Shown here one piece after another: positions 1 to 60,284 of a stretch of DNA of 60,284 nucleotides. The first letter of the stretch is position 1. Each line of letters begins with the position of its first letter. The DNA is from Candidatus Izemoplasma sp. GTDB taxonomy: Bacteria > Bacillota_I > Bacilli_A > Izemoplasmatales > Izemoplasmataceae. The notes under the pieces were generated by a model. It ran no database searches. It saw only the letters and a program-made list of their open reading frames with translations, and was not told the origin of the DNA. The translations under genes were made by a program, and so were the position numbers. The stretch is taken from NCBI GenBank assembly GCA_007116245.1, contig SKIW01000026.1, positions 1 to 60,284 of the forward strand, in the 5' to 3' direction.

Positions 1-41
1 CACACTGGAGATCGCGGGTTCGAGTCCCGTCAGGACCGCCA
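1..41 (+). tRNA. 3' fragment of a tRNA cut by the window edge, most likely tRNA-Asp(GUC)
   Basis: Reads CAC-ACTGG-AGATC-GCGGG-TTCGAGT-CCCGT-CAGGACC-G-CCA: end of anticodon loop, anticodon-stem 3' half, 5-nt variable loop, canonical T arm, acceptor 3' strand, discriminator G and encoded CCA ending at 41. Closely resembles the Bacillus tRNA-Asp 3' half as I remember it, and Asp-Phe adjacency is common in Bacillota tRNA clusters. The anticodon itself is off-window. Confidence 0.6.
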
Positions 42-45
42 TTTT

Positions 46-121
<76 letters not shown>

Positions 122-133
122 TTATCGCTTAAT

Positions 134-162
134 GAAGCTATTTATAAGGCTTCGTTTTTTTT
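134..162 (+). terminator. Putative intrinsic terminator after the tRNA cluster
   Basis: GAAGC (134-138) pairs with GCTTC (149-153), followed by a T8 run. The stem is short and the loop is 10 nt, so it is weak. Confidence 0.4.
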
Positions 163-474
163 ATTTTAGAGCGATTTGTCCGTTAGTCGAACCCATTTCC
201 ATCAGTTAAATGATTATTCGCGATGATACTTATTTTTATCATTTATGGAATTAACATGATTATGATATACATACTGTTCGATATTTTAAAATATAAGCAG
301 TATTTGCTATGATAGCAGGAATAGATTTAATATATAAAAGAACAGTCGTGACTGCTTAATAGAAAGATAAAAACTATTGTATCTATGCTTAACATTAAAA
401 AATATTTTTTGATTATCCAATGTTTAGAAGAAAATCATCATCCTTGAAAGTATTATTATCAAGAGGTGAAATGT

Positions 475-1116
475 ATGTTAGCTAAAGAAGCAATGATGAG
501 TTTTGAGAATCCTAAGGAATATTTAGAATTTCTGAGCAAGTTAAAATTCCCAGAGAGTTGGAAAGTCGAGAATGGGCTTTTAAATGAAAGAGGGAAAAGA
601 ATTATCGATAAATATTATACGTTAAAACTAAAACAAATATTTAACGAAAAAAAATTGTTTCGTAGAAATGTTTCAATTGCAGAAATAGTATCATGGCTTG
701 ATGGATTTGTACTGATGACAAGAGTAATCAAACATTTAAACCTAAAAGTTGATGAAAAGTGTTTTAGCAAGTTGAAGATTCATTTTGAGTATAGAATTAG
801 AATGTCAAAAAACCGTAGAATTGATTATGTTTTTGAATATGAAAACAGGATTTTAATTATTGAACTGAGGTTATCTGATAAATTTCCAAATTTATCAAAC
901 ACATGGCAGAAGAAAGAACTTGAGTTAATTGTATATAAAGAATTATTGCATAATTACTTGCCTCATAAAACAAGAATAATAATATATGCATTTATCTTTA
1001 TGCCAGAATATAATGAAAACTCAAAAATCTTAAAGAATATTAAATATAATAAAGAAAATATTAATTTTTTTGTCGAATATGTCATGAAGTATCTGATAAA
1101 TATAAATGAAACATAG
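475..1116 (+). CDS. Hypothetical protein with a PD-(D/E)xK-nuclease-like core pattern
   Basis: ORF-track ORF 466..1116. ATG at 475 lies 8 nt after AGAGG, so it is the preferred start. Segment RRIDYVFEYENRILIIELRLSD has the beta-strand D ... hydrophobic-E-x-(K/R) layout of NERD/PD-(D/E)xK folds, but with R in place of the usual K. I recognise no other family. Confidence 0.5.
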   Translation: MLAKEAMMSFENPKEYLEFLSKLKFPESWKVENGLLNERGKRIIDKYYTLKLKQIFNEKKLFRRNVSIAEIVSWLDGFVLMTRVIKHLNLKVDEKCFSKLKIHFEYRIRMSKNRRIDYVFEYENRILIIELRLSDKFPNLSNTWQKKELELIVYKELLHNYLPHKTRIIIYAFIFMPEYNENSKILKNIKYNKENINFFVEYVMKYLININET

Positions 1117-1259
1117 TTTTGAAAAGACTCTTAAAACGTCATAGTTATTAATTTGATATAAGTATGGCGTTTTCTTCTTGTTTATAATATGATATATTAG
1201 TGATGGTATTAAAGATAATAAGACCATGCAGTTATGAATATAAATAAAGTGGTGAGATA

Positions 1260-1931
1260 ATGATATTTCTTCTTGTTAATGATGATGGAATTAAAGCTAA
1301 AAGATTAGAATACACAAAAAGTATTTTAAGTAAATACGGAAAAGTTTATACCGTAGCACCAAAGCTAGAACAATCCGGTAAAAGTATGTCAATTACATTG
1401 AGTAAAATACCTTATGAAAAATTGGATGATTATACATACGCTGTTGATGGGACTCCTGTAGATTGTGTATCATTTGCCATTTTTGGTCTTAAACTAAAAC
1501 CAGACTATGTCATTTCTGGAATTAATGAAGGATTTAACATTGGAGTTGACACGGTATACTCAGGGACAGTTGGAGCCGCTTTTCAAGCTCATTATTATGG
1601 GTATAAAACTATAGCTTTTTCTGGAGATGCTAAAGGAACTGAAAATGTAAAGAAATATTTTGAGTCAACACTTAAGTATCTATTTGCTAATAATGTTTCA
1701 TCAAAAGATCATGTAGTAAATGTAAATTTTCCAAAAGAAAAGTTCAGTGAGGAAGCTAAAATTTCTTTTACTGAACCATACTTTGTAAAAATGAGATTAG
1801 TTGCGAATGTAATGGAAAGTTCATTTTACACATACAGAGAGATTTTAGAGGATGAGATACCAGAAAATAGTGATGTGTATGCTTTGAGACATGGTAATAT
1901 TTCTATTTCAAAACTATATTTAAGTAGATAA
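1260..1931 (+). CDS. surE: 5'/3'-nucleotidase SurE
   Basis: N-terminus MIFLLVNDDGI (SurE NDDG metal site), APKLEQSGKS, GTPVDCV, ISGINEGFNIG, VYSGTVGAA. All are SurE hallmarks in the correct order. Confidence 0.8.
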   Translation: MIFLLVNDDGIKAKRLEYTKSILSKYGKVYTVAPKLEQSGKSMSITLSKIPYEKLDDYTYAVDGTPVDCVSFAIFGLKLKPDYVISGINEGFNIGVDTVYSGTVGAAFQAHYYGYKTIAFSGDAKGTENVKKYFESTLKYLFANNVSSKDHVVNVNFPKEKFSEEAKISFTEPYFVKMRLVANVMESSFYTYREILEDEIPENSDVYALRHGNISISKLYLSR

Positions 1932-1968
1932 ATTAATACTATAACTAATAGGAGGTATAGATATATTT

Positions 1969-3015
1969 ATGGAAAATGTAAAAGTTTTAATTTGGGGTTT
2001 TGGAGCAATGGGAAAAGGAATAACCGAAATGTTATTAGGTAAAAAAGGTGTAGAGATTGTAGGAGTGTGTGATTTGAACCCTAAACTCATAGGTAGAAGC
2101 TTTAAGGAATCGCTTGAAATAACCACAGTGGATAAAGATATCATTATAAGTGATGATATTGATGACATTATCAATAATAACGTAATAGATATAGCTATTA
2201 TTGCTACAGATTCATACACTCGAAATTCTTATCCTAAAATTGAGAAAATTGTTAAAGCCGGTATAAATGTAATTAGTACAGCAGAAGAAATGGCGTATCC
2301 ATATGCAAATGAACCAAAATTAGCAGAAAATATGAGTTTACTAGCAAAAAAACATAATGTAACTATTTTAGGAACAGGGATTAATCCTGGATTTGTAATG
2401 GATTATTTAGTTATTGCATTAACGGGAGTAATGGAGAATGTTCAAAAAATTCAAGTAAGTCGAGTTAACAGCTTAAGTCCTTTTGGTCCAACTGTTATGG
2501 ATGAACAAGGTGTTGGTATTACTGTTGAGCAATATAATGAACGTGTAAAGAATAATGATTTGGCTGGACATGTGGGATTTAAAGAGAGTGTATTTATGAT
2601 TGCTGATGCATTAGGGATTAAACTTGATAGTTTTGATCAGCAAATGAAACCGATTATTTCTTCGGTTTATAGAAAAAGCAAGTATGGCGAGGTTAAAGAA
2701 GGTAATCTAGCTGGAATCGATATGACAGCCCAAGGATTTATCGATAATGATGTGTTTATTGATATGCAGCACCCGCAACAAATTGAACCAGAGTTGGAAG
2801 GGACAAACACTGGGGATTATATTAAACTATATGGTAAACCCGAAGTAAACATGTCAATACAACCGGAAATCGATGGTGGGATCGGAACTATATCTATGTG
2901 TGTAAATATGATTCCACATGTAATAAATTCTAAACCGGGTTTAAAGACAATGATAGATCTTCCTGTTCCACGAGCGATACTGGGAGATATTAGAGATTTA
3001 ATTGACCGAGAATAA
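1969..3015 (+). CDS. ord: 2,4-diaminopentanoate dehydrogenase (NAD(P)-dependent, DapB-like fold)
   Basis: N-terminal Rossmann motif VLIWGFGAMGKG, ~348 aa, and it sits directly upstream of ortAB/oraSE/orr as in the Clostridium sticklandii ornithine cluster. Assignment rests mainly on context and size. Confidence 0.65.
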   Translation: MENVKVLIWGFGAMGKGITEMLLGKKGVEIVGVCDLNPKLIGRSFKESLEITTVDKDIIISDDIDDIINNNVIDIAIIATDSYTRNSYPKIEKIVKAGINVISTAEEMAYPYANEPKLAENMSLLAKKHNVTILGTGINPGFVMDYLVIALTGVMENVQKIQVSRVNSLSPFGPTVMDEQGVGITVEQYNERVKNNDLAGHVGFKESVFMIADALGIKLDSFDQQMKPIISSVYRKSKYGEVKEGNLAGIDMTAQGFIDNDVFIDMQHPQQIEPELEGTNTGDYIKLYGKPEVNMSIQPEIDGGIGTISMCVNMIPHVINSKPGLKTMIDLPVPRAILGDIRDLIDRE

Positions 3016-3029
3016 CTTAAATTAATATG

Positions 3030-3070
3030 AAGGTGCTAGTAGAGTAATTACACTTTATTTGCACCTTTTT
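3030..3070 (+). terminator. Possible weak terminator/hairpin after ord
   Basis: AAGGTGC (3030-3036) pairs with GCACCTT (3061-3067), followed by TTT. The loop is 24 nt, so efficiency is doubtful. Confidence 0.3.
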
Positions 3071-3073
3071 ATA

Positions 3074-3102
3074 TTGCTTATTTTCATAAAGACATGTACA
3101 AT
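3074..3102 (+). promoter_or_regulatory. Putative sigma-A promoter of the ortA...arcC operon
   Basis: TTGCTT (3074-3079), 17-nt spacer, TACAAT (3097-3102), ~80 nt upstream of ortA. Confidence 0.4.
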
Positions 3103-3184
3103 GTAAGGGTTTTTATGATATCATATTACAGTGTGGAAAGATTAAATTATTTTTACATTATTTATTAGTTTAAAGGGTGATTAG

Positions 3185-3493
3185 ATGTTAATTGAAAAAG
3201 GAACATTTGTAAGGATTAGAAAAAATTTGCTACTACCAAATGAACGGATTAAAACAATTCCTTCTGAGACAGCTAAGGTTCCTTTCAAGATGTGGATTAA
3301 AGGAGAACTTTTAGAAGAAGCTGAACTTTTTGAAGAGGCGAAGATAATTACTGCAACGGGTAGAATTGTAAGTGGCGTGGTAAAGGAAAAAACTCCAAGA
3401 TATAAACATTCTTATGGAGACTTTGTTGAAGAAATTTATCAAATTAGAAAAATCATACTCAACGAGATGTGGGGTGATTTTGATGACATTTAA
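3185..3493 (+). CDS. ortA: 2-amino-4-ketopentanoate thiolase, alpha (small) subunit
   Basis: 102-aa ORF overlapping the following PLP-enzyme gene by 11 nt. Size and position match OrtA of the ornithine degradation cluster. Confidence 0.65.
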   Translation: MLIEKGTFVRIRKNLLLPNERIKTIPSETAKVPFKMWIKGELLEEAELFEEAKIITATGRIVSGVVKEKTPRYKHSYGDFVEEIYQIRKIILNEMWGDFDDI

Positions 3494-4898
3494 TATTGAT
3501 GATTTATCAAAACGAAAAAACGACATAGTCAAAAAATCCGTGAAGATAGATTATAATCTTTTTGAGAATGAGGGAATAGGATTTGATTATGAAAAGATGA
3601 TGAGTTCAAGTGGACTAAGTTTTGATGATGTACGTCAAATACAGCTCGATTCTGGTGTAGGTAATACTCCATTACGTGAACTGAAAAATCTTACTAGATA
3701 TGCAAGGAAGTTTTCAAAAAAAGGTTACGGCGCACGCATTTTCATAAAGGATGAAGCTAATAATCTTAGCGGCTCTTTTAAAGCGAGGAGAGCGGCTATT
3801 AGTGTACATGTTGCAAAAAAACTAGGGTATAAAGGTGTTATAGCAGCTACAAGTGGCAACTATGGAGCGGCTATTGCAGCTTTAGCAGCGAGAGCAGGTC
3901 TTAAAGCAATTATTGTACAAGAATGTTTTGATTCTAGAAATATAGCTCAACCAGAGATACTCGAAAAAGCTAGAGCTTGTGAATCTTTTGGAGCGGAAGT
4001 AGTACAACTCAGCGTTGGTCCTGAGCTATTTTTGGAGTTTTTGGAATTACTTGATAAAACGGGGTATTTTAACGCTTCATTATATTCACCTTATGGGATT
4101 ATGGGAATTGAAACTTTAGGTTATGAACTAGCTGAAGAAACTCTGATATTAACGGGTAAATATCCAGAAGTTGTTGTTTGTACAAATGCGGGTGGTGGAA
4201 ATCTAACAGGTACTGCTAGGGGACTTAAAAAAGCCGGAGCTAATAAAACAAAAATTGTAGCTTCTAGTGTTAATTTAGAAGGATTACATATGGCAAGTGA
4301 TACGGATTTTAACAGAAAATCATTTACGACCGGGCATACAGGATTTGGTGTTCCATTTGCAGTTAATCCTGATCGAAGCGATGTACCAAGAAGTGCAGCA
4401 AGACCATTAAGATATATGGATGAGTATTATACGATTAATCAAGGAAGTGTATTTTTTATCACCGAAGCTTTAGCTGTTCTCGAGGGATATGAACGGGGTC
4501 CTGCAGGAAACACTTCTCTCGCAGTGGCTTTTAAACTTGCTCAAAGCATGCTAGAAGATGAAATTATCATTGTTCAAGAAACTGAATATACTGGTGCAGG
4601 AAAGCATCATCAGCCACAACTTTCTTTTGCAAAATCAAATAATATTGAATTAAAGTTTGGTGATGTTTCAGAGGAAGTTCCCGGTAAGAATATTGTTTTT
4701 CCGTATTCGGCAGGAGATATAAAAATAAAAGAAATAAGTGTTGATAAACTTAGAAAATCATATTTAAAAAAATATAAAGATGTTGATTTAGCTTTGCTGG
4801 ATAAAAAGTATTTATGTGAAGAGCTAAATGTTCCTTTAGAAAAACTAAATAAGTTATTAGCAGATTTAGGAGGCGACTATGAAAGAAAGAAAAGATGA
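3483..4898 (+). CDS. ortB: 2-amino-4-ketopentanoate thiolase, beta (PLP-dependent) subunit
   Basis: Tryptophan-synthase-beta-fold PLP enzyme: NLSGSFKARRA (PLP lysine), ATSGNYGAA, glycine loop NAGGGNLTG. I prefer the ATG at 3483 (MTFNIDD) over the ORF-track start at 3414, which lies inside ortA. Confidence 0.72.
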   Translation: MTFNIDDLSKRKNDIVKKSVKIDYNLFENEGIGFDYEKMMSSSGLSFDDVRQIQLDSGVGNTPLRELKNLTRYARKFSKKGYGARIFIKDEANNLSGSFKARRAAISVHVAKKLGYKGVIAATSGNYGAAIAALAARAGLKAIIVQECFDSRNIAQPEILEKARACESFGAEVVQLSVGPELFLEFLELLDKTGYFNASLYSPYGIMGIETLGYELAEETLILTGKYPEVVVCTNAGGGNLTGTARGLKKAGANKTKIVASSVNLEGLHMASDTDFNRKSFTTGHTGFGVPFAVNPDRSDVPRSAARPLRYMDEYYTINQGSVFFITEALAVLEGYERGPAGNTSLAVAFKLAQSMLEDEIIIVQETEYTGAGKHHQPQLSFAKSNNIELKFGDVSEEVPGKNIVFPYSAGDIKIKEISVDKLRKSYLKKYKDVDLALLDKKYLCEELNVPLEKLNKLLADLGGDYERKKR

Positions 4899-5235
4899 TT
4901 ATTTAAGCAGACGAGATCATTTAAGAGATATGTCAGATAAAGAATTGAAAGAATACTTCTTTAATTTAGTGGATAAAATGGTAGATCCTTTAATTGAACT
5001 ATCATATGAAAATACTACTAAATCTATTGAGAGAAGTGTTTTATTACGTATGGGGTTTTCAAGTCTTCAAGCAAAAGATGTCGTAGATAAGTTAAATGAG
5101 TACAATCTTTTAAGAAAGGGTTCTGGACACTGCGTTTATAAGGTAGCTAAGAAATTTAAAATTTCACTTCTTAATGCTGGAAAAAAAATAGTTGAGGAAG
5201 ATGGAATAGATTATTTAGTTGAGGTGTTTTCATGA
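4879..5235 (+). CDS. oraS: D-ornithine 4,5-aminomutase, small subunit S
   Basis: 118 aa. SIERSVLLRMGFSSL and GSGHCVYKVAK match my memory of C. sticklandii OraS. The TGA stop overlaps the oraE ATG. Confidence 0.82.
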   Translation: MKERKDDYLSRRDHLRDMSDKELKEYFFNLVDKMVDPLIELSYENTTKSIERSVLLRMGFSSLQAKDVVDKLNEYNLLRKGSGHCVYKVAKKFKISLLNAGKKIVEEDGIDYLVEVFS

Positions 5236-7442
5236 AAAATCTAAAACCAAATGAGAAGTTAGACATTCACGATATATTAAAAGATTTAGACAAATATCAA
5301 CCGCGCAAACGCGGGTGGGTATGGCGTGATAGCCAACCAATAGAAATGCGAGGATTTAAATATGTCCAAGCGAGTCCATCATTAAAAAGATCGATAGCAT
5401 TACCTAGTGCAAATGCATTGGATAATATTGACCCTCAACCCGACAGTGTAATAACAACTGAAATTGCTTCAGGAAGATTTGAAGATGATATTAGGCGTAT
5501 GAGAATGGCTGCATATCATGGTGCTGACCATATTATGGTCATAAGAACTGCGGGTCAATCACATTTCGATGGTCTTTTAGAAGGCACGCCGCAAGGTGTA
5601 GGCGGTATTCCAGTTACACGTAAGCAATTACGTGCGCAAAGACGAGCGTTAGATTTAATTGAAGAAGAAGTTGGTCGTCCAATCAACTATCATTCATATG
5701 TATCAGGGGTTGCTGGTCCTGAGATTGCTGTTTTATTTGTCGAAGAAGGGGTAAATGGAGCACATCAAGATCCACAGTACAATGTACTGTATAGAAACAT
5801 CAATATGGTTAGGAGTTTTGTTGACGCTGCAGAAAGTAAGAAGATTTTAGCTTATGCTAATATAGCTCAAATTGATGGTGCACATAACGCAAATGCTACT
5901 GCAAGAGATGCATGGAAAGTCATGCCTGAACTATTGGTTCAGCACGCTATAAACTCTGTATTCAGTGAAAAAGCTGGAATTAAACCTGAACTTATATGTT
6001 TATCAACTGTTCCACCAGCGGCATCACCAACACCAGATATTAAGATTAATCTACCATATGCGCTAGCCTTAAGAGAGTTTTTTGATAAGTATAAAATGAG
6101 AGCGCAGATGAACACTAAGTATATGGATTCTTCTACACGAGAAGCTACTGTAACGCATGTTTTAAACCTCTTAATATCTCGGTTAACATCTGCAGATATT
6201 CAAAGTACAATTACACCAGATGAAGGTAGAAATGTACCTTGGCATGTATTTAATATAGAAGCTCTAGATACTGCCAAGCAAGCAATGATTGGTATGGATG
6301 ACTTAATGAGTATGCTTTGTTTTAAAGAAGAGGGTTATTTACATACTAAGAAACGCGAAATACAAGAGCGTGCTATTTTAATGATGGAAGAAATCATTGA
6401 AATGGGTGGTTATTTTCAAGCTGTACAAGCAGGCATGTTCGTTGATAGTGGCGAATATCCCGAAAGAAACGGTGACGGAATTGCTCGTGACATAGAAGGT
6501 GGTGTAGGTAATAACTCCGTAATAAAGCGTGACAGCGATTATATGGCGCCAGTTACTGCTCATTTTGGTTATAATAATGTAGAACAATACGGGAAAAAGT
6601 TCGTTGAAAATCCCGCTTTGTTAATAGATGGATGTACATTTGAAAGGCCAGAAATGGTTCAATTTATTGATGAACTTGATGAGTCTGATAATGTTTATTT
6701 AAGATTAGAAGAAACAGAAAAGTATCGTAATTCTAACTTGCTTAAACCAGAAGTTGAATGGCTTGGTGATGGGGTTGTAACAATTGACTTATTTTTCCCA
6801 ACGTCAATAAAAATTGCTAGTGAAGCAGCAATTGCTACAGGTAAAAAAATGAATTTAAAAGATGTTGAAGTTATCCATAAAGAAGTCCTGCATCCTTCTG
6901 AAGGTACAAGGATTCAAATTAAAGGTAAAGTAGATTTTGATATTAATATCGATGATTTAACCATTCCCAAAGATGTTGAAACAATGAGTGAAGAAGAAAT
7001 TTACAATTATGTTAAATCTAACCCGGTTCATGTTATTGCAGGTACTGGAGGGAATGATGAACACAGTGTGGGTTTAAGAGAAGTCCTAGATATTAAGCAT
7101 GGTGGTATTGAGAAATATGGAATCAGTTATACTTATCTAGGTACAAGTGTTCCTATCGAAAAGTTCGTTGATGCAGCAATAGAGATGAATGCACAATGCA
7201 TAATGATGTCAACAATTATCTCACATGATGATATTCATTATAAAAACATGGAGAAGCTTCATAATTACGCTGTTGAAAAAGGTGTAAGAGATAAACTCGT
7301 TTTAATCGCCGGAGGAACACAAGTGACACCAGAAATTGCTAGAAAACACTCAATGGATCAAGGTTTTAGTAGAGGTACAAAAGGGATCCATATTGCAAGT
7401 TTTCTTGTTAACAAAATACGGTTGATTCAAAATGAAGATTGA
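5232..7442 (+). CDS. oraE: D-ornithine 4,5-aminomutase, large subunit E (adenosylcobalamin and PLP dependent)
   Basis: 736 aa. C-terminal Rossmann-type B12 domain with the base-off/His-on motif DEHSVG (nt 7056-7073), then MMSTIISH and LIAGGTQ. N-terminal TIM-barrel-sized part. Coupled to oraS. Confidence 0.85.
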   Translation: MKNLKPNEKLDIHDILKDLDKYQPRKRGWVWRDSQPIEMRGFKYVQASPSLKRSIALPSANALDNIDPQPDSVITTEIASGRFEDDIRRMRMAAYHGADHIMVIRTAGQSHFDGLLEGTPQGVGGIPVTRKQLRAQRRALDLIEEEVGRPINYHSYVSGVAGPEIAVLFVEEGVNGAHQDPQYNVLYRNINMVRSFVDAAESKKILAYANIAQIDGAHNANATARDAWKVMPELLVQHAINSVFSEKAGIKPELICLSTVPPAASPTPDIKINLPYALALREFFDKYKMRAQMNTKYMDSSTREATVTHVLNLLISRLTSADIQSTITPDEGRNVPWHVFNIEALDTAKQAMIGMDDLMSMLCFKEEGYLHTKKREIQERAILMMEEIIEMGGYFQAVQAGMFVDSGEYPERNGDGIARDIEGGVGNNSVIKRDSDYMAPVTAHFGYNNVEQYGKKFVENPALLIDGCTFERPEMVQFIDELDESDNVYLRLEETEKYRNSNLLKPEVEWLGDGVVTIDLFFPTSIKIASEAAIATGKKMNLKDVEVIHKEVLHPSEGTRIQIKGKVDFDINIDDLTIPKDVETMSEEEIYNYVKSNPVHVIAGTGGNDEHSVGLREVLDIKHGGIEKYGISYTYLGTSVPIEKFVDAAIEMNAQCIMMSTIISHDDIHYKNMEKLHNYAVEKGVRDKLVLIAGGTQVTPEIARKHSMDQGFSRGTKGIHIASFLVNKIRLIQNED

Positions 7443-8784
7443 TTGTTTTATAGCAGAGATTGGAAGTACAACAACGATTGTGAATGCATTTCAGTTTAAA
7501 CCGGAAGTATTATTTTTAGGACGCGGTGTTTCCAAAACTACGGTAGATACGGATGTAAGAGAAGGTTTAAAATGTGCAATCGATAATTTTGTTTTGATTA
7601 ATAAAGTAAGCAATCTCAATTATGACGAAATGTTTGCTTCATCAAGTGCCGCCGGAGGATTAAAAATGACAGTTTCAGGGTTAGTTTATGAGATGACTGT
7701 CAAAGCATCAAAAGAAGCTGCGTTAAATGCAGGTGCTAATATTCACCACATCACATCTGGGATTCTCGATGAGGTTGATTTAGAAACAATAATTGATATC
7801 AAACCTAATATTATATTGGTTTCTGGAGGCACGGATTATGGTGAAAAAGAAACTGCGTATACGAATTTAAAAAAAGTTATTAGTTTACAGTTAAATACTC
7901 CGATTATTTATGCTGGAAATACTGCTAATCATAAACGTATTTACAAAGAGTTTGAAAATTTACTCAATAACAAAGAGCTACGAATTGTCGAAAATGTTTA
8001 CCCGCGTGTCGATTATATGAATATACAACCGTTAAGAAATGAAATACACCGTACATTTGAGGAACATATCATTCACGCAAAGGGAATGGAATATATAAAA
8101 GAAATGGTTAACCAATCAATTATTCCAACACCTGGTGCGGTAATGGAGTCAACCATGCTTTTATACGAAATATTTGGTAATGTAATGACAATTGATGTTG
8201 GTGGTGCGACAACGGATGTTCATAGTGTATGCGAACCGAGTGATGAGTATCGAAAATACTATGAAGGAAATCCTAAGGAGAAGCGTACAGTTGAAGGTGA
8301 TCTTGGTGTTTTTGTAAATTATAAATCAGTGTTATCATTAATGGATACTGAGAAACTATTAAGAAAATTGGAAATCGATACAAAAGCGTTCAATGATTTA
8401 CTTCAAAACTACAATTATATTCCTAAAACTAATTTAGAAACTAAATTAGTTTATGAACTAACTAAAAAATGTGTTTTTAAAGCATTAGATAGACATGTAG
8501 GAGACCAAAAAAAAATCTATACTTCAAACGGACAGAAAATGATACCTGAAGGAAAGGATTTATCACAACTAAATCTCATTGTGTTGACAGGGGGACCATT
8601 AATACATCTAGAGAATACTGAATTAATTATTAAAGAATATATAGAGCAAAATCCTAGTAAATTATTACCCAAAAACACAATTAGGATTATGAAAGATAAC
8701 GAATACTTACTTTCAAGTATTGGAACGATTATAAGCAAATATAAAGAGTTTAGTAAAGACATAATAATAAAGTATGTCAAATAA
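7432..8784 (+). CDS. GlmL/MutL-family protein, putative reactivase/chaperone for the B12-dependent aminomutase
   Basis: 450 aa, actin/HSP70-like ATPase motifs (FIAEIGSTTT, SSAAGGL, MTIDVGGATTDVHS) typical of glutamate mutase accessory protein L. Overlaps oraE by 11 nt. Confidence 0.62.
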   Translation: MKIDCFIAEIGSTTTIVNAFQFKPEVLFLGRGVSKTTVDTDVREGLKCAIDNFVLINKVSNLNYDEMFASSSAAGGLKMTVSGLVYEMTVKASKEAALNAGANIHHITSGILDEVDLETIIDIKPNIILVSGGTDYGEKETAYTNLKKVISLQLNTPIIYAGNTANHKRIYKEFENLLNNKELRIVENVYPRVDYMNIQPLRNEIHRTFEEHIIHAKGMEYIKEMVNQSIIPTPGAVMESTMLLYEIFGNVMTIDVGGATTDVHSVCEPSDEYRKYYEGNPKEKRTVEGDLGVFVNYKSVLSLMDTEKLLRKLEIDTKAFNDLLQNYNYIPKTNLETKLVYELTKKCVFKALDRHVGDQKKIYTSNGQKMIPEGKDLSQLNLIVLTGGPLIHLENTELIIKEYIEQNPSKLLPKNTIRIMKDNEYLLSSIGTIISKYKEFSKDIIIKYVK

Positions 8785-8797
8785 ATAAGGGGGCATT

Positions 8798-9859
8798 ATG
8801 TATCCTTTATTAAAAATTAACTTGAATAAGTTTCAAGAAAATGTGGACAGTATCTCAAGACTTTGTGCGAGCCATCACATTTCTATAATGGCAGTTACAA
8901 AGGTTTTTTGTGCTGATAAAAAGCTGGTTGAAATTTTTAATAAATCAAATATTCAGTATATTGCAGATTCTAGATTAGATAATTTACGAGGAATTACAAC
9001 TGATAAAGAGAAAGTGTTATTAAGACTTCCATCACTTCACGAACTAGAAGATGTGGTTAAGATAGCGGATATATCATTGAATTCAGAGTTTGAAACAATA
9101 CGTAGAATTAATGAGACGGCCAAAAATCTTAATAAAAAGCACAAGGTTTTATTAATGATTGATATAGGCGATTTACGTGAAGGAATATACCATAAGGAAA
9201 ATATTGTAAACATTGTCAGAGATATACAAACATTTCAATATGTTGACTTAATCGGAATCGGAACTAATGTAACCTGTTATGGTGGAATAATCCCTAACAA
9301 AAATACACTTGGAAAGCTTATTGAAATTATTGAGTTAATCAAGCAAACAATGGATATTGATTTCACATTAATCTCCGGAGGTAATTCCTCACATATCCAT
9401 TTATTAAAAGATAACTATGCAATTCCTTATATTAACAATCTTCGCATTGGAGAAGCCTTTGCATTAGGACGTGAAACAGCGTATGGTGAAAATATTGAGA
9501 ATACACACCAAGATGTCTTTACGTTAGAAGCTGATTTGATCGAAATTAAGTTTAAGCCATCTATTCCAGAAGGTGAAATTGGAATGAATGCCTTTGGAGA
9601 AAGACCAACATTTGAAGATTTTGGGTTGATGAAAAGAGGAATACTTGCCATAGGAAGGCAAGATGTGGATTTCCATGAATTGATGCCATACGATAATCAG
9701 TTACGATTTGTGGGGAGTAGTAGCGATCATATTATAGTTGATTTAACGCACACGGATAAGGATTATGAAGTTGGTGATGTTATAAAATTTAAAGTCTCTT
9801 ATGGAAGTTTATTAAGTTTGATGACGTCTAAATATGTGAGGAAAGTATATGTTGAATAA
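8798..9859 (+). CDS. orr: Ornithine racemase (alanine-racemase-N fold, PLP)
   Basis: 353 aa. PLP-lysine context IMAVTKVF near the N-terminus, plus an alanine-racemase-like TIM barrel without the long Alr C-terminal domain. Position matches the ornithine cluster. Confidence 0.62.
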   Translation: MYPLLKINLNKFQENVDSISRLCASHHISIMAVTKVFCADKKLVEIFNKSNIQYIADSRLDNLRGITTDKEKVLLRLPSLHELEDVVKIADISLNSEFETIRRINETAKNLNKKHKVLLMIDIGDLREGIYHKENIVNIVRDIQTFQYVDLIGIGTNVTCYGGIIPNKNTLGKLIEIIELIKQTMDIDFTLISGGNSSHIHLLKDNYAIPYINNLRIGEAFALGRETAYGENIENTHQDVFTLEADLIEIKFKPSIPEGEIGMNAFGERPTFEDFGLMKRGILAIGRQDVDFHELMPYDNQLRFVGSSSDHIIVDLTHTDKDYEVGDVIKFKVSYGSLLSLMTSKYVRKVYVE

Positions 9860-10937
9860 CTACAGACCTACATGGGCAGAAATCAACTTAAACAACTTAA
9901 GAGATAATTTAAAAATAATAAACAAATCCGTTTCGAATAAAGAGATTATCCCTGTAGTTAAAGCAGATGCTTATGGACATGGAGCTTTAGAAGTTGTAAG
10001 CTATTTAATGACTCAAAATATCAGTTTGTTTGCTGTTAGTTTGTTAGAAGAAGCGCTTGAACTTCGTAATAGCTTTAAAAATATAGATATTTTAGTATTA
10101 GGGGCAATAGACTCAAAGCAGTTAGAACAAGCATCGATTAACAATTTAATTATTACAATTTATTCCTACGATTTTGGTTTAGAAGTTTTAAGAAGTTCTT
10201 ATCCTTTACGTACACATCTTAAAATAGATACTGGAATGAATCGTTTAGGACTTAAATCACTATCTGAAATAAATGAGCTAGTTACATCACTTCACGAAGA
10301 TTCTAAAGTTAAGTTAGAAGGTATATATACCCATTTTGCTACTTCTGATGATAATGAGATGTTTATGTATAGACAACTAGATAAGTTTAAAAGCATTTTA
10401 ATAAAGCTAAAAGAAAAACCTAAAATCATACACGTTTCAAATTCATCAGCTATTTTAAAGTACGAGAATACGTTTGATTTTACAACACATGCAAGACTGG
10501 GGATTTCTCTATACGGATTAAGCTTAGAAAAGAATATAGATGTATTAAAGCCAGTCATGACATTGAAAACTAAAATAGTTCAGTTTAAAAGATTAGAACC
10601 TGGCGAATGTGTAGGTTATGGTATAACATATACAGCAACAAAAAAAGAACGAATTGGTGTTATTCCAATTGGTTATGCAGATGGATTAATTAGAAAAAAT
10701 AACATAGGGCATGTGGAGATAAATGGGAATATCTATCCCTTTGTTGGTAGAATTTGTATGGATTATGCTTTTGTTGAAGTTGATGAAGATATAACGTACG
10801 ATGATGAAGTTATAATTATGGGTGGAAACATTGTCACAATAGACAAAGTCGCCGAAAGATTAGAGACCATTCCCTATGAGATAGTTTGTCAGGTATCTAA
10901 ACGCGTACCAAGGAAATACATTGGAAAGGATGAATAA
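9849..10937 (+). CDS. alr: Alanine racemase
   Basis: Classic motifs: IIPVVKADAYGHGA (PLP lysine), KIDTGMNRLG, THFATSD, SNSSA, GYGITY, GYADG, GRICMD. 362 aa. Confidence 0.88.
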   Translation: MLNNYRPTWAEINLNNLRDNLKIINKSVSNKEIIPVVKADAYGHGALEVVSYLMTQNISLFAVSLLEEALELRNSFKNIDILVLGAIDSKQLEQASINNLIITIYSYDFGLEVLRSSYPLRTHLKIDTGMNRLGLKSLSEINELVTSLHEDSKVKLEGIYTHFATSDDNEMFMYRQLDKFKSILIKLKEKPKIIHVSNSSAILKYENTFDFTTHARLGISLYGLSLEKNIDVLKPVMTLKTKIVQFKRLEPGECVGYGITYTATKKERIGVIPIGYADGLIRKNNIGHVEINGNIYPFVGRICMDYAFVEVDEDITYDDEVIIMGGNIVTIDKVAERLETIPYEIVCQVSKRVPRKYIGKDE

Positions 10938-10938
10938 T

Positions 10939-12156
10939 ATGAAGTTGAACGTATACTCTGAAATTGGAAAACTTAAAACGGTTTTACTCCATAGACCAGG
11001 TAAAGAACTGGAAAACTTAACACCAAACATTTTAGAAAAACTACTTTTTGATGATATACCTTATCTTAAGGTTGCTCAAGAAGAACATGATGCCTTTGCG
11101 AATACTCTTCGACAAGAAGGTGTAGAAGTACTTTATATCACTGACATGATTACAGAAACACTGGAGGAAAATCCGGATATAATTAACGAGTTTATAAATC
11201 GTTTTATCGAAGAAGCTAGTGTAAAATCTAAGACAGTTAAACAAGGGTTACTCGAGTACTTATCAGGGCTATCCATTGAAAAAATGATTCAAAAAATGAT
11301 TGAAGGCATTCGGACACATGATTTTAAGATTAGTAAGCGTCAATCAGTCATTGACATGTTAGAAGATGAATACCCATTTTATACTGATCCTATGCCAAAT
11401 ATTCTCTTCCAAAGAGATCCATTTGCCACGATTGGAAAAGGCGTTTCTATTCACAAAATGTACACTGACACACGTCAAAGAGAAACGATTTTTTGCGACT
11501 ACATGTTTAAATATCATTCAAGATTTAGAGATTCTGATATTCCTAAATACTATCAACGTGATTTTAGATATCATCTTGAAGGTGGCGATATATTGGTTTT
11601 AAACTCAAAAACTTTAGCAGTAGGCATCTCTAAAAGAACTGATCCTAGAGCAATTGAGCACTTAGCAGAAAATATCTTTGCAACAGATGAAAAATTCGAT
11701 ACTATTTTAGCGTTCAATATACCTAAAACGCGCGCTTTTATGCACTTGGATACTGTATTTACACAGATAGATTATAATCGTTTTACGATTCATCCTGGCA
11801 TTATGAAAGAATTAACTATCTTTGAATTAACCAAATCTAATGGAAACATCAAAATGAAGAAGATTGTAACATCTTTGCAAGATATCTTAGAGAAGCATTT
11901 GAACACTAAAATAGAACTAATACACTGTGGTGGAAATGATGTTGTCCATAGTGAACGTGAACAATGGAATGATGGCGCAAATACTTTAGCTGTAGAACCA
12001 GGAAAAATAATTGTGTACTCTAGAAACCATATAACGAACGGGATATTGAAGTCTAAAGGCATTAAGGTATTAGAAATCCCTTCTAGTGAACTTTCAAGAG
12101 GACGTGGTGGTCCTCGTTGTATGAGTATGCCATTATATAGAGAAGATATAGAATAA
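10939..12156 (+). CDS. arcA: Arginine deiminase
   Basis: [35 protein letters not shown], and a C-terminal [10 protein letters not shown] containing the catalytic Cys. ATG at 10939 follows GGAAAGGA and lies 1 nt after the alr stop. Confidence 0.92.
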
Positions 12157-12166
12157 GGAGGACTGT

Positions 12167-13186
12167 ATGAACTTAAAAGGAAGAAACTTTGTAACACTAC
12201 TCGACTTCACACCCGAGGAAATCAACTACCTACTAAATTTATCTGAAAAACTGAAAAATGAGAAAAGAGAAAGGGTATCACATCGACATTTAGAGGGAAA
12301 AAACATCGTTTTGTTATTTCAAAAAGACTCTACAAGAACCCGTTGTGCGTTTGAAGTTGGTGCGATGGATCTTGGCATGGGTGTAACCTATTTAGGACCT
12401 AGCGGCTCACAAATGGGTAAAAAAGAATCTATAAAAGATACCGCTAGAGTATTAGGGCGTATGTATGATGGTATTCAGTTTAGAGGATATTTACACACTG
12501 ATGTTGAACAGCTAGCAGAATATGCAGGCGTACCGGTTTGGAACGGTTTAACTGATATGTATCATCCAACTCAAATTCTAGCAGATTTTTTAACGATTAA
12601 AGAAGAGTTCGGTAAGTTAAAGGGTATAAAGTTCACCTACATTGGTGATGCAAGAAATAATATGGGGAATAGCTTAATGATTGGAAGTGCTAAGTTAGGA
12701 ATTCATTTCACTGCAGTAGCCCCTAAAGAGCTTTGGCCAGAGCAATCGCTTATTGATCATTGTAAAGAAATAGCTAAAGAAACAGGAGCGACTATTTCTT
12801 TAACTGAAGATAAATTCGAAGGAACACATGAAACAGATGTCATCTACACTGATGTTTGGGTATCAATGGGAGAACCCAAAGATGTTTGGCATGCTAGAAT
12901 TAAGCAGTTATCTGATTATCAGGTAGATGATAGTTTAATGAAAAACGCTAAAAAAGATGCAATTTTTATGCATTGTTTACCAGCCTTTCATGGTATAGAT
13001 ACAGAAGTAGGAATGCAAATTGCTAATGAGTTTCAACATGAGTATCCAAGAGTAAAAAATGGAGAAATGGAAGTTACTGACGAAGTCATAGAATCGTCAC
13101 AAAGTCGCGTATTTCAAGAAGCGGAGAATCGCATGCACACTATAAAAGCGGTTATGCTTGCAACTATGAGCGATTCTTATGAGTAG
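12167..13186 (+). CDS. arcB: Ornithine carbamoyltransferase (catabolic by context)
   Basis: [25 protein letters not shown] motifs. 339 aa. Lies between arcA and arcC. Confidence 0.92.
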
Positions 13187-14096
13187 GTATGTTATAAGTT
13201 TAGGTGGAAATGCTTTAGGTAACAATGCTGAGGAGCAAAAAGCACTACTAAAAAAGGTTGCAAAACCGATTGTTGAACTGATTGCGAAAAATCACGAAGT
13301 AATAATCGTTCATGGTAATGGACCTCAAGTGGGAATGATAAATCTCGCTTTTAACGAATCTCAAAGCACACCAGATATGCCATTTCCCGAGTGTGGCTCT
13401 ATGAGCCAAGGATATATCGGATTTCACCTTCAAAACGCAATTAAAAATGAGTTGAGTCATCGAAATCTACATAAAGAAGTCGCCGCATTAATTACACAAG
13501 TTGTTGTAGATGAATCTGATCAAGCGTTTGATAATCCATCAAAACCAATAGGTGCATTTTACGACGAACTTACAGCACAAAGTTTAACTAAAGAAAAAGG
13601 GTATTTAATGAAAGAGGATAGTGGACGGGGTTATAGACGCGTTGTACCATCTCCTAAACCGATTGATGTCGTTGAAAAAAACATGATTCAAACTTTGCTA
13701 AAAGATAATCATGTTGTTATTTGTGCTGGTGGTGGAGGGATTCCGGTTATATTAAACAACGATTCATTAGAAGGCATTCCTGCCGTAATCGATAAAGACT
13801 TTGCAAGCGCAAAGGTTGCAGAACTAGTTAAAGCAGATTATCTTGTTATTCTTACGGCTGTAGATTATGTTTTTGTTAATTTCAATAAACCAAATCAAAA
13901 AGCTTTAAAAGATATTAGTATTAAAGAACTACAAGAATATATAGATCAAGGGCAGTTTGCACAAGGCAGCATGTTACCTAAAGTACAAGCATGTATAGAT
14001 TTTGTAAAGAGAACGAAAGGTAAAGCTATAATATCTTCTTTAGACAGTGCATTGGAAGCTTTCGACTTTATAAAAGGTACTATAGTTTTTAATTAA
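13179..14096 (+). CDS. arcC: Carbamate kinase
   Basis: [30 protein letters not shown] motifs. 305 aa. Overlaps arcB by 8 nt. Confidence 0.92.
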
Positions 14097-14114
14097 CAAT
14101 ATTAATAATACATT

Positions 14115-14150
14115 AAAAAACAGACACCAATCTGAAAGTGTCTGTTTTAT
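14115..14150. terminator. Bidirectional intrinsic terminator between convergent arcC and the ABC permease
   Basis: ACAGACAC (14120-14127) pairs with GTGTCTGT (14138-14145). An A-run lies upstream and a T-run downstream, so it reads as a terminator on both strands. Confidence 0.65.
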
Positions 14151-14878
14151 TTCTGTAGATTTTTATTCAAATGATTTACGCCAAATTCTATGATACTGAC
14201 AATGAATATAATTATTATTGTCCAAGCAAAGACTTGCTCATATTGTATATTAACACGTCCTAAATATAACGCTCTACCTATACTAATTGGAGATTGCGCG
14301 ATAAACTCGGCCATCACTAACACTTTAAATCCTATACCAATGCTTTGTAATAATCCGGTTTTAATAAAGGGATAAGATAACGGTAAATATATATTTCGAA
14401 TCTCATACACCATTCGTCGTCTCTCTAAAGTTAATGCTTCAAGTAAGGTGCTATCTATATTTAGAACACCTTGACGAGTTGCTTCGTATAGTATAGGGAA
14501 AAGCATTAAAAAAGAAATGATATAAAGTGATAAAGACTGACCATATAATATTAAAATAACAACTATAACACTCGCAACAGGTAACGTTCTTAAACTTGTT
14601 ACAACCGGTGAAAAAAAATCCGAGATAGCTGGCTTAATACCTGCTAATAATCCCAGTAAAACACCGAATAAACTTGCTAAAAAGATTGCCGTGATTAGGC
14701 GTTGAAAAGACGCGAATATTATTTGATAAGTGGTAAAAGAGCCTAATAAAGAAAGAAGTGTAATAAAAACATCCTTAGGAAAAGGAAACAAATAGGCGTT
14801 CCCAATTCTTACAGCATTCAACTGCCAAAGGAATAGAATAAAAAGAATCGCACTAGAACCTAATAATAGTTTACGCAT
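14147..14878 (-). CDS. ABC transporter permease, NitT/TauT (SsuC/TauC/ThiX-like) family
   Basis: 243 aa, about 6 hydrophobic segments, cytoplasmic-loop EAA-like region LEALTLERRRMVYEIRNIYLPLSYPFIKTGL typical of this family. Confidence 0.72.
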   Translation of the reverse strand: MRKLLLGSSAILFILFLWQLNAVRIGNAYLFPFPKDVFITLLSLLGSFTTYQIIFASFQRLITAIFLASLFGVLLGLLAGIKPAISDFFSPVVTSLRTLPVASVIVVILILYGQSLSLYIISFLMLFPILYEATRQGVLNIDSTLLEALTLERRRMVYEIRNIYLPLSYPFIKTGLLQSIGIGFKVLVMAEFIAQSPISIGRALYLGRVNIQYEQVFAWTIIIIFIVSIIEFGVNHLNKNLQK

Positions 14879-15816
14879 TATTCTTCGGGAGTATAATAAA
14901 AGCTGTCATCAGGGAGTTTATTGTTTATAAGATTTCCCTGTAAATCAAGGATGTATTGAAAATAAATCTCTAGTGACTCTTTCGATTCTAATGCACTTAA
15001 AAAACGTATATTACTTCTTGGGATAGCGGATCTTAAAACAGGTTCAGGAAAAGGATAGCCTAAACTAACAGCATACTGAGCAATGTTATTAGGATTACTC
15101 TGCAAGTAATCGATACCAATTTCTAGCTGCTCCAAATATGCATTAACGACAGATTTGGCTAAATCTTTATGTACAAAAACACCGGCTTGAGGATACGATT
15201 GCATACCAGTAAGCACTTCCCATTCTTCTTGGAGGTCGATAATATTTAACTCTCCTAAATTGACTTGCGCAATACTCAGGATTGGTTCAGCTAATAAAAC
15301 AACTCTATTGTTATCTTCGAGCAACTCAGCAAGCGCGGTTTGTACAGAGTCTACATAACGAATTATCGGAGCTAAGTCAAAATCATAGTTATTCAAGATT
15401 GATCTTAAAACAATATCGGGAGTTGCATTTTGTCCGAAGGCTACAATCTCTTTACCTTCTAAATCACTTAAATTACTTAAAGATGATTTAGAAACTAAAT
15501 AGCTATTCCCCCAGTTAATCGTTGCAGCAAATACATAAGGTACTCCTGTATCAATCAATCTAGCGCCAAGATTAGTTGGCGCGAAAATTATATCATGTGA
15601 AGCACTTCCGAAAGCAGCAATTAATGGCTCGGCACCAGCAATAATATCAATTTCATAGTTCACGTTTTCAATAGTAGGGGCATAGTACTCAATATAAACC
15701 TGTGATAAACTAGGACTACCATTAGGGGCTATAATTTTAATGTCAGTATCCTCGTCTAGACGACATGCAGATACAATGAAAACCAAAAATAAGATTAAAA
15801 CACCATTTTTTTTCAT
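14878..15816 (-). CDS. ABC transporter substrate-binding lipoprotein
   Basis: I prefer the start at 15816 (MKKNGVLILFLVFIVSAC), which follows GGAGGTGC and carries a lipobox (VSAC). Its stop overlaps the permease start. The ligand cannot be read from the sequence. Confidence 0.62.
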   Translation of the reverse strand: MKKNGVLILFLVFIVSACRLDEDTDIKIIAPNGSPSLSQVYIEYYAPTIENVNYEIDIIAGAEPLIAAFGSASHDIIFAPTNLGARLIDTGVPYVFAATINWGNSYLVSKSSLSNLSDLEGKEIVAFGQNATPDIVLRSILNNYDFDLAPIIRYVDSVQTALAELLEDNNRVVLLAEPILSIAQVNLGELNIIDLQEEWEVLTGMQSYPQAGVFVHKDLAKSVVNAYLEQLEIGIDYLQSNPNNIAQYAVSLGYPFPEPVLRSAIPRSNIRFLSALESKESLEIYFQYILDLQGNLINNKLPDDSFYYTPEE

Positions 15817-15868
15817 AAAAAAAGCACCTCCATTAAATATAATGATATAATAAGCATGATAACTATTA

Positions 15869-15884
15869 TGTAACATAAGTTACA
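15869..15884. promoter_or_regulatory. Perfect 16-bp palindrome TGTAACATAAGTTACA, candidate Crp/Fnr-type operator
   Basis: TGTAA-N6-TTACA geometry, the same half-site spacing as Crp/Fnr boxes. It lies in the 80-bp divergent region between the binding-protein gene and the Crp/Fnr gene, 13 nt before the latter's ATG. Confidence 0.35.
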
Positions 15885-15896
15885 CTAGGAGGAATT

Positions 15897-16496
15897 ATGA
15901 CCTTATTTGAAAAGATGTTAAGTAATGACTACAAAATACACAGATATAACTATAACGAGAGTAAAATTGTATTTCATGAAAAAGACTATTGTGATAAGTT
16001 AGGATTTGTATTAGAGGGAGAACTTAAATTAGTACATTATTCATATGAAGGCAAAGCGATAATCCTCGGGGCTTTAAAAAAAGGAGATTTTTTTGGAGAT
16101 TTTTTAATATTCTCATCGCATCCCTATTATCCAGGAGATCTCATTAGCGTTACGAAAACCAAAATAGCAATGATAAAAAGAGATGATTTAATAAAATATT
16201 TACAAGAAGACAGTAAACTTCAAGAGTTCTATCTTCAACAGCTTTCCGAGAAAGCATTAACACTAAACATGCACAATAAACTATTGGGACTTCCTACATT
16301 AAGAGAGCGGATTATTCTTTATTTAGAAAATTATTCTACTAAAACAGAAAAAAAGAAAGTATATACACCTTCAAAAACCGATTTAGCTATGTACTTAAAT
16401 GTACAAAGACCATCATTATCGAGAGAACTTAAAAACATGAAGGACGAAGGAATTATTGACTATGATCGTAATTATATATGGTTTTTAAATCCTTAA
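15897..16496 (+). CDS. Crp/Fnr-family transcriptional regulator
   Basis: N-terminal cNMP-binding beta-roll (LKKGDFFGDFLIF) and C-terminal HTH (SKTDLAMYLNVQRPSLSRELKNMKDEGII). 199 aa. Confidence 0.78.
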   Translation: MTLFEKMLSNDYKIHRYNYNESKIVFHEKDYCDKLGFVLEGELKLVHYSYEGKAIILGALKKGDFFGDFLIFSSHPYYPGDLISVTKTKIAMIKRDDLIKYLQEDSKLQEFYLQQLSEKALTLNMHNKLLGLPTLRERIILYLENYSTKTEKKKVYTPSKTDLAMYLNVQRPSLSRELKNMKDEGIIDYDRNYIWFLNP

Positions 16497-16544
16497 TTAG
16501 CATTAAATATAGCCAAGGAATGACGATTCATAAAAAAACATGAA

Positions 16545-16571
16545 AAAGACTTGCATTACGTCTTTTTTTTT
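16545..16571 (+). terminator. Putative intrinsic terminator after the Crp/Fnr gene
   Basis: AAAGAC / GTCTTT stem with a 9-nt loop, followed by a T9 run. The stem is AT-rich. Confidence 0.4.
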
Positions 16572-16598
16572 GATAACATATCATAGACTCGCTATAGA
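16570..16598 (+). promoter_or_regulatory. Putative sigma-A promoter of the S10 operon
   Basis: TTGATA (16570-16575), 17-nt spacer, TATAGA (16593-16598). Confidence 0.4.
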
Positions 16599-16718
16599 GT
16601 CGGGCTGTGAAGTGGGAGGTTGCTGACACACCTAAAGGCGTTGTCTTGGTTAGGTGGATTGGTTAATTTCCATGGAGCAAGTCTATACAATGAATGTAGG
16701 CGAAAGGAGGAACTTATA
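16599..16718 (+). promoter_or_regulatory. ~120-nt 5' leader of rpsJ containing a hairpin (possible autoregulatory leader)
   Basis: CACCTAA (16629-16635) pairs with TTAGGTG (16650-16656). The leader is G-rich compared with its surroundings. I recognise no known leader family with certainty. Confidence 0.25.
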
Positions 16719-17024
16719 ATGGCTAATCAAAAGATTAGAATTCGTTTGAAATCATACGACCATAGACTTCTTGATCAATCAGCAAAAAAGATTGTTGATA
16801 CAGCAAAGAAAACAGGCTCAGTGATTTCAGGTCCGATTCCATTACCAACTGAAAGAGAGGTGTTTACGATTTTGCGAAGTGTTCATGTTAATAAAACATC
16901 ACGTGAACAGTTTGAAAGACGTACGCACAAAAGGTTAATTGACATCATGAATCCGACACCACAAACAATTGACGCTCTTATGCATTTGGATTTACCATCT
17001 GGTGTAGATATCATATTAAAATAA
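16719..17024 (+). CDS. rpsJ: 30S ribosomal protein S10
   Basis: [21 protein letters not shown]... after AAAGGAGG. The ORF-track start at 16620 (TTG) is upstream leader read-through. Confidence 0.96.
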
Positions 17025-17048
17025 AAAAATTAAATAGGAGGTGTACTC

Positions 17049-17747
17049 ATGGCCAAAGGTATCTTAGGAACAAAAATAGGAATGACTCAAATATTCAATG
17101 AAGAGGGAAAATTAGTCCCAGTAACCATTGTTAGTTGTGAACCTAATGTTGTTCTACAAAAGAAAACCATTGAAAACGATGGTTATGAAGCTATTCAATT
17201 AGGCTTCAAAGACAAACGTGCTAATTTAGCGAACAAACCAGAAATGGGCCATTTCGCAAAAGCCGACTCTAACCCTAAGCGCTACGTTAAAGAGATTGCA
17301 GGTCAAGAATTAAGCAATTTCGAAGTGGGTCAGGAGATCAAAGTTAATATATTTGAAGAGGGAGAAGTCGTAGACGTAACCGGTACTTCAAAAGGAAAAG
17401 GATTCCAAGGGGTTATTAAACGACATAACCAATCGCGCGGTCCAATGTCGCATGGTTCTAGATATCATAGAGGACCTGGTTCAATGGGACCAATCGATCC
17501 AAACCATGTAAGAAAAGGGAAGAAACTTCCTGGACATATGGGAGCAGAAACAGTAACAATTCAAAACCTTGAGATTGTTAAAGTCGACGAAGAAAGAAAT
17601 TTATTATTAATTAAAGGAAATGTCCCTGGACCAAAACGCGGTTTAGTTGTTGTGAAACGCGCTGTTAAAACACCGGGTATTGAACCTTTAGATCCAAAAC
17701 AATATACAACGCAACAAAATAACAGCTCGGAAGAGTCTGCAGAATAG
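17049..17747 (+). CDS. rplC: 50S ribosomal protein L3
   Basis: [16 protein letters not shown]..., FQGVIKRHN. 232 aa, with a ~24-aa polar/acidic C-terminal tail. Confidence 0.96.
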
Positions 17748-17768
17748 TACTTGAAAGGAGGATTTGAA

Positions 17769-18392
17769 ATGCCAAAAGTAGCATTGTTAAATCAAGCGGG
17801 AGAAACACTTGGTGAGATTGCTTTATTGGATACAGTATTTGGAATTACACCAAATGAACAAGCTTTATACGACGTTGTAAAAGCACAACGTGCCGCAATG
17901 CGCCAAGGAACACATAAAACCAAAACACGTAGTGAAGTACGTGGAGGGGGACGTAAACCTTGGAGACAAAAAGGAACCGGTCGTGCTAGACAAGGTTCGA
18001 TTCGTTCACCACAATGGGTTGGTGGAGGTGTAGTCTTTGGTCCAACACCACGTGATTACACAATTAAAGTTAACCGCAAAGTAAGAAGACTTGCACTCAA
18101 GTCGGTCTTATCATCAAAAGTTGTGGATAACAATCTTTTCGTTTTAGACGCTTTATCACTTGAAACCGCTAAAACAAAAGACATGATTCAGGTATTAAAC
18201 AATCTTTCACTTTCAGGTAAAGTGTTGATTGTATTAGACCAAAACAATGAAACAATAACATTAGCTGCAAGAAATATTCCTGGAGTTACTGTTAAAACGG
18301 TGGAACAAGCTAGTGTATACGAAATGCTTCATGCAACTACACTACTTACAACACAAGATGCCGTTAAAAAATATGAGGAGGCGCTAGGGTAA
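17769..18392 (+). CDS. rplD: 50S ribosomal protein L4
   Basis: [11 protein letters not shown]... after AAAGGAGG, plus [20 protein letters not shown]. Confidence 0.95.
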
Positions 18393-18676
18393 TGTTAGCA
18401 TCCGAAATTATTAAACGTCCAATTATTACTGAAAAAAGTATGTTGTTAGTTGAAAATGAGAACAAATACACATTTGAAGTAAACAAAAACGCTAATAAGA
18501 TTCAAATCAAAAAAGCGATTGAAGAGTTATTCGATGTAAAAGTTTTAAAAGTTAACGTAATTAACACAACACCAAAAAAGAAACGCGTAGGACAATATTT
18601 TGGTTACAAGAACGAATTAAGCAAAGCAATTGTAACTTTAGATAAAGAAGATAAAATTGAAATCTTCTCTGCGTAA
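18392..18676 (+). CDS. rplW: 50S ribosomal protein L23
   Basis: [11 protein letters not shown]..., position in the S10 operon, ATG overlaps the rplD stop. Confidence 0.95.
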
Positions 18677-18703
18677 TGATCATTTAAAAAGGAGGTTACC
18701 GCA

Positions 18704-19534
18704 ATGGCTTTAAAAAAGTATAAACCAATTACTAATGGTACAAGACATATGACAAGCTTAGATTATTCCGAAATTACAAGTGATACCCCGGAAAAATCAT
18801 TACTTGTTAAGCTTAATAAAAAGTCTGGACGTAATAATCAAGGTAAGATTACTGTACGTCATCAAGGGGGCGGTGCGAAACGCAAATACCGTATTATCGA
18901 CTTTAAACGCGATAAAGATGGTGTTCCAGGACGCGTAGCCACAATTGAGTACGACCCAAATCGTACAGCAAACATCGCTTTGATTCATTATGCAGACGGA
19001 GAAAAACGCTATATACTAGCACCAAAAGGATTAGAAGTTGGAATGACTATCGAATCCGGTGAAGGTGCAGATATTACTTTAGGAAACGCACTACCATTAA
19101 GAAATATTCCGGTTGGTAGTACAATCCATAATATTGAGCTCTCACCTAAAAAGGGCGGACAACTTGTTCGTTCTGCGGGTACTAGCGCACAAATATTAGG
19201 TAGAGAAGAGAAATATGTACTCGTAAAACTAACTTCAGGTGAAGTTCGTAAAATTCTTGGAACATGCCGTGCTACACTCGGTGAAGTAGGCAATGAAGAC
19301 CACGAATTAGTGAACATCGGAAAAGCAGGGCGTACCCGTCATAAAGGTATTAGACCGACAGTACGTGGTTCTGTAATGAACCCTGTAGACCATCCACATG
19401 GTGGTGGTGAAGGTCGTCAACCAATTGGTCGTAAGAGTCCAATTACACCTTGGGGACAACCAGCACTTGGTCTTAAAACCCGCAAAAATAAAAAGCCTAG
19501 CGATCGTTTAATCGTTAGACGCAAGAAGAAATAG
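18704..19534 (+). CDS. rplB: 50S ribosomal protein L2
   Basis: [14 protein letters not shown]..., [14 protein letters not shown]. Confidence 0.97.
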
Positions 19535-19552
19535 GAAAGGAGGAACTCATAC

Positions 19553-19831
19553 ATGTCACGTTCAGTAAAAAAAGGTCCATTCTGTGACGATCATTTAATG
19601 AATAAAGTTGAAGTAATGAACAAGGAAAACAAAAAACGCGTAATACAAACATGGTCAAGACGTTCAACTATTTTCCCACAATTTGTTGGGCATACTATCG
19701 CAGTATATAACGGAAAAGAACACGTTCCTGTTTATATAACCGAAGACATGGTTGGTCATAAATTAGGAGAGTTCGCTCCTACTAGAACTTACCGCGGACA
19801 CGAAAAAGACAAGAAAGCTAAGAGAAAGTAG
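19553..19831 (+). CDS. rpsS: 30S ribosomal protein S19
   Basis: [10 protein letters not shown]..., [17 protein letters not shown]. Confidence 0.97.
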
Positions 19832-19843
19832 AGGAGGATACAT

Positions 19844-20179
19844 ATGGAAGCAAGAGCACAAGCAAAAATGGTTCGCATTTCTTCTCGCAAAGTCCAATTA
19901 GTGATCGATTTAATTCGAGGTAAGCAAGTCGGCGAAGCATTTGCCATCTTAAAGCATACACCAAAAGCTGCAGCGCCAATGGTTGAAAAACTACTTAAAT
20001 CGGCAGTTGCAAACGCAGAACACAACTACAACTTAGATGCAGAAAACCTTTACGTTAAAGAAGTATTCGTAGGCGAAGGTCCAACATTAAAAAGAATTAG
20101 ACCTCGCGCAAAAGGATCAGCATCAAGAATTTTGAAAAGAACCAGTCACACAACTATCGTAGTGGCTGAGAAAGTGTAA
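19844..20179 (+). CDS. rplV: 50S ribosomal protein L22
   Basis: [17 protein letters not shown]..., operon position. Confidence 0.96.
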
Positions 20180-20192
20180 AGGAGGGAATCTA

Positions 20193-20843
20193 ATGGGTCA
20201 AAAAGTAAGTCCGGTCGGATTACGAGTTGGAATTATTCGAGATTGGGATTCTCGTTGGTATGCTGACAAGAAAGATGTCGCTGATTTGTTACAAGAAGAT
20301 ATTAAAATCCGCGAACTATTAACTGAATTATATGTTAATTCAGCGGTTTCGAAAATCGAGATCGAAAGATTAAAAAATAGAGTTATTTTAACAGTTCACA
20401 CTGCGAAACCAGGGATGGTTATTGGACGTGAAGGTTCTGTTAAAAATCTAGTTGTTGCAAAACTAAAAAAACTTACAGATAAAGAAATTATTCTTAATGT
20501 TGTAGAAGTTAAAAAACCTGAATTAGATGCACAATTAGTTGCTGATTCAATCTCACAACAATTAGAAAATCGCGCATCATTTAGACGTGTTCAAAAAATG
20601 GCTATCCAAAGAGCTATGAGAGCAGGCGCTAAAGGATGCAAAACCCTTGTTTCAGGACGTCTTGGCGGTGCAGAAATGGCACGTAGCGAGGGGTATAGTG
20701 AAGGAAATGTACCACTTCACACACTTCGCGCAGATGTAGATTATGCTACATCTGAAGCTATGACAACTTATGGAAAATTAGGGGTCAAAGTTTGGATTTA
20801 TAAAGGTGAAATACTGCCTGCAAAGAAAAGGGGGGCACAATAA
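20193..20843 (+). CDS. rpsC: 30S ribosomal protein S3
   Basis: [24 protein letters not shown]..., KH domain GMVIGREG. Confidence 0.97.
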
Positions 20844-21272
20844 ATGTTAACACCTAAAAGAACAAAATATAGACGCCCTCATAGAGTTAAGTATGAAGGA
20901 AAAGCAAAAGGTGGCGTAAGCGTTAATTTTGGCGATTACGGGTTACAATCACTTGAAGGTGCTTGGATTACCAACCGTCAAATTGAGTCAGCGCGTATTG
21001 CTATCAACCGCTATATGAAGCGTCAAGGAAAAGTGTGGATTAGAATATTCCCACATTTAGCTAAAACAGCAAAACCGCTTGAAGTTCGTATGGGATCCGG
21101 TAAAGGAGCACCAGAAAGCTGGGTAGCGGTCGTTAAAGAAGGTACGGTAATGTTTGAAGTGGCTGGTGTCACTGAAGAAATTGCTAAAGAAGCATTAAGA
21201 CTCGCTTCACATAAATTACCGGTTAAAACCAAAGTAATTAGAAAAGAAAGTGGTGATTCTAGTGAACGCTAA
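20844..21272 (+). CDS. rplP: 50S ribosomal protein L16
   Basis: [14 protein letters not shown]..., [10 protein letters not shown]. Confidence 0.97.
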
Positions 21273-21453
21273 TGACATTAGAGCATGGGACACTGCTAAA
21301 ATAAATAGTGAAATCACTACATTAAAAAAAGAATTATTCGACCTTCGTTTTCAACAAGCTACAGGTCAATTGGAAAACACAGCTCGTATTCGTAAAGTGA
21401 AAAAAACCATTGCGCGTATGAAAACTGTTTTAAATGAACGCAATGAGAAATAA
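21262..21453 (+). CDS. rpmC: 50S ribosomal protein L29
   Basis: [21 protein letters not shown]. In-frame GTGs at 21250, 21253 and 21262. Position 21262 gives (M)NANDIR..., which aligns residue-for-residue with Bacillus MKANEIR, so it is preferred, but the start is uncertain. Confidence 0.9.
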
Positions 21454-21470
21454 GACGAGAGGAGAATTCG

Positions 21471-21731
21471 ATGGAACGCAATCATAGAAGAGTCCTTACC
21501 GGTACAGTTGTATCTGATAAGACAGATAAAACCATTACCGTAATGGTAGAAGTATCAAAAAAACATCCATTATATGGAAAACGTGTTAAACAAACCAAAA
21601 AGTTTGCGGCACATGATGAGAATAATCAAGCAAAAGTCGGAGATGTTGTTAAGATTATGGAGACCAGACCACTTTCAAGAACAAAAAAATTCCGTTTGCT
21701 TGAAATCGTTGAAAGCAAGGTTCTCGTTTAG
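21471..21731 (+). CDS. rpsQ: 30S ribosomal protein S17
   Basis: [19 protein letters not shown]..., [13 protein letters not shown]. Confidence 0.96.
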
Positions 21732-21755
21732 AAGAGCTAAAAGGAGGTTCTTAAT

Positions 21756-22124
21756 ATGATTCAGCAAGAATCAAGATTAAAAATTGCAGACAATTCAGGT
21801 GCAAAAGAAATCTTAACCATCAAAGTTCTTGGTGGAACAAGACGTAAATATGCATCGATTGGTGATATTGTTACCGCAACAGTTAAACAAGCGACACCTG
21901 GCGGAATGGTAAAAAAAGGCGAAATTGTTCAAGCAGTTATCGTTCGTACTGTCAGAGAAGTGCGTCGTCCTGATGGGACATATATTAAATTTGATGACAA
22001 TGCTGCTGTAATTGTGCGTGAGGATAAATCACCACGCGGAACCCGTATTTTCGGTCCAGTAGCAAGAGAGCTTCGTGAGCAAGGATTCATGAAAATTGTT
22101 TCACTAGCTCCAGAAGTATTATAG
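21756..22124 (+). CDS. rplN: 50S ribosomal protein L14
   Basis: [18 protein letters not shown]... Confidence 0.97.
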
Positions 22125-22140
22125 AGTAGGAGGAAAACGT

Positions 22141-22467
22141 ATGAAGATCAAAAAAGGTGATAAAGTACGTGTTATCTCGGGTGAATCCAGAGGTAAAGAG
22201 GGTACTGTATTAAGAACGTTTCCTAAAACAAATCGCGTTCTTGTTGAAGGTGTCAACATTATCAAAAAACACACCAAACCTACTCAATCAAATCCAGACG
22301 GTGGAATTTTAGAATTCGAAGCACCAATCAATGCATCTAACGTTATGATCGTTGATAAAAAAGGTGTAACTAGAGTAGGGTATAAAACAATAACAGAAAC
22401 TGTCAAGAAAAAAGAAGTAACACGTAAAGTAAGAGTAGCAAAAAAATCTGGTGAGGTCTTAGACTAA
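22141..22467 (+). CDS. rplX: 50S ribosomal protein L24
   Basis: [24 protein letters not shown] (KOW motif). Confidence 0.96.
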
Positions 22468-22489
22468 GCTGGAAAGGAGGCATTAGTGG

Positions 22490-23032
22490 ATGAATCGTTT
22501 ACAAGAAAAATATAATACTGATATACGTCCGTCACTCGTAGAGAAATTTGATTATTTATCAGTGATGGAAGCACCACGCATTGAAAAAGTCGTTGTTAAT
22601 ATGGGTGTCGGTGATGCCGTAACGAATACAAAAGTACTTGATGATGCAGTTGCAGAACTAGCACAATTAACCGGCCAAAAACCACTTATTACTAAAGCGA
22701 AAAAATCCGTTGCAGGATTTAAATTAAGAGAAGGTATGCCGATCGGATGTAAAGTTACATTACGCGGTGAGAGAATGTATGACTTCCTTGATAAGCTTAT
22801 GAACATCGCACTTCCACGTGTGCGCGACTTTCAAGGGGTTAGTCCTAAGGCGTTTGACGGAAGAGGGAACTATACGCTTGGTGTAAAAGAGCAATTAATA
22901 TTCCCTGAAATTAACTATGATAACGTTAACCGTGTACGCGGTATGGATATCGTAATCGTTACAACGGCTCAAACCGACCAAGAAGCTAAAGAACTTCTCG
23001 CTCAACTTGGTATGCCGTTTAGAAAAAATTAA
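22490..23032 (+). CDS. rplE: 50S ribosomal protein L5
   Basis: MNRLQEKY..., [27 protein letters not shown]. Confidence 0.97.
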
Positions 23033-23042
23033 GGAGGCTGTT

Positions 23043-23228
23043 ATGGCAAAAACTTCAATGAAAGAAAAGGCAAAACGTCCACAAAAGTTTAAAGTTCGTC
23101 AATACACACGTTGCGAACGCTGTGGAAGACCACATGCCGTAATTCGTAAATTTAAATTATGCCGTATTTGTTTCCGTGAACTCGCATACAAAGGACAAAT
23201 ACCTGGCGTTAGAAAAGCAAGTTGGTAA
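23043..23228 (+). CDS. rpsN: 30S ribosomal protein S14, type Z (zinc-binding, 61 aa)
   Basis: [40 protein letters not shown] with the CxxC...CxxC zinc motif. ATG at 23043 follows AAGGAGG. The ORF-track start at 23007 lies inside rplE. Confidence 0.95.
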
Positions 23229-23267
23229 AAATTAATTTCCTAATATTTTGGGAGGAGGCAATTATTT

Positions 23268-23663
23268 ATGGTAATGACAGATCCAATTGCTGATATGTTA
23301 ACACGCATCAGAAATGCGAACCAAATGAAAAAGGACACTGTTGACATCCCGGCATCAAAGCTTAAACAACAAGTTTTAGAACTGTTGAAAGAAGAAGGTT
23401 ACATCATTGATTTTACTGTGGTTAAAGGTAGACCCGTAAATCATTTGCGTGTGACATTGAAATATATTCAAAATGAACGCGTGGTTAAAGGATTAAAAAG
23501 AATTTCCAAACCAGGCTTAAGAGTCTATGCACAAACTGGTGAAATTCCAAAAGTGCTAAATGGATTAGGTATCGCTATTATTTCGACTTCAAACGGTATT
23601 ATGACCGATCGTGAAGCACGCAAACAAAATGTGGGCGGCGAGATTTTAGCATACGTATGGTAA
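23268..23663 (+). CDS. rpsH: 30S ribosomal protein S8
   Basis: [17 protein letters not shown]... Confidence 0.97.
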
Positions 23664-23686
23664 GAATAAATTAAGGAGGTACGAAT

Positions 23687-24223
23687 ATGAGTCGTATTGG
23701 AAAAAAACCCATTACATTACCTCAAGGCGTAACTTTAACGGTTGATGGTCAACGCGTAGAAGTTAATGGCCCAAAAGGAACATTATCGTTAACATTACAC
23801 CCTGATATTTCTATTACGGTAGAAGAAACGAACGTGATTGTCGAAAGACCATCCGATACGAAAACCCATAAAACATTACACGGAACAATGCGTGCACTTA
23901 TACAGAACATGGTTGTTGGTGTTAGTGAGGGTTATAAGAAACAACTTAAAATGATTGGTGTAGGATATCGTTCACTACTGCAAGGTTCAAAACTTGTTGT
24001 TAGTGCAGGCTATTCACAACCAGTAGAACTCGATATACCAGAGGGTATCACAGTAGAAGTTGTAAAAAACACTGATATTTCAGTATCTGGTATTGATAAA
24101 CAAGCGGTAGGAGAATTTGCTGCTAATATTCGTGCGATTCGCAAACCCGAACCGTATCTTGGTAAAGGGATTCGTTACGTTGACGAATATGTACGTCGTA
24201 AAGAAGGAAAAACTGCTAAGTAG
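23687..24223 (+). CDS. rplF: 50S ribosomal protein L6
   Basis: [15 protein letters not shown]..., [11 protein letters not shown]. Confidence 0.97.
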
Positions 24224-24241
24224 TAGTTAGGAGTGACAATT

Positions 24242-24604
24242 ATGATTAACAAAACAAACAGAAATGAAATGCGTCAAAAAAGACAATTACGCATTCGCAA
24301 AACATTAGTAGGCACACCATTAAGACCACGCTTAAACGTTTTTCGCTCAAACAAACACATCTACGCACAGTTAATTGATGACGTAAACGGAGTAACACTC
24401 GTTAGCGCATCATCATTAGAAGAAGCTGTTGAAGCGAAAGATGCAGGGAACTTAAGAGGCGCAATCATTGTCGGAAAATTGATAGCTGAACGCGCAGTTG
24501 ACAAATCGATTAAAAAAGTTATATTTGACCGCGCTGGGTATTTATACCACGGACGTGTCAAAGCATTAGCTGAAGCTGCACGTGATGCAGGATTAGAATT
24601 CTAA
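24242..24604 (+). CDS. rplR: 50S ribosomal protein L18
   Basis: [14 protein letters not shown]...[23 protein letters not shown] at 24242 follows AGGAG and aligns with Bacillus L18. The ORF-track GTG at 24233 is less likely. Confidence 0.95.
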
Positions 24605-24618
24605 TAAGGAGGTAGCCA

Positions 24619-25134
24619 ATGCAAAAAAATCGAAGAGGACGCAGAAAAAGAGAAGAAAACATCTACGAAGAACGCGTTGTTAATATAAACCGCGTTACTA
24701 AAGTTGTTAAAGGTGGACGTCGTTTCCGCTTTAGTGCACTTGTAGTCGTAGGTGACAAAAATGGTAAAGTCGGATTTGGTACTGGTAAAGCACAAGAAGT
24801 ACCTGACGCAATTAAAAAAGCAATTGAAGATGCAAAACGCAACTTTTATAAAGTTCCAATGTACGGAACAACTATACCCCATGAAATCGAAGGAAGACAT
24901 GGTGCGGGACACATCTTTTTAAAACCCGCTGTTGAAGGTACTGGTGTTATCGCCGGTGGACCTGTTCGTGCCATTCTTGAAGCAGCAGGAGTCGAAGACA
25001 TTTTAAGTAAATCATTAGGATCAAGCACACCTATTAATATGGTACGTGCAACAATGAATGGACTTAAACAACTTCGTACTGCAGAGCAAGTAGCACGTAC
25101 TCGCGGTAAAACAGCGAAGGAGATTTTAAGATAA
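24619..25134 (+). CDS. rpsE: 30S ribosomal protein S5
   Basis: [28 protein letters not shown]... Confidence 0.97.
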
Positions 25135-25316
25135 TGGAAAAAACAGTTGAAATAACATTAGTTAAAAGTATTATAGGAGCTAATCCAAGTCAAAGAAAAA
25201 CTGCTCAAGCACTTGGTCTCAAAAAAATCAACCAAACTGTCGTTAAGAGAGACACCGAAACTATTCGCGGGATGATTAATATCGTCGCTCACTTAGTGAA
25301 TGTTGTTGAGAAATAG
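25134..25316 (+). CDS. rpmD: 50S ribosomal protein L30
   Basis: [23 protein letters not shown]. 60 aa. Confidence 0.95.
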
Positions 25317-25327
25317 GAGGTACCGAT

Positions 25328-25768
25328 ATGAAATTACATGAATTAAAACCAACACCCGGATCAACAAAGTCAAAAAAACGTGTTGGACGAGGTATTGGTA
25401 GCGGAACAGGTAAAACAGCCGGTGCAGGACACAAAGGCCAACGCGCACGTTCAGGTGCTAAAATAGGCATCGCATTTGAAGGGGGACAAACACCTTACTT
25501 CAAACGCCTACGTAAAGTTGGATTTAAAAATCCCCATCGTAAAGAGTTCGCTATCGTCAACGTTGAAACATTGAATCGTTACGAAGACGGAACAACTGTA
25601 ACCCCTGAATTATTATTAAAAGACCGTCTAGTTACGGAAAAAAACCTTGATATTAAAATTTTAGGCAAAGGAACGCTAGAGAAGAACTTAGTGGTTAAAG
25701 CACATAAATTCACAGCTTCAGCTGAAGAGAAAATTAAGGCTGTCGGTGGAAACGTCGAGGTGATCTAA
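25328..25768 (+). CDS. rplO: 50S ribosomal protein L15
   Basis: [37 protein letters not shown]. Confidence 0.97.
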
Positions 25769-27075
25769 TGGATACTATTAAAGCGGTATTTAAAAACAAA
25801 GATGTGATGAAAAAAATTCTTTTCACACTCGGAGCATTTTTAATCTACCGAGCAGCAGTATATATCCACATTCCACTTATTGATCCGGCTGTCATAAGAG
25901 ATATCTTTAGTCAAGCTGGAGGATTCTTAGGTATTATGGATGCCTTTACAGGGCAAGCATTGAGTAATTTCTCAATAATCGCCTTAGGTATTGGACCATA
26001 CATTACCGCCTCAATCGTTATGCAACTCCTTCAAATGGATATTGTTCCTATATTGAAAGAATGGAGTGAAGAAGGCGATGCAGGAAAACAAAAAATTAAT
26101 CAAGTTACACGTTATTTAGCTATCGCATTAGCATTTATTCAAGCATTAGGTATGATCTACGGATTCCATTTACAACCAGGGCCAGGAATTTTCATCATTT
26201 CTGAACCTAACTTCCTAACATTTACTTATTTAGCACTCGTCATGACTGCAGGAACTGCATTCTTACTATGGCTTGCAGACCAAATTACATTAAAAGGTGT
26301 AGGAAATGGTACATCAATGATCATTGTTGCAGGGATTATCTCCGGTATACCAGCAATGTTTGGAAGCTTGACAAGAGATTATATTACAAACGAAGCTGCA
26401 GATTTAGGAACTTACGCAACCTTCGCACTCATTGTACTCATTTATTTACTCGTTATTGTTGGGGTAACATACATGCAATCAGCAGTACGTAAAATTCCAG
26501 TACAATATTCGAATCGCCCAAGCAGTGCAAAATTTAAAGGACGCCAAGATTCAAGCATCCCGATTAAAATTAACTCTGCAGGCGTTATCCCAGTTATCTT
26601 CGCGGTTACGATTCTAAGTTTACCGCAAACAGTAATCAACTTTGTCCCAGCTATTCAACAATCTGGAGCTGGACGATGGCTCAATGAGTTTTTCAACTAC
26701 GAAAGACCACTTGGATTTGTCGTATACGCAGTCTTAATTATCGTATTTACATTCTTTTATTCATTCGTGCAAATTAATCCAGATAAAATGGCGAATAACC
26801 TACAAAAACAAAACGCATATGTTCCAGGAGTTAGACCAGGCGTTGAAACCGAAAACTATATTTCAAAATTATTATTTAGAATTACAGTTATCGGATCTTT
26901 ATACTTAGTCCTTGTTGCAGTATTACCGATTATAGCTGCTATCATTTTTGGTCTTCCAGCATATGTACAAATCGGCGGAACATCATTGTTAATCGTTGTT
27001 GGGGTTGCTATTGAAACAACGAAACAAATCAAAACCGATGTTCAAGGTAAAAACTACAGCGGATTTATTAAGTAG
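25768..27075 (+). CDS. secY: Preprotein translocase subunit SecY
   Basis: 435 aa, ~10 TM segments, FSIIALGIGPYITASIVMQLL, GTSLLIVVGV. Located after rplO. Confidence 0.96.
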   Translation: MDTIKAVFKNKDVMKKILFTLGAFLIYRAAVYIHIPLIDPAVIRDIFSQAGGFLGIMDAFTGQALSNFSIIALGIGPYITASIVMQLLQMDIVPILKEWSEEGDAGKQKINQVTRYLAIALAFIQALGMIYGFHLQPGPGIFIISEPNFLTFTYLALVMTAGTAFLLWLADQITLKGVGNGTSMIIVAGIISGIPAMFGSLTRDYITNEAADLGTYATFALIVLIYLLVIVGVTYMQSAVRKIPVQYSNRPSSAKFKGRQDSSIPIKINSAGVIPVIFAVTILSLPQTVINFVPAIQQSGAGRWLNEFFNYERPLGFVVYAVLIIVFTFFYSFVQINPDKMANNLQKQNAYVPGVRPGVETENYISKLLFRITVIGSLYLVLVAVLPIIAAIIFGLPAYVQIGGTSLLIVVGVAIETTKQIKTDVQGKNYSGFIK

Positions 27076-27086
27076 GGGGCGGTTGA

Positions 27087-27737
27087 GTGAAAATTCTATT
27101 AATGGGACCCCCTGGTGCTGGCAAAGGAAGTCAGTCTGCTAAACTTGTTAAAGATTACGAACTTACAAATATATCTACTGGAGAAATGTTTCGCGAAGCT
27201 GCAAGAAACAACGAACCATTAGGGATAGAAGCGATGAAGTATATCGACCAAGGAGACTTAGTTTCCGACGAGATTACAAACGAAATCGTTCGTAAAAGAT
27301 TACTCAAACCAGATGCAGAACGTTGCTTTCTACTCGATGGATATCCCAGAACAGTATCTCAAGCCCAGGCACTTGACGCCATGTTGTTATCAATGAAATC
27401 AAAGCTTACTGCAGTAATTAACATTACAGTAGATAAAGAAGCAATCCTCGAGCGAATGGTAGGTAGACGTGTCTGTAAATCATGCGGATTAAGTTACCAC
27501 CTTAAATTTAAGCCACCAAAAAAAGAAGGCGTTTGTGATGCTTGTGGAGGAGAACTTTATCAACGTGTAGACGACCAACCCGAATCAGTACGTAATCGAC
27601 TCGACATATACGAACGAAAAACAAAACCAATTGTTGATTATTATGCAGGTCACGGGATATTAAAAAATGTCAATGGCATGCAAACATTCGAAAATGTATA
27701 CAAAGACATTAAAGAAGCATTAGGTGAGGTTAAATGA
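27087..27737 (+). CDS. adk: Adenylate kinase (zinc-lid type)
   Basis: GTG start. [14 protein letters not shown]-loop and lid CKSCG...CDACGG. Confidence 0.95.
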
Positions 27738-28483
27738 TCTACATAAAATCTCAACGTGAAATAGCATTAATGAAAGAAGCAGGACGTATTGTTGCACTTT
27801 CTCATCAAGCGATTAAATCGATGATTAAACCCGGTATAACAACCGAAGATATCGACCGCAAAGTAGAATCAATTATACGTGAGAACGATGCCATTCCTTC
27901 ATTTAAAGGCTATGGAGGATTTCCCGGAAGTGCATGCACTTCCATAAACGAAGAAGTCGTACATGGAATTCCTTCTAAAACACGCATTCTCAAAGAGGGT
28001 GACATCGTTAAAGTGGATATCGGTGCTCAATACAAAGGTTACCACGGTGATTCCGCTTGGACTTATCCAGTAGGTAAAATCAGTAAAGAAGCTGAAAAAC
28101 TATTAGAAGTTACCGAACAAGCTTTATACGAAGGTTTAAAATACGCAAAAAAAGGCGCAAGACTCTCTGATATATCTCATGCCATACAAGCATATGCAGA
28201 ATCACATGGATTTAGCATCGTCCGCGATTTCGTAGGACATGGGATTGGAAAAAACCTACATGAAGATCCCCAAATTCCAAATTATGGACTCCCCAATAAA
28301 GGGACATTACTTAAACCAGGTATGACATTCGCAATTGAACCAATGGTCAATGCAGGTCAAAAAGAAGTCAGAGTTCTTGAGGATCAATGGACAGCTGTGA
28401 CGGTGGATCAATCACTCAGTGCGCATTATGAACATACGATTCTCATTACAGAAGAAGATTGTATACTTCTTACCGTGTTATAA
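27734..28483 (+). CDS. map: Methionine aminopeptidase, type I
   Basis: [32 protein letters not shown] metal-ligand motifs. Confidence 0.95.
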
Positions 28484-28496
28484 AGGAGGAATTTTT

Positions 28497-28715
28497 ATGG
28501 CAAAAGAAGACAAAATCGAACTTGAAGGAAAAGTAGTAGAAGCATTACCCAACACACAGTTCTTAGTAGAACTTGAAAACGGGCATCAAATATTGGCACA
28601 CGTTTCAGGTAAAATCCGTATGTACTACATACGCATCTTACCTGGTGATAGAGTCACCGTGGAACTTTCACCTTATGACTTAACACGTGGCCGAATCACG
28701 TATCGACATAAATAA
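28497..28715 (+). CDS. infA: Translation initiation factor IF-1
   Basis: [39 protein letters not shown]. 72 aa, ATG after AAAGGAGG. The ORF-track start at 28419 lies inside map. Confidence 0.96.
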
Positions 28716-28745
28716 TTAGTAAAGGCTCCAAAGGAGGATATTAAT

Positions 28746-28859
28746 ATGAAAGTTAGACCATCAGTAAAAAAAATCTGTGATAAATGTAAAGTGATTAAGC
28801 GCAAAGGCAAAGTAATGGTTATTTGCGATAATCCGAAACACAAACAAAGACAAGGTTAA
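28746..28859 (+). CDS. rpmJ: 50S ribosomal protein L36
   Basis: Not in the ORF track (37 aa). Translates as [37 protein letters not shown], after AAAGGAGG. Confidence 0.95.
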
Positions 28860-28873
28860 TAGGAGGTGCACAT

Positions 28874-29239
28874 ATGGCACGTATCGCTGGTGTAGATATT
28901 CCAAGAGATAAACGCGTTGTTATTGCGTTAACATATGTCTTTGGGATTGGAAAAACCAAATCAGAACAAATTTTAAAAGCCGCAGATGTATCATTTGATA
29001 CACGCGTTAAAGATTTATCAGAAGAAGAGTTAACACGTATTCGTACTGCGATCACTTCAGAAAAAACTGAAGGGGATTTAAGACGCGAAGTCGCGCTTAA
29101 CATTAAACGCTTGCAAGAAATTGGAAGCTATCGTGGCATGCGTCATCGTAGAGGCTTGCCTACACGAGGACAAAATACGCGTAACAACGCTCGTACCCGT
29201 AAAGGGCCAGCTAGAACCGTAGCGAATAAGAAGAAATAG
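28874..29239 (+). CDS. rpsM: 30S ribosomal protein S13
   Basis: [26 protein letters not shown]... Confidence 0.97.
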
Positions 29240-29251
29240 GAGGAAAATAAT

Positions 29252-29638
29252 ATGGCACGTAAAACAAGAACTAAACGTCGCGTTAGAAAAAATATTCCTT
29301 CCGGTGTTGCACATATTCATTCAACATTTAACAATACAATCATCACAATCACCGATCCAAGCGGTAACGCTATAGCTTGGACCAGTGCGGGTGCACTCGG
29401 ATTTAAAGGAAGCCGTAAGTCAACACCATACGCTGCGCAAATCGCTAGTGAAGCATGTGCAAAAGCAGCGATGGAACATGGCGTACAAAGAGTAGAAGTT
29501 TCAGTGAAAGGGCCAGGTCCTGGACGTGAAGCTGCCATTCGTTCATTACAAACCGCGGGATTAGAAATTACAGCAATTAAAGATGTAACACCTATTCCAC
29601 ATAACGGATGTCGTCCACCAAAACGACCTCGTGGCTAG
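29252..29638 (+). CDS. rpsK: 30S ribosomal protein S11
   Basis: [34 protein letters not shown]. Confidence 0.97.
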
Positions 29639-29668
29639 TTTTTAAAAATAAACAAGGAGGTTGTTCTT

Positions 29669-30619
29669 TTGAAAGAATTAAAATTCGAAAAACCGAATAC
29701 TAAGATTATTGAAGCTGACGATTTCCATGGGAAATTCGAAATCAGTCCTCTTGAAAGAGGCTACGGAATAACATTAGGAAACTCGTTAAGACGAATCTTA
29801 CTCTCAAGCTTACCTGGAGCCGCAATAATAAATTGTGAAATCGATGGTGTCCAACATGAATTCACCGCTATAGAAGGCGTAGTTGAAGATGTTACTACCA
29901 TCATATTAAACTTAAAAGATGTGGTGCTCTCTATTGATAATGAAGACCCAAATGTAGAAAAATCACTAGAAATCAATGTTGAAGGGCCTTACACTATCAA
30001 AGCCAAAGACATCATTCGTGATCCTGAAGTAACCATTATTAATGAAGACCAACACATTGCTACCGTGAACAAAGGAAAATTCAGAATGACCATGAAAGCA
30101 CGCCGTGGCATTGGTTACGTTAGTGCAGAACGCAATAAAGAGTTTAACAAAGGCAAAATCGGTGTTATACCTATTGATAGTATCTATACTCCAGTACAAC
30201 GTGTTCAATACGACGTTGAAAAGACACGTCATGAAGGCGCGGGCGATTTAGATAAACTAACAGTAGAACTAGAAACAAACGGTAGTGTTACACCACAAAA
30301 CGCACTTGGTATTGCTGCAAAAATGCTAATTAACCATCTTGAAGTTATTGTGGAATTATCTGAAAAAGCAAAAGAAGAAGAATACATGGTTGAAAGAGAG
30401 TCCCAACAAAACTCTCAAATTTTAGAAATGCAAATTGAAGACTTAGATCTCTCAGTAAGAAGCTACAACTGTTTAAAACGTGCAGGGATTCATACCGTTG
30501 ACGAACTAACCCAGAAAACTGAAGAAGACATGATGAAAGTTCGTAACTTAGGTAAAAAATCTCTCAAAGAAGTTAAGCAAAAGCTTGAAGATCTCGGTCT
30601 CTCACTTGCGAGACACTAA
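29669..30619 (+). CDS. rpoA: DNA-directed RNA polymerase subunit alpha
   Basis: TTG start after [32 protein letters not shown]-terminal domain [16 protein letters not shown]. Confidence 0.95.
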
Positions 30620-30633
30620 TAGGAGGTTTACTT

Positions 30634-30996
30634 ATGGCAGGATATCGTAAATTAAATCGCAGAAGCGATCAAAGAAAAGCGATGCTCCGTGACTTAGTTA
30701 CACAACTAATTATCCACGAACGCATCCAAACTACAGAAACTAAAGCCAAAGAACTTAGCCGTTTAATCGATAAAATGATTACCCTTGGCAAGAAAAACAC
30801 CCTTGCCTCAAGACGTCAAGCCGCAGAAACGGTTCGTTTTCTTGAAGCAGGCGAAAACCAAAACGCATTACAAAAACTCTTTGATGACATTGCACCACGT
30901 TTCAAAGAACGTAATGGTGGTTACACACGGATTTTAAAACTCGGTCCACGTCGTGGTGATTCAACGGATATGGCTATCATTGAGTTTGTTGAATAA
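30634..30996 (+). CDS. rplQ: 50S ribosomal protein L17
   Basis: [21 protein letters not shown]..., GGYTRILK. Confidence 0.97.
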
Positions 30997-31008
30997 TTAA
31001 CATAAATA

Positions 31009-31041
31009 AAGGTGCTTTCAAGCTTGAAAGCACCTTTTTTA
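31009..31041 (+). terminator. Strong intrinsic terminator ending the alpha operon
   Basis: Perfect 11-bp stem GGTGCTTTCAA / TTGAAAGCACC (31011-31034), followed by T6. Confidence 0.85.
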
Positions 31042-31045
31042 TACA

Positions 31046-31094
31046 AATCAATCTAGTGATATAGATTGATTAATACCACTATTTACGATACAAT
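31046..31094 (+). promoter_or_regulatory. Promoter of the helicase gene, overlapped by a 10-bp perfect inverted repeat
   Basis: IR AATCAATCTA-gtgata-TAGATTGATT (31046-31071). The right arm contains the -35 TTGATT (31066-31071), followed by a 17-nt spacer and -10 TACAAT (31089-31094). Confidence 0.4.
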
Positions 31095-31128
31095 TATTTT
31101 ATGACAAAAACGCCCAAAAGGTGATAAT

Positions 31129-34100
31129 ATGCCCTTAAAAAAAGACTTATTACTTGAAGAATTAGCTTTTACACGCGATGAAATCATTGCGCATACATAC
31201 CACCAAAAAGGATACGTACCTGAGGTATGTAATGATCAAGCACTGCAAGAAATCGCCTCAAAAAAACCAACAAAAATTAGCGACTTTAAAGCTATTCAAG
31301 GATTAAACGACGCTTTTCTTGAACTTTATGCTGAGCGTTTTTTAAACGTGGTTTCAAAACATAAATCACAATCAATTCACGAAGTTTCAGTCTCAAAAAG
31401 TGCCAAAAAAACATTGAGTGAATATCAAGACAGACTAACAAATCTTTCAAGAAGGAACCGCAATTTATATACACCACGTGTCACACAGAAACATGCAGTA
31501 GATCTTTATCAAGAACATTTAATAGACAAAATCATTAAGTTTCTTTCAAACCCTAAGCAAAAAACGTTAAAACTAACGAACTATATAGAAGGTAATGAAC
31601 AAGATAGTTTTCATCGCTCACTAGTCGTATTACATCGTGAAATGCGTTACGTTAAAAAAGATAAAGGGTCTTATGACCTTTTTATAGCCTACCCATTTGT
31701 ACAAGGAAGACTGCCTAAAGATGATTTCTTTATAAAAGCACCTCTCTTATTCTTTCCAGTAACCCTAGAAAGAAAAGGATATGATTTCCACTTAACTAAA
31801 AATACGGAGAAAGATATATTAATAAATCGCGACTTAATTTTAGCTAATCACAAAATACATCGCTTCCACGATATCGATATACCCCCTACAATTGATCCGT
31901 TTTCAGTACAAGAATTTAACAAGAATATCTTAGAATACTACAAAGACCACCATATAATAATTCAAGGCGAAATAAATCCTAAAGAACCAATCATTCCGTT
32001 TGAGAACATCACATTGAACGATCTTCCAAAACGCACTTCTAAAAAACTCGTTCTTGAGTCAAATATCCTTCTAGGAAAATATACCATGTATACTTCGCAC
32101 ATCCAAGAAGACATTCACGAGATTATCCAAAGAAAATCCTACAATGATCTTCTAGAAACGCTGATAGATCGTCCTTTCCACTTATACGATTACCGAAATG
32201 CAGTCCCATTTAAGCAAACAGCACATCAAACTTTCACAGAAAAACAACTTAATTACATTAACGAAGTCAATTACGCACAAGAAAAAGTTTTATCATTGAT
32301 CGATGAGAATGATCAACTCGTTATCTGGGGACCGCCAGGAACAGGTAAATCACAAACCATTACTAATATAATCGCACATCAAATCGCAAAAAAAGAGAAT
32401 GTGCTAGTAGTATCGGAAAAGAAAGTCGCCCTAGATGTAATACTAGCAAGACTAAAAGAAGCATCTAACTACACCTTATTTATTGATGATGCCCAAAATA
32501 AGTCACAATTTTATTCACAGATCAAAGATGTCATGAATCCCCGACCTCCATCACGAACACAAAACAACGACCGCTATTCCATCGATTATCGCATTGATAA
32601 AATTATTCAACATTTACAAAACATCCAAAACACCTTTTATACACCTAATGGTTCTGATATAAAACCATATACGATATATCACAGATACTTAAAAGATAAT
32701 AAAATATCAGAAGATTTATTACCGGAAGATGTATATAAAACCTTTAAATCAAGATTCAAACACTTTAAGTTTGATGATTTTAAACAGTTAGAAATGCAGT
32801 TCGATGAGAAAAAATTACTTAAATCAATGTTTCTGTATACCCAATACATAGAAAGTTATCCTATTTTAAAACATATTAACATTCAACTCACACGTACAGA
32901 AAAACAAAAAAGGAACACATTATTAGATACACTTGAGACAAAAATAGAATCGCTTGAAAATGCCTCGTTTCTAAAAAGACGACGCATCGCAAAAACCATT
33001 ATTTCTCAACATAGCCGTGAAATCGATTACCTTTATACAAAGAAAAAACACACTAAAAAGTTTCTTAAGCTATTGCTTCGTGATCCCGCGCTTTTTATCA
33101 TTATGCGCAAGCATCATTCTCATTTTGAGCGCTACGAGCGTATTTATAACACCTTAACTAAAGATCAAAAAAACTATATCGAGATGCTTCGTAAAGACGA
33201 ACCTTTTAAAAACATTACCGACATCGAAAAACTCCACAATCACTTATTCGATTGCTACTACACAGGGTACATCGAACGATTTGAAGCATTAAATCAAAAA
33301 CACGTAGAATCATTGAATGAATACCAACAGCACCTCGAGGTCTTAAAGGATTTAATACAAATTAAAGAAGCGATGAACATCGATAATTTTAATATGGACT
33401 TATACCAGGAATCGCTTAACCTATCAAATACAAAGCGGAACATGGATATCAAAAGACACCTTGAAAGCAAACGTAAAAAATCAGTGAGAGACTTTATACA
33501 AGACTATCAACTCGAACTTTTTTCACACATAAAAGTGTGGTTAATGACCCCTGAAGTTGTTTCGGAAATTTTACCCTTAAATTACGCCATGTTTGATCTT
33601 GTGGTTTTCGACGAAGCAAGTCAATTATACGTAGAAAAAGCGATACCAACCATTTATCGTGCACGCAAAGTGGTTATTGCTGGTGATACCAAACAACTTA
33701 GACCATCAAGTTTAGGCTCAGGAAGGTATGACTCAAACGAAGATTTAGAAGAAGAAAACATTCCTATCGCTAAAGATGCAGAGTCATTGCTCGACTTAGC
33801 GCGCTATCAATATCCAGAAACCATATTAAATTATCACTATAGATCAAGTTTTGAGGAACTTATCGCATTTTCTAACTTTGCCTTTTACGAAGGCAAGCTC
33901 ATGGTTTCACCAAACGTCACAGTAGAGAAAAAACCTCCAATTGAATACCATGTCGTTGAAGATGGTGTTTGGGAAAATAGACGAAACATCAAAGAAGCGG
34001 AACAAGTCATCACTATCGTTAAAAAAATACTTAGAACACGCAAACAAAACGAATCGATAGGCATTATAACCTTCAACACCCAACAACGCACACAAATCGA

Positions 34101-34851
34101 AGATTTATTAGATATAGAGATCTACAAAAACTCACGCTATAGTAAAAAGCTACAAAAAGAACTAAATCGTAAAGAAAACGACGAAGACCAAAGTCTTTTC
34201 GTTAAAAACATCGAAAACGTACAAGGTGATGAACGCGATATTATTATCTTCTCAACAGCATACGCAAAAAATAAAGAAGGAAGATTTCTTAGACAATTTG
34301 GTTGGTTAAACAACGAAGGTGGACAAAATCGTCTAAACGTAGCAATCTCAAGAGCTAAAAAGAAAATCTACTTTATCACATCGTTTTATCCCGAAAACTT
34401 TAGAGTAGATGACTTAAAAGGTCAAGGACCTAAATTACTTAAACGATACATGGAGTACGCTTATGCAATCTCAGAAAAAGATCATAAGCAAGCAGAAAAT
34501 ATACTAAAATCTCTATACCAACAAAATACTGTCCAACAGAATCTAACAGAATCTTACCTTATCGAAAACGTCGAAAAACGTTTAAAAGCACTCGATTATA
34601 AACTCGAGAAAAACATTGGTATCGGAGGCTATTCGATTGATTTTGTACTTGTGGATAAGCAAACACACGAAAGAGTCCTTGGCATTATTTGTGAAGACCA
34701 CCGCAAAATGAACACCGATGTAAGAGACCAGTACTATCATCAAGAGAAATACTTAAACGCAAGAGGATGGACAATTTATCGAATCTTTGGGCCAAACTGG
34801 TTTAAAGACCCTAATAAAGAAATGAGAGACATCCGAAAACTGCTTAATTAA
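31129..34851 (+). CDS. Orphan 1240-aa multidomain protein: HRDC-like N-terminus, DUF4011-like region, Upf1-type SF1 helicase (AAA_11/AAA_12-like), C-terminal Vsr/REase-like (DUF559/MTES_1575-like) domain
   Basis: Walker A GPPGTGKSQT (nt 32329-32358) and Walker B VVFDEASQ (nt 33601-33624), separated by ~420 aa. YHYRSSFEELIAFSN, GIITFN, VQGDERDIIIFS, RLNVAISRAKKK helicase motifs. LTNLSRRNRNLY and APLLFFPVTLERK (DUF4011-like). C-terminus GYSIDFVLVD...ICED...RDQYYHQEKYLNARGWTIYRIF. Confidence 0.75.
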   Translation: MPLKKDLLLEELAFTRDEIIAHTYHQKGYVPEVCNDQALQEIASKKPTKISDFKAIQGLNDAFLELYAERFLNVVSKHKSQSIHEVSVSKSAKKTLSEYQDRLTNLSRRNRNLYTPRVTQKHAVDLYQEHLIDKIIKFLSNPKQKTLKLTNYIEGNEQDSFHRSLVVLHREMRYVKKDKGSYDLFIAYPFVQGRLPKDDFFIKAPLLFFPVTLERKGYDFHLTKNTEKDILINRDLILANHKIHRFHDIDIPPTIDPFSVQEFNKNILEYYKDHHIIIQGEINPKEPIIPFENITLNDLPKRTSKKLVLESNILLGKYTMYTSHIQEDIHEIIQRKSYNDLLETLIDRPFHLYDYRNAVPFKQTAHQTFTEKQLNYINEVNYAQEKVLSLIDENDQLVIWGPPGTGKSQTITNIIAHQIAKKENVLVVSEKKVALDVILARLKEASNYTLFIDDAQNKSQFYSQIKDVMNPRPPSRTQNNDRYSIDYRIDKIIQHLQNIQNTFYTPNGSDIKPYTIYHRYLKDNKISEDLLPEDVYKTFKSRFKHFKFDDFKQLEMQFDEKKLLKSMFLYTQYIESYPILKHINIQLTRTEKQKRNTLLDTLETKIESLENASFLKRRRIAKTIISQHSREIDYLYTKKKHTKKFLKLLLRDPALFIIMRKHHSHFERYERIYNTLTKDQKNYIEMLRKDEPFKNITDIEKLHNHLFDCYYTGYIERFEALNQKHVESLNEYQQHLEVLKDLIQIKEAMNIDNFNMDLYQESLNLSNTKRNMDIKRHLESKRKKSVRDFIQDYQLELFSHIKVWLMTPEVVSEILPLNYAMFDLVVFDEASQLYVEKAIPTIYRARKVVIAGDTKQLRPSSLGSGRYDSNEDLEEENIPIAKDAESLLDLARYQYPETILNYHYRSSFEELIAFSNFAFYEGKLMVSPNVTVEKKPPIEYHVVEDGVWENRRNIKEAEQVITIVKKILRTRKQNESIGIITFNTQQRTQIEDLLDIEIYKNSRYSKKLQKELNRKENDEDQSLFVKNIENVQGDERDIIIFSTAYAKNKEGRFLRQFGWLNNEGGQNRLNVAISRAKKKIYFITSFYPENFRVDDLKGQGPKLLKRYMEYAYAISEKDHKQAENILKSLYQQNTVQQNLTESYLIENVEKRLKALDYKLEKNIGIGGYSIDFVLVDKQTHERVLGIICEDHRKMNTDVRDQYYHQEKYLNARGWTIYRIFGPNWFKDPNKEMRDIRKLLN

Positions 34852-34873
34852 AAAAAGATTAATGAGGAAATTT

Positions 34874-34903
34874 TTAGCAATATAGAATAGAGTTTGATAT
34901 AAT
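34874..34903 (+). promoter_or_regulatory. Putative promoter of the ecfA1-ecfA2-ecfT-truA operon (extended -10)
   Basis: TTAGCA (34874-34879), 18-nt spacer, TGaTATAAT (-10 at 34898-34903). Confidence 0.4.
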
Positions 34904-34928
34904 AGATAAGGCCCTTAGGAGTGGTTTT

Positions 34929-35735
34929 ATGAATAGTATAGAAATTAAGGACGTATCGTTTCAATATCAATCAAATACACCGGTGTTACAAGACATTAAT
35001 TTGACAATAAAAAAAGGCGAATGGGTTACCATTTTAGGCCATAACGGTAGTGGAAAATCAACGCTATCAAAACTCATTATCGGACTTTTAAAAGCAAAAA
35101 CAGGTCAAATACTTGTAAATGGTATCGAGCTTAATCCAGAGACAGTTCAAGATATTCGCCAAAAAGTAGGTATCGTATTTCAAAACCCCGACAACCAATT
35201 CGTCGGGGTTACTGTACGTGATGATATCGCTTTTGGACTTGAAAACTTACAAGTACCTAGAGAAGATATGGTAGAACGCATCGAAAAATACGCTAAAAAA
35301 GTTAATATGTCGGACTTTTTAAACAAAGAACCACACGCACTTAGCGGCGGTCAAAAACAACGCGTCGCCATAGCGGGTATTTTAGCTATGAATACCGATA
35401 TCATCATTTTTGATGAAGCGACATCGATGTTAGACCCTAAAGGACGCAACATGGTCTTAGATACAATGAAACAATTAAGAAGTGAAGGGAAAACGATTAT
35501 TACCATTACACACACAATGAAAGAAGCCCTTTTAAGTGACCGGATTGTTGTTTTAAAACAAGGACGGATACTTAAAGTGGGCAACTCAAAAGATATATTA
35601 AAAGATAAAGAAACCCTTGAAAAATCCAACCTTGAAATGCTTTTACCCTTAAGAATACTATATGACCTTGAACAAACTAATTATTCCAATGAAAGGATTA
35701 AAAACCTCTTATGGGAATTAAGTTTAAGCGTGTAG
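34929..35735 (+). CDS. ecfA1: ECF transporter energy-coupling ATPase EcfA1
   Basis: GHNGSGKST Walker A, LSGGQKQRVAIA signature, IIIFDEATSMLD Walker B. First of two tandem ATPases followed by ecfT, downstream of the rplQ region as in Bacillus. Confidence 0.9.
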   Translation: MNSIEIKDVSFQYQSNTPVLQDINLTIKKGEWVTILGHNGSGKSTLSKLIIGLLKAKTGQILVNGIELNPETVQDIRQKVGIVFQNPDNQFVGVTVRDDIAFGLENLQVPREDMVERIEKYAKKVNMSDFLNKEPHALSGGQKQRVAIAGILAMNTDIIIFDEATSMLDPKGRNMVLDTMKQLRSEGKTIITITHTMKEALLSDRIVVLKQGRILKVGNSKDILKDKETLEKSNLEMLLPLRILYDLEQTNYSNERIKNLLWELSLSV

Positions 35736-36574
35736 ATTTTAAATATCAAGGGTTTGATGAAAAAGGGTATCTCGCATTATCTAACATTAATCTATCCATA
35801 AAACCAACAGGTGAGTTTATTACTTTAATTGGTGAAACAGGAAGCGGTAAATCCACACTCGTACAACATATGAACGCTCTACTCACACCTTCAAGTGGAG
35901 AAGTGGACATACTCGGTGCCATTATCAATCAAGAATCAATTAAAAAGAAAAAAATCAGATTGAATCCTATTCGTCAAAAAGTAGGACTCGTATTTCAATT
36001 TCCAGAGTACCAACTATTCGAAGAAACAGTTTTAAAAGATATTATCTTTGGACCCAAAAATTATGGCGTATCCGAACAAGAAGCAACTAAGCGCGCTAAA
36101 GAAATAATTAATATTGTCGGCCTTAACGAAAGTTACTTATCAAGAAGTCCCTTTAATCTAAGTGGGGGAGAAAAAAAACGTGTTAGCATCGCGGGAATAC
36201 TCGCGATGGATCCTGACATTTTAATTCTCGATGAACCAACCAGTGGTCTCGATCCAGTTGGACGGGATGAACTTCTTAAAGTCTTTTTTGACATTCATGA
36301 AAAACTGAATAAAACAGTTATTATTATTACCCATGACATGAATACCGTTTATCACTACGCTAAACGGGTATTAGTAATGCGCGATAGCTATCTCGTATAT
36401 GATGGCGATCCAGTCGATCTTTTTACGAAAAAGAATATCGAACACTGGAACCTCGACACACCGGATTTATTAAAACTTACTTACGAAATTGAAGACCACC
36501 TAAAAAAACCATTTAAAATAAGACCTAGAACACAAGCACAACTCCTTGAAATGCTAAAGGAGGTTGAAGCATGA
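35711..36574 (+). CDS. ecfA2: ECF transporter energy-coupling ATPase EcfA2
   Basis: GETGSGKST, LSGGEKKRVSIA, ILILDEPTSGLD. Overlaps ecfA1 by 25 nt. Confidence 0.9.
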   Translation: MGIKFKRVDFKYQGFDEKGYLALSNINLSIKPTGEFITLIGETGSGKSTLVQHMNALLTPSSGEVDILGAIINQESIKKKKIRLNPIRQKVGLVFQFPEYQLFEETVLKDIIFGPKNYGVSEQEATKRAKEIINIVGLNESYLSRSPFNLSGGEKKRVSIAGILAMDPDILILDEPTSGLDPVGRDELLKVFFDIHEKLNKTVIIITHDMNTVYHYAKRVLVMRDSYLVYDGDPVDLFTKKNIEHWNLDTPDLLKLTYEIEDHLKKPFKIRPRTQAQLLEMLKEVEA

Positions 36575-37536
36575 AAAATATTGTAATCGGACGTTATATT
36601 CCAGGGAATACCTTCCTTTATAAAATGGACCCAAGAACTAAAATAATTGCTCTAATCATCCTTATGGTATCGGTATTTATTATTCGTTCATTTACATTTA
36701 TGCTCGGAAGTCTCGGGATTATTATCATTGTTTTACTCATCGGAAAAATAAGTGTAAAACGCGTATACTTAGGGTTAAGACCATTAATGTTTTTACTTAT
36801 ATTTACGTTTGTATTTCAAATCCTATTTAACACGCAAGGGGAATTACTGATTGAACGGACACTTTACTACACACTATACACAATACCGATAACCATACTT
36901 ATCATTACATTTTGGATATTTACTAAACGATATATTCGATTTAAACTTCTTTACTTCTTACTCGTACTAACATCAATCGTATACGTACTTACAACACTAG
37001 ATCTCGGGTACACTATAGGACAAGGTGAACTCTCAATCTATTCCCAAGGTGTCGAAATGGCGTTTTTCATTATGATTAGATTAATAATCATCGTAACGCT
37101 ATCTACAATACTTACACTCACGACAAAACCAACCGACTTAAATTTAGGGTTAGAATCAGTACTAAAACCACTCAAAATATTTAGAGTAAACACCGAAGAA
37201 ATCGCGATGATTTTAGCGATTAGTTTACGGTATATTCCAACCTTACTCGATGAAGCCAACAAAATCATGTTAGCACAAGCAAGTCGCGGCGTCGACTTTA
37301 GCGAAGGAAAACTAAAAGATAAAGTCATGCAGATTGTATCATTATTAGTACCAATGTTCATTATCTCCTTTAAACGAAGTGATGATCTAGCAAACGCGAT
37401 GGAAGCACGCTCCTTCGTTCCAGGTAGACCAAGAACACGTCTACAAGTATTAAAGTGGACACGTCTAGATACAATAACACTAGGCATAACATTTATCGCA
37501 CTAATAACATCAATTAGCTTAAGGATTTTCTTATGA
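36571..37536 (+). CDS. ecfT: ECF transporter transmembrane component EcfT (enlarged, 321 aa)
   Basis: DPRTKI near the N-terminus, conserved ARSF coupling-helix motif (AMEARSF), multiple TM segments. Follows ecfA1/A2. Confidence 0.85.
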   Translation: MKNIVIGRYIPGNTFLYKMDPRTKIIALIILMVSVFIIRSFTFMLGSLGIIIIVLLIGKISVKRVYLGLRPLMFLLIFTFVFQILFNTQGELLIERTLYYTLYTIPITILIITFWIFTKRYIRFKLLYFLLVLTSIVYVLTTLDLGYTIGQGELSIYSQGVEMAFFIMIRLIIIVTLSTILTLTTKPTDLNLGLESVLKPLKIFRVNTEEIAMILAISLRYIPTLLDEANKIMLAQASRGVDFSEGKLKDKVMQIVSLLVPMFIISFKRSDDLANAMEARSFVPGRPRTRLQVLKWTRLDTITLGITFIALITSISLRIFL

Positions 37537-38492
37537 GTTACGACATATTAACTAATATGTTATCTCAGGACTGTGCCCTAAAATTTAACGAAGATGTGTA
37601 TTTTGACAATGACAGAATTAGTAAAATTCTTAAAGAAATCAAAATTAAGTCATCAAAACCATATCTTTCCTATGAACTAGTCGAAGCGGAATCTAATCAA
37701 ACACCACTTATTGGTAAAATAAAGTACCAAGATAAAAAAATCGTTAGTGTAGTACTTGAGTCGATCAATAACGTATCCCGTTATCGAGTTGACCTATCCT
37801 ATGACGGAACAAACTACAAAGGATTTCAAAAACAACCCCACAACACTACGATTCAAGATACACTCGAAAAATGCTTAACACACCTTTGTCAAGAAACCAT
37901 CCTAATTCACCCCGCCTCAAGAACGGATGCACATGTACATGCTTTACACCAAGTCATTCATTTCGATACATCATCATCAATATCTAAAGAAACCTTGATA
38001 AAACAACTCAACTATATGTTGCCAAGAGATATACGTGCGATATCTATAGAAAATGTACCACAAGTATTCCATGCGCGTTACGATACTATAAAAAAAACAT
38101 ATCAATACATCCTAACAAAAGAAACCAATCCACTTAAAGCACACTACACGCATTACATTCACGATTTTAATAAGGAAAAAGCGTTATCAATCCTTAATAC
38201 AGTTATCGGAACCCATGACTTCAAAAACTTTTCAAAATCACAAGAAAACATCAATACAACACGCACAATTCAGCAAGTAAAGATTATTGAACAGCCTTCC
38301 AAATACATAATAGAAATCACGGGTGATGGCTTTTTAAGACATATGGTACGTATGCTTATCGGACACCTTTTATACGAACTTACACACCAAAAAAACACCT
38401 TTAAAGAAGCGCTAAATAATCCACTAAAGGCGCATCGTAAATATTTAGCACCACCACAAGCACTATACTTAAAAACCATCGCATACAAATAA
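37533..38492 (+). CDS. truA: tRNA pseudouridine(38-40) synthase TruA with an ~82-aa N-terminal extension
   Basis: Core starts at RYRVDLSYDGTNYKGFQKQ (aa ~83). ASRTDAHVHA catalytic Asp motif, GDGFLRHMVR. ATG overlaps the ecfT stop (ATGA). Confidence 0.88.
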   Translation: MSYDILTNMLSQDCALKFNEDVYFDNDRISKILKEIKIKSSKPYLSYELVEAESNQTPLIGKIKYQDKKIVSVVLESINNVSRYRVDLSYDGTNYKGFQKQPHNTTIQDTLEKCLTHLCQETILIHPASRTDAHVHALHQVIHFDTSSSISKETLIKQLNYMLPRDIRAISIENVPQVFHARYDTIKKTYQYILTKETNPLKAHYTHYIHDFNKEKALSILNTVIGTHDFKNFSKSQENINTTRTIQQVKIIEQPSKYIIEITGDGFLRHMVRMLIGHLLYELTHQKNTFKEALNNPLKAHRKYLAPPQALYLKTIAYK

Positions 38493-38514
38493 TGTGTTCA
38501 AAGAACACATTTTT
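38493..38514 (+). terminator. Intrinsic terminator after truA
   Basis: TGTGTTC-aaa-GAACACA 7-bp stem, followed by TTTTT. Confidence 0.7.
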
Positions 38515-38596
38515 ATCTAAATAGAAGTAGATACTTTATTTAAAATTCACACCAAATGTGCGATAATAAATAAAAGAGCTGAAGGAGTTGACAACG

Positions 38597-39220
38597 ATGA
38601 AAGGGATATTTATCACATTTGAAGGACCCGAAGGTTCAGGAAAAACATCCGTTATAAAAGCCGTTGAGGAAAGACTTAAACAACAAAATAAGAATGTTTT
38701 AATGACGCGTGAACCTGGCGGAATCCGCATTGCAGAACTGATTAGAAACATTATACTCGATGTCGATAATGTTGAAATGGATTTAACTACAGAAGCACTC
38801 CTTTTCGCTGCATCCCGACGTCAACACATCGTAGAAAAGATTTGGCCTGCGCTTAATGAAGGCAAAATCGTTTTATGCGATCGATTTGTCGATAGTAGTT
38901 TAGCGTATCAAGGTGTAGGAAGAGAACTTGGTATCGACCGCGTCTACGCGATAAATCAATACGCCATTGAAGGATGCCTTCCCGATTTAACAATCTTTAT
39001 CGATGTGCCACCCAGCATCGGATTAAAACGCGTATTTTCAAATGGTCGTAAAGTAGATAGACTCGATTTAGAAACCATTAAGTTTCATGAAAAAGTATAT
39101 TTAGGTTATCACGAACTTATCAATAAATTTCCCGACCGCATAAAAGTAGTTGACGGAACACAAACCATTGACAAAGTCGTTGAGAATTCATTGGAATGGA
39201 TCTATAAGATTATCAAATGA
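38597..39220 (+). CDS. tmk: Thymidylate kinase
   Basis: MKGIFITFEGPEGSGKTS P-loop, DRFVDSSLAYQG. ATG at 38597 follows GAAGGAG. Confidence 0.93.
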   Translation: MKGIFITFEGPEGSGKTSVIKAVEERLKQQNKNVLMTREPGGIRIAELIRNIILDVDNVEMDLTTEALLFAASRRQHIVEKIWPALNEGKIVLCDRFVDSSLAYQGVGRELGIDRVYAINQYAIEGCLPDLTIFIDVPPSIGLKRVFSNGRKVDRLDLETIKFHEKVYLGYHELINKFPDRIKVVDGTQTIDKVVENSLEWIYKIIK

Positions 39221-39231
39221 GGTGAAACACT

Positions 39232-40224
39232 ATGACGTATGAAACGTTGAAAGCATCTCAAAAAGAAGCGATTAAAATATTAGAAAATAGCTACGCTAAA
39301 AAGCGCTTATCTCATGCGTACATTTTTGAAGGAGAAGCGGGAACTAAAAAATTTGATACCGCGCTTTTTTTTGCGTCATTATTACTATGCAGTGATGCCA
39401 ATAAAAAACCATGTGGTCAATGTCACCATTGCCGCCGAATCCAACATCAAACTCACCCGAATCTTTACATCGTACGCCCTGCAAAACGCATGGTTGTAAA
39501 AGACGATATCCAAGAACTTCAAAAAGAGTTCAATAAAACAGCACTTGAAGATGGTGCTAAAATTTACATTATTTCCGAAGCAGATACGATGAATCCTTAT
39601 GCATCAAACGCATTACTAAAATTTTTAGAAGAACCACATGATAATATCTACGGAATTCTCTTAGTGAAAGATAGCACAAAACTCTTACCAACGATTCGTT
39701 CTCGCAGTCAAATTATTAACTTCCATAGTCTGCCAGAGATAACCATATATGAGAACTTAATCGAGCAAGGATTTGACCCGCAACTCGCACGTCTAGCATC
39801 CGCTATTCATCACACTACCGATAGTGCGGAAGCGTTTTTATCATTACCGAATGTTTATGATTTAATCGATATAGTTTACGCTTTATACGAAGATTTATCC
39901 CAACAAAAACCCCTTATTTTAACGTTTGAAAAAGAAATCTTTGATGTTGTAAAAAACACCGATGATTATCAAGCCCTACTCGATATTATGATGTACTACC
40001 AAAAAGATTTAATCTATGGTAAAATGAACCATCATAAAAACTTAATCTTTGATGATCAACAAGCCATTATGGAGACGATATTACCACATAAAACAAAAGC
40101 GATGCTTTTAGAAGAACTACAACATATGTTAAGTTTAAAAAACAACCTGAACTTTTACATTAATGAACGACTCGCTTTTGACAATCTTTTACTCGCATTA
40201 GAAAGAAGGACAAACCATGAATAG
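39232..40224 (+). CDS. holB: DNA polymerase III subunit delta'
   Basis: RLSHAYIFEGEAGTKK, zinc module CGQCHHCRRI, SNALLKFLEEP, PTIRSRSQ (SRC motif). Follows tmk as in Bacillus. Confidence 0.88.
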   Translation: MTYETLKASQKEAIKILENSYAKKRLSHAYIFEGEAGTKKFDTALFFASLLLCSDANKKPCGQCHHCRRIQHQTHPNLYIVRPAKRMVVKDDIQELQKEFNKTALEDGAKIYIISEADTMNPYASNALLKFLEEPHDNIYGILLVKDSTKLLPTIRSRSQIINFHSLPEITIYENLIEQGFDPQLARLASAIHHTTDSAEAFLSLPNVYDLIDIVYALYEDLSQQKPLILTFEKEIFDVVKNTDDYQALLDIMMYYQKDLIYGKMNHHKNLIFDDQQAIMETILPHKTKAMLLEELQHMLSLKNNLNFYINERLAFDNLLLALERRTNHE

Positions 40225-41065
40225 TAAAGTTGTAGGAATCCGGTTCAAAACAGCCGGTAAAAAATATTACTTTGATCCAGTAGATTTTTCTTTAAATCTC
40301 AATGATTTGGTTGTTGTAGATACAGTCCGAGGTATCGAACTCGGTGAAGTGATAGAACTCGAAAAAACGATTACCGAGGAAGAACTTATCTCAACATTAA
40401 AACCCATTCTTCGTATTGCTACTGAAGAAGATATCAATCAACACAAAACAAACTTAGAGGAAATGCCCAACGTCATTGCTACAACCTCAGAACTTGTCAA
40501 AAAACATAAACTCGAAATGAAATTACTTGGAGCCGAATACACTCTCGATCGTTCAAAACTCATTATTTACTTCAATGCGGAAGGACGTATAGATTTTAGA
40601 GAACTTGTTAAAGATCTCGCTAACGCTTTTCGTGTTCGCATCGAACTACGTCAAGTTGGTGCACGTGATGGCGCTAAGTTTTTAGGCGGAATCGGACCGT
40701 GTGGGTACTTACTCTGTTGTAACACGTTTTTAGGCGAGTTTGAAACTGTCTCAATTAAAATGGCTAAAAACCAAAACCTTTCATTAAACCCAACAAATAT
40801 CTCTGGACTTTGTGGGAAACTTCTTTGTTGTATTCGATACGAAGATGATACCTATTACGAATTCAGACAAAAAATGCCTAAGCTCTACTCTAGAGTTCAA
40901 ACTAAAGAAGGCAAAGGAAAAGTTATTGCATCAAACATTATTGATCTTTCAATCAAAGTAGAACTAGAAAACGGCAAAATCGATAACTTTAACGTTGAAG
41001 ACCTCGTAAAAATTTACGAGTACGATTTAAGCGGAGAAGAAAATGACAGTCTTGAAACCGAATGA
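40217..41065 (+). CDS. ricT: PSP1-domain protein RicT (YaaT)
   Basis: Cys-rich PSP1 C-terminal region GPCGYLLCCNTFL...GLCGKLLCCIRYE. Follows holB as yaaT does in Bacillus. Confidence 0.85.
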   Translation: MNSKVVGIRFKTAGKKYYFDPVDFSLNLNDLVVVDTVRGIELGEVIELEKTITEEELISTLKPILRIATEEDINQHKTNLEEMPNVIATTSELVKKHKLEMKLLGAEYTLDRSKLIIYFNAEGRIDFRELVKDLANAFRVRIELRQVGARDGAKFLGGIGPCGYLLCCNTFLGEFETVSIKMAKNQNLSLNPTNISGLCGKLLCCIRYEDDTYYEFRQKMPKLYSRVQTKEGKGKVIASNIIDLSIKVELENGKIDNFNVEDLVKIYEYDLSGEENDSLETE

Positions 41066-41789
41066 GGTACTCAATGATTTATTAGGTTACGAAGGATTAA
41101 AAATAATTCAACGACCTGATATGTTTAACTTCTCACTAGATTCAACACTTTTAGCCGACTTTGTAAAACCGACAAAAAAAGTAAAAAAAATCATGGACTT
41201 TGGCACAGGCTTAGCTCCCGTACCACTCTTTTTATCGCTAAAAACAGATGCGAAAATAATCGGTATTGAGATTCAAAAAGAAGTATTTGATATCGCAGTT
41301 AGAAACATTGAGATTAACAGTTTAACAGATCAAATTACTATTTTAAACGAAGATATAAAAAGGCTTCATAATATATATAATCATTCCAGTATTGACCTTA
41401 TTACATGTAATCCACCGTTCTTTAAGTTTCACGAAAACGCAAATATAAACAATAGCGACTATAAAACGATAGCACGCCATGAAAAAAGTATCGACTTAGA
41501 AAGTATCATTACAACCGCAAAATATCTTTTAAACAATAAAGCACACTTATACATGGTCCATAGACCAGAAAGACTTAGTGAAATACTAGAACTTCTTAAA
41601 AAACACCGTTTTTCTGTTAAACGATTACGCTTTATTCATCCTAAAGAACATCAAAACGCTAATATGGTCTTAATTGATGCTAGTAAACAAGGACTTGATG
41701 GTATGCTCATATTACCACCACTATACGTGCATAATGAACATGGCTATACGGAAGAAATCAAACGCATTTTTAATTATGGAAGAAAGTGA
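41043..41789 (+). CDS. Class I SAM-dependent methyltransferase, tRNA (adenine-N6)-methyltransferase-like (Bacillus yabB position)
   Basis: SAM motif IMDFGTGLA and N6-adenine motif CNPPFF. Confidence 0.75.
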   Translation: MTVLKPNEVLNDLLGYEGLKIIQRPDMFNFSLDSTLLADFVKPTKKVKKIMDFGTGLAPVPLFLSLKTDAKIIGIEIQKEVFDIAVRNIEINSLTDQITILNEDIKRLHNIYNHSSIDLITCNPPFFKFHENANINNSDYKTIARHEKSIDLESIITTAKYLLNNKAHLYMVHRPERLSEILELLKKHRFSVKRLRFIHPKEHQNANMVLIDASKQGLDGMLILPPLYVHNEHGYTEEIKRIFNYGRK

Positions 41790-41793
41790 TAAA

Positions 41794-42636
41794 ATGTCTA
41801 AACAAAAAGGAACACTTTATCTCGTTTCAACACCCATTGGAAACCTAAGCGATATGACCTTTAGAGCTGTTGAAACACTTAAGCAGGTCGATAAAATCTA
41901 CGCTGAAGATACGCGTACAAGTTATACATTATTAAACCATTACGGGATTGAAACACCATCACAAAGCTATCACAAATACAATGAAAATACGCGGGTTAAT
42001 AGTATTATCAACGAGTTAAAAGATGGTCAAAATATCGCATTGATCAGTGATGCAGGAACACCACTAATTAGCGATCCAGGCGAGAACTTAGTGAAAGCCG
42101 CCATTAATGAAGACATCATCGTTACACACATTCCTGGACCCACAGCACTTATTTCAGGACTTATACTGTCCGGAAAACCGACACATCCCTTTTTATTCTA
42201 TGGGTTTCTTCCATCAAAAAACGCAGAACGTGATAAAATAATAGAAACCTTAAAATATTATCCTTACACACTAATTTTTTATGAAGCACCGCACAGAATA
42301 AAAACAACATTAAAAGCGTTTAAAGATATTTTTATTACACGTGACTTCAGCATTATTAAAGAAATAACAAAGTACTATGAAACAAGTTTTCACTATTCAT
42401 TAGAAGAGATTGATAAAGTACCAGATCTTAAAGGTGAAATCGTACTCGTTTTAGAAGGTTATCACGATAAAAAAGTCTTTAATGAAGAAGATCTCATCCA
42501 ACATATTATTCTTAATATCGAAGATGGACTACCTGAAATGGATGCAATTAAAAAAGTTGCTAAAGAACGCAAAATGAAAAAAAATGATGTCTATATGGCG
42601 TTTCAAAAACATAAATCGAATCAAAGGAGTGCATAA
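41794..42636 (+). CDS. rsmI: 16S rRNA (cytidine1402-2'-O)-methyltransferase RsmI
   Basis: MSKQKGTLYLVSTPIGNLSDMT.RA, AEDTR, SDAGTPLISDPG (tetrapyrrole-methylase fold). ATG at 41794 is preferred over the ORF-track start at 41674, which lies inside the preceding gene. Confidence 0.9.
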   Translation: MSKQKGTLYLVSTPIGNLSDMTFRAVETLKQVDKIYAEDTRTSYTLLNHYGIETPSQSYHKYNENTRVNSIINELKDGQNIALISDAGTPLISDPGENLVKAAINEDIIVTHIPGPTALISGLILSGKPTHPFLFYGFLPSKNAERDKIIETLKYYPYTLIFYEAPHRIKTTLKAFKDIFITRDFSIIKEITKYYETSFHYSLEEIDKVPDLKGEIVLVLEGYHDKKVFNEEDLIQHIILNIEDGLPEMDAIKKVAKERKMKKNDVYMAFQKHKSNQRSA

Positions 42637-42638
42637 TT

Positions 42639-44570
42639 ATGGCTAAAACCTTTTATATCACGACACCTATATATTATCCGAGTGGAAAACTCCATATCGG
42701 AAACACCTACACGACTGTTTTATGTGATACGCTCAAAAGGTATAAAGAATTGAGAGGCTATGACACATACTACCTAACAGGTATGGATGAACATGGTAAA
42801 AAAATCGAAACCGTTGCCAATGATCGTGGTATCGCACCGATTGATCATGTGACTGAGATGGCAGAAGAAACAAAAGCTTTATGGGACCGTTTAAATATCC
42901 GTTACGATGATTTTATTCGCACTACGGAAAAAAGACATAAAACGGTCGTCCAAAAGATTTTTGAACGCCTACTTGATCAAGGCGATATTTATTTAGGAAC
43001 ATACAAAGGTTACTACTGTATGCCATGTGAATCGTTTTACACAGAAACTCAGTTGAACGAGAATCATACATGTCCTGACTGTGGCCGTGAAACAGCACAA
43101 CTTGAAGAAGAAAGTTACTTCTTTAAACTTGGTAAATACCAAAAACGTCTTTTACAGTTCATCGAACAAAACCCTGATTTCATTACTCCAGAAACGCGTA
43201 AAAATGAAGTAGTGTCCTTTATCCAACAAGGACTAAACGATTTAAGCGTTTCACGAACAACCTTCGATTGGGGTATTAAAGTTGTCTCAAATCCTAAACA
43301 CGTCGTGTATGTTTGGATTGATGCACTATCGAATTACATTAGTGCACTAGGATACAGCACAGATCAAAATCAGAAATACGATAAGTATTGGAATGGCGAT
43401 GAAGTTGTCCATGTCGTGGGAAAAGATATTTTACGCTTCCACGCGATTTACTGGCCGATCATGCTTATGGCATTAGATATTCCTGTTAACTTTAAGCTTC
43501 ATGCGCATGGCTTCTACATGATGAAAGACGGTAAAATGAGCAAATCAAAAGGACAGGTTGTTTACCCGGATATTATACTAAAACGGTATGGACTCGATGA
43601 ATTACGTTACTTTTTACTACGTGAATTACCTTATGGTAGTGATGGTGTATTTACACCAGAGACGTTTGTTGAGAGAATAAATTTCGATTTAGCAAACGAT
43701 TTCGGGAACCTTCTTAATCGTACAGTATCCATGATCAATAAATATTTCGAAGGCACGATTAATAATCTCGATTTAACACCGACAGCATTTGACGATGATT
43801 TAAATAAAACGATTACAGAAGCTGTACATGAAAATAAAAAACACATGAACAACTTAAAAGTAGCACAAGCAGTTCAAGATATATGGAAACTCATCTCAAG
43901 AACGAATAAATACATCGATGAAACAATGCCGTGGGTTCTAGCGAAAGATGAAGAAAAACGAAACGAACTACAAAACGTCCTATATCATCTTTCAGAGTCA
44001 TTACGCCATATCGGTATTTTACTAAAACCAATCTTAATCGAAGCGGTACCATCGCTATTCAATCAGCTGAATGTTCGTAAAGAAAATACAACATGGGATA
44101 GCTTAGAATTTGGAATCGTAAAAATGTATAGTGTTATTAAAAAACCGATTCCGCTTTTTCCAAGATTGGATGTTGATGAGGAAGTAGAAGCAATTCGTGA
44201 ACTGCTTTTAGGTAAGGATGAAGAAAAAGAGAACCTAAAGAAAATACCTGAAATCTCAATCGAAGACTTTGTGAAAATCGACTTTCGTATTGGAAAGGTA
44301 ATCGCATCGGAAAAACATCCCGATGCAGATAAACTATTAGTCTCAAAAATTGATTTAGGAAACAACGATATTCGCCAAATTGTTTCAGGTATCGCTAACG
44401 ATTACACACCTGAATCTATCATCGGGAAACACGTTGTCGTTGTCACAAACTTAAAACCAGTTAAACTTCGTGGAATACTTAGTGAAGGAATGATCTTAGC
44501 AGGGTCTAACAAGAAAACACTCGAAGTTTTATTCGCAGAAAAACTAAATGCTGGAGATGCAGTAAAATAA
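42639..44570 (+). CDS. metG: Methionine--tRNA ligase with C-terminal tRNA-binding (Trbp111-like) domain
   Basis: PIYYPSGKLHIGN (HIGH), CxxC...CPDCG zinc knuckle, KMSKSKG (KMSKS), C-terminal DFRIGKV...HPDADKL. Confidence 0.95.
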   Translation: MAKTFYITTPIYYPSGKLHIGNTYTTVLCDTLKRYKELRGYDTYYLTGMDEHGKKIETVANDRGIAPIDHVTEMAEETKALWDRLNIRYDDFIRTTEKRHKTVVQKIFERLLDQGDIYLGTYKGYYCMPCESFYTETQLNENHTCPDCGRETAQLEEESYFFKLGKYQKRLLQFIEQNPDFITPETRKNEVVSFIQQGLNDLSVSRTTFDWGIKVVSNPKHVVYVWIDALSNYISALGYSTDQNQKYDKYWNGDEVVHVVGKDILRFHAIYWPIMLMALDIPVNFKLHAHGFYMMKDGKMSKSKGQVVYPDIILKRYGLDELRYFLLRELPYGSDGVFTPETFVERINFDLANDFGNLLNRTVSMINKYFEGTINNLDLTPTAFDDDLNKTITEAVHENKKHMNNLKVAQAVQDIWKLISRTNKYIDETMPWVLAKDEEKRNELQNVLYHLSESLRHIGILLKPILIEAVPSLFNQLNVRKENTTWDSLEFGIVKMYSVIKKPIPLFPRLDVDEEVEAIRELLLGKDEEKENLKKIPEISIEDFVKIDFRIGKVIASEKHPDADKLLVSKIDLGNNDIRQIVSGIANDYTPESIIGKHVVVVTNLKPVKLRGILSEGMILAGSNKKTLEVLFAEKLNAGDAVK

Positions 44571-44602
44571 GCAATATAGTATGAAAAAATACAATAAATA
44601 AT

Positions 44603-44631
44603 TTGACTTTTAATAGCAAGTAAGCTATTAT
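44603..44631 (+). promoter_or_regulatory. Promoter of rplM-rpsI, followed by a ~65-nt leader
   Basis: TTGACT (44603-44608), 17-nt spacer, TATTAT (44626-44631). The leader at 44632-44702 could correspond to the Bacillota L13 leader, but I cannot verify its structure. Confidence 0.5.
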
Positions 44632-44702
44632 ATATTTCGGTACATTTTTAATTATCTCCAGGCCCGATTATAGTTAAATTATAATTAGGAGGCTGAAAAG
44701 CT

Positions 44703-45137
44703 ATGAAGACATATATGGCTAACAATCAAACGGTAGAACGCAAATGGTTTGTCATCGACGCAAAAGGTCAAAGACTTGGGCGCTTATCAACCGAAGTTGC
44801 AACGATCTTAAGAGGCAAACATAAACCAACGTTCACACCACACGTAGACTGTGGAGACTACGTGATCGTGATTAACGCAAAAGAAATTGAATTAACAGGC
44901 AACAAGTGGGCTGACAAAAAGTATTACACTCATTCCCAATATCCAGGGTCACTTAAAGTGACTCCAGCGGAAATTATGAATGAAAAACATCCAGGAAGAA
45001 TGGTAGAAATGGCAATTAAAGGGATGCTACCAAAAGGAAGACTCGGACGTCAAATGTACAAAAAACTATTCGTGTATGCGGGAGAAACGCATCCACACCA
45101 AGCTCAAAAGCCTGAAGTGCTTGAGCTAAAAGGTTAG
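44703..45137 (+). CDS. rplM: 50S ribosomal protein L13
   Basis: [34 protein letters not shown]. Confidence 0.97.
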
Positions 45138-45146
45138 GAGGCTAGT

Positions 45147-45542
45147 ATGGCTAAACAAGTATTATATAGAGGAACAGGTCGTCGTAAACGCTCAGTAGCA
45201 CGCGTAATGCTTACACCTGGAACCGGACAGTTTACCATCAATGGCAGATCATTTGAAGTCTATATCCCTTCCGCAGCAACCCGTTTAGATGTCTTTCAAC
45301 CACTTGAAATTACCGAAAACCAAAAATCCTTTGACATTGTAGTAAATGTATACGGAGGCGGCATCACCGGACAAGCTGGTGCAATTCGCCACGGTATTAC
45401 ACGCGCATTACTCGAAGTGAATGCAGATTATAGAAAAGCGCTTAAAGCTGCAGGACTCATTACACGTGATCCACGTGTCAAAGAACGTAAAAAACCTGGT
45501 CTTAAAAAAGCTCGCCGTGCACCACAATTCAGCAAGCGTTAA
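45147..45542 (+). CDS. rpsI: 30S ribosomal protein S9
   Basis: [14 protein letters not shown]..., [17 protein letters not shown], ending in APQFSKR. Confidence 0.97.
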
Positions 45543-45554
45543 GAACACACAAAA

Positions 45555-45579
45555 AGCACAAATATTTGTGCTTTTTTTA
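45555..45579 (+). terminator. Intrinsic terminator after rpsI
   Basis: AGCACAA-atat-TTGTGCT stem, followed by T7. Confidence 0.75.
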
Positions 45580-45624
45580 TTCAAAAACGGTATAATAAGA
45601 ACGAATCACCAATAGGAGGTTATT

Positions 45625-47049
45625 ATGAACGTTAGAGTACGCTACGCACCAAGTCCAACAGGACACTTACATATTGGGAACGCACGAACCGCACTTTTTA
45701 ATTACTTGTTTGCAAAAAAACATAACGGAACATTCATCGTGCGTATCGAAGATACAGATATAGAAAGAAACGTTGAAACCGGAATCGAAAGCCAAATGAA
45801 TCATTTACATTGGTTAGGAATTCAGGCGGATGAATCCATTGAAAAAGATGGGGGGTATGGACCTTATCGACAACTCGAAAGACTAAATATATATCAACAC
45901 TACGCACAAGTCTTATTAGATGCGGGTCTTGCCTATAAATGTTACTGTACATCTGAGGAACTTCAAGCAGAGCGTGAACAAATGATTGCGGATGGGAAAG
46001 ATAAACTCCATTATTCACGTAAATGTTTAGGACGGCCAGAAGAAGATAAACCATATACACTGCGCTTTAAAGTACCTGAAAATACAGCATATACTTTTAA
46101 CGACTTAGTTAAAAAAGAGGTGACATTTAGAAGCGAAGATATCGGTGATTGGGTCATCTTAAAACAAAACAAAATTCCAACATATAATTTCGCATGTGCC
46201 ATCGATGATTATCTTATGAAAATAACACATGTCTTAAGAGGCGAAGACCATATTACTAACACCCCTAAACAAATGATGATTTTTGAAGCCTTTCAATGGG
46301 ATTCACCAATTTACGGACACATGACATTAATTGTCAATGAACAAGGAAAAAAATTGTCAAAACGCGATGAGTCTATCTTGCAATTTATTGACCAATATAA
46401 ATCCTTAGGTTATCTTCCAGAAGCATTATTTAACTTTATCACATTATTAGGATGGAGCCCACAAACCGAAGGAGAAATATTCTCACACGATGAACTCATT
46501 TCCCTTTTTGATGAAAAACGACTCTCAACATCGCCAGCTAAATTTGATCAAGAAAAACTTGCCTACATAAACAACCGATATATAAAGAGTTTATCTTTAG
46601 AAGAGACTAAAACATTATGTTTACCATTTCTTACTGAAGCGAACATTGGTTCAAACCAATCAGATGCTTGGTTTGAAAGCTTAATCGCCGTTTTTAAAGA
46701 TCGTTTAGTATATGGAAAACAAATCGTTGAGCTTTATCAAGACTTCTTCGAACAAGAGTTTACAATCGAACCCGAAGCAAAAACATTGCTTTCAGAAGAA
46801 GGTGTTAAGCCATTACTAGAAGATTTTATAACCAGAGTAAATAACACCGAAACACTCACTGCAGAGTCGTATAAAACATACATTAAAGAAAGTGGCAAAG
46901 CAACACAAATGAAAGGCAAAATGTTATTCATGCCTATTCGGATTGCTGTTAGTGGTAGTATGCATGGCCCAGACTTACCTCAAATGATGCACCTTATGGG
47001 TAAAGAACTTGTAACTAACCGTATACAAACAACACTTAAAACACTATAA
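45625..47049 (+). CDS. gltX: Glutamate--tRNA ligase
   Basis: VRYAPSPTGHLHIGNARTALFNY (HIGH), RIEDTD, LRGEDH, KLSKRD (KMSKS). Confidence 0.95.
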   Translation: MNVRVRYAPSPTGHLHIGNARTALFNYLFAKKHNGTFIVRIEDTDIERNVETGIESQMNHLHWLGIQADESIEKDGGYGPYRQLERLNIYQHYAQVLLDAGLAYKCYCTSEELQAEREQMIADGKDKLHYSRKCLGRPEEDKPYTLRFKVPENTAYTFNDLVKKEVTFRSEDIGDWVILKQNKIPTYNFACAIDDYLMKITHVLRGEDHITNTPKQMMIFEAFQWDSPIYGHMTLIVNEQGKKLSKRDESILQFIDQYKSLGYLPEALFNFITLLGWSPQTEGEIFSHDELISLFDEKRLSTSPAKFDQEKLAYINNRYIKSLSLEETKTLCLPFLTEANIGSNQSDAWFESLIAVFKDRLVYGKQIVELYQDFFEQEFTIEPEAKTLLSEEGVKPLLEDFITRVNNTETLTAESYKTYIKESGKATQMKGKMLFMPIRIAVSGSMHGPDLPQMMHLMGKELVTNRIQTTLKTL

Positions 47050-47072
47050 AACGCCGTTGTTATATAAAATAT

Positions 47073-47101
47073 TTGCAATTTCACTTTAAATCGTATATAA
47101 T
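47073..47101 (+). promoter_or_regulatory. Promoter of the cold-shock gene
   Basis: TTGCAA (47073-47078), 17-nt spacer, TATAAT (47096-47101). Confidence 0.55.
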
Positions 47102-47137
47102 CATGACTATCAAGAAAAAAAGGAGAATTTGTTTTAC

Positions 47138-47335
47138 ATGACAGGAACAGTAAAATGGTTTAATTCAGAAAAAGGCTACGGTTTTATAACAACAGAAGAA
47201 GGTCAAGACATTTTTGTACATTATAGTGCAATTAGCGCTGAAGGGTTCAAAACCTTAAACGAAGGCGATCAAGTACAATTCGAAGTTACCGAAGGCGATC
47301 GTGGACCTCAAGCTTCAAACGTAGAAAAACTTTAA
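47138..47335 (+). CDS. Cold-shock protein (CspA family)
   Basis: [17 protein letters not shown] (RNP1) and DIFVHYS (RNP2). Start is uncertain: ATG at 47138 lies 12 nt after AGGAG, and the ORF-track TTG at 47129 lies only 3 nt after it. Confidence 0.9.
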
Positions 47336-47349
47336 TGAATTAACAAAAA

Positions 47350-47373
47350 ACAGGCTAAGCGCCTGTTTTTTTT
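47350..47373 (+). terminator. Intrinsic terminator after csp
   Basis: CAGGC...GCCTG stem, followed by T8. Confidence 0.7.
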
Positions 47374-47457
47374 GGGAAAAACCTATTATACTACCAACGA
47401 CACACTATTCTGTGATAGAATAAACATGACAAAAAACATAGAATTAAGGTGACCGAT

Positions 47458-48795
47458 ATGAAGATTTTTAACACACTATCCAATCAACTAGAAACCTTTA
47501 AACCGATTTATAAAAACACTGTGAACATGTATGTCTGTGGACCCACCGTCTATAACTTTATTCAAATCGGCAACGCACGACCAGTGATTTTTTTTGATGT
47601 CGTAAGAAGGTATTTTGAATACTTAAACTATACCGTAAATTTCGTTTCAAACTTCACAGACGTTGATGACAAAATCATCACAAAAGCCATCGAAGATGAG
47701 ACAACTGAAATCGAAATAGCGAACAAATTTATTGAAGCATTTTATGAAGATGTTGAGAGAGTGGGAAGTAGTACTAAGTATCTAGCACCACGAGTGACCG
47801 AGTACATGAGTAGCATTATTGCATACATTGAAAAACTTGTTGAAAAAGACTATGCCTATGCGATTGAGGGTGACGTCTATTTCCGTGTTTCAAAAATAGA
47901 AGAATACGGTATTTTATCGGGGCGTAAACTTGATGAGTTAAACGTCGGGTCACGCATCGAAATCAATAAAAAGAAAGAGAATCCACTTGACTTTACTTTA
48001 TGGAAAAAAACGGATGTTGGTGTAACATTCCCATCGCCTTGGGGTGAAGGAAGACCAGGATGGCATACAGAGTGTATTGCGATGATTCAAGATATTTTCG
48101 ATGGCCCAATCGATATTCACGGTGGTGGTGCTGATTTAATGTTTCCACATCACGAAAATGAAATAGCTCAAAACCGTGCATTGCATCCTCATTACATCGC
48201 AAACTATTGGATGCATAACGGACACTTAAACATCGATAATAAAAAAATGTCTAAAAGTGAGGGGCGCTATATCCTCGTTAAAGACTTAGATTATGATTAC
48301 ATGGGCTTTAGGTTATTTACATTAAGCACACATTATAGAGCACCGATAAACTACACAGACGAGGTTCTAGAGGCGAATGTGCAAGAGTGGGACAAAATTA
48401 AACGCGCATATACACAGGCTTTTTATAAACTAGACCTGGCAGAATATCTCGACGAAGAGGTTCATGAATACGAACATCTTGAAAGCATTAAAGATCGTTT
48501 TATGTATGCTATGGATCAAGACTTTAACACACCAAACGCAATCACAGAAATCCAAAACCTCGTTAAGTATACCAATCAAAAAATCCGCCAAAAAGACGCC
48601 CTTGATCCATTGCTATCGGCACTTAACCTCTTTGATACATTTTTTGAGATACTCGGTCTTAAGCCGAATGTTAAAAGAATGACTAAAGAGACGCGGAGTA
48701 TCTATATGGAATGGGCAGATGCACGTAAAAATAAAGATTTTGATAAAGCAGATAGACTAAGAGAAGCATTAACCGAAAGAGGTGTTCTATCGTAA
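47458..48795 (+). CDS. cysS: Cysteine--tRNA ligase
   Basis: MKIFNTLSNQ.ETFKP..., MYVCGPTVYN..QIGNARP (HIGH), GWHTEC, KMSKSEG. ATG at 47458 follows AAGGTG. Confidence 0.95.
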   Translation: MKIFNTLSNQLETFKPIYKNTVNMYVCGPTVYNFIQIGNARPVIFFDVVRRYFEYLNYTVNFVSNFTDVDDKIITKAIEDETTEIEIANKFIEAFYEDVERVGSSTKYLAPRVTEYMSSIIAYIEKLVEKDYAYAIEGDVYFRVSKIEEYGILSGRKLDELNVGSRIEINKKKENPLDFTLWKKTDVGVTFPSPWGEGRPGWHTECIAMIQDIFDGPIDIHGGGADLMFPHHENEIAQNRALHPHYIANYWMHNGHLNIDNKKMSKSEGRYILVKDLDYDYMGFRLFTLSTHYRAPINYTDEVLEANVQEWDKIKRAYTQAFYKLDLAEYLDEEVHEYEHLESIKDRFMYAMDQDFNTPNAITEIQNLVKYTNQKIRQKDALDPLLSALNLFDTFFEILGLKPNVKRMTKETRSIYMEWADARKNKDFDKADRLREALTERGVLS

Positions 48796-49148
48796 TGCAA
48801 TATAACGGACAGACACTCGCTTACCTAGGGGATGCAGTTTATGAACTACTTGTCAGAAATCACCTTTTAAAAATAGGTGTATCAAAATCAGGAAATCTTC
48901 ACGAAGAAGCTGTAAAATGGACAAGTGCAAAAGGTCAATTCGAGAAACTTAAAAGAGTTGAACCACTTTTAACTGAACAAGAAAAAAACATAATTCATCG
49001 TGGCAGAAACGCTAAACTGACGCGTAAAGCACGCAATGTAGATCTCGCAACATACCATTATGCGACCGGGTTAGAAGCATTGTTTGGCTATCTCCACCTT
49101 AAAAATGAATATGAACGGATAGATAAACTCTTCGAAGAAATGACATAG
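48795..49148 (+). CDS. mrnC: Mini-ribonuclease III
   Basis: LAYLGDAVYEL RNase III signature. 117 aa. Follows cysS as in Bacillus (yazC). Confidence 0.85.
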   Translation: MQYNGQTLAYLGDAVYELLVRNHLLKIGVSKSGNLHEEAVKWTSAKGQFEKLKRVEPLLTEQEKNIIHRGRNAKLTRKARNVDLATYHYATGLEALFGYLHLKNEYERIDKLFEEMT

Positions 49149-49163
49149 CATGTCATTTCTTTT
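49138..49163 (+). terminator. Hairpin/terminator overlapping the mrnC stop
   Basis: AAATGACAT-agc-ATGTCATTT 9-bp stem, followed by CTTTT. Confidence 0.5.
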
Positions 49164-49236
49164 AGGCAAATAATATCTAATTTATTTCAATATGACCTTA
49201 GTTTAAGCATGATAAAATAAAAGTGAGGTATCACCT

Positions 49237-49941
49237 ATGGCAACGTTAATTTATGGAAAGAATCCCGTAAGAGAAGCACTTAAAGCTTCAAGGAATTTTT
49301 TAGAAGCGTATGTCCTAGAAGGACAAAATAACGACGTTATCGACATGCTTAAAGAACGTCATATAAAAGTTAAGTATCTCACAAAGCAAAAAATGCAAAC
49401 GATGTTTCCATCATCACATCAAGGTGTTGGGGCATTAGTCGATGACTACGATACGATTTCGTTAAAAGAAGCACTTGCCAAACCGAATCGCAAACTTTTC
49501 GTGATGCTCGATTCATTAGAGGACCCACACAACCTCGGGGCAATTTTAAGGACCGCAGAAGCATTTAATATTTCTGGTGTCATTATCCCTAAAAATCGCA
49601 GTGTTCAAATAACACCAACAGTTGTCAAAGTTTCTGCAGGCGCGATCGAATATGTAGATATCATTAGTGTTACTAACTTAAATCAAACTATTCAAACGTT
49701 AAAGTCACATAATATATGGGTTGTAGGGACGGATCTCGACGCTGATCAAAATGTTTCAGAGATTCATCCGGATACTGATGTATGTGTTGTCTTTGGTAGC
49801 GAAGGAAAAGGATTAGGCCGCTTAATAAAAGAAAGTTGTGACTATTTAGTTAAGATTCCTATGCAAGGAAAAATCAATAGTCTTAACGTTAGTGTTTCAT
49901 GCGGTATCATCCTTCACGATATCATTCAACGTCGGGGGTAA
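49237..49941 (+). CDS. rlmB: 23S rRNA (guanosine-2'-O)-methyltransferase RlmB (SpoU/TrmH family)
   Basis: LDSLEDPHNLGAILRTAE, VFGSEGKGL, SLNVSVSCGI SpoU motifs. Bacillus yacO position. Confidence 0.85.
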   Translation: MATLIYGKNPVREALKASRNFLEAYVLEGQNNDVIDMLKERHIKVKYLTKQKMQTMFPSSHQGVGALVDDYDTISLKEALAKPNRKLFVMLDSLEDPHNLGAILRTAEAFNISGVIIPKNRSVQITPTVVKVSAGAIEYVDIISVTNLNQTIQTLKSHNIWVVGTDLDADQNVSEIHPDTDVCVVFGSEGKGLGRLIKESCDYLVKIPMQGKINSLNVSVSCGIILHDIIQRRG

Positions 49942-49944
49942 GCT

Positions 49945-50493
49945 GTGAAAAAATACTTCAATCATTATAATGATTTTGAACTCATCGAATATGTTAAACA
50001 AGGCAATGAACAAGCGTTCGAAGTGATGGTTGAAAAGTATTCAAAGTTTATTTCTAAAAAGATTCACAAATTTAACCTAGCCTATGAATACGATGATTTA
50101 TATCAAGAAGGGTTAACCATTCTCTATCGTTCTATCATCGTTTTTGATGATTCATTTAATAAAACATTCACACGGTTTTTTGAAATGAACTACGAACGAC
50201 ACCTTATTAGTTTTATCCGATTAAAGAAAAGCCGCACGCATATCGAGTACATCCACCAAGAAGAAATAAAAGAAAACAATCACATCATTAAAGAACCATC
50301 GTTTTATTTTCGATTATACCTTGATGAGATCAAAAAAATCTTAACACCCTTAGAACACGATGTTTATATTTTAAGAGAAGTAAAGAATTACACGATTGAA
50401 GCGATTTCGAAAACCCTTGATATCGAAGTGAAGTCAGTGTATAATTCTTGTCATCGAGCAAAGGATAAAATACGGGTACATTTCAAAGAGTAA
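49945..50493 (+). CDS. sigH: SigH-like sigma-70 family sigma factor
   Basis: GTG start. Region 2 DDLYQEGLTILYRSI and region 4 HTH YTIEAISKTLDIEVKSVYNSCHRAKDKI. Aligns by eye with Bacillus SigH and occupies its position (rlmB ... sigH-rpmG-secE-nusG). Confidence 0.75.
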   Translation: MKKYFNHYNDFELIEYVKQGNEQAFEVMVEKYSKFISKKIHKFNLAYEYDDLYQEGLTILYRSIIVFDDSFNKTFTRFFEMNYERHLISFIRLKKSRTHIEYIHQEEIKENNHIIKEPSFYFRLYLDEIKKILTPLEHDVYILREVKNYTIEAISKTLDIEVKSVYNSCHRAKDKIRVHFKE

Positions 50494-50496
50494 ATC

Positions 50497-50525
50497 TTGA
50501 CAAACCGTAGTCTTTTTGTTAAATT
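50497..50525 (+). promoter_or_regulatory. Putative promoter of rpmG-secE-nusG
   Basis: TTGACA (50497-50502), 17-nt spacer, TAAATT (50520-50525). Confidence 0.4.
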
Positions 50526-50549
50526 ATATATTTGCAAGGTTGTGATTCA

Positions 50550-50696
50550 ATGAGAAAAAAAATAATTTTAATATGTGAAGTCTGTCTATCGAGAAATTAC
50601 ACAGCCTTAAAACATAAAGATCGTAATGAGCGTCTAACAATGAAAAAATACTGTAAACGCTGTGATAAACACACAGTCCACAAAGAAACGAAATAG
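50550..50696 (+). CDS. rpmG: 50S ribosomal protein L33
   Basis: Not in the ORF track (48 aa). [48 protein letters not shown], with CxxC...CxxC. Confidence 0.92.
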
Positions 50697-50708
50697 GAGA
50701 GAATTTTT

Positions 50709-51134
50709 ATGGAAAAAAAGCAACCCGAAAAAAAAGTAGGAAAAGTCCTTGAAATATTAAAAAAAGAATATCCTTTCGAAGGTGTATTACTCGCTGTATT
50801 AGGTGCTCTTGTAATGGTGCTTGGAGTATACATTTTTGAGTCGAGAATATTAGTTATAACACTCGATCATTGGTGGATTTTTAATACCCAATTCAAAATC
50901 CGTGTATTTTCAGTTATCGTTATGTTAATTGGAGCGGCTGCATTAGTTTACGCAGTACTTCCATTCCTTGCACCATCCGTTAAAGAGATGGGTCGAGTAT
51001 CATGGCCGACTAAAAAAACAATGATTAACCACTCATCACGTGTCTTTGGATTTATCATTTTCTTAGGAATTATGTTCTTAATTTATGATTCATTTTTCAG
51101 ACCGATTTTTGACTGGTTAACGAGGGTTCAATAA
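50709..51134 (+). CDS. secE: Preprotein translocase subunit SecE (long, three-TM form)
   Basis: C-terminal conserved part VKEMGRVSWPTKKTMINHSSRVFGFIIFLGIMFLIY, preceded by two extra hydrophobic segments. Lies between rpmG and nusG. Confidence 0.85.
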   Translation: MEKKQPEKKVGKVLEILKKEYPFEGVLLAVLGALVMVLGVYIFESRILVITLDHWWIFNTQFKIRVFSVIVMLIGAAALVYAVLPFLAPSVKEMGRVSWPTKKTMINHSSRVFGFIIFLGIMFLIYDSFFRPIFDWLTRVQ

Positions 51135-51685
51135 TGTCTCATGAACAACACCCTGATCGCAAATGGTATGTCGTTCAAACGTATTCTGGGTTAGAGAACT
51201 CTGTAAAATCAAATCTTGAACGCCGTATTGAATCTATGCAAATGGAGGACTTAATCTTTCAAGTGCTTATTCCTGAAGAAATCCGCATGGAAAAAAAAGC
51301 GGATGGTACAATGAAAGAAAAAGTTGTAAAACTTTATCCAGGTTACGTATTTATCGAACTTATTGTTACAGATGACTCATGGTATGTTGTTCGGAATACA
51401 CCTGGTGTTACAGGCTTTTTAGGAAGTAGTGGTGGAGGTACTAAACCTATTCCCCTTAAGCAAGAAGAGATTAATCCTATTCTTAAAAAGGCTGGTTTAT
51501 TACAAACACCTAAACTAAATGTTCAAGTTGGACAAAAAGTGCGCGTTTTATCAGGACCATTTATAAACCGTACTGGTATTGTCGATCATGTATCTAAAGA
51601 GAAAGCTGAGTTGACCGTACTCGTAGAAATGTTTGGAAGAGAAACACCGACTGAACTTAATTTTGATGAGGTTGAACCGCTATAA
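51134..51685 (+). CDS. nusG: Transcription termination/antitermination factor NusG
   Basis: KWYVVQTYSGLENSVK, PGYVFIE, C-terminal KOW GQKVRVLSGPF. Confidence 0.95.
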   Translation: MSHEQHPDRKWYVVQTYSGLENSVKSNLERRIESMQMEDLIFQVLIPEEIRMEKKADGTMKEKVVKLYPGYVFIELIVTDDSWYVVRNTPGVTGFLGSSGGGTKPIPLKQEEINPILKKAGLLQTPKLNVQVGQKVRVLSGPFINRTGIVDHVSKEKAELTVLVEMFGRETPTELNFDEVEPL

Positions 51686-51690
51686 TTAGA

Positions 51691-51720
51691 AGGTATGCTA
51701 AAGCATGCCTTTAATTTTGT
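51691..51720 (+). terminator. Putative terminator after nusG
   Basis: AGGTATGC-taaa-GCATGCCT (8 bp with one G-U), followed by a T-rich tract TTAATTTTGT. Confidence 0.45.
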
Positions 51721-51737
51721 TTTGACTGTACTTTTAC

Positions 51738-51766
51738 TTGACACACAACAATGCATCGTTTATAAT
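51738..51766 (+). promoter_or_regulatory. Consensus sigma-A promoter of rplK-rplA
   Basis: TTGACA (51738-51743), 17-nt spacer, TATAAT (51761-51766). Confidence 0.7.
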
Positions 51767-51800
51767 AACGGAGCATGCATAAATTATGCGATTTTTTAGA

Positions 51801-51827
51801 GTGGGAGGACGTTTGTCTGATGACCAC
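51801..51827 (+). promoter_or_regulatory. L1-binding rRNA-mimic element in the rplK leader
   Basis: GTGGGAGGA-cgtttgtctgat-GACCAC. The GTGG/CCAC helix closes a GGAGGA...GA internal element. It resembles the 23S rRNA L1-stalk sequence GGUGGGAGGC...AUACCACC as I remember it. Confidence 0.5.
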
Positions 51828-51853
51828 ATCACGAATAAGAGGAGGTGTCTATC

Positions 51854-52279
51854 GTGGCTAAAGATATCAAGACTGTCGTTAAGTTACAAATACCAGCAGG
51901 ACGTGCTAATCCAGCTCCACCAGTTGGACCAGCATTAGGACAAGCAGGTGTGAATATTCAAGAGTTCTGTACTAAATTCAACGATAAAACGAAAGATCAA
52001 ATGGGATCTATCATCCCTGTCGTTATTACCGTTTTTACAGACCGTTCATTCACATTTGTAACAAAAACACCGCCAGCAAGCGATTTATTGCTTAAAGCAG
52101 CGGGAATCAAAAAAGGTTCTGGAAATCCTTTAAAGGAAAAAGTAGGATCAGTTACACGTGATCAGTTACGTGAAATTGCAACCGTAAAAATGCCAGACTT
52201 AAACGCAAATGACGTTGAAGCGGCAATGAACATTATTGCAGGATCTGCAAGAAACATGGGAATCACAATCAAGGACTAA
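51854..52279 (+). CDS. rplK: 50S ribosomal protein L11
   Basis: (M)[37 protein letters not shown] at 51854 lies 6 nt after GAGGAGGTG. The ORF-track GTG at 51845 lies inside the SD sequence. Confidence 0.95.
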
Positions 52280-52311
52280 ACAATTAGTTGTAAATAGAGA
52301 TACAACTATTT

Positions 52312-52336
52312 GTGGGAGGAGATTCCGTTAGACCAC
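52312..52336 (+). promoter_or_regulatory. Second L1-binding rRNA-mimic element, in the rplK-rplA spacer
   Basis: GTGGGAGGA-gattccgtta-GACCAC, the same flanks as 51801-51827. It is preceded by the hairpin AGTTGTA/TACAACT (52286-52307) and ends 17 nt before the rplA ATG. Confidence 0.5.
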
Positions 52337-52353
52337 AATAGGAGGTAAAACAC

Positions 52354-53049
52354 ATGGCTAAAAAAGGTAAAAAATTTACCGCTGCATTAGATAGAATCGA
52401 TCGTACGAAACGCTATGCAGCTAAAGAAGCAATTGAACTTATAAAAGACATTTCTTTTGAAAAGTTTGATGCAACCGTAGAATGTGCAATTCGCCTTAAC
52501 GTAGACCCACGTAAAGCTGATCAAAACTTACGTGGTGCAATCGTGTTACCGCACGGTACAGGGAAAACGAAACGTGTCCTTGTCTTTGCGAAAGGTGAAA
52601 AAGCGAAAGAAGCTGAAGAAGCTGGGGCAGACTTTGTTGGAGAAGAAGACATGGTCGAAAAAGTACTTGGTGGATGGCTTGGATTCGACACTGTTGTTGC
52701 AACACCAGATATGATGGCGCAAGTAGGTAAATTAGGACGCACACTCGGACCTAAAGGACTTATGCCAAACCCAAAAACTGGTACAGTTACAATGGATGTT
52801 AAAAAAGCGGTTGAAGACATCAAAGCTGGTAAAGTAGAATACCGTGTTGATAAAGTAGGAAACATTCATGTTTCACTCGGTAGAAAATCATTTGAGAACG
52901 AAAAAATCTTAGAAAACCTTCGCGTCTTCTACGATACAATGATTAAAATCAAACCAGCTACTTCTAAGGGAGTTTACATTAAGAACATTTCACTTGCTAC
53001 AACCATGGGACCTGGTGTCAAACTTGACCCAGATGCCATATTAAAATAA
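52354..53049 (+). CDS. rplA: 50S ribosomal protein L1
   Basis: MAKKGKKF..., [11 protein letters not shown]...[22 protein letters not shown]. Confidence 0.97.
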
Positions 53050-53184
53050 GATTACTACATACACTGTCACAGACTCAGGAGCGTAAGCTTAAAAACTATC
53101 CTGCCGAGACGAAAGATAAAGACGTAAGTCCTCTTTTGTCGCTTGACAGAAGAGGTTTTTTATTCTACACCAAAGGAGGAAACT
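53050..53184 (+). promoter_or_regulatory. L10 (rplJ) leader with terminator-type attenuator
   Basis: 135-nt leader. 11-bp stem CCTCTTTTGTC (53130-53140) / GACAGAAGAGG (53145-53155), loop GCTT, then T6 (53156-53161), 24 nt before the rplJ ATG. This matches the attenuation-type L10 leader of Bacillota. Confidence 0.6.
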
Positions 53185-53685
53185 ATGTCTACAAAAGCGA
53201 TTGAAAAAAAGCAAGCACTCGTAGAAGAATTGACACAAAAAATGACTGAAGCTAACGCGTTTGTCGTTTTAGACTATTTAGGACTAACCGTAGATCAAGT
53301 TACAAAACTTCGTGTACAATTGCTTGAAAGCGGCTGTGAAATGCTCGTTGTTAAAAACAATATTTCACGTCGTGCCGCAAAAGCAGCAGGATACGAAAAA
53401 ATGGTAGAGCATTTCGTAGGACCAAACGCACTTGCGTTCTCATACCAAGATAGCGTATCTGCCGCAAAAGTTGTATACGACTTTGCCAAAGACCACAAGA
53501 AACTTGAACTTAAAGTAGGGGTTGTAGATGGCGAGTTCATGAACAACGAAAAGATTCAAACCATCGCGACTATTCCATCAAGAGAAACATTACTCACTAT
53601 GTTCGCAGGTGGCATTATGCAACCAATCCGCGAAGTTGCAGTAGCATTACATTTACACATTGAAAATCTAGAAAATAACGCATAA
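53185..53685 (+). CDS. rplJ: 50S ribosomal protein L10
   Basis: [16 protein letters not shown]..., ATG after AAAGGAGG. The ORF-track start at 53143 lies inside the attenuator hairpin. Confidence 0.95.
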
Positions 53686-53704
53686 ATCTAAGGAGGAAAA
53701 AATC

Positions 53705-54073
53705 ATGGCTAAATTAACCAATGCAGAAATTATTGAAGCTTTAAAAGAAAAAACTTTATTAGAACTTAAAGAACTTGTTGATCTTATGAAAGAAGAATTC
53801 GGTGTTGATCCAAGTGCTGTAGCTGTTGCTGCACCAGGTGCTGCTGCTGAAGATGCTGAACCAACAGAAGTCAGTGTCATCATAACACACCCAGGACAAA
53901 AGAAAATTGGTGTTATCAAAATCGTTCGCGAGTTAACTGGATTAGGACTTAAAGAAGCAAAAGCACTTGTAGACAGTGCCCCTGCTGCAGTTAAAGAAAA
54001 CATCAAACCAGAAGAAGCTGAAGAAATCAAAAACCAACTCGAAGAAGCTGGCGCATCAATCGAAGTTAAATAA
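53705..54073 (+). CDS. rplL: 50S ribosomal protein L7/L12
   Basis: Ala-rich hinge [13 protein letters not shown] and C-terminal domain [24 protein letters not shown]. Confidence 0.97.
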
Positions 54074-54094
54074 AGGAAAACACATAGTAAAAAG

Positions 54095-54117
54095 CCTGAG
54101 TTTGAACTCAGGTTTTT
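54095..54117 (+). terminator. Intrinsic terminator after rplL
   Basis: CCTGAG-tttgaa-CTCAGG stem, followed by T5. Confidence 0.7.
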
Positions 54118-54152
54118 CCCTTTATTATAACCATTAGAAAATAGGTGAATTC

Positions 54153-54746
54153 ATGTCGCATTATTTTTCTAAGCATCAAACAAAAGAATCCAACCCTCAA
54201 ACGATTGAATACACATTTAAAAATAAGCAATTTAAGTTTGAGACAGATACCGGTGTATTTAGTAAAGATCACGTTGATAGCGCGACTAACTTATTACTCA
54301 ATCACATCAGTATCGAAGACAATCAAGGCATCCTTGATCTTGGTTGTGGTTATGGTGTTATCGGGATCACTTTAGCGACGTTTTACAAAATTGATCTTAC
54401 CATGATAGATGTTAACGAACGCGCGATTAATCTTACTAAAAAGAATACCGAAAAACATCATGTAAAAGCCAATATACTAGTTTCAGATGGATTTGAACAC
54501 ATCGATAAAACATTTGACCACATTGTCACAAATCCACCGATTCGGATTGGTAAAGAAAAACTATATCAATTATTTCTCAACGCAAAATCGCATTTAAAAC
54601 CACAAGGCATCCTATGGCTTGTGATTCACAAAAAACACGGAGCTCTTTCCGCAATAAAGTACTTAAGTACACTTTTCGACGTTAAAATCGTCACAAAAGA
54701 TAAAGGGTTTCACGTTCTCGCTTGTCAAAATACATTGACTATTTGA
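54153..54746 (+). CDS. Class I SAM-dependent methyltransferase, RsmC/RlmG-like small-domain type (Bacillus ybxB position)
   Basis: ILDLGCGYGVIG SAM motif and TNPPIRIG. 197 aa. Lies between rplL and rpoB. Confidence 0.78.
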   Translation: MSHYFSKHQTKESNPQTIEYTFKNKQFKFETDTGVFSKDHVDSATNLLLNHISIEDNQGILDLGCGYGVIGITLATFYKIDLTMIDVNERAINLTKKNTEKHHVKANILVSDGFEHIDKTFDHIVTNPPIRIGKEKLYQLFLNAKSHLKPQGILWLVIHKKHGALSAIKYLSTLFDVKIVTKDKGFHVLACQNTLTI

Positions 54747-54763
54747 CAAGACTGTGATAAAAT
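54735..54763 (+). promoter_or_regulatory. Putative extended -10 promoter of rpoB-rpoC, overlapping the methyltransferase gene end
   Basis: TTGACT (54735-54740), 17-nt spacer, TGaTAAAAT (-10 at 54758-54763). It is embedded in an 8-bp inverted repeat CTTGTCAA...TTGACAAG (54721-54750). Confidence 0.4.
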
Positions 54764-54833
54764 ACCAAAATGCGATAACATGCGCTTTTTTGCGTTTAAG
54801 GCACTTTTTAACAATAAAACGGGGTGAATATTA

Positions 54834-57800
54834 GTGAATTACAAAATCGTTAAATACGGAAAAAAACGCGAGCGAAGAAATTACTCGCGGGTGAAATCAA
54901 ATATCGACTTACCCAACCTTATTGAAGTTCAAACTGATTCCTTTGATTGGTTTATCAAAGAAGGACTTAAAGAGCTCTTCAAAGACATTTCACCCATTGA
55001 AAATCCAACCCAAGATTTAGAACTATATTTTGAGAACTTTGAATTTGGAGACTCAAAATATACGATTTCTGAATCAAAAGAAAAAGACAAAACATACGCG
55101 AAACCTTTACATGTTAACATTAAGTTGTTAAACAAACGTAAAGATAGTGTACAAGAAATATCAGAACAAAAAGTCTATTTAGGTGATATTCCTTTTATGA
55201 CTTCAACAGGCTCCTTCATTATTAACGGATCAGAACGTGTAATCGTTTCTCAAATCGTTCGTAGTGCAGGTGTATTTTTTGATACCAAAGTTGATAAAAA
55301 GACATTGAAGCGTAAATTCGAAGGCCAAGTCATTCCAAACCGTGGAGCTTGGTTAGAATACGATATCGATTCAAAAGATATTTTATATGTTAAACTTGAT
55401 CGTTCTAAAAAAATCCCCCTTACGACGTTACTTAAGTCATTAGGATTAAACTTAGAACAACTCAATTACTTATATCGCAATAACGCGTTAATTCGGACAA
55501 CACTCAAACGTGATACTACACAATCTTCTAATGAAGCTATTATCGAGATTTATACAAAGCTACGTCAAGGCGAAATCGCGAAAAGCTACCAAGCTCAAGA
55601 GTTTTTAATTAGTCGATTATTTAATTCTAAACGTTATGAACTTGCTGAAGTAGGACGCTATAAAATCAATAAAAAACTTAATATTTTAAATCATATACGC
55701 GGTAAACGGCTTGCTCAGGATATTGTTAATCCTGAGACAGGAGAAGTGATTTTAGAAAAAGATACCCCAATCACACGTAAAGAAATGGATATTCTTAATC
55801 GTAACCGTGAATCCTTTACACAAACGGTTCCTGGTGTTTTAGCGGCGAGCTTAGAATACGATTTTGAGATTCAACGCGATATCTTAATGGGTAACCCTTA
55901 TCTAAATAGCATCCGTATCTCAAAAGAAGATTTCATTCTTTCTGAAGGAACTAAGGCATATCAAGACACATTAGAAGACTTAGAAGAATTACTCAATAGT
56001 TCCACATTAACTAAAGATGATCTTAATGCGCATCCGTTTTTAAACACGCTTTCTGCTAAAGAAAAAACAAAAATTCTTAAAAATAAAGAGTTTTCAGCAC
56101 CTGAAACATACGCTGATCTCCATCTAAAATCCATTAATACTTCACTTGAAAAGTACTTATATGATGAAGGATTACGTCGTTATGAACTCATGGAAAAAGC
56201 GTTTGAAGAAATGGTCAGTGAAAACGACATTACGATGGATACATTAGATTCTAACCCGTATCTTGATTATTTAACACTCGAAGAAAAACATGCATATTTA
56301 GCACAAAGTAAAACCTTAACCACAGAGCTTTGTATTGAAGACTACTTCCGCTATTTAACCGTTCAAGAACGTTTAAATGAGATTAAGTCACAAAGCTATT
56401 TAAGCGTTGAAGAATATGTGGAAAAAGTATTACAAACAAAACAACAATCAAAAAAAGAATTTGTTAAGGCTAACGGACAAAATGCATACGATGACATGGT
56501 TGAATCAATTACAACGACATTAAATGATGAAAAACTTTATTTCGAGCTTGCTAAGATTGAAGTATTAGACATTTATCATCGTAACCGTGAAGATGAAGAA
56601 GTCATCTTGCGTTTAATCGGAAACCACTCTTTAGAAGATAAAGAACATATCGTGCCATCGGATATTATTGCGAGTATTGCTTATTACTTAAACCTTTATC
56701 AAGGGTATGGACGCTTAGATGATATCGATCATCTAGGAAACCGTCGTTTACGCTTAATTGGTGAACTACTCAAAAACCATTTCCGCATTGGTTTATCTAA
56801 ATTAGAGAAAAATGTTAAAGATCGAATGAGTACAAATGAACAAGAAGTGATTATGACACCTCAAAAACTCATTAACAATAGACCCCTTATCTCAACCTTA
56901 AAAGAGTTTTTCGGATCTAGTCAGTTATCTCAGTTCATGTCACAAACAAATCCACTAGATGAGCTAACACATAAACGTCGTATCTCAGCGTTAGGCCCTG
57001 GTGGACTAACCCGGGACCGTGCGGGATTTGAAGTGCGTGACGTTCACTACTCACATTATGGTCGGATTTGTCCGATTGAAACACCTGAGGGGCAAAACAT
57101 CGGCTTAATTAACAGTTTAGCGTCTTACGTTCGCGTGAATCGTTATGGCTTTATTGAAACACCATATCTTCACGTTAACACAAAAGAACTTGGAGACGAT
57201 CAATACGAGTTAACAGTTACAGACGAAGTTGTCTTTATGGCAGCGGACGAAGAAGAACAATATTATATTGGACAAGCGAACATCGCACTCGATGATGATA
57301 ACCGCATTTTAAACGAGAATGTCGTTGCAAGATATATGGGAGAAACGAAAATGTTTGCAAGAGAACTCATTGAGTATATCGATGTATCTCCAAAACAGAT
57401 TGTTTCTATCTCAACAGCATGTATCCCGTTCTTAGAGCACGACGATGCAAACCGCGCATTAATGGGTGCGAACATGCAACGTCAAGCGATTCCTTTGTTA
57501 AGACCTGAAGCAGCGTTCGTAGGTACAGGAATCGAGTACAAAGCAGCTAAAGATTCTGGTTCATGCTTAATTGCATTAAACTCCGGTACAGTGAAGTATG
57601 TAGATGCTAAAAACATCATTATCGAACGTGAAGATAAACAACGTGATTACTACAATTTAACGAAGTTCGAAAGAAGTAATCAAGGAACATGTATTAACCA
57701 AAAACCCATTGTCACAGTAGGTGAAGAAGTCACAGCCGGTGAGATTATTACGGATGGTCCTTCAATGGATCAAGGTGAACTCGCTTTAGGACGTAATGTT

Positions 57801-59051
57801 ACTGTTGCGTTTATGACATGGAATGGTTACAACTATGAGGATGCGATTATTTTAAGTGAAAGACTCGTTAAAGAAGATATATACACTTCGATTCATATCG
57901 AAAAATATGAAGCAGAAGCCCGAGAAACAAAACTAGGGAAAGAAGAGATTACCCGTGAAATTCCTAATGTGGGTGAAGAAGGACGTCGTTTCTTAGATGA
58001 CCGAGGCATAATCATTCCTGGTGCTGAAGTTGAAGAAGGCGATATTTTAGTCGGTAAAATTACCCCTAAAGGACAAACCGATCCAACACCTGAAGATAAA
58101 CTACTTCTTGCGATCTTTGGAGAAAAATCACGAGAAGTACGGGATACATCATTACGCGTACCTCATGGCGGTGGCGGTATCGTTCAAAGCGTGAAATACT
58201 TTTCACGTGCAAACGATGATGAATTACCACCAGGTGCAAACGAAGTAGTTCAAGTCTTTATCGTCCAAAAACGTAAAATTTCAGAAGGCGATAAAATGGC
58301 TGGACGTCATGGTAATAAAGGCGTTATCTCTAAAATACTACCAGAAGAAGATATGCCGTATTTACCCGATGGTACACCAATCGATATCATGCTTAATCCC
58401 TTAGGCGTTCCATCACGAATGAATATCGGACAAGTATTAGAAATCCATTTAGGGATGGCAGCTAAAAAACTAGGAATCCATGTCGCAACACCGGTCTTTG
58501 ACGGTGTTGAAAATGATGATCTAGTTGAGATTATGAAAGAAGCTAATATGCAAATGGATGGAAAAATAAAACTCTATTCTGGACGCACCGGTATCGCATA
58601 CGATAACGATGTATCCGTAGGAATTATGCATATGATTAAATTAGACCATATGGTCGACGATAAATTACACGCACGCAGTGTTGGACCATACACACTTGTT
58701 ACACAACAACCGATGGGTGGTAAAGCACAAAACGGTGGACAACGTTTTGGTGAGATGGAAGTATGGGCGTTAGAAGCTTATGGCGCAGCGTACTGTTTAC
58801 AAGAAATGTTAACCGTTAAAAGCGATGATATCATCGGTCGAAATAAAGTCTTTAGAGCGATTGTTGATGGTAAAAGCATTCCAGGACCAAGCCTACCAGA
58901 ATCTTTCCGGGTCTTGACACGTGAGCTTCAAGCTCTAGGTATTTATGTTGAACTTATTAGCCGAGAAACAAAGAAAAACGAAGCAAACAAAAGTTTAGTG
59001 GAAGATTCTGATGTCGAAGACTATCTAGACAAATACGGCTTTAACTCTTAA
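54834..59051 (+). CDS. rpoB: DNA-directed RNA polymerase subunit beta, with a ~220-aa lineage-specific insertion
   Basis: GTG start. [76 protein letters not shown]. 1405 aa, versus roughly 1190-1200 in Bacillus (from memory). Confidence 0.97.
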
Positions 59052-59068
59052 GAAAGTAAGGTGATTCC

Positions 59069-60284
59069 ATGAGTAAAAAATTCTCTCATTATAAAATCCG
59101 TTTAGCCTCTCCTGAAGAAATACTTTCTTGGTCCTTTGGAGAAGTTGAAAAACATGAAACCATTAACTATCGCACGTTAAAACCTGAACGCAGAGGGTTA
59201 TTCTGTGAAGAGATTTTTGGGCCAACCAAAGATTTCCAATGCGCTTGTAATAATAAATCTAAACGCAGTTCACAAAGCGGTAAAAAATGCCCTATTTGTG
59301 GGGTTGAAATTACCGAGAGTAAAGTGCGTAGAGAGCGTATGGGACACATTAAACTCGCTGCACCTGTGGTGCATACATGGTATTTAAGAAATACCCCATC
59401 ACGCATCGCGACATTACTCGATATTAAACCTAAAGATTTAGAAGAAGTTGTTTACTTAGCATCGTATATTGTTATTGATAAAGGTGAAACAGATCTTTAT
59501 TACAAACAAATTCTTTCTGAAGCGAAATACACTGAAAAATACATGGAGTACGGTAATAAATTTCGCGCTCTTACTGGTGCTGAAGCTGTTAAAATTTTAC
59601 TACAGCAACTCAATTTACATGAAGAAGCTTATAAACTTCGTAAAGAACTCCCAACCGCTTCGAAACAAAAACGCGAGAAAATTATCAAACGTTTAGAAGT
59701 ATTAGAAGCGTTTAAAAACTCTGATAATAAACCGGAGTGGATGGTCTTAGAAGTATTACCCGTCATTCCACCTGAACTTCGCCCTATGGTGCAGCTCGAT
59801 GGTGGACGATTTGCAACGACTGACTTAAACGATCTTTACCGTCGTATTTTAAACCGTAATAACCGTTTAAAACGTCAAATTGAGCAAAACGCACCACACT
59901 TAATTACGAAAAACGAAAAACGGATGCTTCAAGAAGCTGTCGATGCCTTAATTGACAACAGCAAACGCGGACGTAAAGTCGTCGTTGAGAAAAACCGTCC
60001 TTTAAAATCACTATCAGACATGCTTCGTGGTAAACAAGGACGTTTCCGTCAAAACTTACTTGGTAAACGTGTTGACTACTCTGGACGTAGTGTTATCGTC
60101 GTTGGTCCAGACCTTGAAATGTATCAATGCGGTCTACCAAAAGAAATGGCAATCTCACTTTTTAAACCGTTTGTAATTCGCGAGTTAATTAACCGTGAAA
60201 TTTCATCAAATATTAAAAACGCGAAATCGTTAATCGAGCGCCTTGACCCTAAAGTTTGGTCAGTTCTCGAAGACGTTATCCGTG
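59069..60284 (+). CDS. rpoC: DNA-directed RNA polymerase subunit beta' (5' part, runs off the window)
   Basis: Not in the ORF track because no stop lies within the window. ATG after [24 protein letters not shown], zinc motif [76 protein letters not shown]. Confidence 0.95.

Follow-up and report, generated by a model that had tools for sequence, protein, structure and literature searches.

The window analysed here is the whole 60,284-nucleotide stretch of DNA from Candidatus Izemoplasma sp. Between rplQ and ecfA1 its forward strand, on which all features described below lie, carries a single open reading frame (31129..34851) for a protein of 1240 residues, composed of an HRDC domain, DUF4011, an Upf1-like SF1B helicase and a Vsr-like restriction endonuclease (REase) domain. 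This gene, as called in the initial annotation, is real, and so is the strong terminator described behind rplQ. The terminator (31008..31042) has a 13-bp stem, a 4-nt loop and a T-run; the hairpin at 31008-31037 with its T-run folds at -19.8 kcal/mol (z = -7.9), and the stem has undergone compensatory changes across two syntenic relatives (L006 and L007). A putative promoter follows at 31066..31094, with the -35 hexamer TTGATT (31066-31071), a 17-nt spacer and the -10 hexamer TACAAT (31089-31094). Both hexamers are kept in the same two relatives, as is the ribosome-binding site AAAGGTGAT read from the sequence at 31117..31125, whose core AAGGTGATA is invariant in the three-way alignment of the window with L006 and L007. 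The self-contained promoter proposed earlier is thus conserved as a site, which probably serves the helicase gene alone. No terminator was found between the helicase stop codon and ecfA1; a promoter-like site for ecfA1 (34874..34903; TTAGCA, an 18-nt spacer and TG-TATAAT) is recognized by consensus match only.

With the Pfam gathering score as the threshold for domain assignment, all five domains that had been proposed from motifs are present: HRDC at residues 33-75 (30.1 bits, cut-off 23.8), DUF4011 at 103-236 (41.9, cut-off 22.2), AAA_11 at 383-627 (67.4, cut-off 27), AAA_12 at 894-1083 (72.2, cut-off 27) and MTES_1575 at 1146-1238 (67.2, cut-off 38.2). The HRDC assignment is upheld by the fold as well, since in the AF2 model the N-terminal ~80 residues (domain at residues ~5-82, 31141..31374) find their best match in the HRDC domain of Escherichia coli RecQ (1wud; TM 0.88, rmsd 1.4-1.5 A). 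The DUF4011 domain (31435..31836), which contains LTNLSRRNRNLY and APLLFFPVTLERK, is modelled confidently (pLDDT mostly 80-94), and a structure search of this region gave no related PDB entry. Walker A (motif I, GPPGTGKSQT, residues 401-410, 32329..32358) is invariant in 15 orthologs and nearly so in 120, and in Walker B (motif II, VVFDEASQ, residues 825-832, 33601..33624) FDEASQ is invariant; the coordinates first given for both motifs are exact and the numbering of K407 is correct. The gap of ~420 residues noted between them is also real and all helical in the AF2 model. It includes an insert of ~340 residues in helicase domain 1A (residues ~461-800, 32509..33528) that consists of helices only (pLDDT about 80-94) and is the least conserved block of the protein (0.59). 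In domain 2A (AAA_12, 33808..34377) the motifs NYHYRS, TFN, QGDERD and GGQNRLNVAxxRAK are invariant in orthologs. The C-terminal Vsr-like domain (34564..34842), whose REase fold had been proposed earlier, is detected by its Pfam profile and could be aligned with Hhe, ProA and compact relatives.

Structure comparison of the helicase core returned Aquarius, SETX/Sen1, UPF1, IGHMBP2 and Dna2, in agreement with the proposed Upf1-like assignment. By sequence and by structure, the solved proteins that match best are the RNA or RNA/DNA helicases IGHMBP2, Sen1/SETX, UPF1 and Aquarius, HRDC is also present in RNase D and Rrp6, and in the window lineage the gene lies in a ribosomal-protein region; these observations would fit an Upf1/Sen1/IGHMBP2-type RNA helicase for RNA or R-loop surveillance, with the HRDC as its RNA-binding module. 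Yet Dna2, a DNA helicase-nuclease, matches equally well, the closest HRDC match comes from the DNA helicase RecQ, the C-terminal domain has a DNA endonuclease fold and the ribosomal-gene location is lineage-specific, while substrate preference is unreadable from the sequence. We therefore consider an RNA helicase of this kind improbable.

The protein is not an orphan, as it was first described. The 120 closest homologs listed all share its architecture (1229-1279 residues, 44-74% identity, nearly all full-length), and ~741 clusters (clustered at 90% identity) were found at E <= 1e-50. The listed homologs come from Izemoplasmatales and Acholeplasmatales, including Izimaplasma HR1 and ZiA1, Xianfuyuplasma, A. 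hippikon, A. granularum and A. vituli; the compact form also occurs in ~50 further clusters at 32-40% identity, two of which have a named source, a Clostridia MAG and a Thermoplasmata MAG. The gene is conserved in these two orders, most probably by vertical descent. Its dN of ~0.20 lies between those of ecfT/holB (~0.15) and truA (~0.38), with synonymous sites saturated. In the P0067 genome the identities to the window proteins are 46% for the helicase, 67% for EcfA1, 64% for EcfA2, 59% for EcfT and 31% for TruA, and the helicase holds the same rank among these neighbours in close relatives. Base composition is native (GC 0.342, GC3 0.308, like the neighbour genes).

The position of the gene is another matter. 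The order rplQ-helicase-ecfA1 is limited to the window and its two closest relatives (73-74% protein identity), so that the gene does not occupy this position in all relatives. Of the 11 related loci that hold both rplQ and ecfA1, seven have the two genes adjacent, 108-131 nt apart, and four have other cargo between them; in one relative the slot holds a Phd/Doc toxin-antitoxin pair. The gene thus interrupts an ancestrally adjacent pair, and in this sense the insertion proposed in the initial annotation stands. Its fuller form, in which an orphan gene entered the ribosomal/ECF locus only recently, through horizontal transfer or on a mobile element, could draw on this ancestral state, on the promoter behind a terminator and on the variability of the junction. 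However, it is contradicted by the orthologs throughout two orders, by a placement common to relatives that are 73-74% identical, with synonymous sites saturated and a dN of ~0.20, and by the native composition; no repeats bracket the gene and no integrase or transposase lies near it. A recent arrival of this sort is very hard to credit.

Within the Izemoplasma/Acholeplasma clade, ten distinct ortholog neighbourhoods were found, in which the gene is always solitary; away from the rplQ-ecfA1 slot its contexts are varied and mostly housekeeping or metabolic. No recognisable defence or mobile-element genes lie beside the ortholog in these ten neighbourhoods, and, in line with the lack of visible partners noted for the window, no partner gene is conserved across them. 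Residual microsynteny in L001, L004 and L140 consists of a Na/H exchanger, a GGDEF gene and a 115-residue cupin gene. In Mycoplasma hominis, an integrative conjugative element has been found to disrupt a DUF4011 gene, and the disruption is not lethal (PMC12228374). Farther out, a more distant compact homolog adjoins a restriction-modification pair and a Spiroplasma plasmid copy lies near an NgoFVII REase gene; the wider subfamily, then, does mix with defence genes.

In the nuclease active site the clade departs from its wider family. Alignment places Asp1171 (34639..34641) where Hhe and ProA have their 'IDL' Asp, with which the D-E-D signature begins. This residue is D in the 31 closest orthologs, and across the 120 the position reads N in 53, D in 51, S in 9 and H in 4. 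The Glu of GIECDG (Hhe E1727, or E1731 by the alternative start) corresponds to Ile1187 (34687..34689), a position that is I in 94, L in 21, V in 4 and N in 1 of the 120 orthologs, and Glu in none. The Asp that follows in GIECDG corresponds to Glu1189 (34693..34695), acidic in 115/120. Among 145 wider-family representatives, on the other hand, the Glu is kept in 127 and the full D-E-D signature in 109. The E1731A mutation in Hhe abolishes anti-T7 defence (bioRxiv 10.1101/2022.06.16.496414); when numbering starts at an upstream in-frame ATG, E1731 is the GIECDG Glu and aligns to I1187 of the window protein. The doubt first expressed about nuclease activity, on the ground that the acidic pair reads ED rather than ExD, is thus justified, but the wrong residue had been singled out: E1189 is a conservative replacement of Asp, and the missing Glu is that at Ile1187. 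Loss of this Glu may not abolish function, since Ile occupies the position in two true ProA proteins as well ('GIICDG' and 'GIIVDG'), out of three examined. The window's own subclade retains Asp1171 together with an acidic residue at 1189, and a catalytic residue may have migrated to E1206 (HQEKYL), a Glu that is clade-specific and nearly invariant.

These observations bear directly on whether the protein is a working anti-phage or anti-plasmid system, as the initial annotation suggested. Such a single-gene defence, fixed in the clade, would resemble Hhe and ProA, with the helicase scanning for or sensing foreign DNA and the Vsr-like domain cleaving it, perhaps through a rearranged site. Homology makes it plausible: the best profile matches are the anti-phage families ProA, Hhe, PDC-S37 and MkoC, relatives are common on plasmids (596 records), and in E. 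coli hhe belongs to the accessory genome with a patchy distribution (295/5426 genomes, 5.4%). The ProA members in which Ile stands for the Glu, the acidic residues D1171 and E1189 of the window subclade, the restriction-modification system next to a compact homolog and the toxin-antitoxin pair in the rplQ-ecfA1 slot point the same way. Yet both NCBIfam equivalog cut-offs are missed widely (ProA, 513 vs 1500 bits; Hhe, 335 vs 2000 bits), and a clade-wide gene of near-constant length in mostly housekeeping or metabolic contexts has an unusual distribution for a defence gene. The Glu required in Hhe is absent from 120/120 orthologs, and more than half of them lack the first Asp as well. Working defence is possible, but we regard it as doubtful.

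We favour a helicase-dependent role in nucleic-acid surveillance or genome maintenance, evolved from a defence-type ancestor with the motor intact and the nuclease degenerate, and give it about an even chance. In Izemoplasmatales and Acholeplasmatales the gene would be vertically inherited as a solitary chromosomal gene under ordinary purifying selection, and in the window's genus-level lineage it would have been relocated into the variable rplQ-ecfA1 slot, with its own promoter behind the rplQ terminator. Because the helicase motifs are invariant, we infer a motor that uses ATP to move 5' to 3' along single-stranded nucleic acid; HRDC and DUF4011 would target this motor to structured or branched substrates. 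The clade-wide change of the GIECDG Glu to a hydrophobic residue and the loss of the first Asp in more than half of the orthologs indicate that the C-terminal domain is probably not an effector of the Hhe type; it probably serves in DNA recognition or regulation, or cleaves through a rearranged site. To our knowledge, no DUF4011 protein is known to have a housekeeping role, and the closest annotated relatives are anti-phage proteins; both facts count against surveillance or maintenance, as do the Ile-bearing ProA proteins, the acidic residues kept in the window subclade, the association of the wider subfamily with defence genes and the disrupted gene of M. hominis. As far as sequence allows, the most likely reading is that the SF1B motor is active and the nuclease domain repurposed or altered, and the protein's role would lie among surveillance, maintenance and atypical defence.

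The protein is a compact, HRDC-capped member of the DUF4011/Upf1-like SF1B helicase/Vsr-like REase superfamily, to which Hhe and ProA also belong. The earlier statement that this architecture has no assigned function holds for the compact HRDC sub-form but is outdated for the superfamily, as Hhe and ProA, both DUF4011-helicase-MTES_1575 proteins, are annotated as anti-phage. The best library matches are to ProA (NF058533, 'anti-phage protein ProA') and PADLOC PDC-S37 (513 and 477 bits), which likewise have DUF4011, a long-insert SF1 Upf1-like helicase and MTES_1575 in this order; no paper describing either was found in the open literature. Identity to one true ProA is 34% over residues 781-1240 (the C-terminal 460) and 24% over residues 161-494 (DUF4011 and Walker A). 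However, ProA proteins are far longer (1718-2221 residues, 1782-2372 bits), with an extra N-terminal region of ~380-415 residues, a much longer insert that does not align with that of the window protein, and often a C-terminal DUF3320, none of which the window protein has. Where ProA has its N-terminal region, the window protein has HRDC, for which the three ProA proteins examined gave no match, and ProA is found on plasmids whereas the window gene is chromosomal and conserved across its clade. Hhe (NF042953; PADLOC Hhe) is also a single gene with DUF4011, an SF1 helicase and a Vsr-like MTES_1575 domain, about 30-31% identical over the C-terminal 460 residues, but its 1825-1911 residues include a large N-terminal region, again lacking here together with DUF3320. 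For the MTES_1575 archetype this N-terminal region is described as HEPN (PMC3710099). In Hhe the motif reads 'GIECDGAAYH', whose Glu is replaced by Ile in the window protein, and IS elements and DUF262 genes flank hhe. Mokosh type II (PADLOC MkoC, 102 bits) similarly joins an Upf1-like helicase to a nuclease in one protein, but the match covers the helicase only; its effector we take to be a PLD-family nuclease, and Pfam detected no PLD domain in the window protein.

The Upf1-like SF1B helicases UPF1, IGHMBP2, Sen1/SETX, Aquarius, Dna2 and ZNFX1 share the motor fold, the motifs and accessory insertions in 1A, but they are eukaryotic, carry other accessory domains and have no DUF4011, HRDC or Vsr-like domain. 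Dna2 is also a helicase-nuclease fusion, although its nuclease is N-terminal and of another REase type. RecQ has the same HRDC fold, but C-terminal to an SF2 helicase, whereas the HRDC of the window protein precedes an SF1B helicase. Clostridia and other taxa have compact HRDC-DUF4011-SF1-MTES_1575 proteins (~1200-1290 residues), annotated as 'HRDC domain-containing protein' or 'DUF4011 domain-containing protein', which agree with the window protein in length and five-domain order and align with it end to end at 32-40% identity. They constitute its subfamily, in which most members have the canonical D-E-D(-H) site and the Izemoplasma/Acholeplasma clade is the Ile variant.

The helicase gene is a single ORF of 1240 aa at window positions 31129-34851 (+), flanked by rplQ (30634-30996) and ecfA1 (34929-35735), with ecfA2, ecfT and truA coming after ecfA1. 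All five domains that the initial annotation had read from motifs were recovered by profile search above their Pfam gathering scores: HRDC (PF00570) at aa 33-75 (30.1 bits against 23.8), DUF4011 at aa 103-236, AAA_11 at aa 383-627 (67.4 bits, cut-off 27), AAA_12 at aa 894-1083 (72.2 bits, cut-off 27) and the restriction-endonuclease (REase) domain MTES_1575 (PF18741) at aa 1146-1238 (67.2 bits against 38.2). The last of these matches its profile from position 3 to 95 of 96, and only 2 aa of the protein follow it. Walker A (aa 401-410, nt 32329-32358, with K407) and Walker B (aa 825-832, nt 33601-33624) lie exactly where they had been placed. The motor is intact: motifs I and II and the arginine-finger motifs are all present, and the helicase motifs are invariant across the orthologs. 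The motor domains are also the most conserved blocks of the protein (mean column conservation 0.80-0.90, compared with 0.67 for the REase domain). A pseudogene or decaying remnant was considered and rejected, since the ORF is unbroken and keeps its length in every listed homolog, and its motifs do not vary.

Structure prediction upheld the HRDC and Upf1-like readings. In the AF2 model of aa 1-400 (pLDDT 82) the N-terminal domain superposes on the HRDC domain of Escherichia coli RecQ (1wud, TM 0.88, rmsd 1.4-1.5 A); the DUF4011 part was modelled confidently, and a fold search of solved structures with this region gave no match apart from HRDC. The model of aa 370-1240 (pLDDT 85.5, pTM 0.78) matches the Upf1-like SF1B helicases Aquarius, SETX/Sen1, UPF1, IGHMBP2, Dna2 and ZNFX1 in Foldseek, with probability 1.00 for Aquarius, SETX, UPF1, IGHMBP2 and Dna2, and places an all-helical insert of ~340 aa between motifs I and II. 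Going by family membership, the motor would translocate 5' to 3' at the expense of ATP, and HRDC and DUF4011 would direct it to structured nucleic acid. An RNA-directed role is a further reading, which we consider improbable.

The gene had been described as an orphan, which is untenable. Among 5.8 billion proteins searched there are at least 120 homologs of 1229-1279 aa and 44-74% identity, which with few exceptions span the full length and share the Pfam architecture; their named sources include Candidatus Izimaplasma HR1 and ZiA1, Izemoplasmataceae, Xianfuyuplasma coldseepsis, Acholeplasma hippikon and Acholeplasmatales. With the A. hippikon protein as query, a further search added A. granularum and A. 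vituli and yielded 741 clusters (90% identity) with E <= 1e-50. When aa 41-1240 were used as a single-sequence phmmer query against 1.84 billion representatives, ~50 further clusters (50% identity) of about 1200-1290 aa were aligned end to end at 32-40% identity, two of them carrying the names 'HRDC domain-containing protein [Clostridia bacterium]' and Thermoplasmata MAG; HRDC was seen in five of the seven compact clusters scanned. On the strength of these homologs and end-to-end compact clusters, the compact five-domain protein is a broad, unnamed subfamily, of which the window protein represents the Izemoplasma/Acholeplasma branch. Scanning a genome collection with the generic patterns WGPPGTGK and SEKKVALD recovered at least three true orthologs; three short helicases that it also gave (L016, L021 and L035) were dropped as unrelated SF1 proteins of 700-1000 aa.

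Apart from the window, only its two closest relatives show the order rplQ-helicase gene-ecfA1: L006 (74% identity) and L007/L012 (73%, a Ca. Izimaplasma MAG). The hairpin 3' of rplQ (31008-31037, followed by a T-run; -19.8 kcal/mol, z = -7.9) shows compensatory changes in its stem in two related genomes, and the same two keep the -35 (TTGATT), the -10 (TACAAT) and the RBS downstream of it. Orthologs of 55% identity or less occupy ten other neighbourhoods (loci L001, L002, L004/5, L008/9, L010/11, L138, L139 and L140), in all of which the gene is solitary amid metabolic or housekeeping genes; no integrase, transposase or recognisable defence gene is adjacent to the ortholog in these ten. Some residual microsynteny, consisting of an Na/H exchanger, a GGDEF protein and a 115-aa cupin, is common to L001, L004 and L140.

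The junction itself was surveyed in relatives fetched via EcfA1 (64-71% identity), of which 11 loci contain both rplQ and ecfA1. The two genes are 108-131 nt apart in seven of them, and the other four carry different cargo: a lipoprotein (L082), an AAA ATPase with a Phd/Doc toxin-antitoxin pair (L083), an L25/Ctc-like protein, a CMD-like protein, plsY and membrane proteins (L087), or a surface protein with plsY (L093). From these proportions, adjacency of rplQ and ecfA1 is the ancestral state, and in Izemoplasmatales-like genomes the junction appears to serve as a slot for variable cargo, into which the helicase gene moved in one genus-level lineage. The earlier proposal of an insertion into the rplQ-ecfA locus is therefore borne out in that an ancestral pair has been interrupted, but not as a recent foreign event. 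The gene has GC 0.342 and GC3 0.308, like its neighbours, no compositional anomaly was found at it and no direct or inverted repeats were found flanking it. Synonymous sites are saturated among the three syntenic genomes (pS ~0.8), so that only dN relative to neighbouring genes is usable; against L006 and L007 the dN of the helicase is ~0.20, above that of ecfT and holB (~0.15) and below that of truA (~0.38). The interrupted pair is what a recently inserted orphan or mobile-element passenger would leave behind, yet native composition, lack of flanking repeats, saturated synonymous sites and a dN between those of its neighbours essentially exclude it. In the genome that carries P0067, identity to the window's proteins is 46% for the helicase, compared with 67% for EcfA1, 64% for EcfA2, 59% for EcfT and 31% for TruA; the helicase ranks among its neighbours just as it does in the close relatives, in keeping with vertical descent. 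The gene is under purifying selection and conserved clade-wide, that is, throughout the Izemoplasmatales and Acholeplasmatales orthologs, and its placement is lineage-specific.

Several other genes of the window deserve a brief mention. Within the same operon, truA (37533-38492) evolves far faster than its neighbours (55-56% identity to L006/L007, against 80-87% for the ecf genes); distant relatives align with its 319-aa product only from about aa 47-70 on, which suggests a poorly conserved N-terminal extension. The rpoB gene (54834-59051) encodes an unusually long beta subunit of 1405 aa, and its Pfam domain 1 match stretches over aa 28-683, implying a large insertion specific to the lineage. 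Upstream of the ORF at 53143-53685, presumably rplJ, lies an Rfam L10 leader (53049-53170). A B12-dependent D-ornithine/D-lysine aminomutase-like protein (5232-7442; Lys-AminoMut_A, OAM_dimer and B12-binding domains) is encoded in an operon with a PLP-dependent enzyme (3414-4898), and this pairing suggests a capacity for amino-acid fermentation in this small-genome bacterium.

The C-terminal domain was aligned with those of the anti-phage helicase-REase families Hhe and ProA, of distant compact homologs and of the clade orthologs. The common REase signature is 'xIDLxx ... GIECDGxxYH ... ARDRDxxRxxxLxxxGWxIxRIW', and the window protein reads 'SIDFVL ... GIICEDHR ... VRDQYYHQEKYLNARGWTIYRIF', with D1171...I1187-C-E1189 and no His in place of D...E-x-D(-G..H). 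The mutation E1731A in the Vsr domain of E. coli Hhe has been reported in a preprint to abolish anti-T7 activity (10.1101/2022.06.16.496414). Counted from the annotated Hhe start, the sole Glu nearby is E1727, within GIECDG; an in-frame ATG four codons 5' of the RefSeq hhe start (MENI-MSTV; hhe locus L144:2989-3000) restores the published numbering, so that E1731 and E1727 are the same residue, and one of the two sources may have the start codon wrong. This Glu, required for defence by Hhe, aligns to Ile1187 of the window protein. Position 1187 is aliphatic in 119 of the 120 clade orthologs listed (Ile in 94, Leu in 21, Val in 4), the remaining one having Asn; of the 145 proteins taken to represent the wider family, 127 have Glu there, 109 the full D-E-D and 63 'DEDH'. 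The Ile variant is essentially confined to the window's clade; Ile also stands at this position in two of three ProA proteins. The first Asp (D1171) is retained by the 31 closest orthologs, and most of the others have Asn, Ser or His in its place. Judged from this alignment, the REase site is non-canonical. The window protein retains D1171 and E1189, and the nearly invariant, clade-specific E1206 could be a relocated catalytic residue.

What such a protein does may be read in more than one way. We give an about even chance to descent from a defence-type ancestor with a present role as a helicase in surveillance or maintenance, a joint estimate that couples a secure identity to an insecure functional claim; the C-terminal domain is probably used otherwise than in Hhe. 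The chief competing reading is a defence role proper, with an atypical active site and a gene that went to fixation in the clade: the retained acidic residues and the defence-type kin would suit it, the missing Glu and the solitary housekeeping settings would not, and we rate it as unlikely. A further reading, likewise rated as unlikely, is that a defence-type Hhe/ProA helicase-nuclease was domesticated in the common ancestor of the wall-less Bacillota orders Izemoplasmatales and Acholeplasmatales and turned into a core helicase of genome or RNA maintenance that is passed on vertically, whose Vsr-like nuclease lost its catalytic Glu and may now serve as a nucleic-acid recognition module. If true, the domesticated helicase would be a bacterial parallel to the eukaryotic Upf1-like surveillance helicases, and small-genome bacteria may here have turned a defence gene to housekeeping use. 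How DUF4011 helicase-nucleases function, anti-phage Hhe and ProA included, is poorly understood. The compact clade form, with an intact motor and a degenerate nuclease site, is a natural separation-of-function variant that could reveal the roles of the motor, HRDC and DUF4011 on their own.

The nearest library families in NCBIfam and PADLOC are ProA (513.3 bits), the PADLOC candidate PDC-S37 (477 bits) and Hhe (335.2 bits); the scores for ProA and Hhe lie below the curated equivalog cut-offs of 1500 bits (NF058533) and 2000 bits (NF042953), respectively. Distant relatives (26-32% identity) occur in 596 plasmid records and hardly any phage genomes, and three of the plasmid proteins are true ProA (1782-2372 bits, 1718-2221 aa). 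Like the window protein, these have a DUF4011, SF1 helicase and MTES_1575 core; unlike it, they carry an extra N-terminal region of ~400 aa, so that DUF4011 starts at aa 379-417 rather than at aa 103 after HRDC, a much longer insert and, in two of the three, a C-terminal DUF3320, which the window protein lacks. No HRDC match was obtained in the three. By BLASTP, identity to ProA is 24% over DUF4011 and Walker A and 34% over the rest of the helicase and the REase domain, with no alignment between the two inserts. No paper describing ProA or PDC-S37 was found in the open literature, and the 'anti-phage' label of ProA comes from its NCBIfam name only.

Two relatives were noted in defence-type or plasmid settings. 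On Spiroplasma citri plasmid pSciBLHMB-7 (L143:3815-7413) two neighbouring CDSs together make up a relative, with the DUF4011 part in one and the helicase-C/REase part in the other. This relative reads 'GIICDD', is 39% identical to the C-terminal 445 aa of the window protein and may be a frameshifted or a genuinely split copy on a mollicute plasmid; a restriction endonuclease gene of the NgoFVII family lies ~1.6 kb downstream of it. In a Clostridia MAG (L141:11088-13035), the compact HRDC homolog P0159, with canonical D-E-D, is directly upstream of a DNA methylase and MwoI-like endonuclease pair, the only defence-type neighbourhood seen for the compact subfamily.

Hhe proteins are longer (1825-1911 aa against 1240 aa) and have a large N-terminal HEPN-type region before DUF4011, whereas the window protein has HRDC only; Pfam found neither HEPN nor any other N-terminal domain in it. 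The PADLOC Hhe match (236 bits) covers only its C-terminal part. Mokosh type II (MkoC) is a PLD-family nuclease fused to a helicase; the window protein has no PLD domain in Pfam, and its PADLOC matches to MkoC (102 bits) and MkoA are confined to the helicase region. With 295 of 5426 complete E. coli genomes encoding it and IS elements or DUF262 genes at its flanks, hhe has the patchy distribution typical of accessory genes. A DUF4011 gene that is core and not patchy has an independent precedent in the large one reported from every Pseudomonas aeruginosa isolate of a study database, where it bounds the core defence hotspot cDHS1 (bioRxiv 10.1101/2022.11.11.516204). Members of the clade should not be named Hhe or ProA defence genes by domain content alone, and the window protein is best placed within the Hhe/ProA superfamily and outside both named families. 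It is a compact, HRDC-capped, clade-fixed and nuclease-degenerate branch of that superfamily rather than a categorically new system, and nothing found yet contradicts what the superfamily would lead one to expect.
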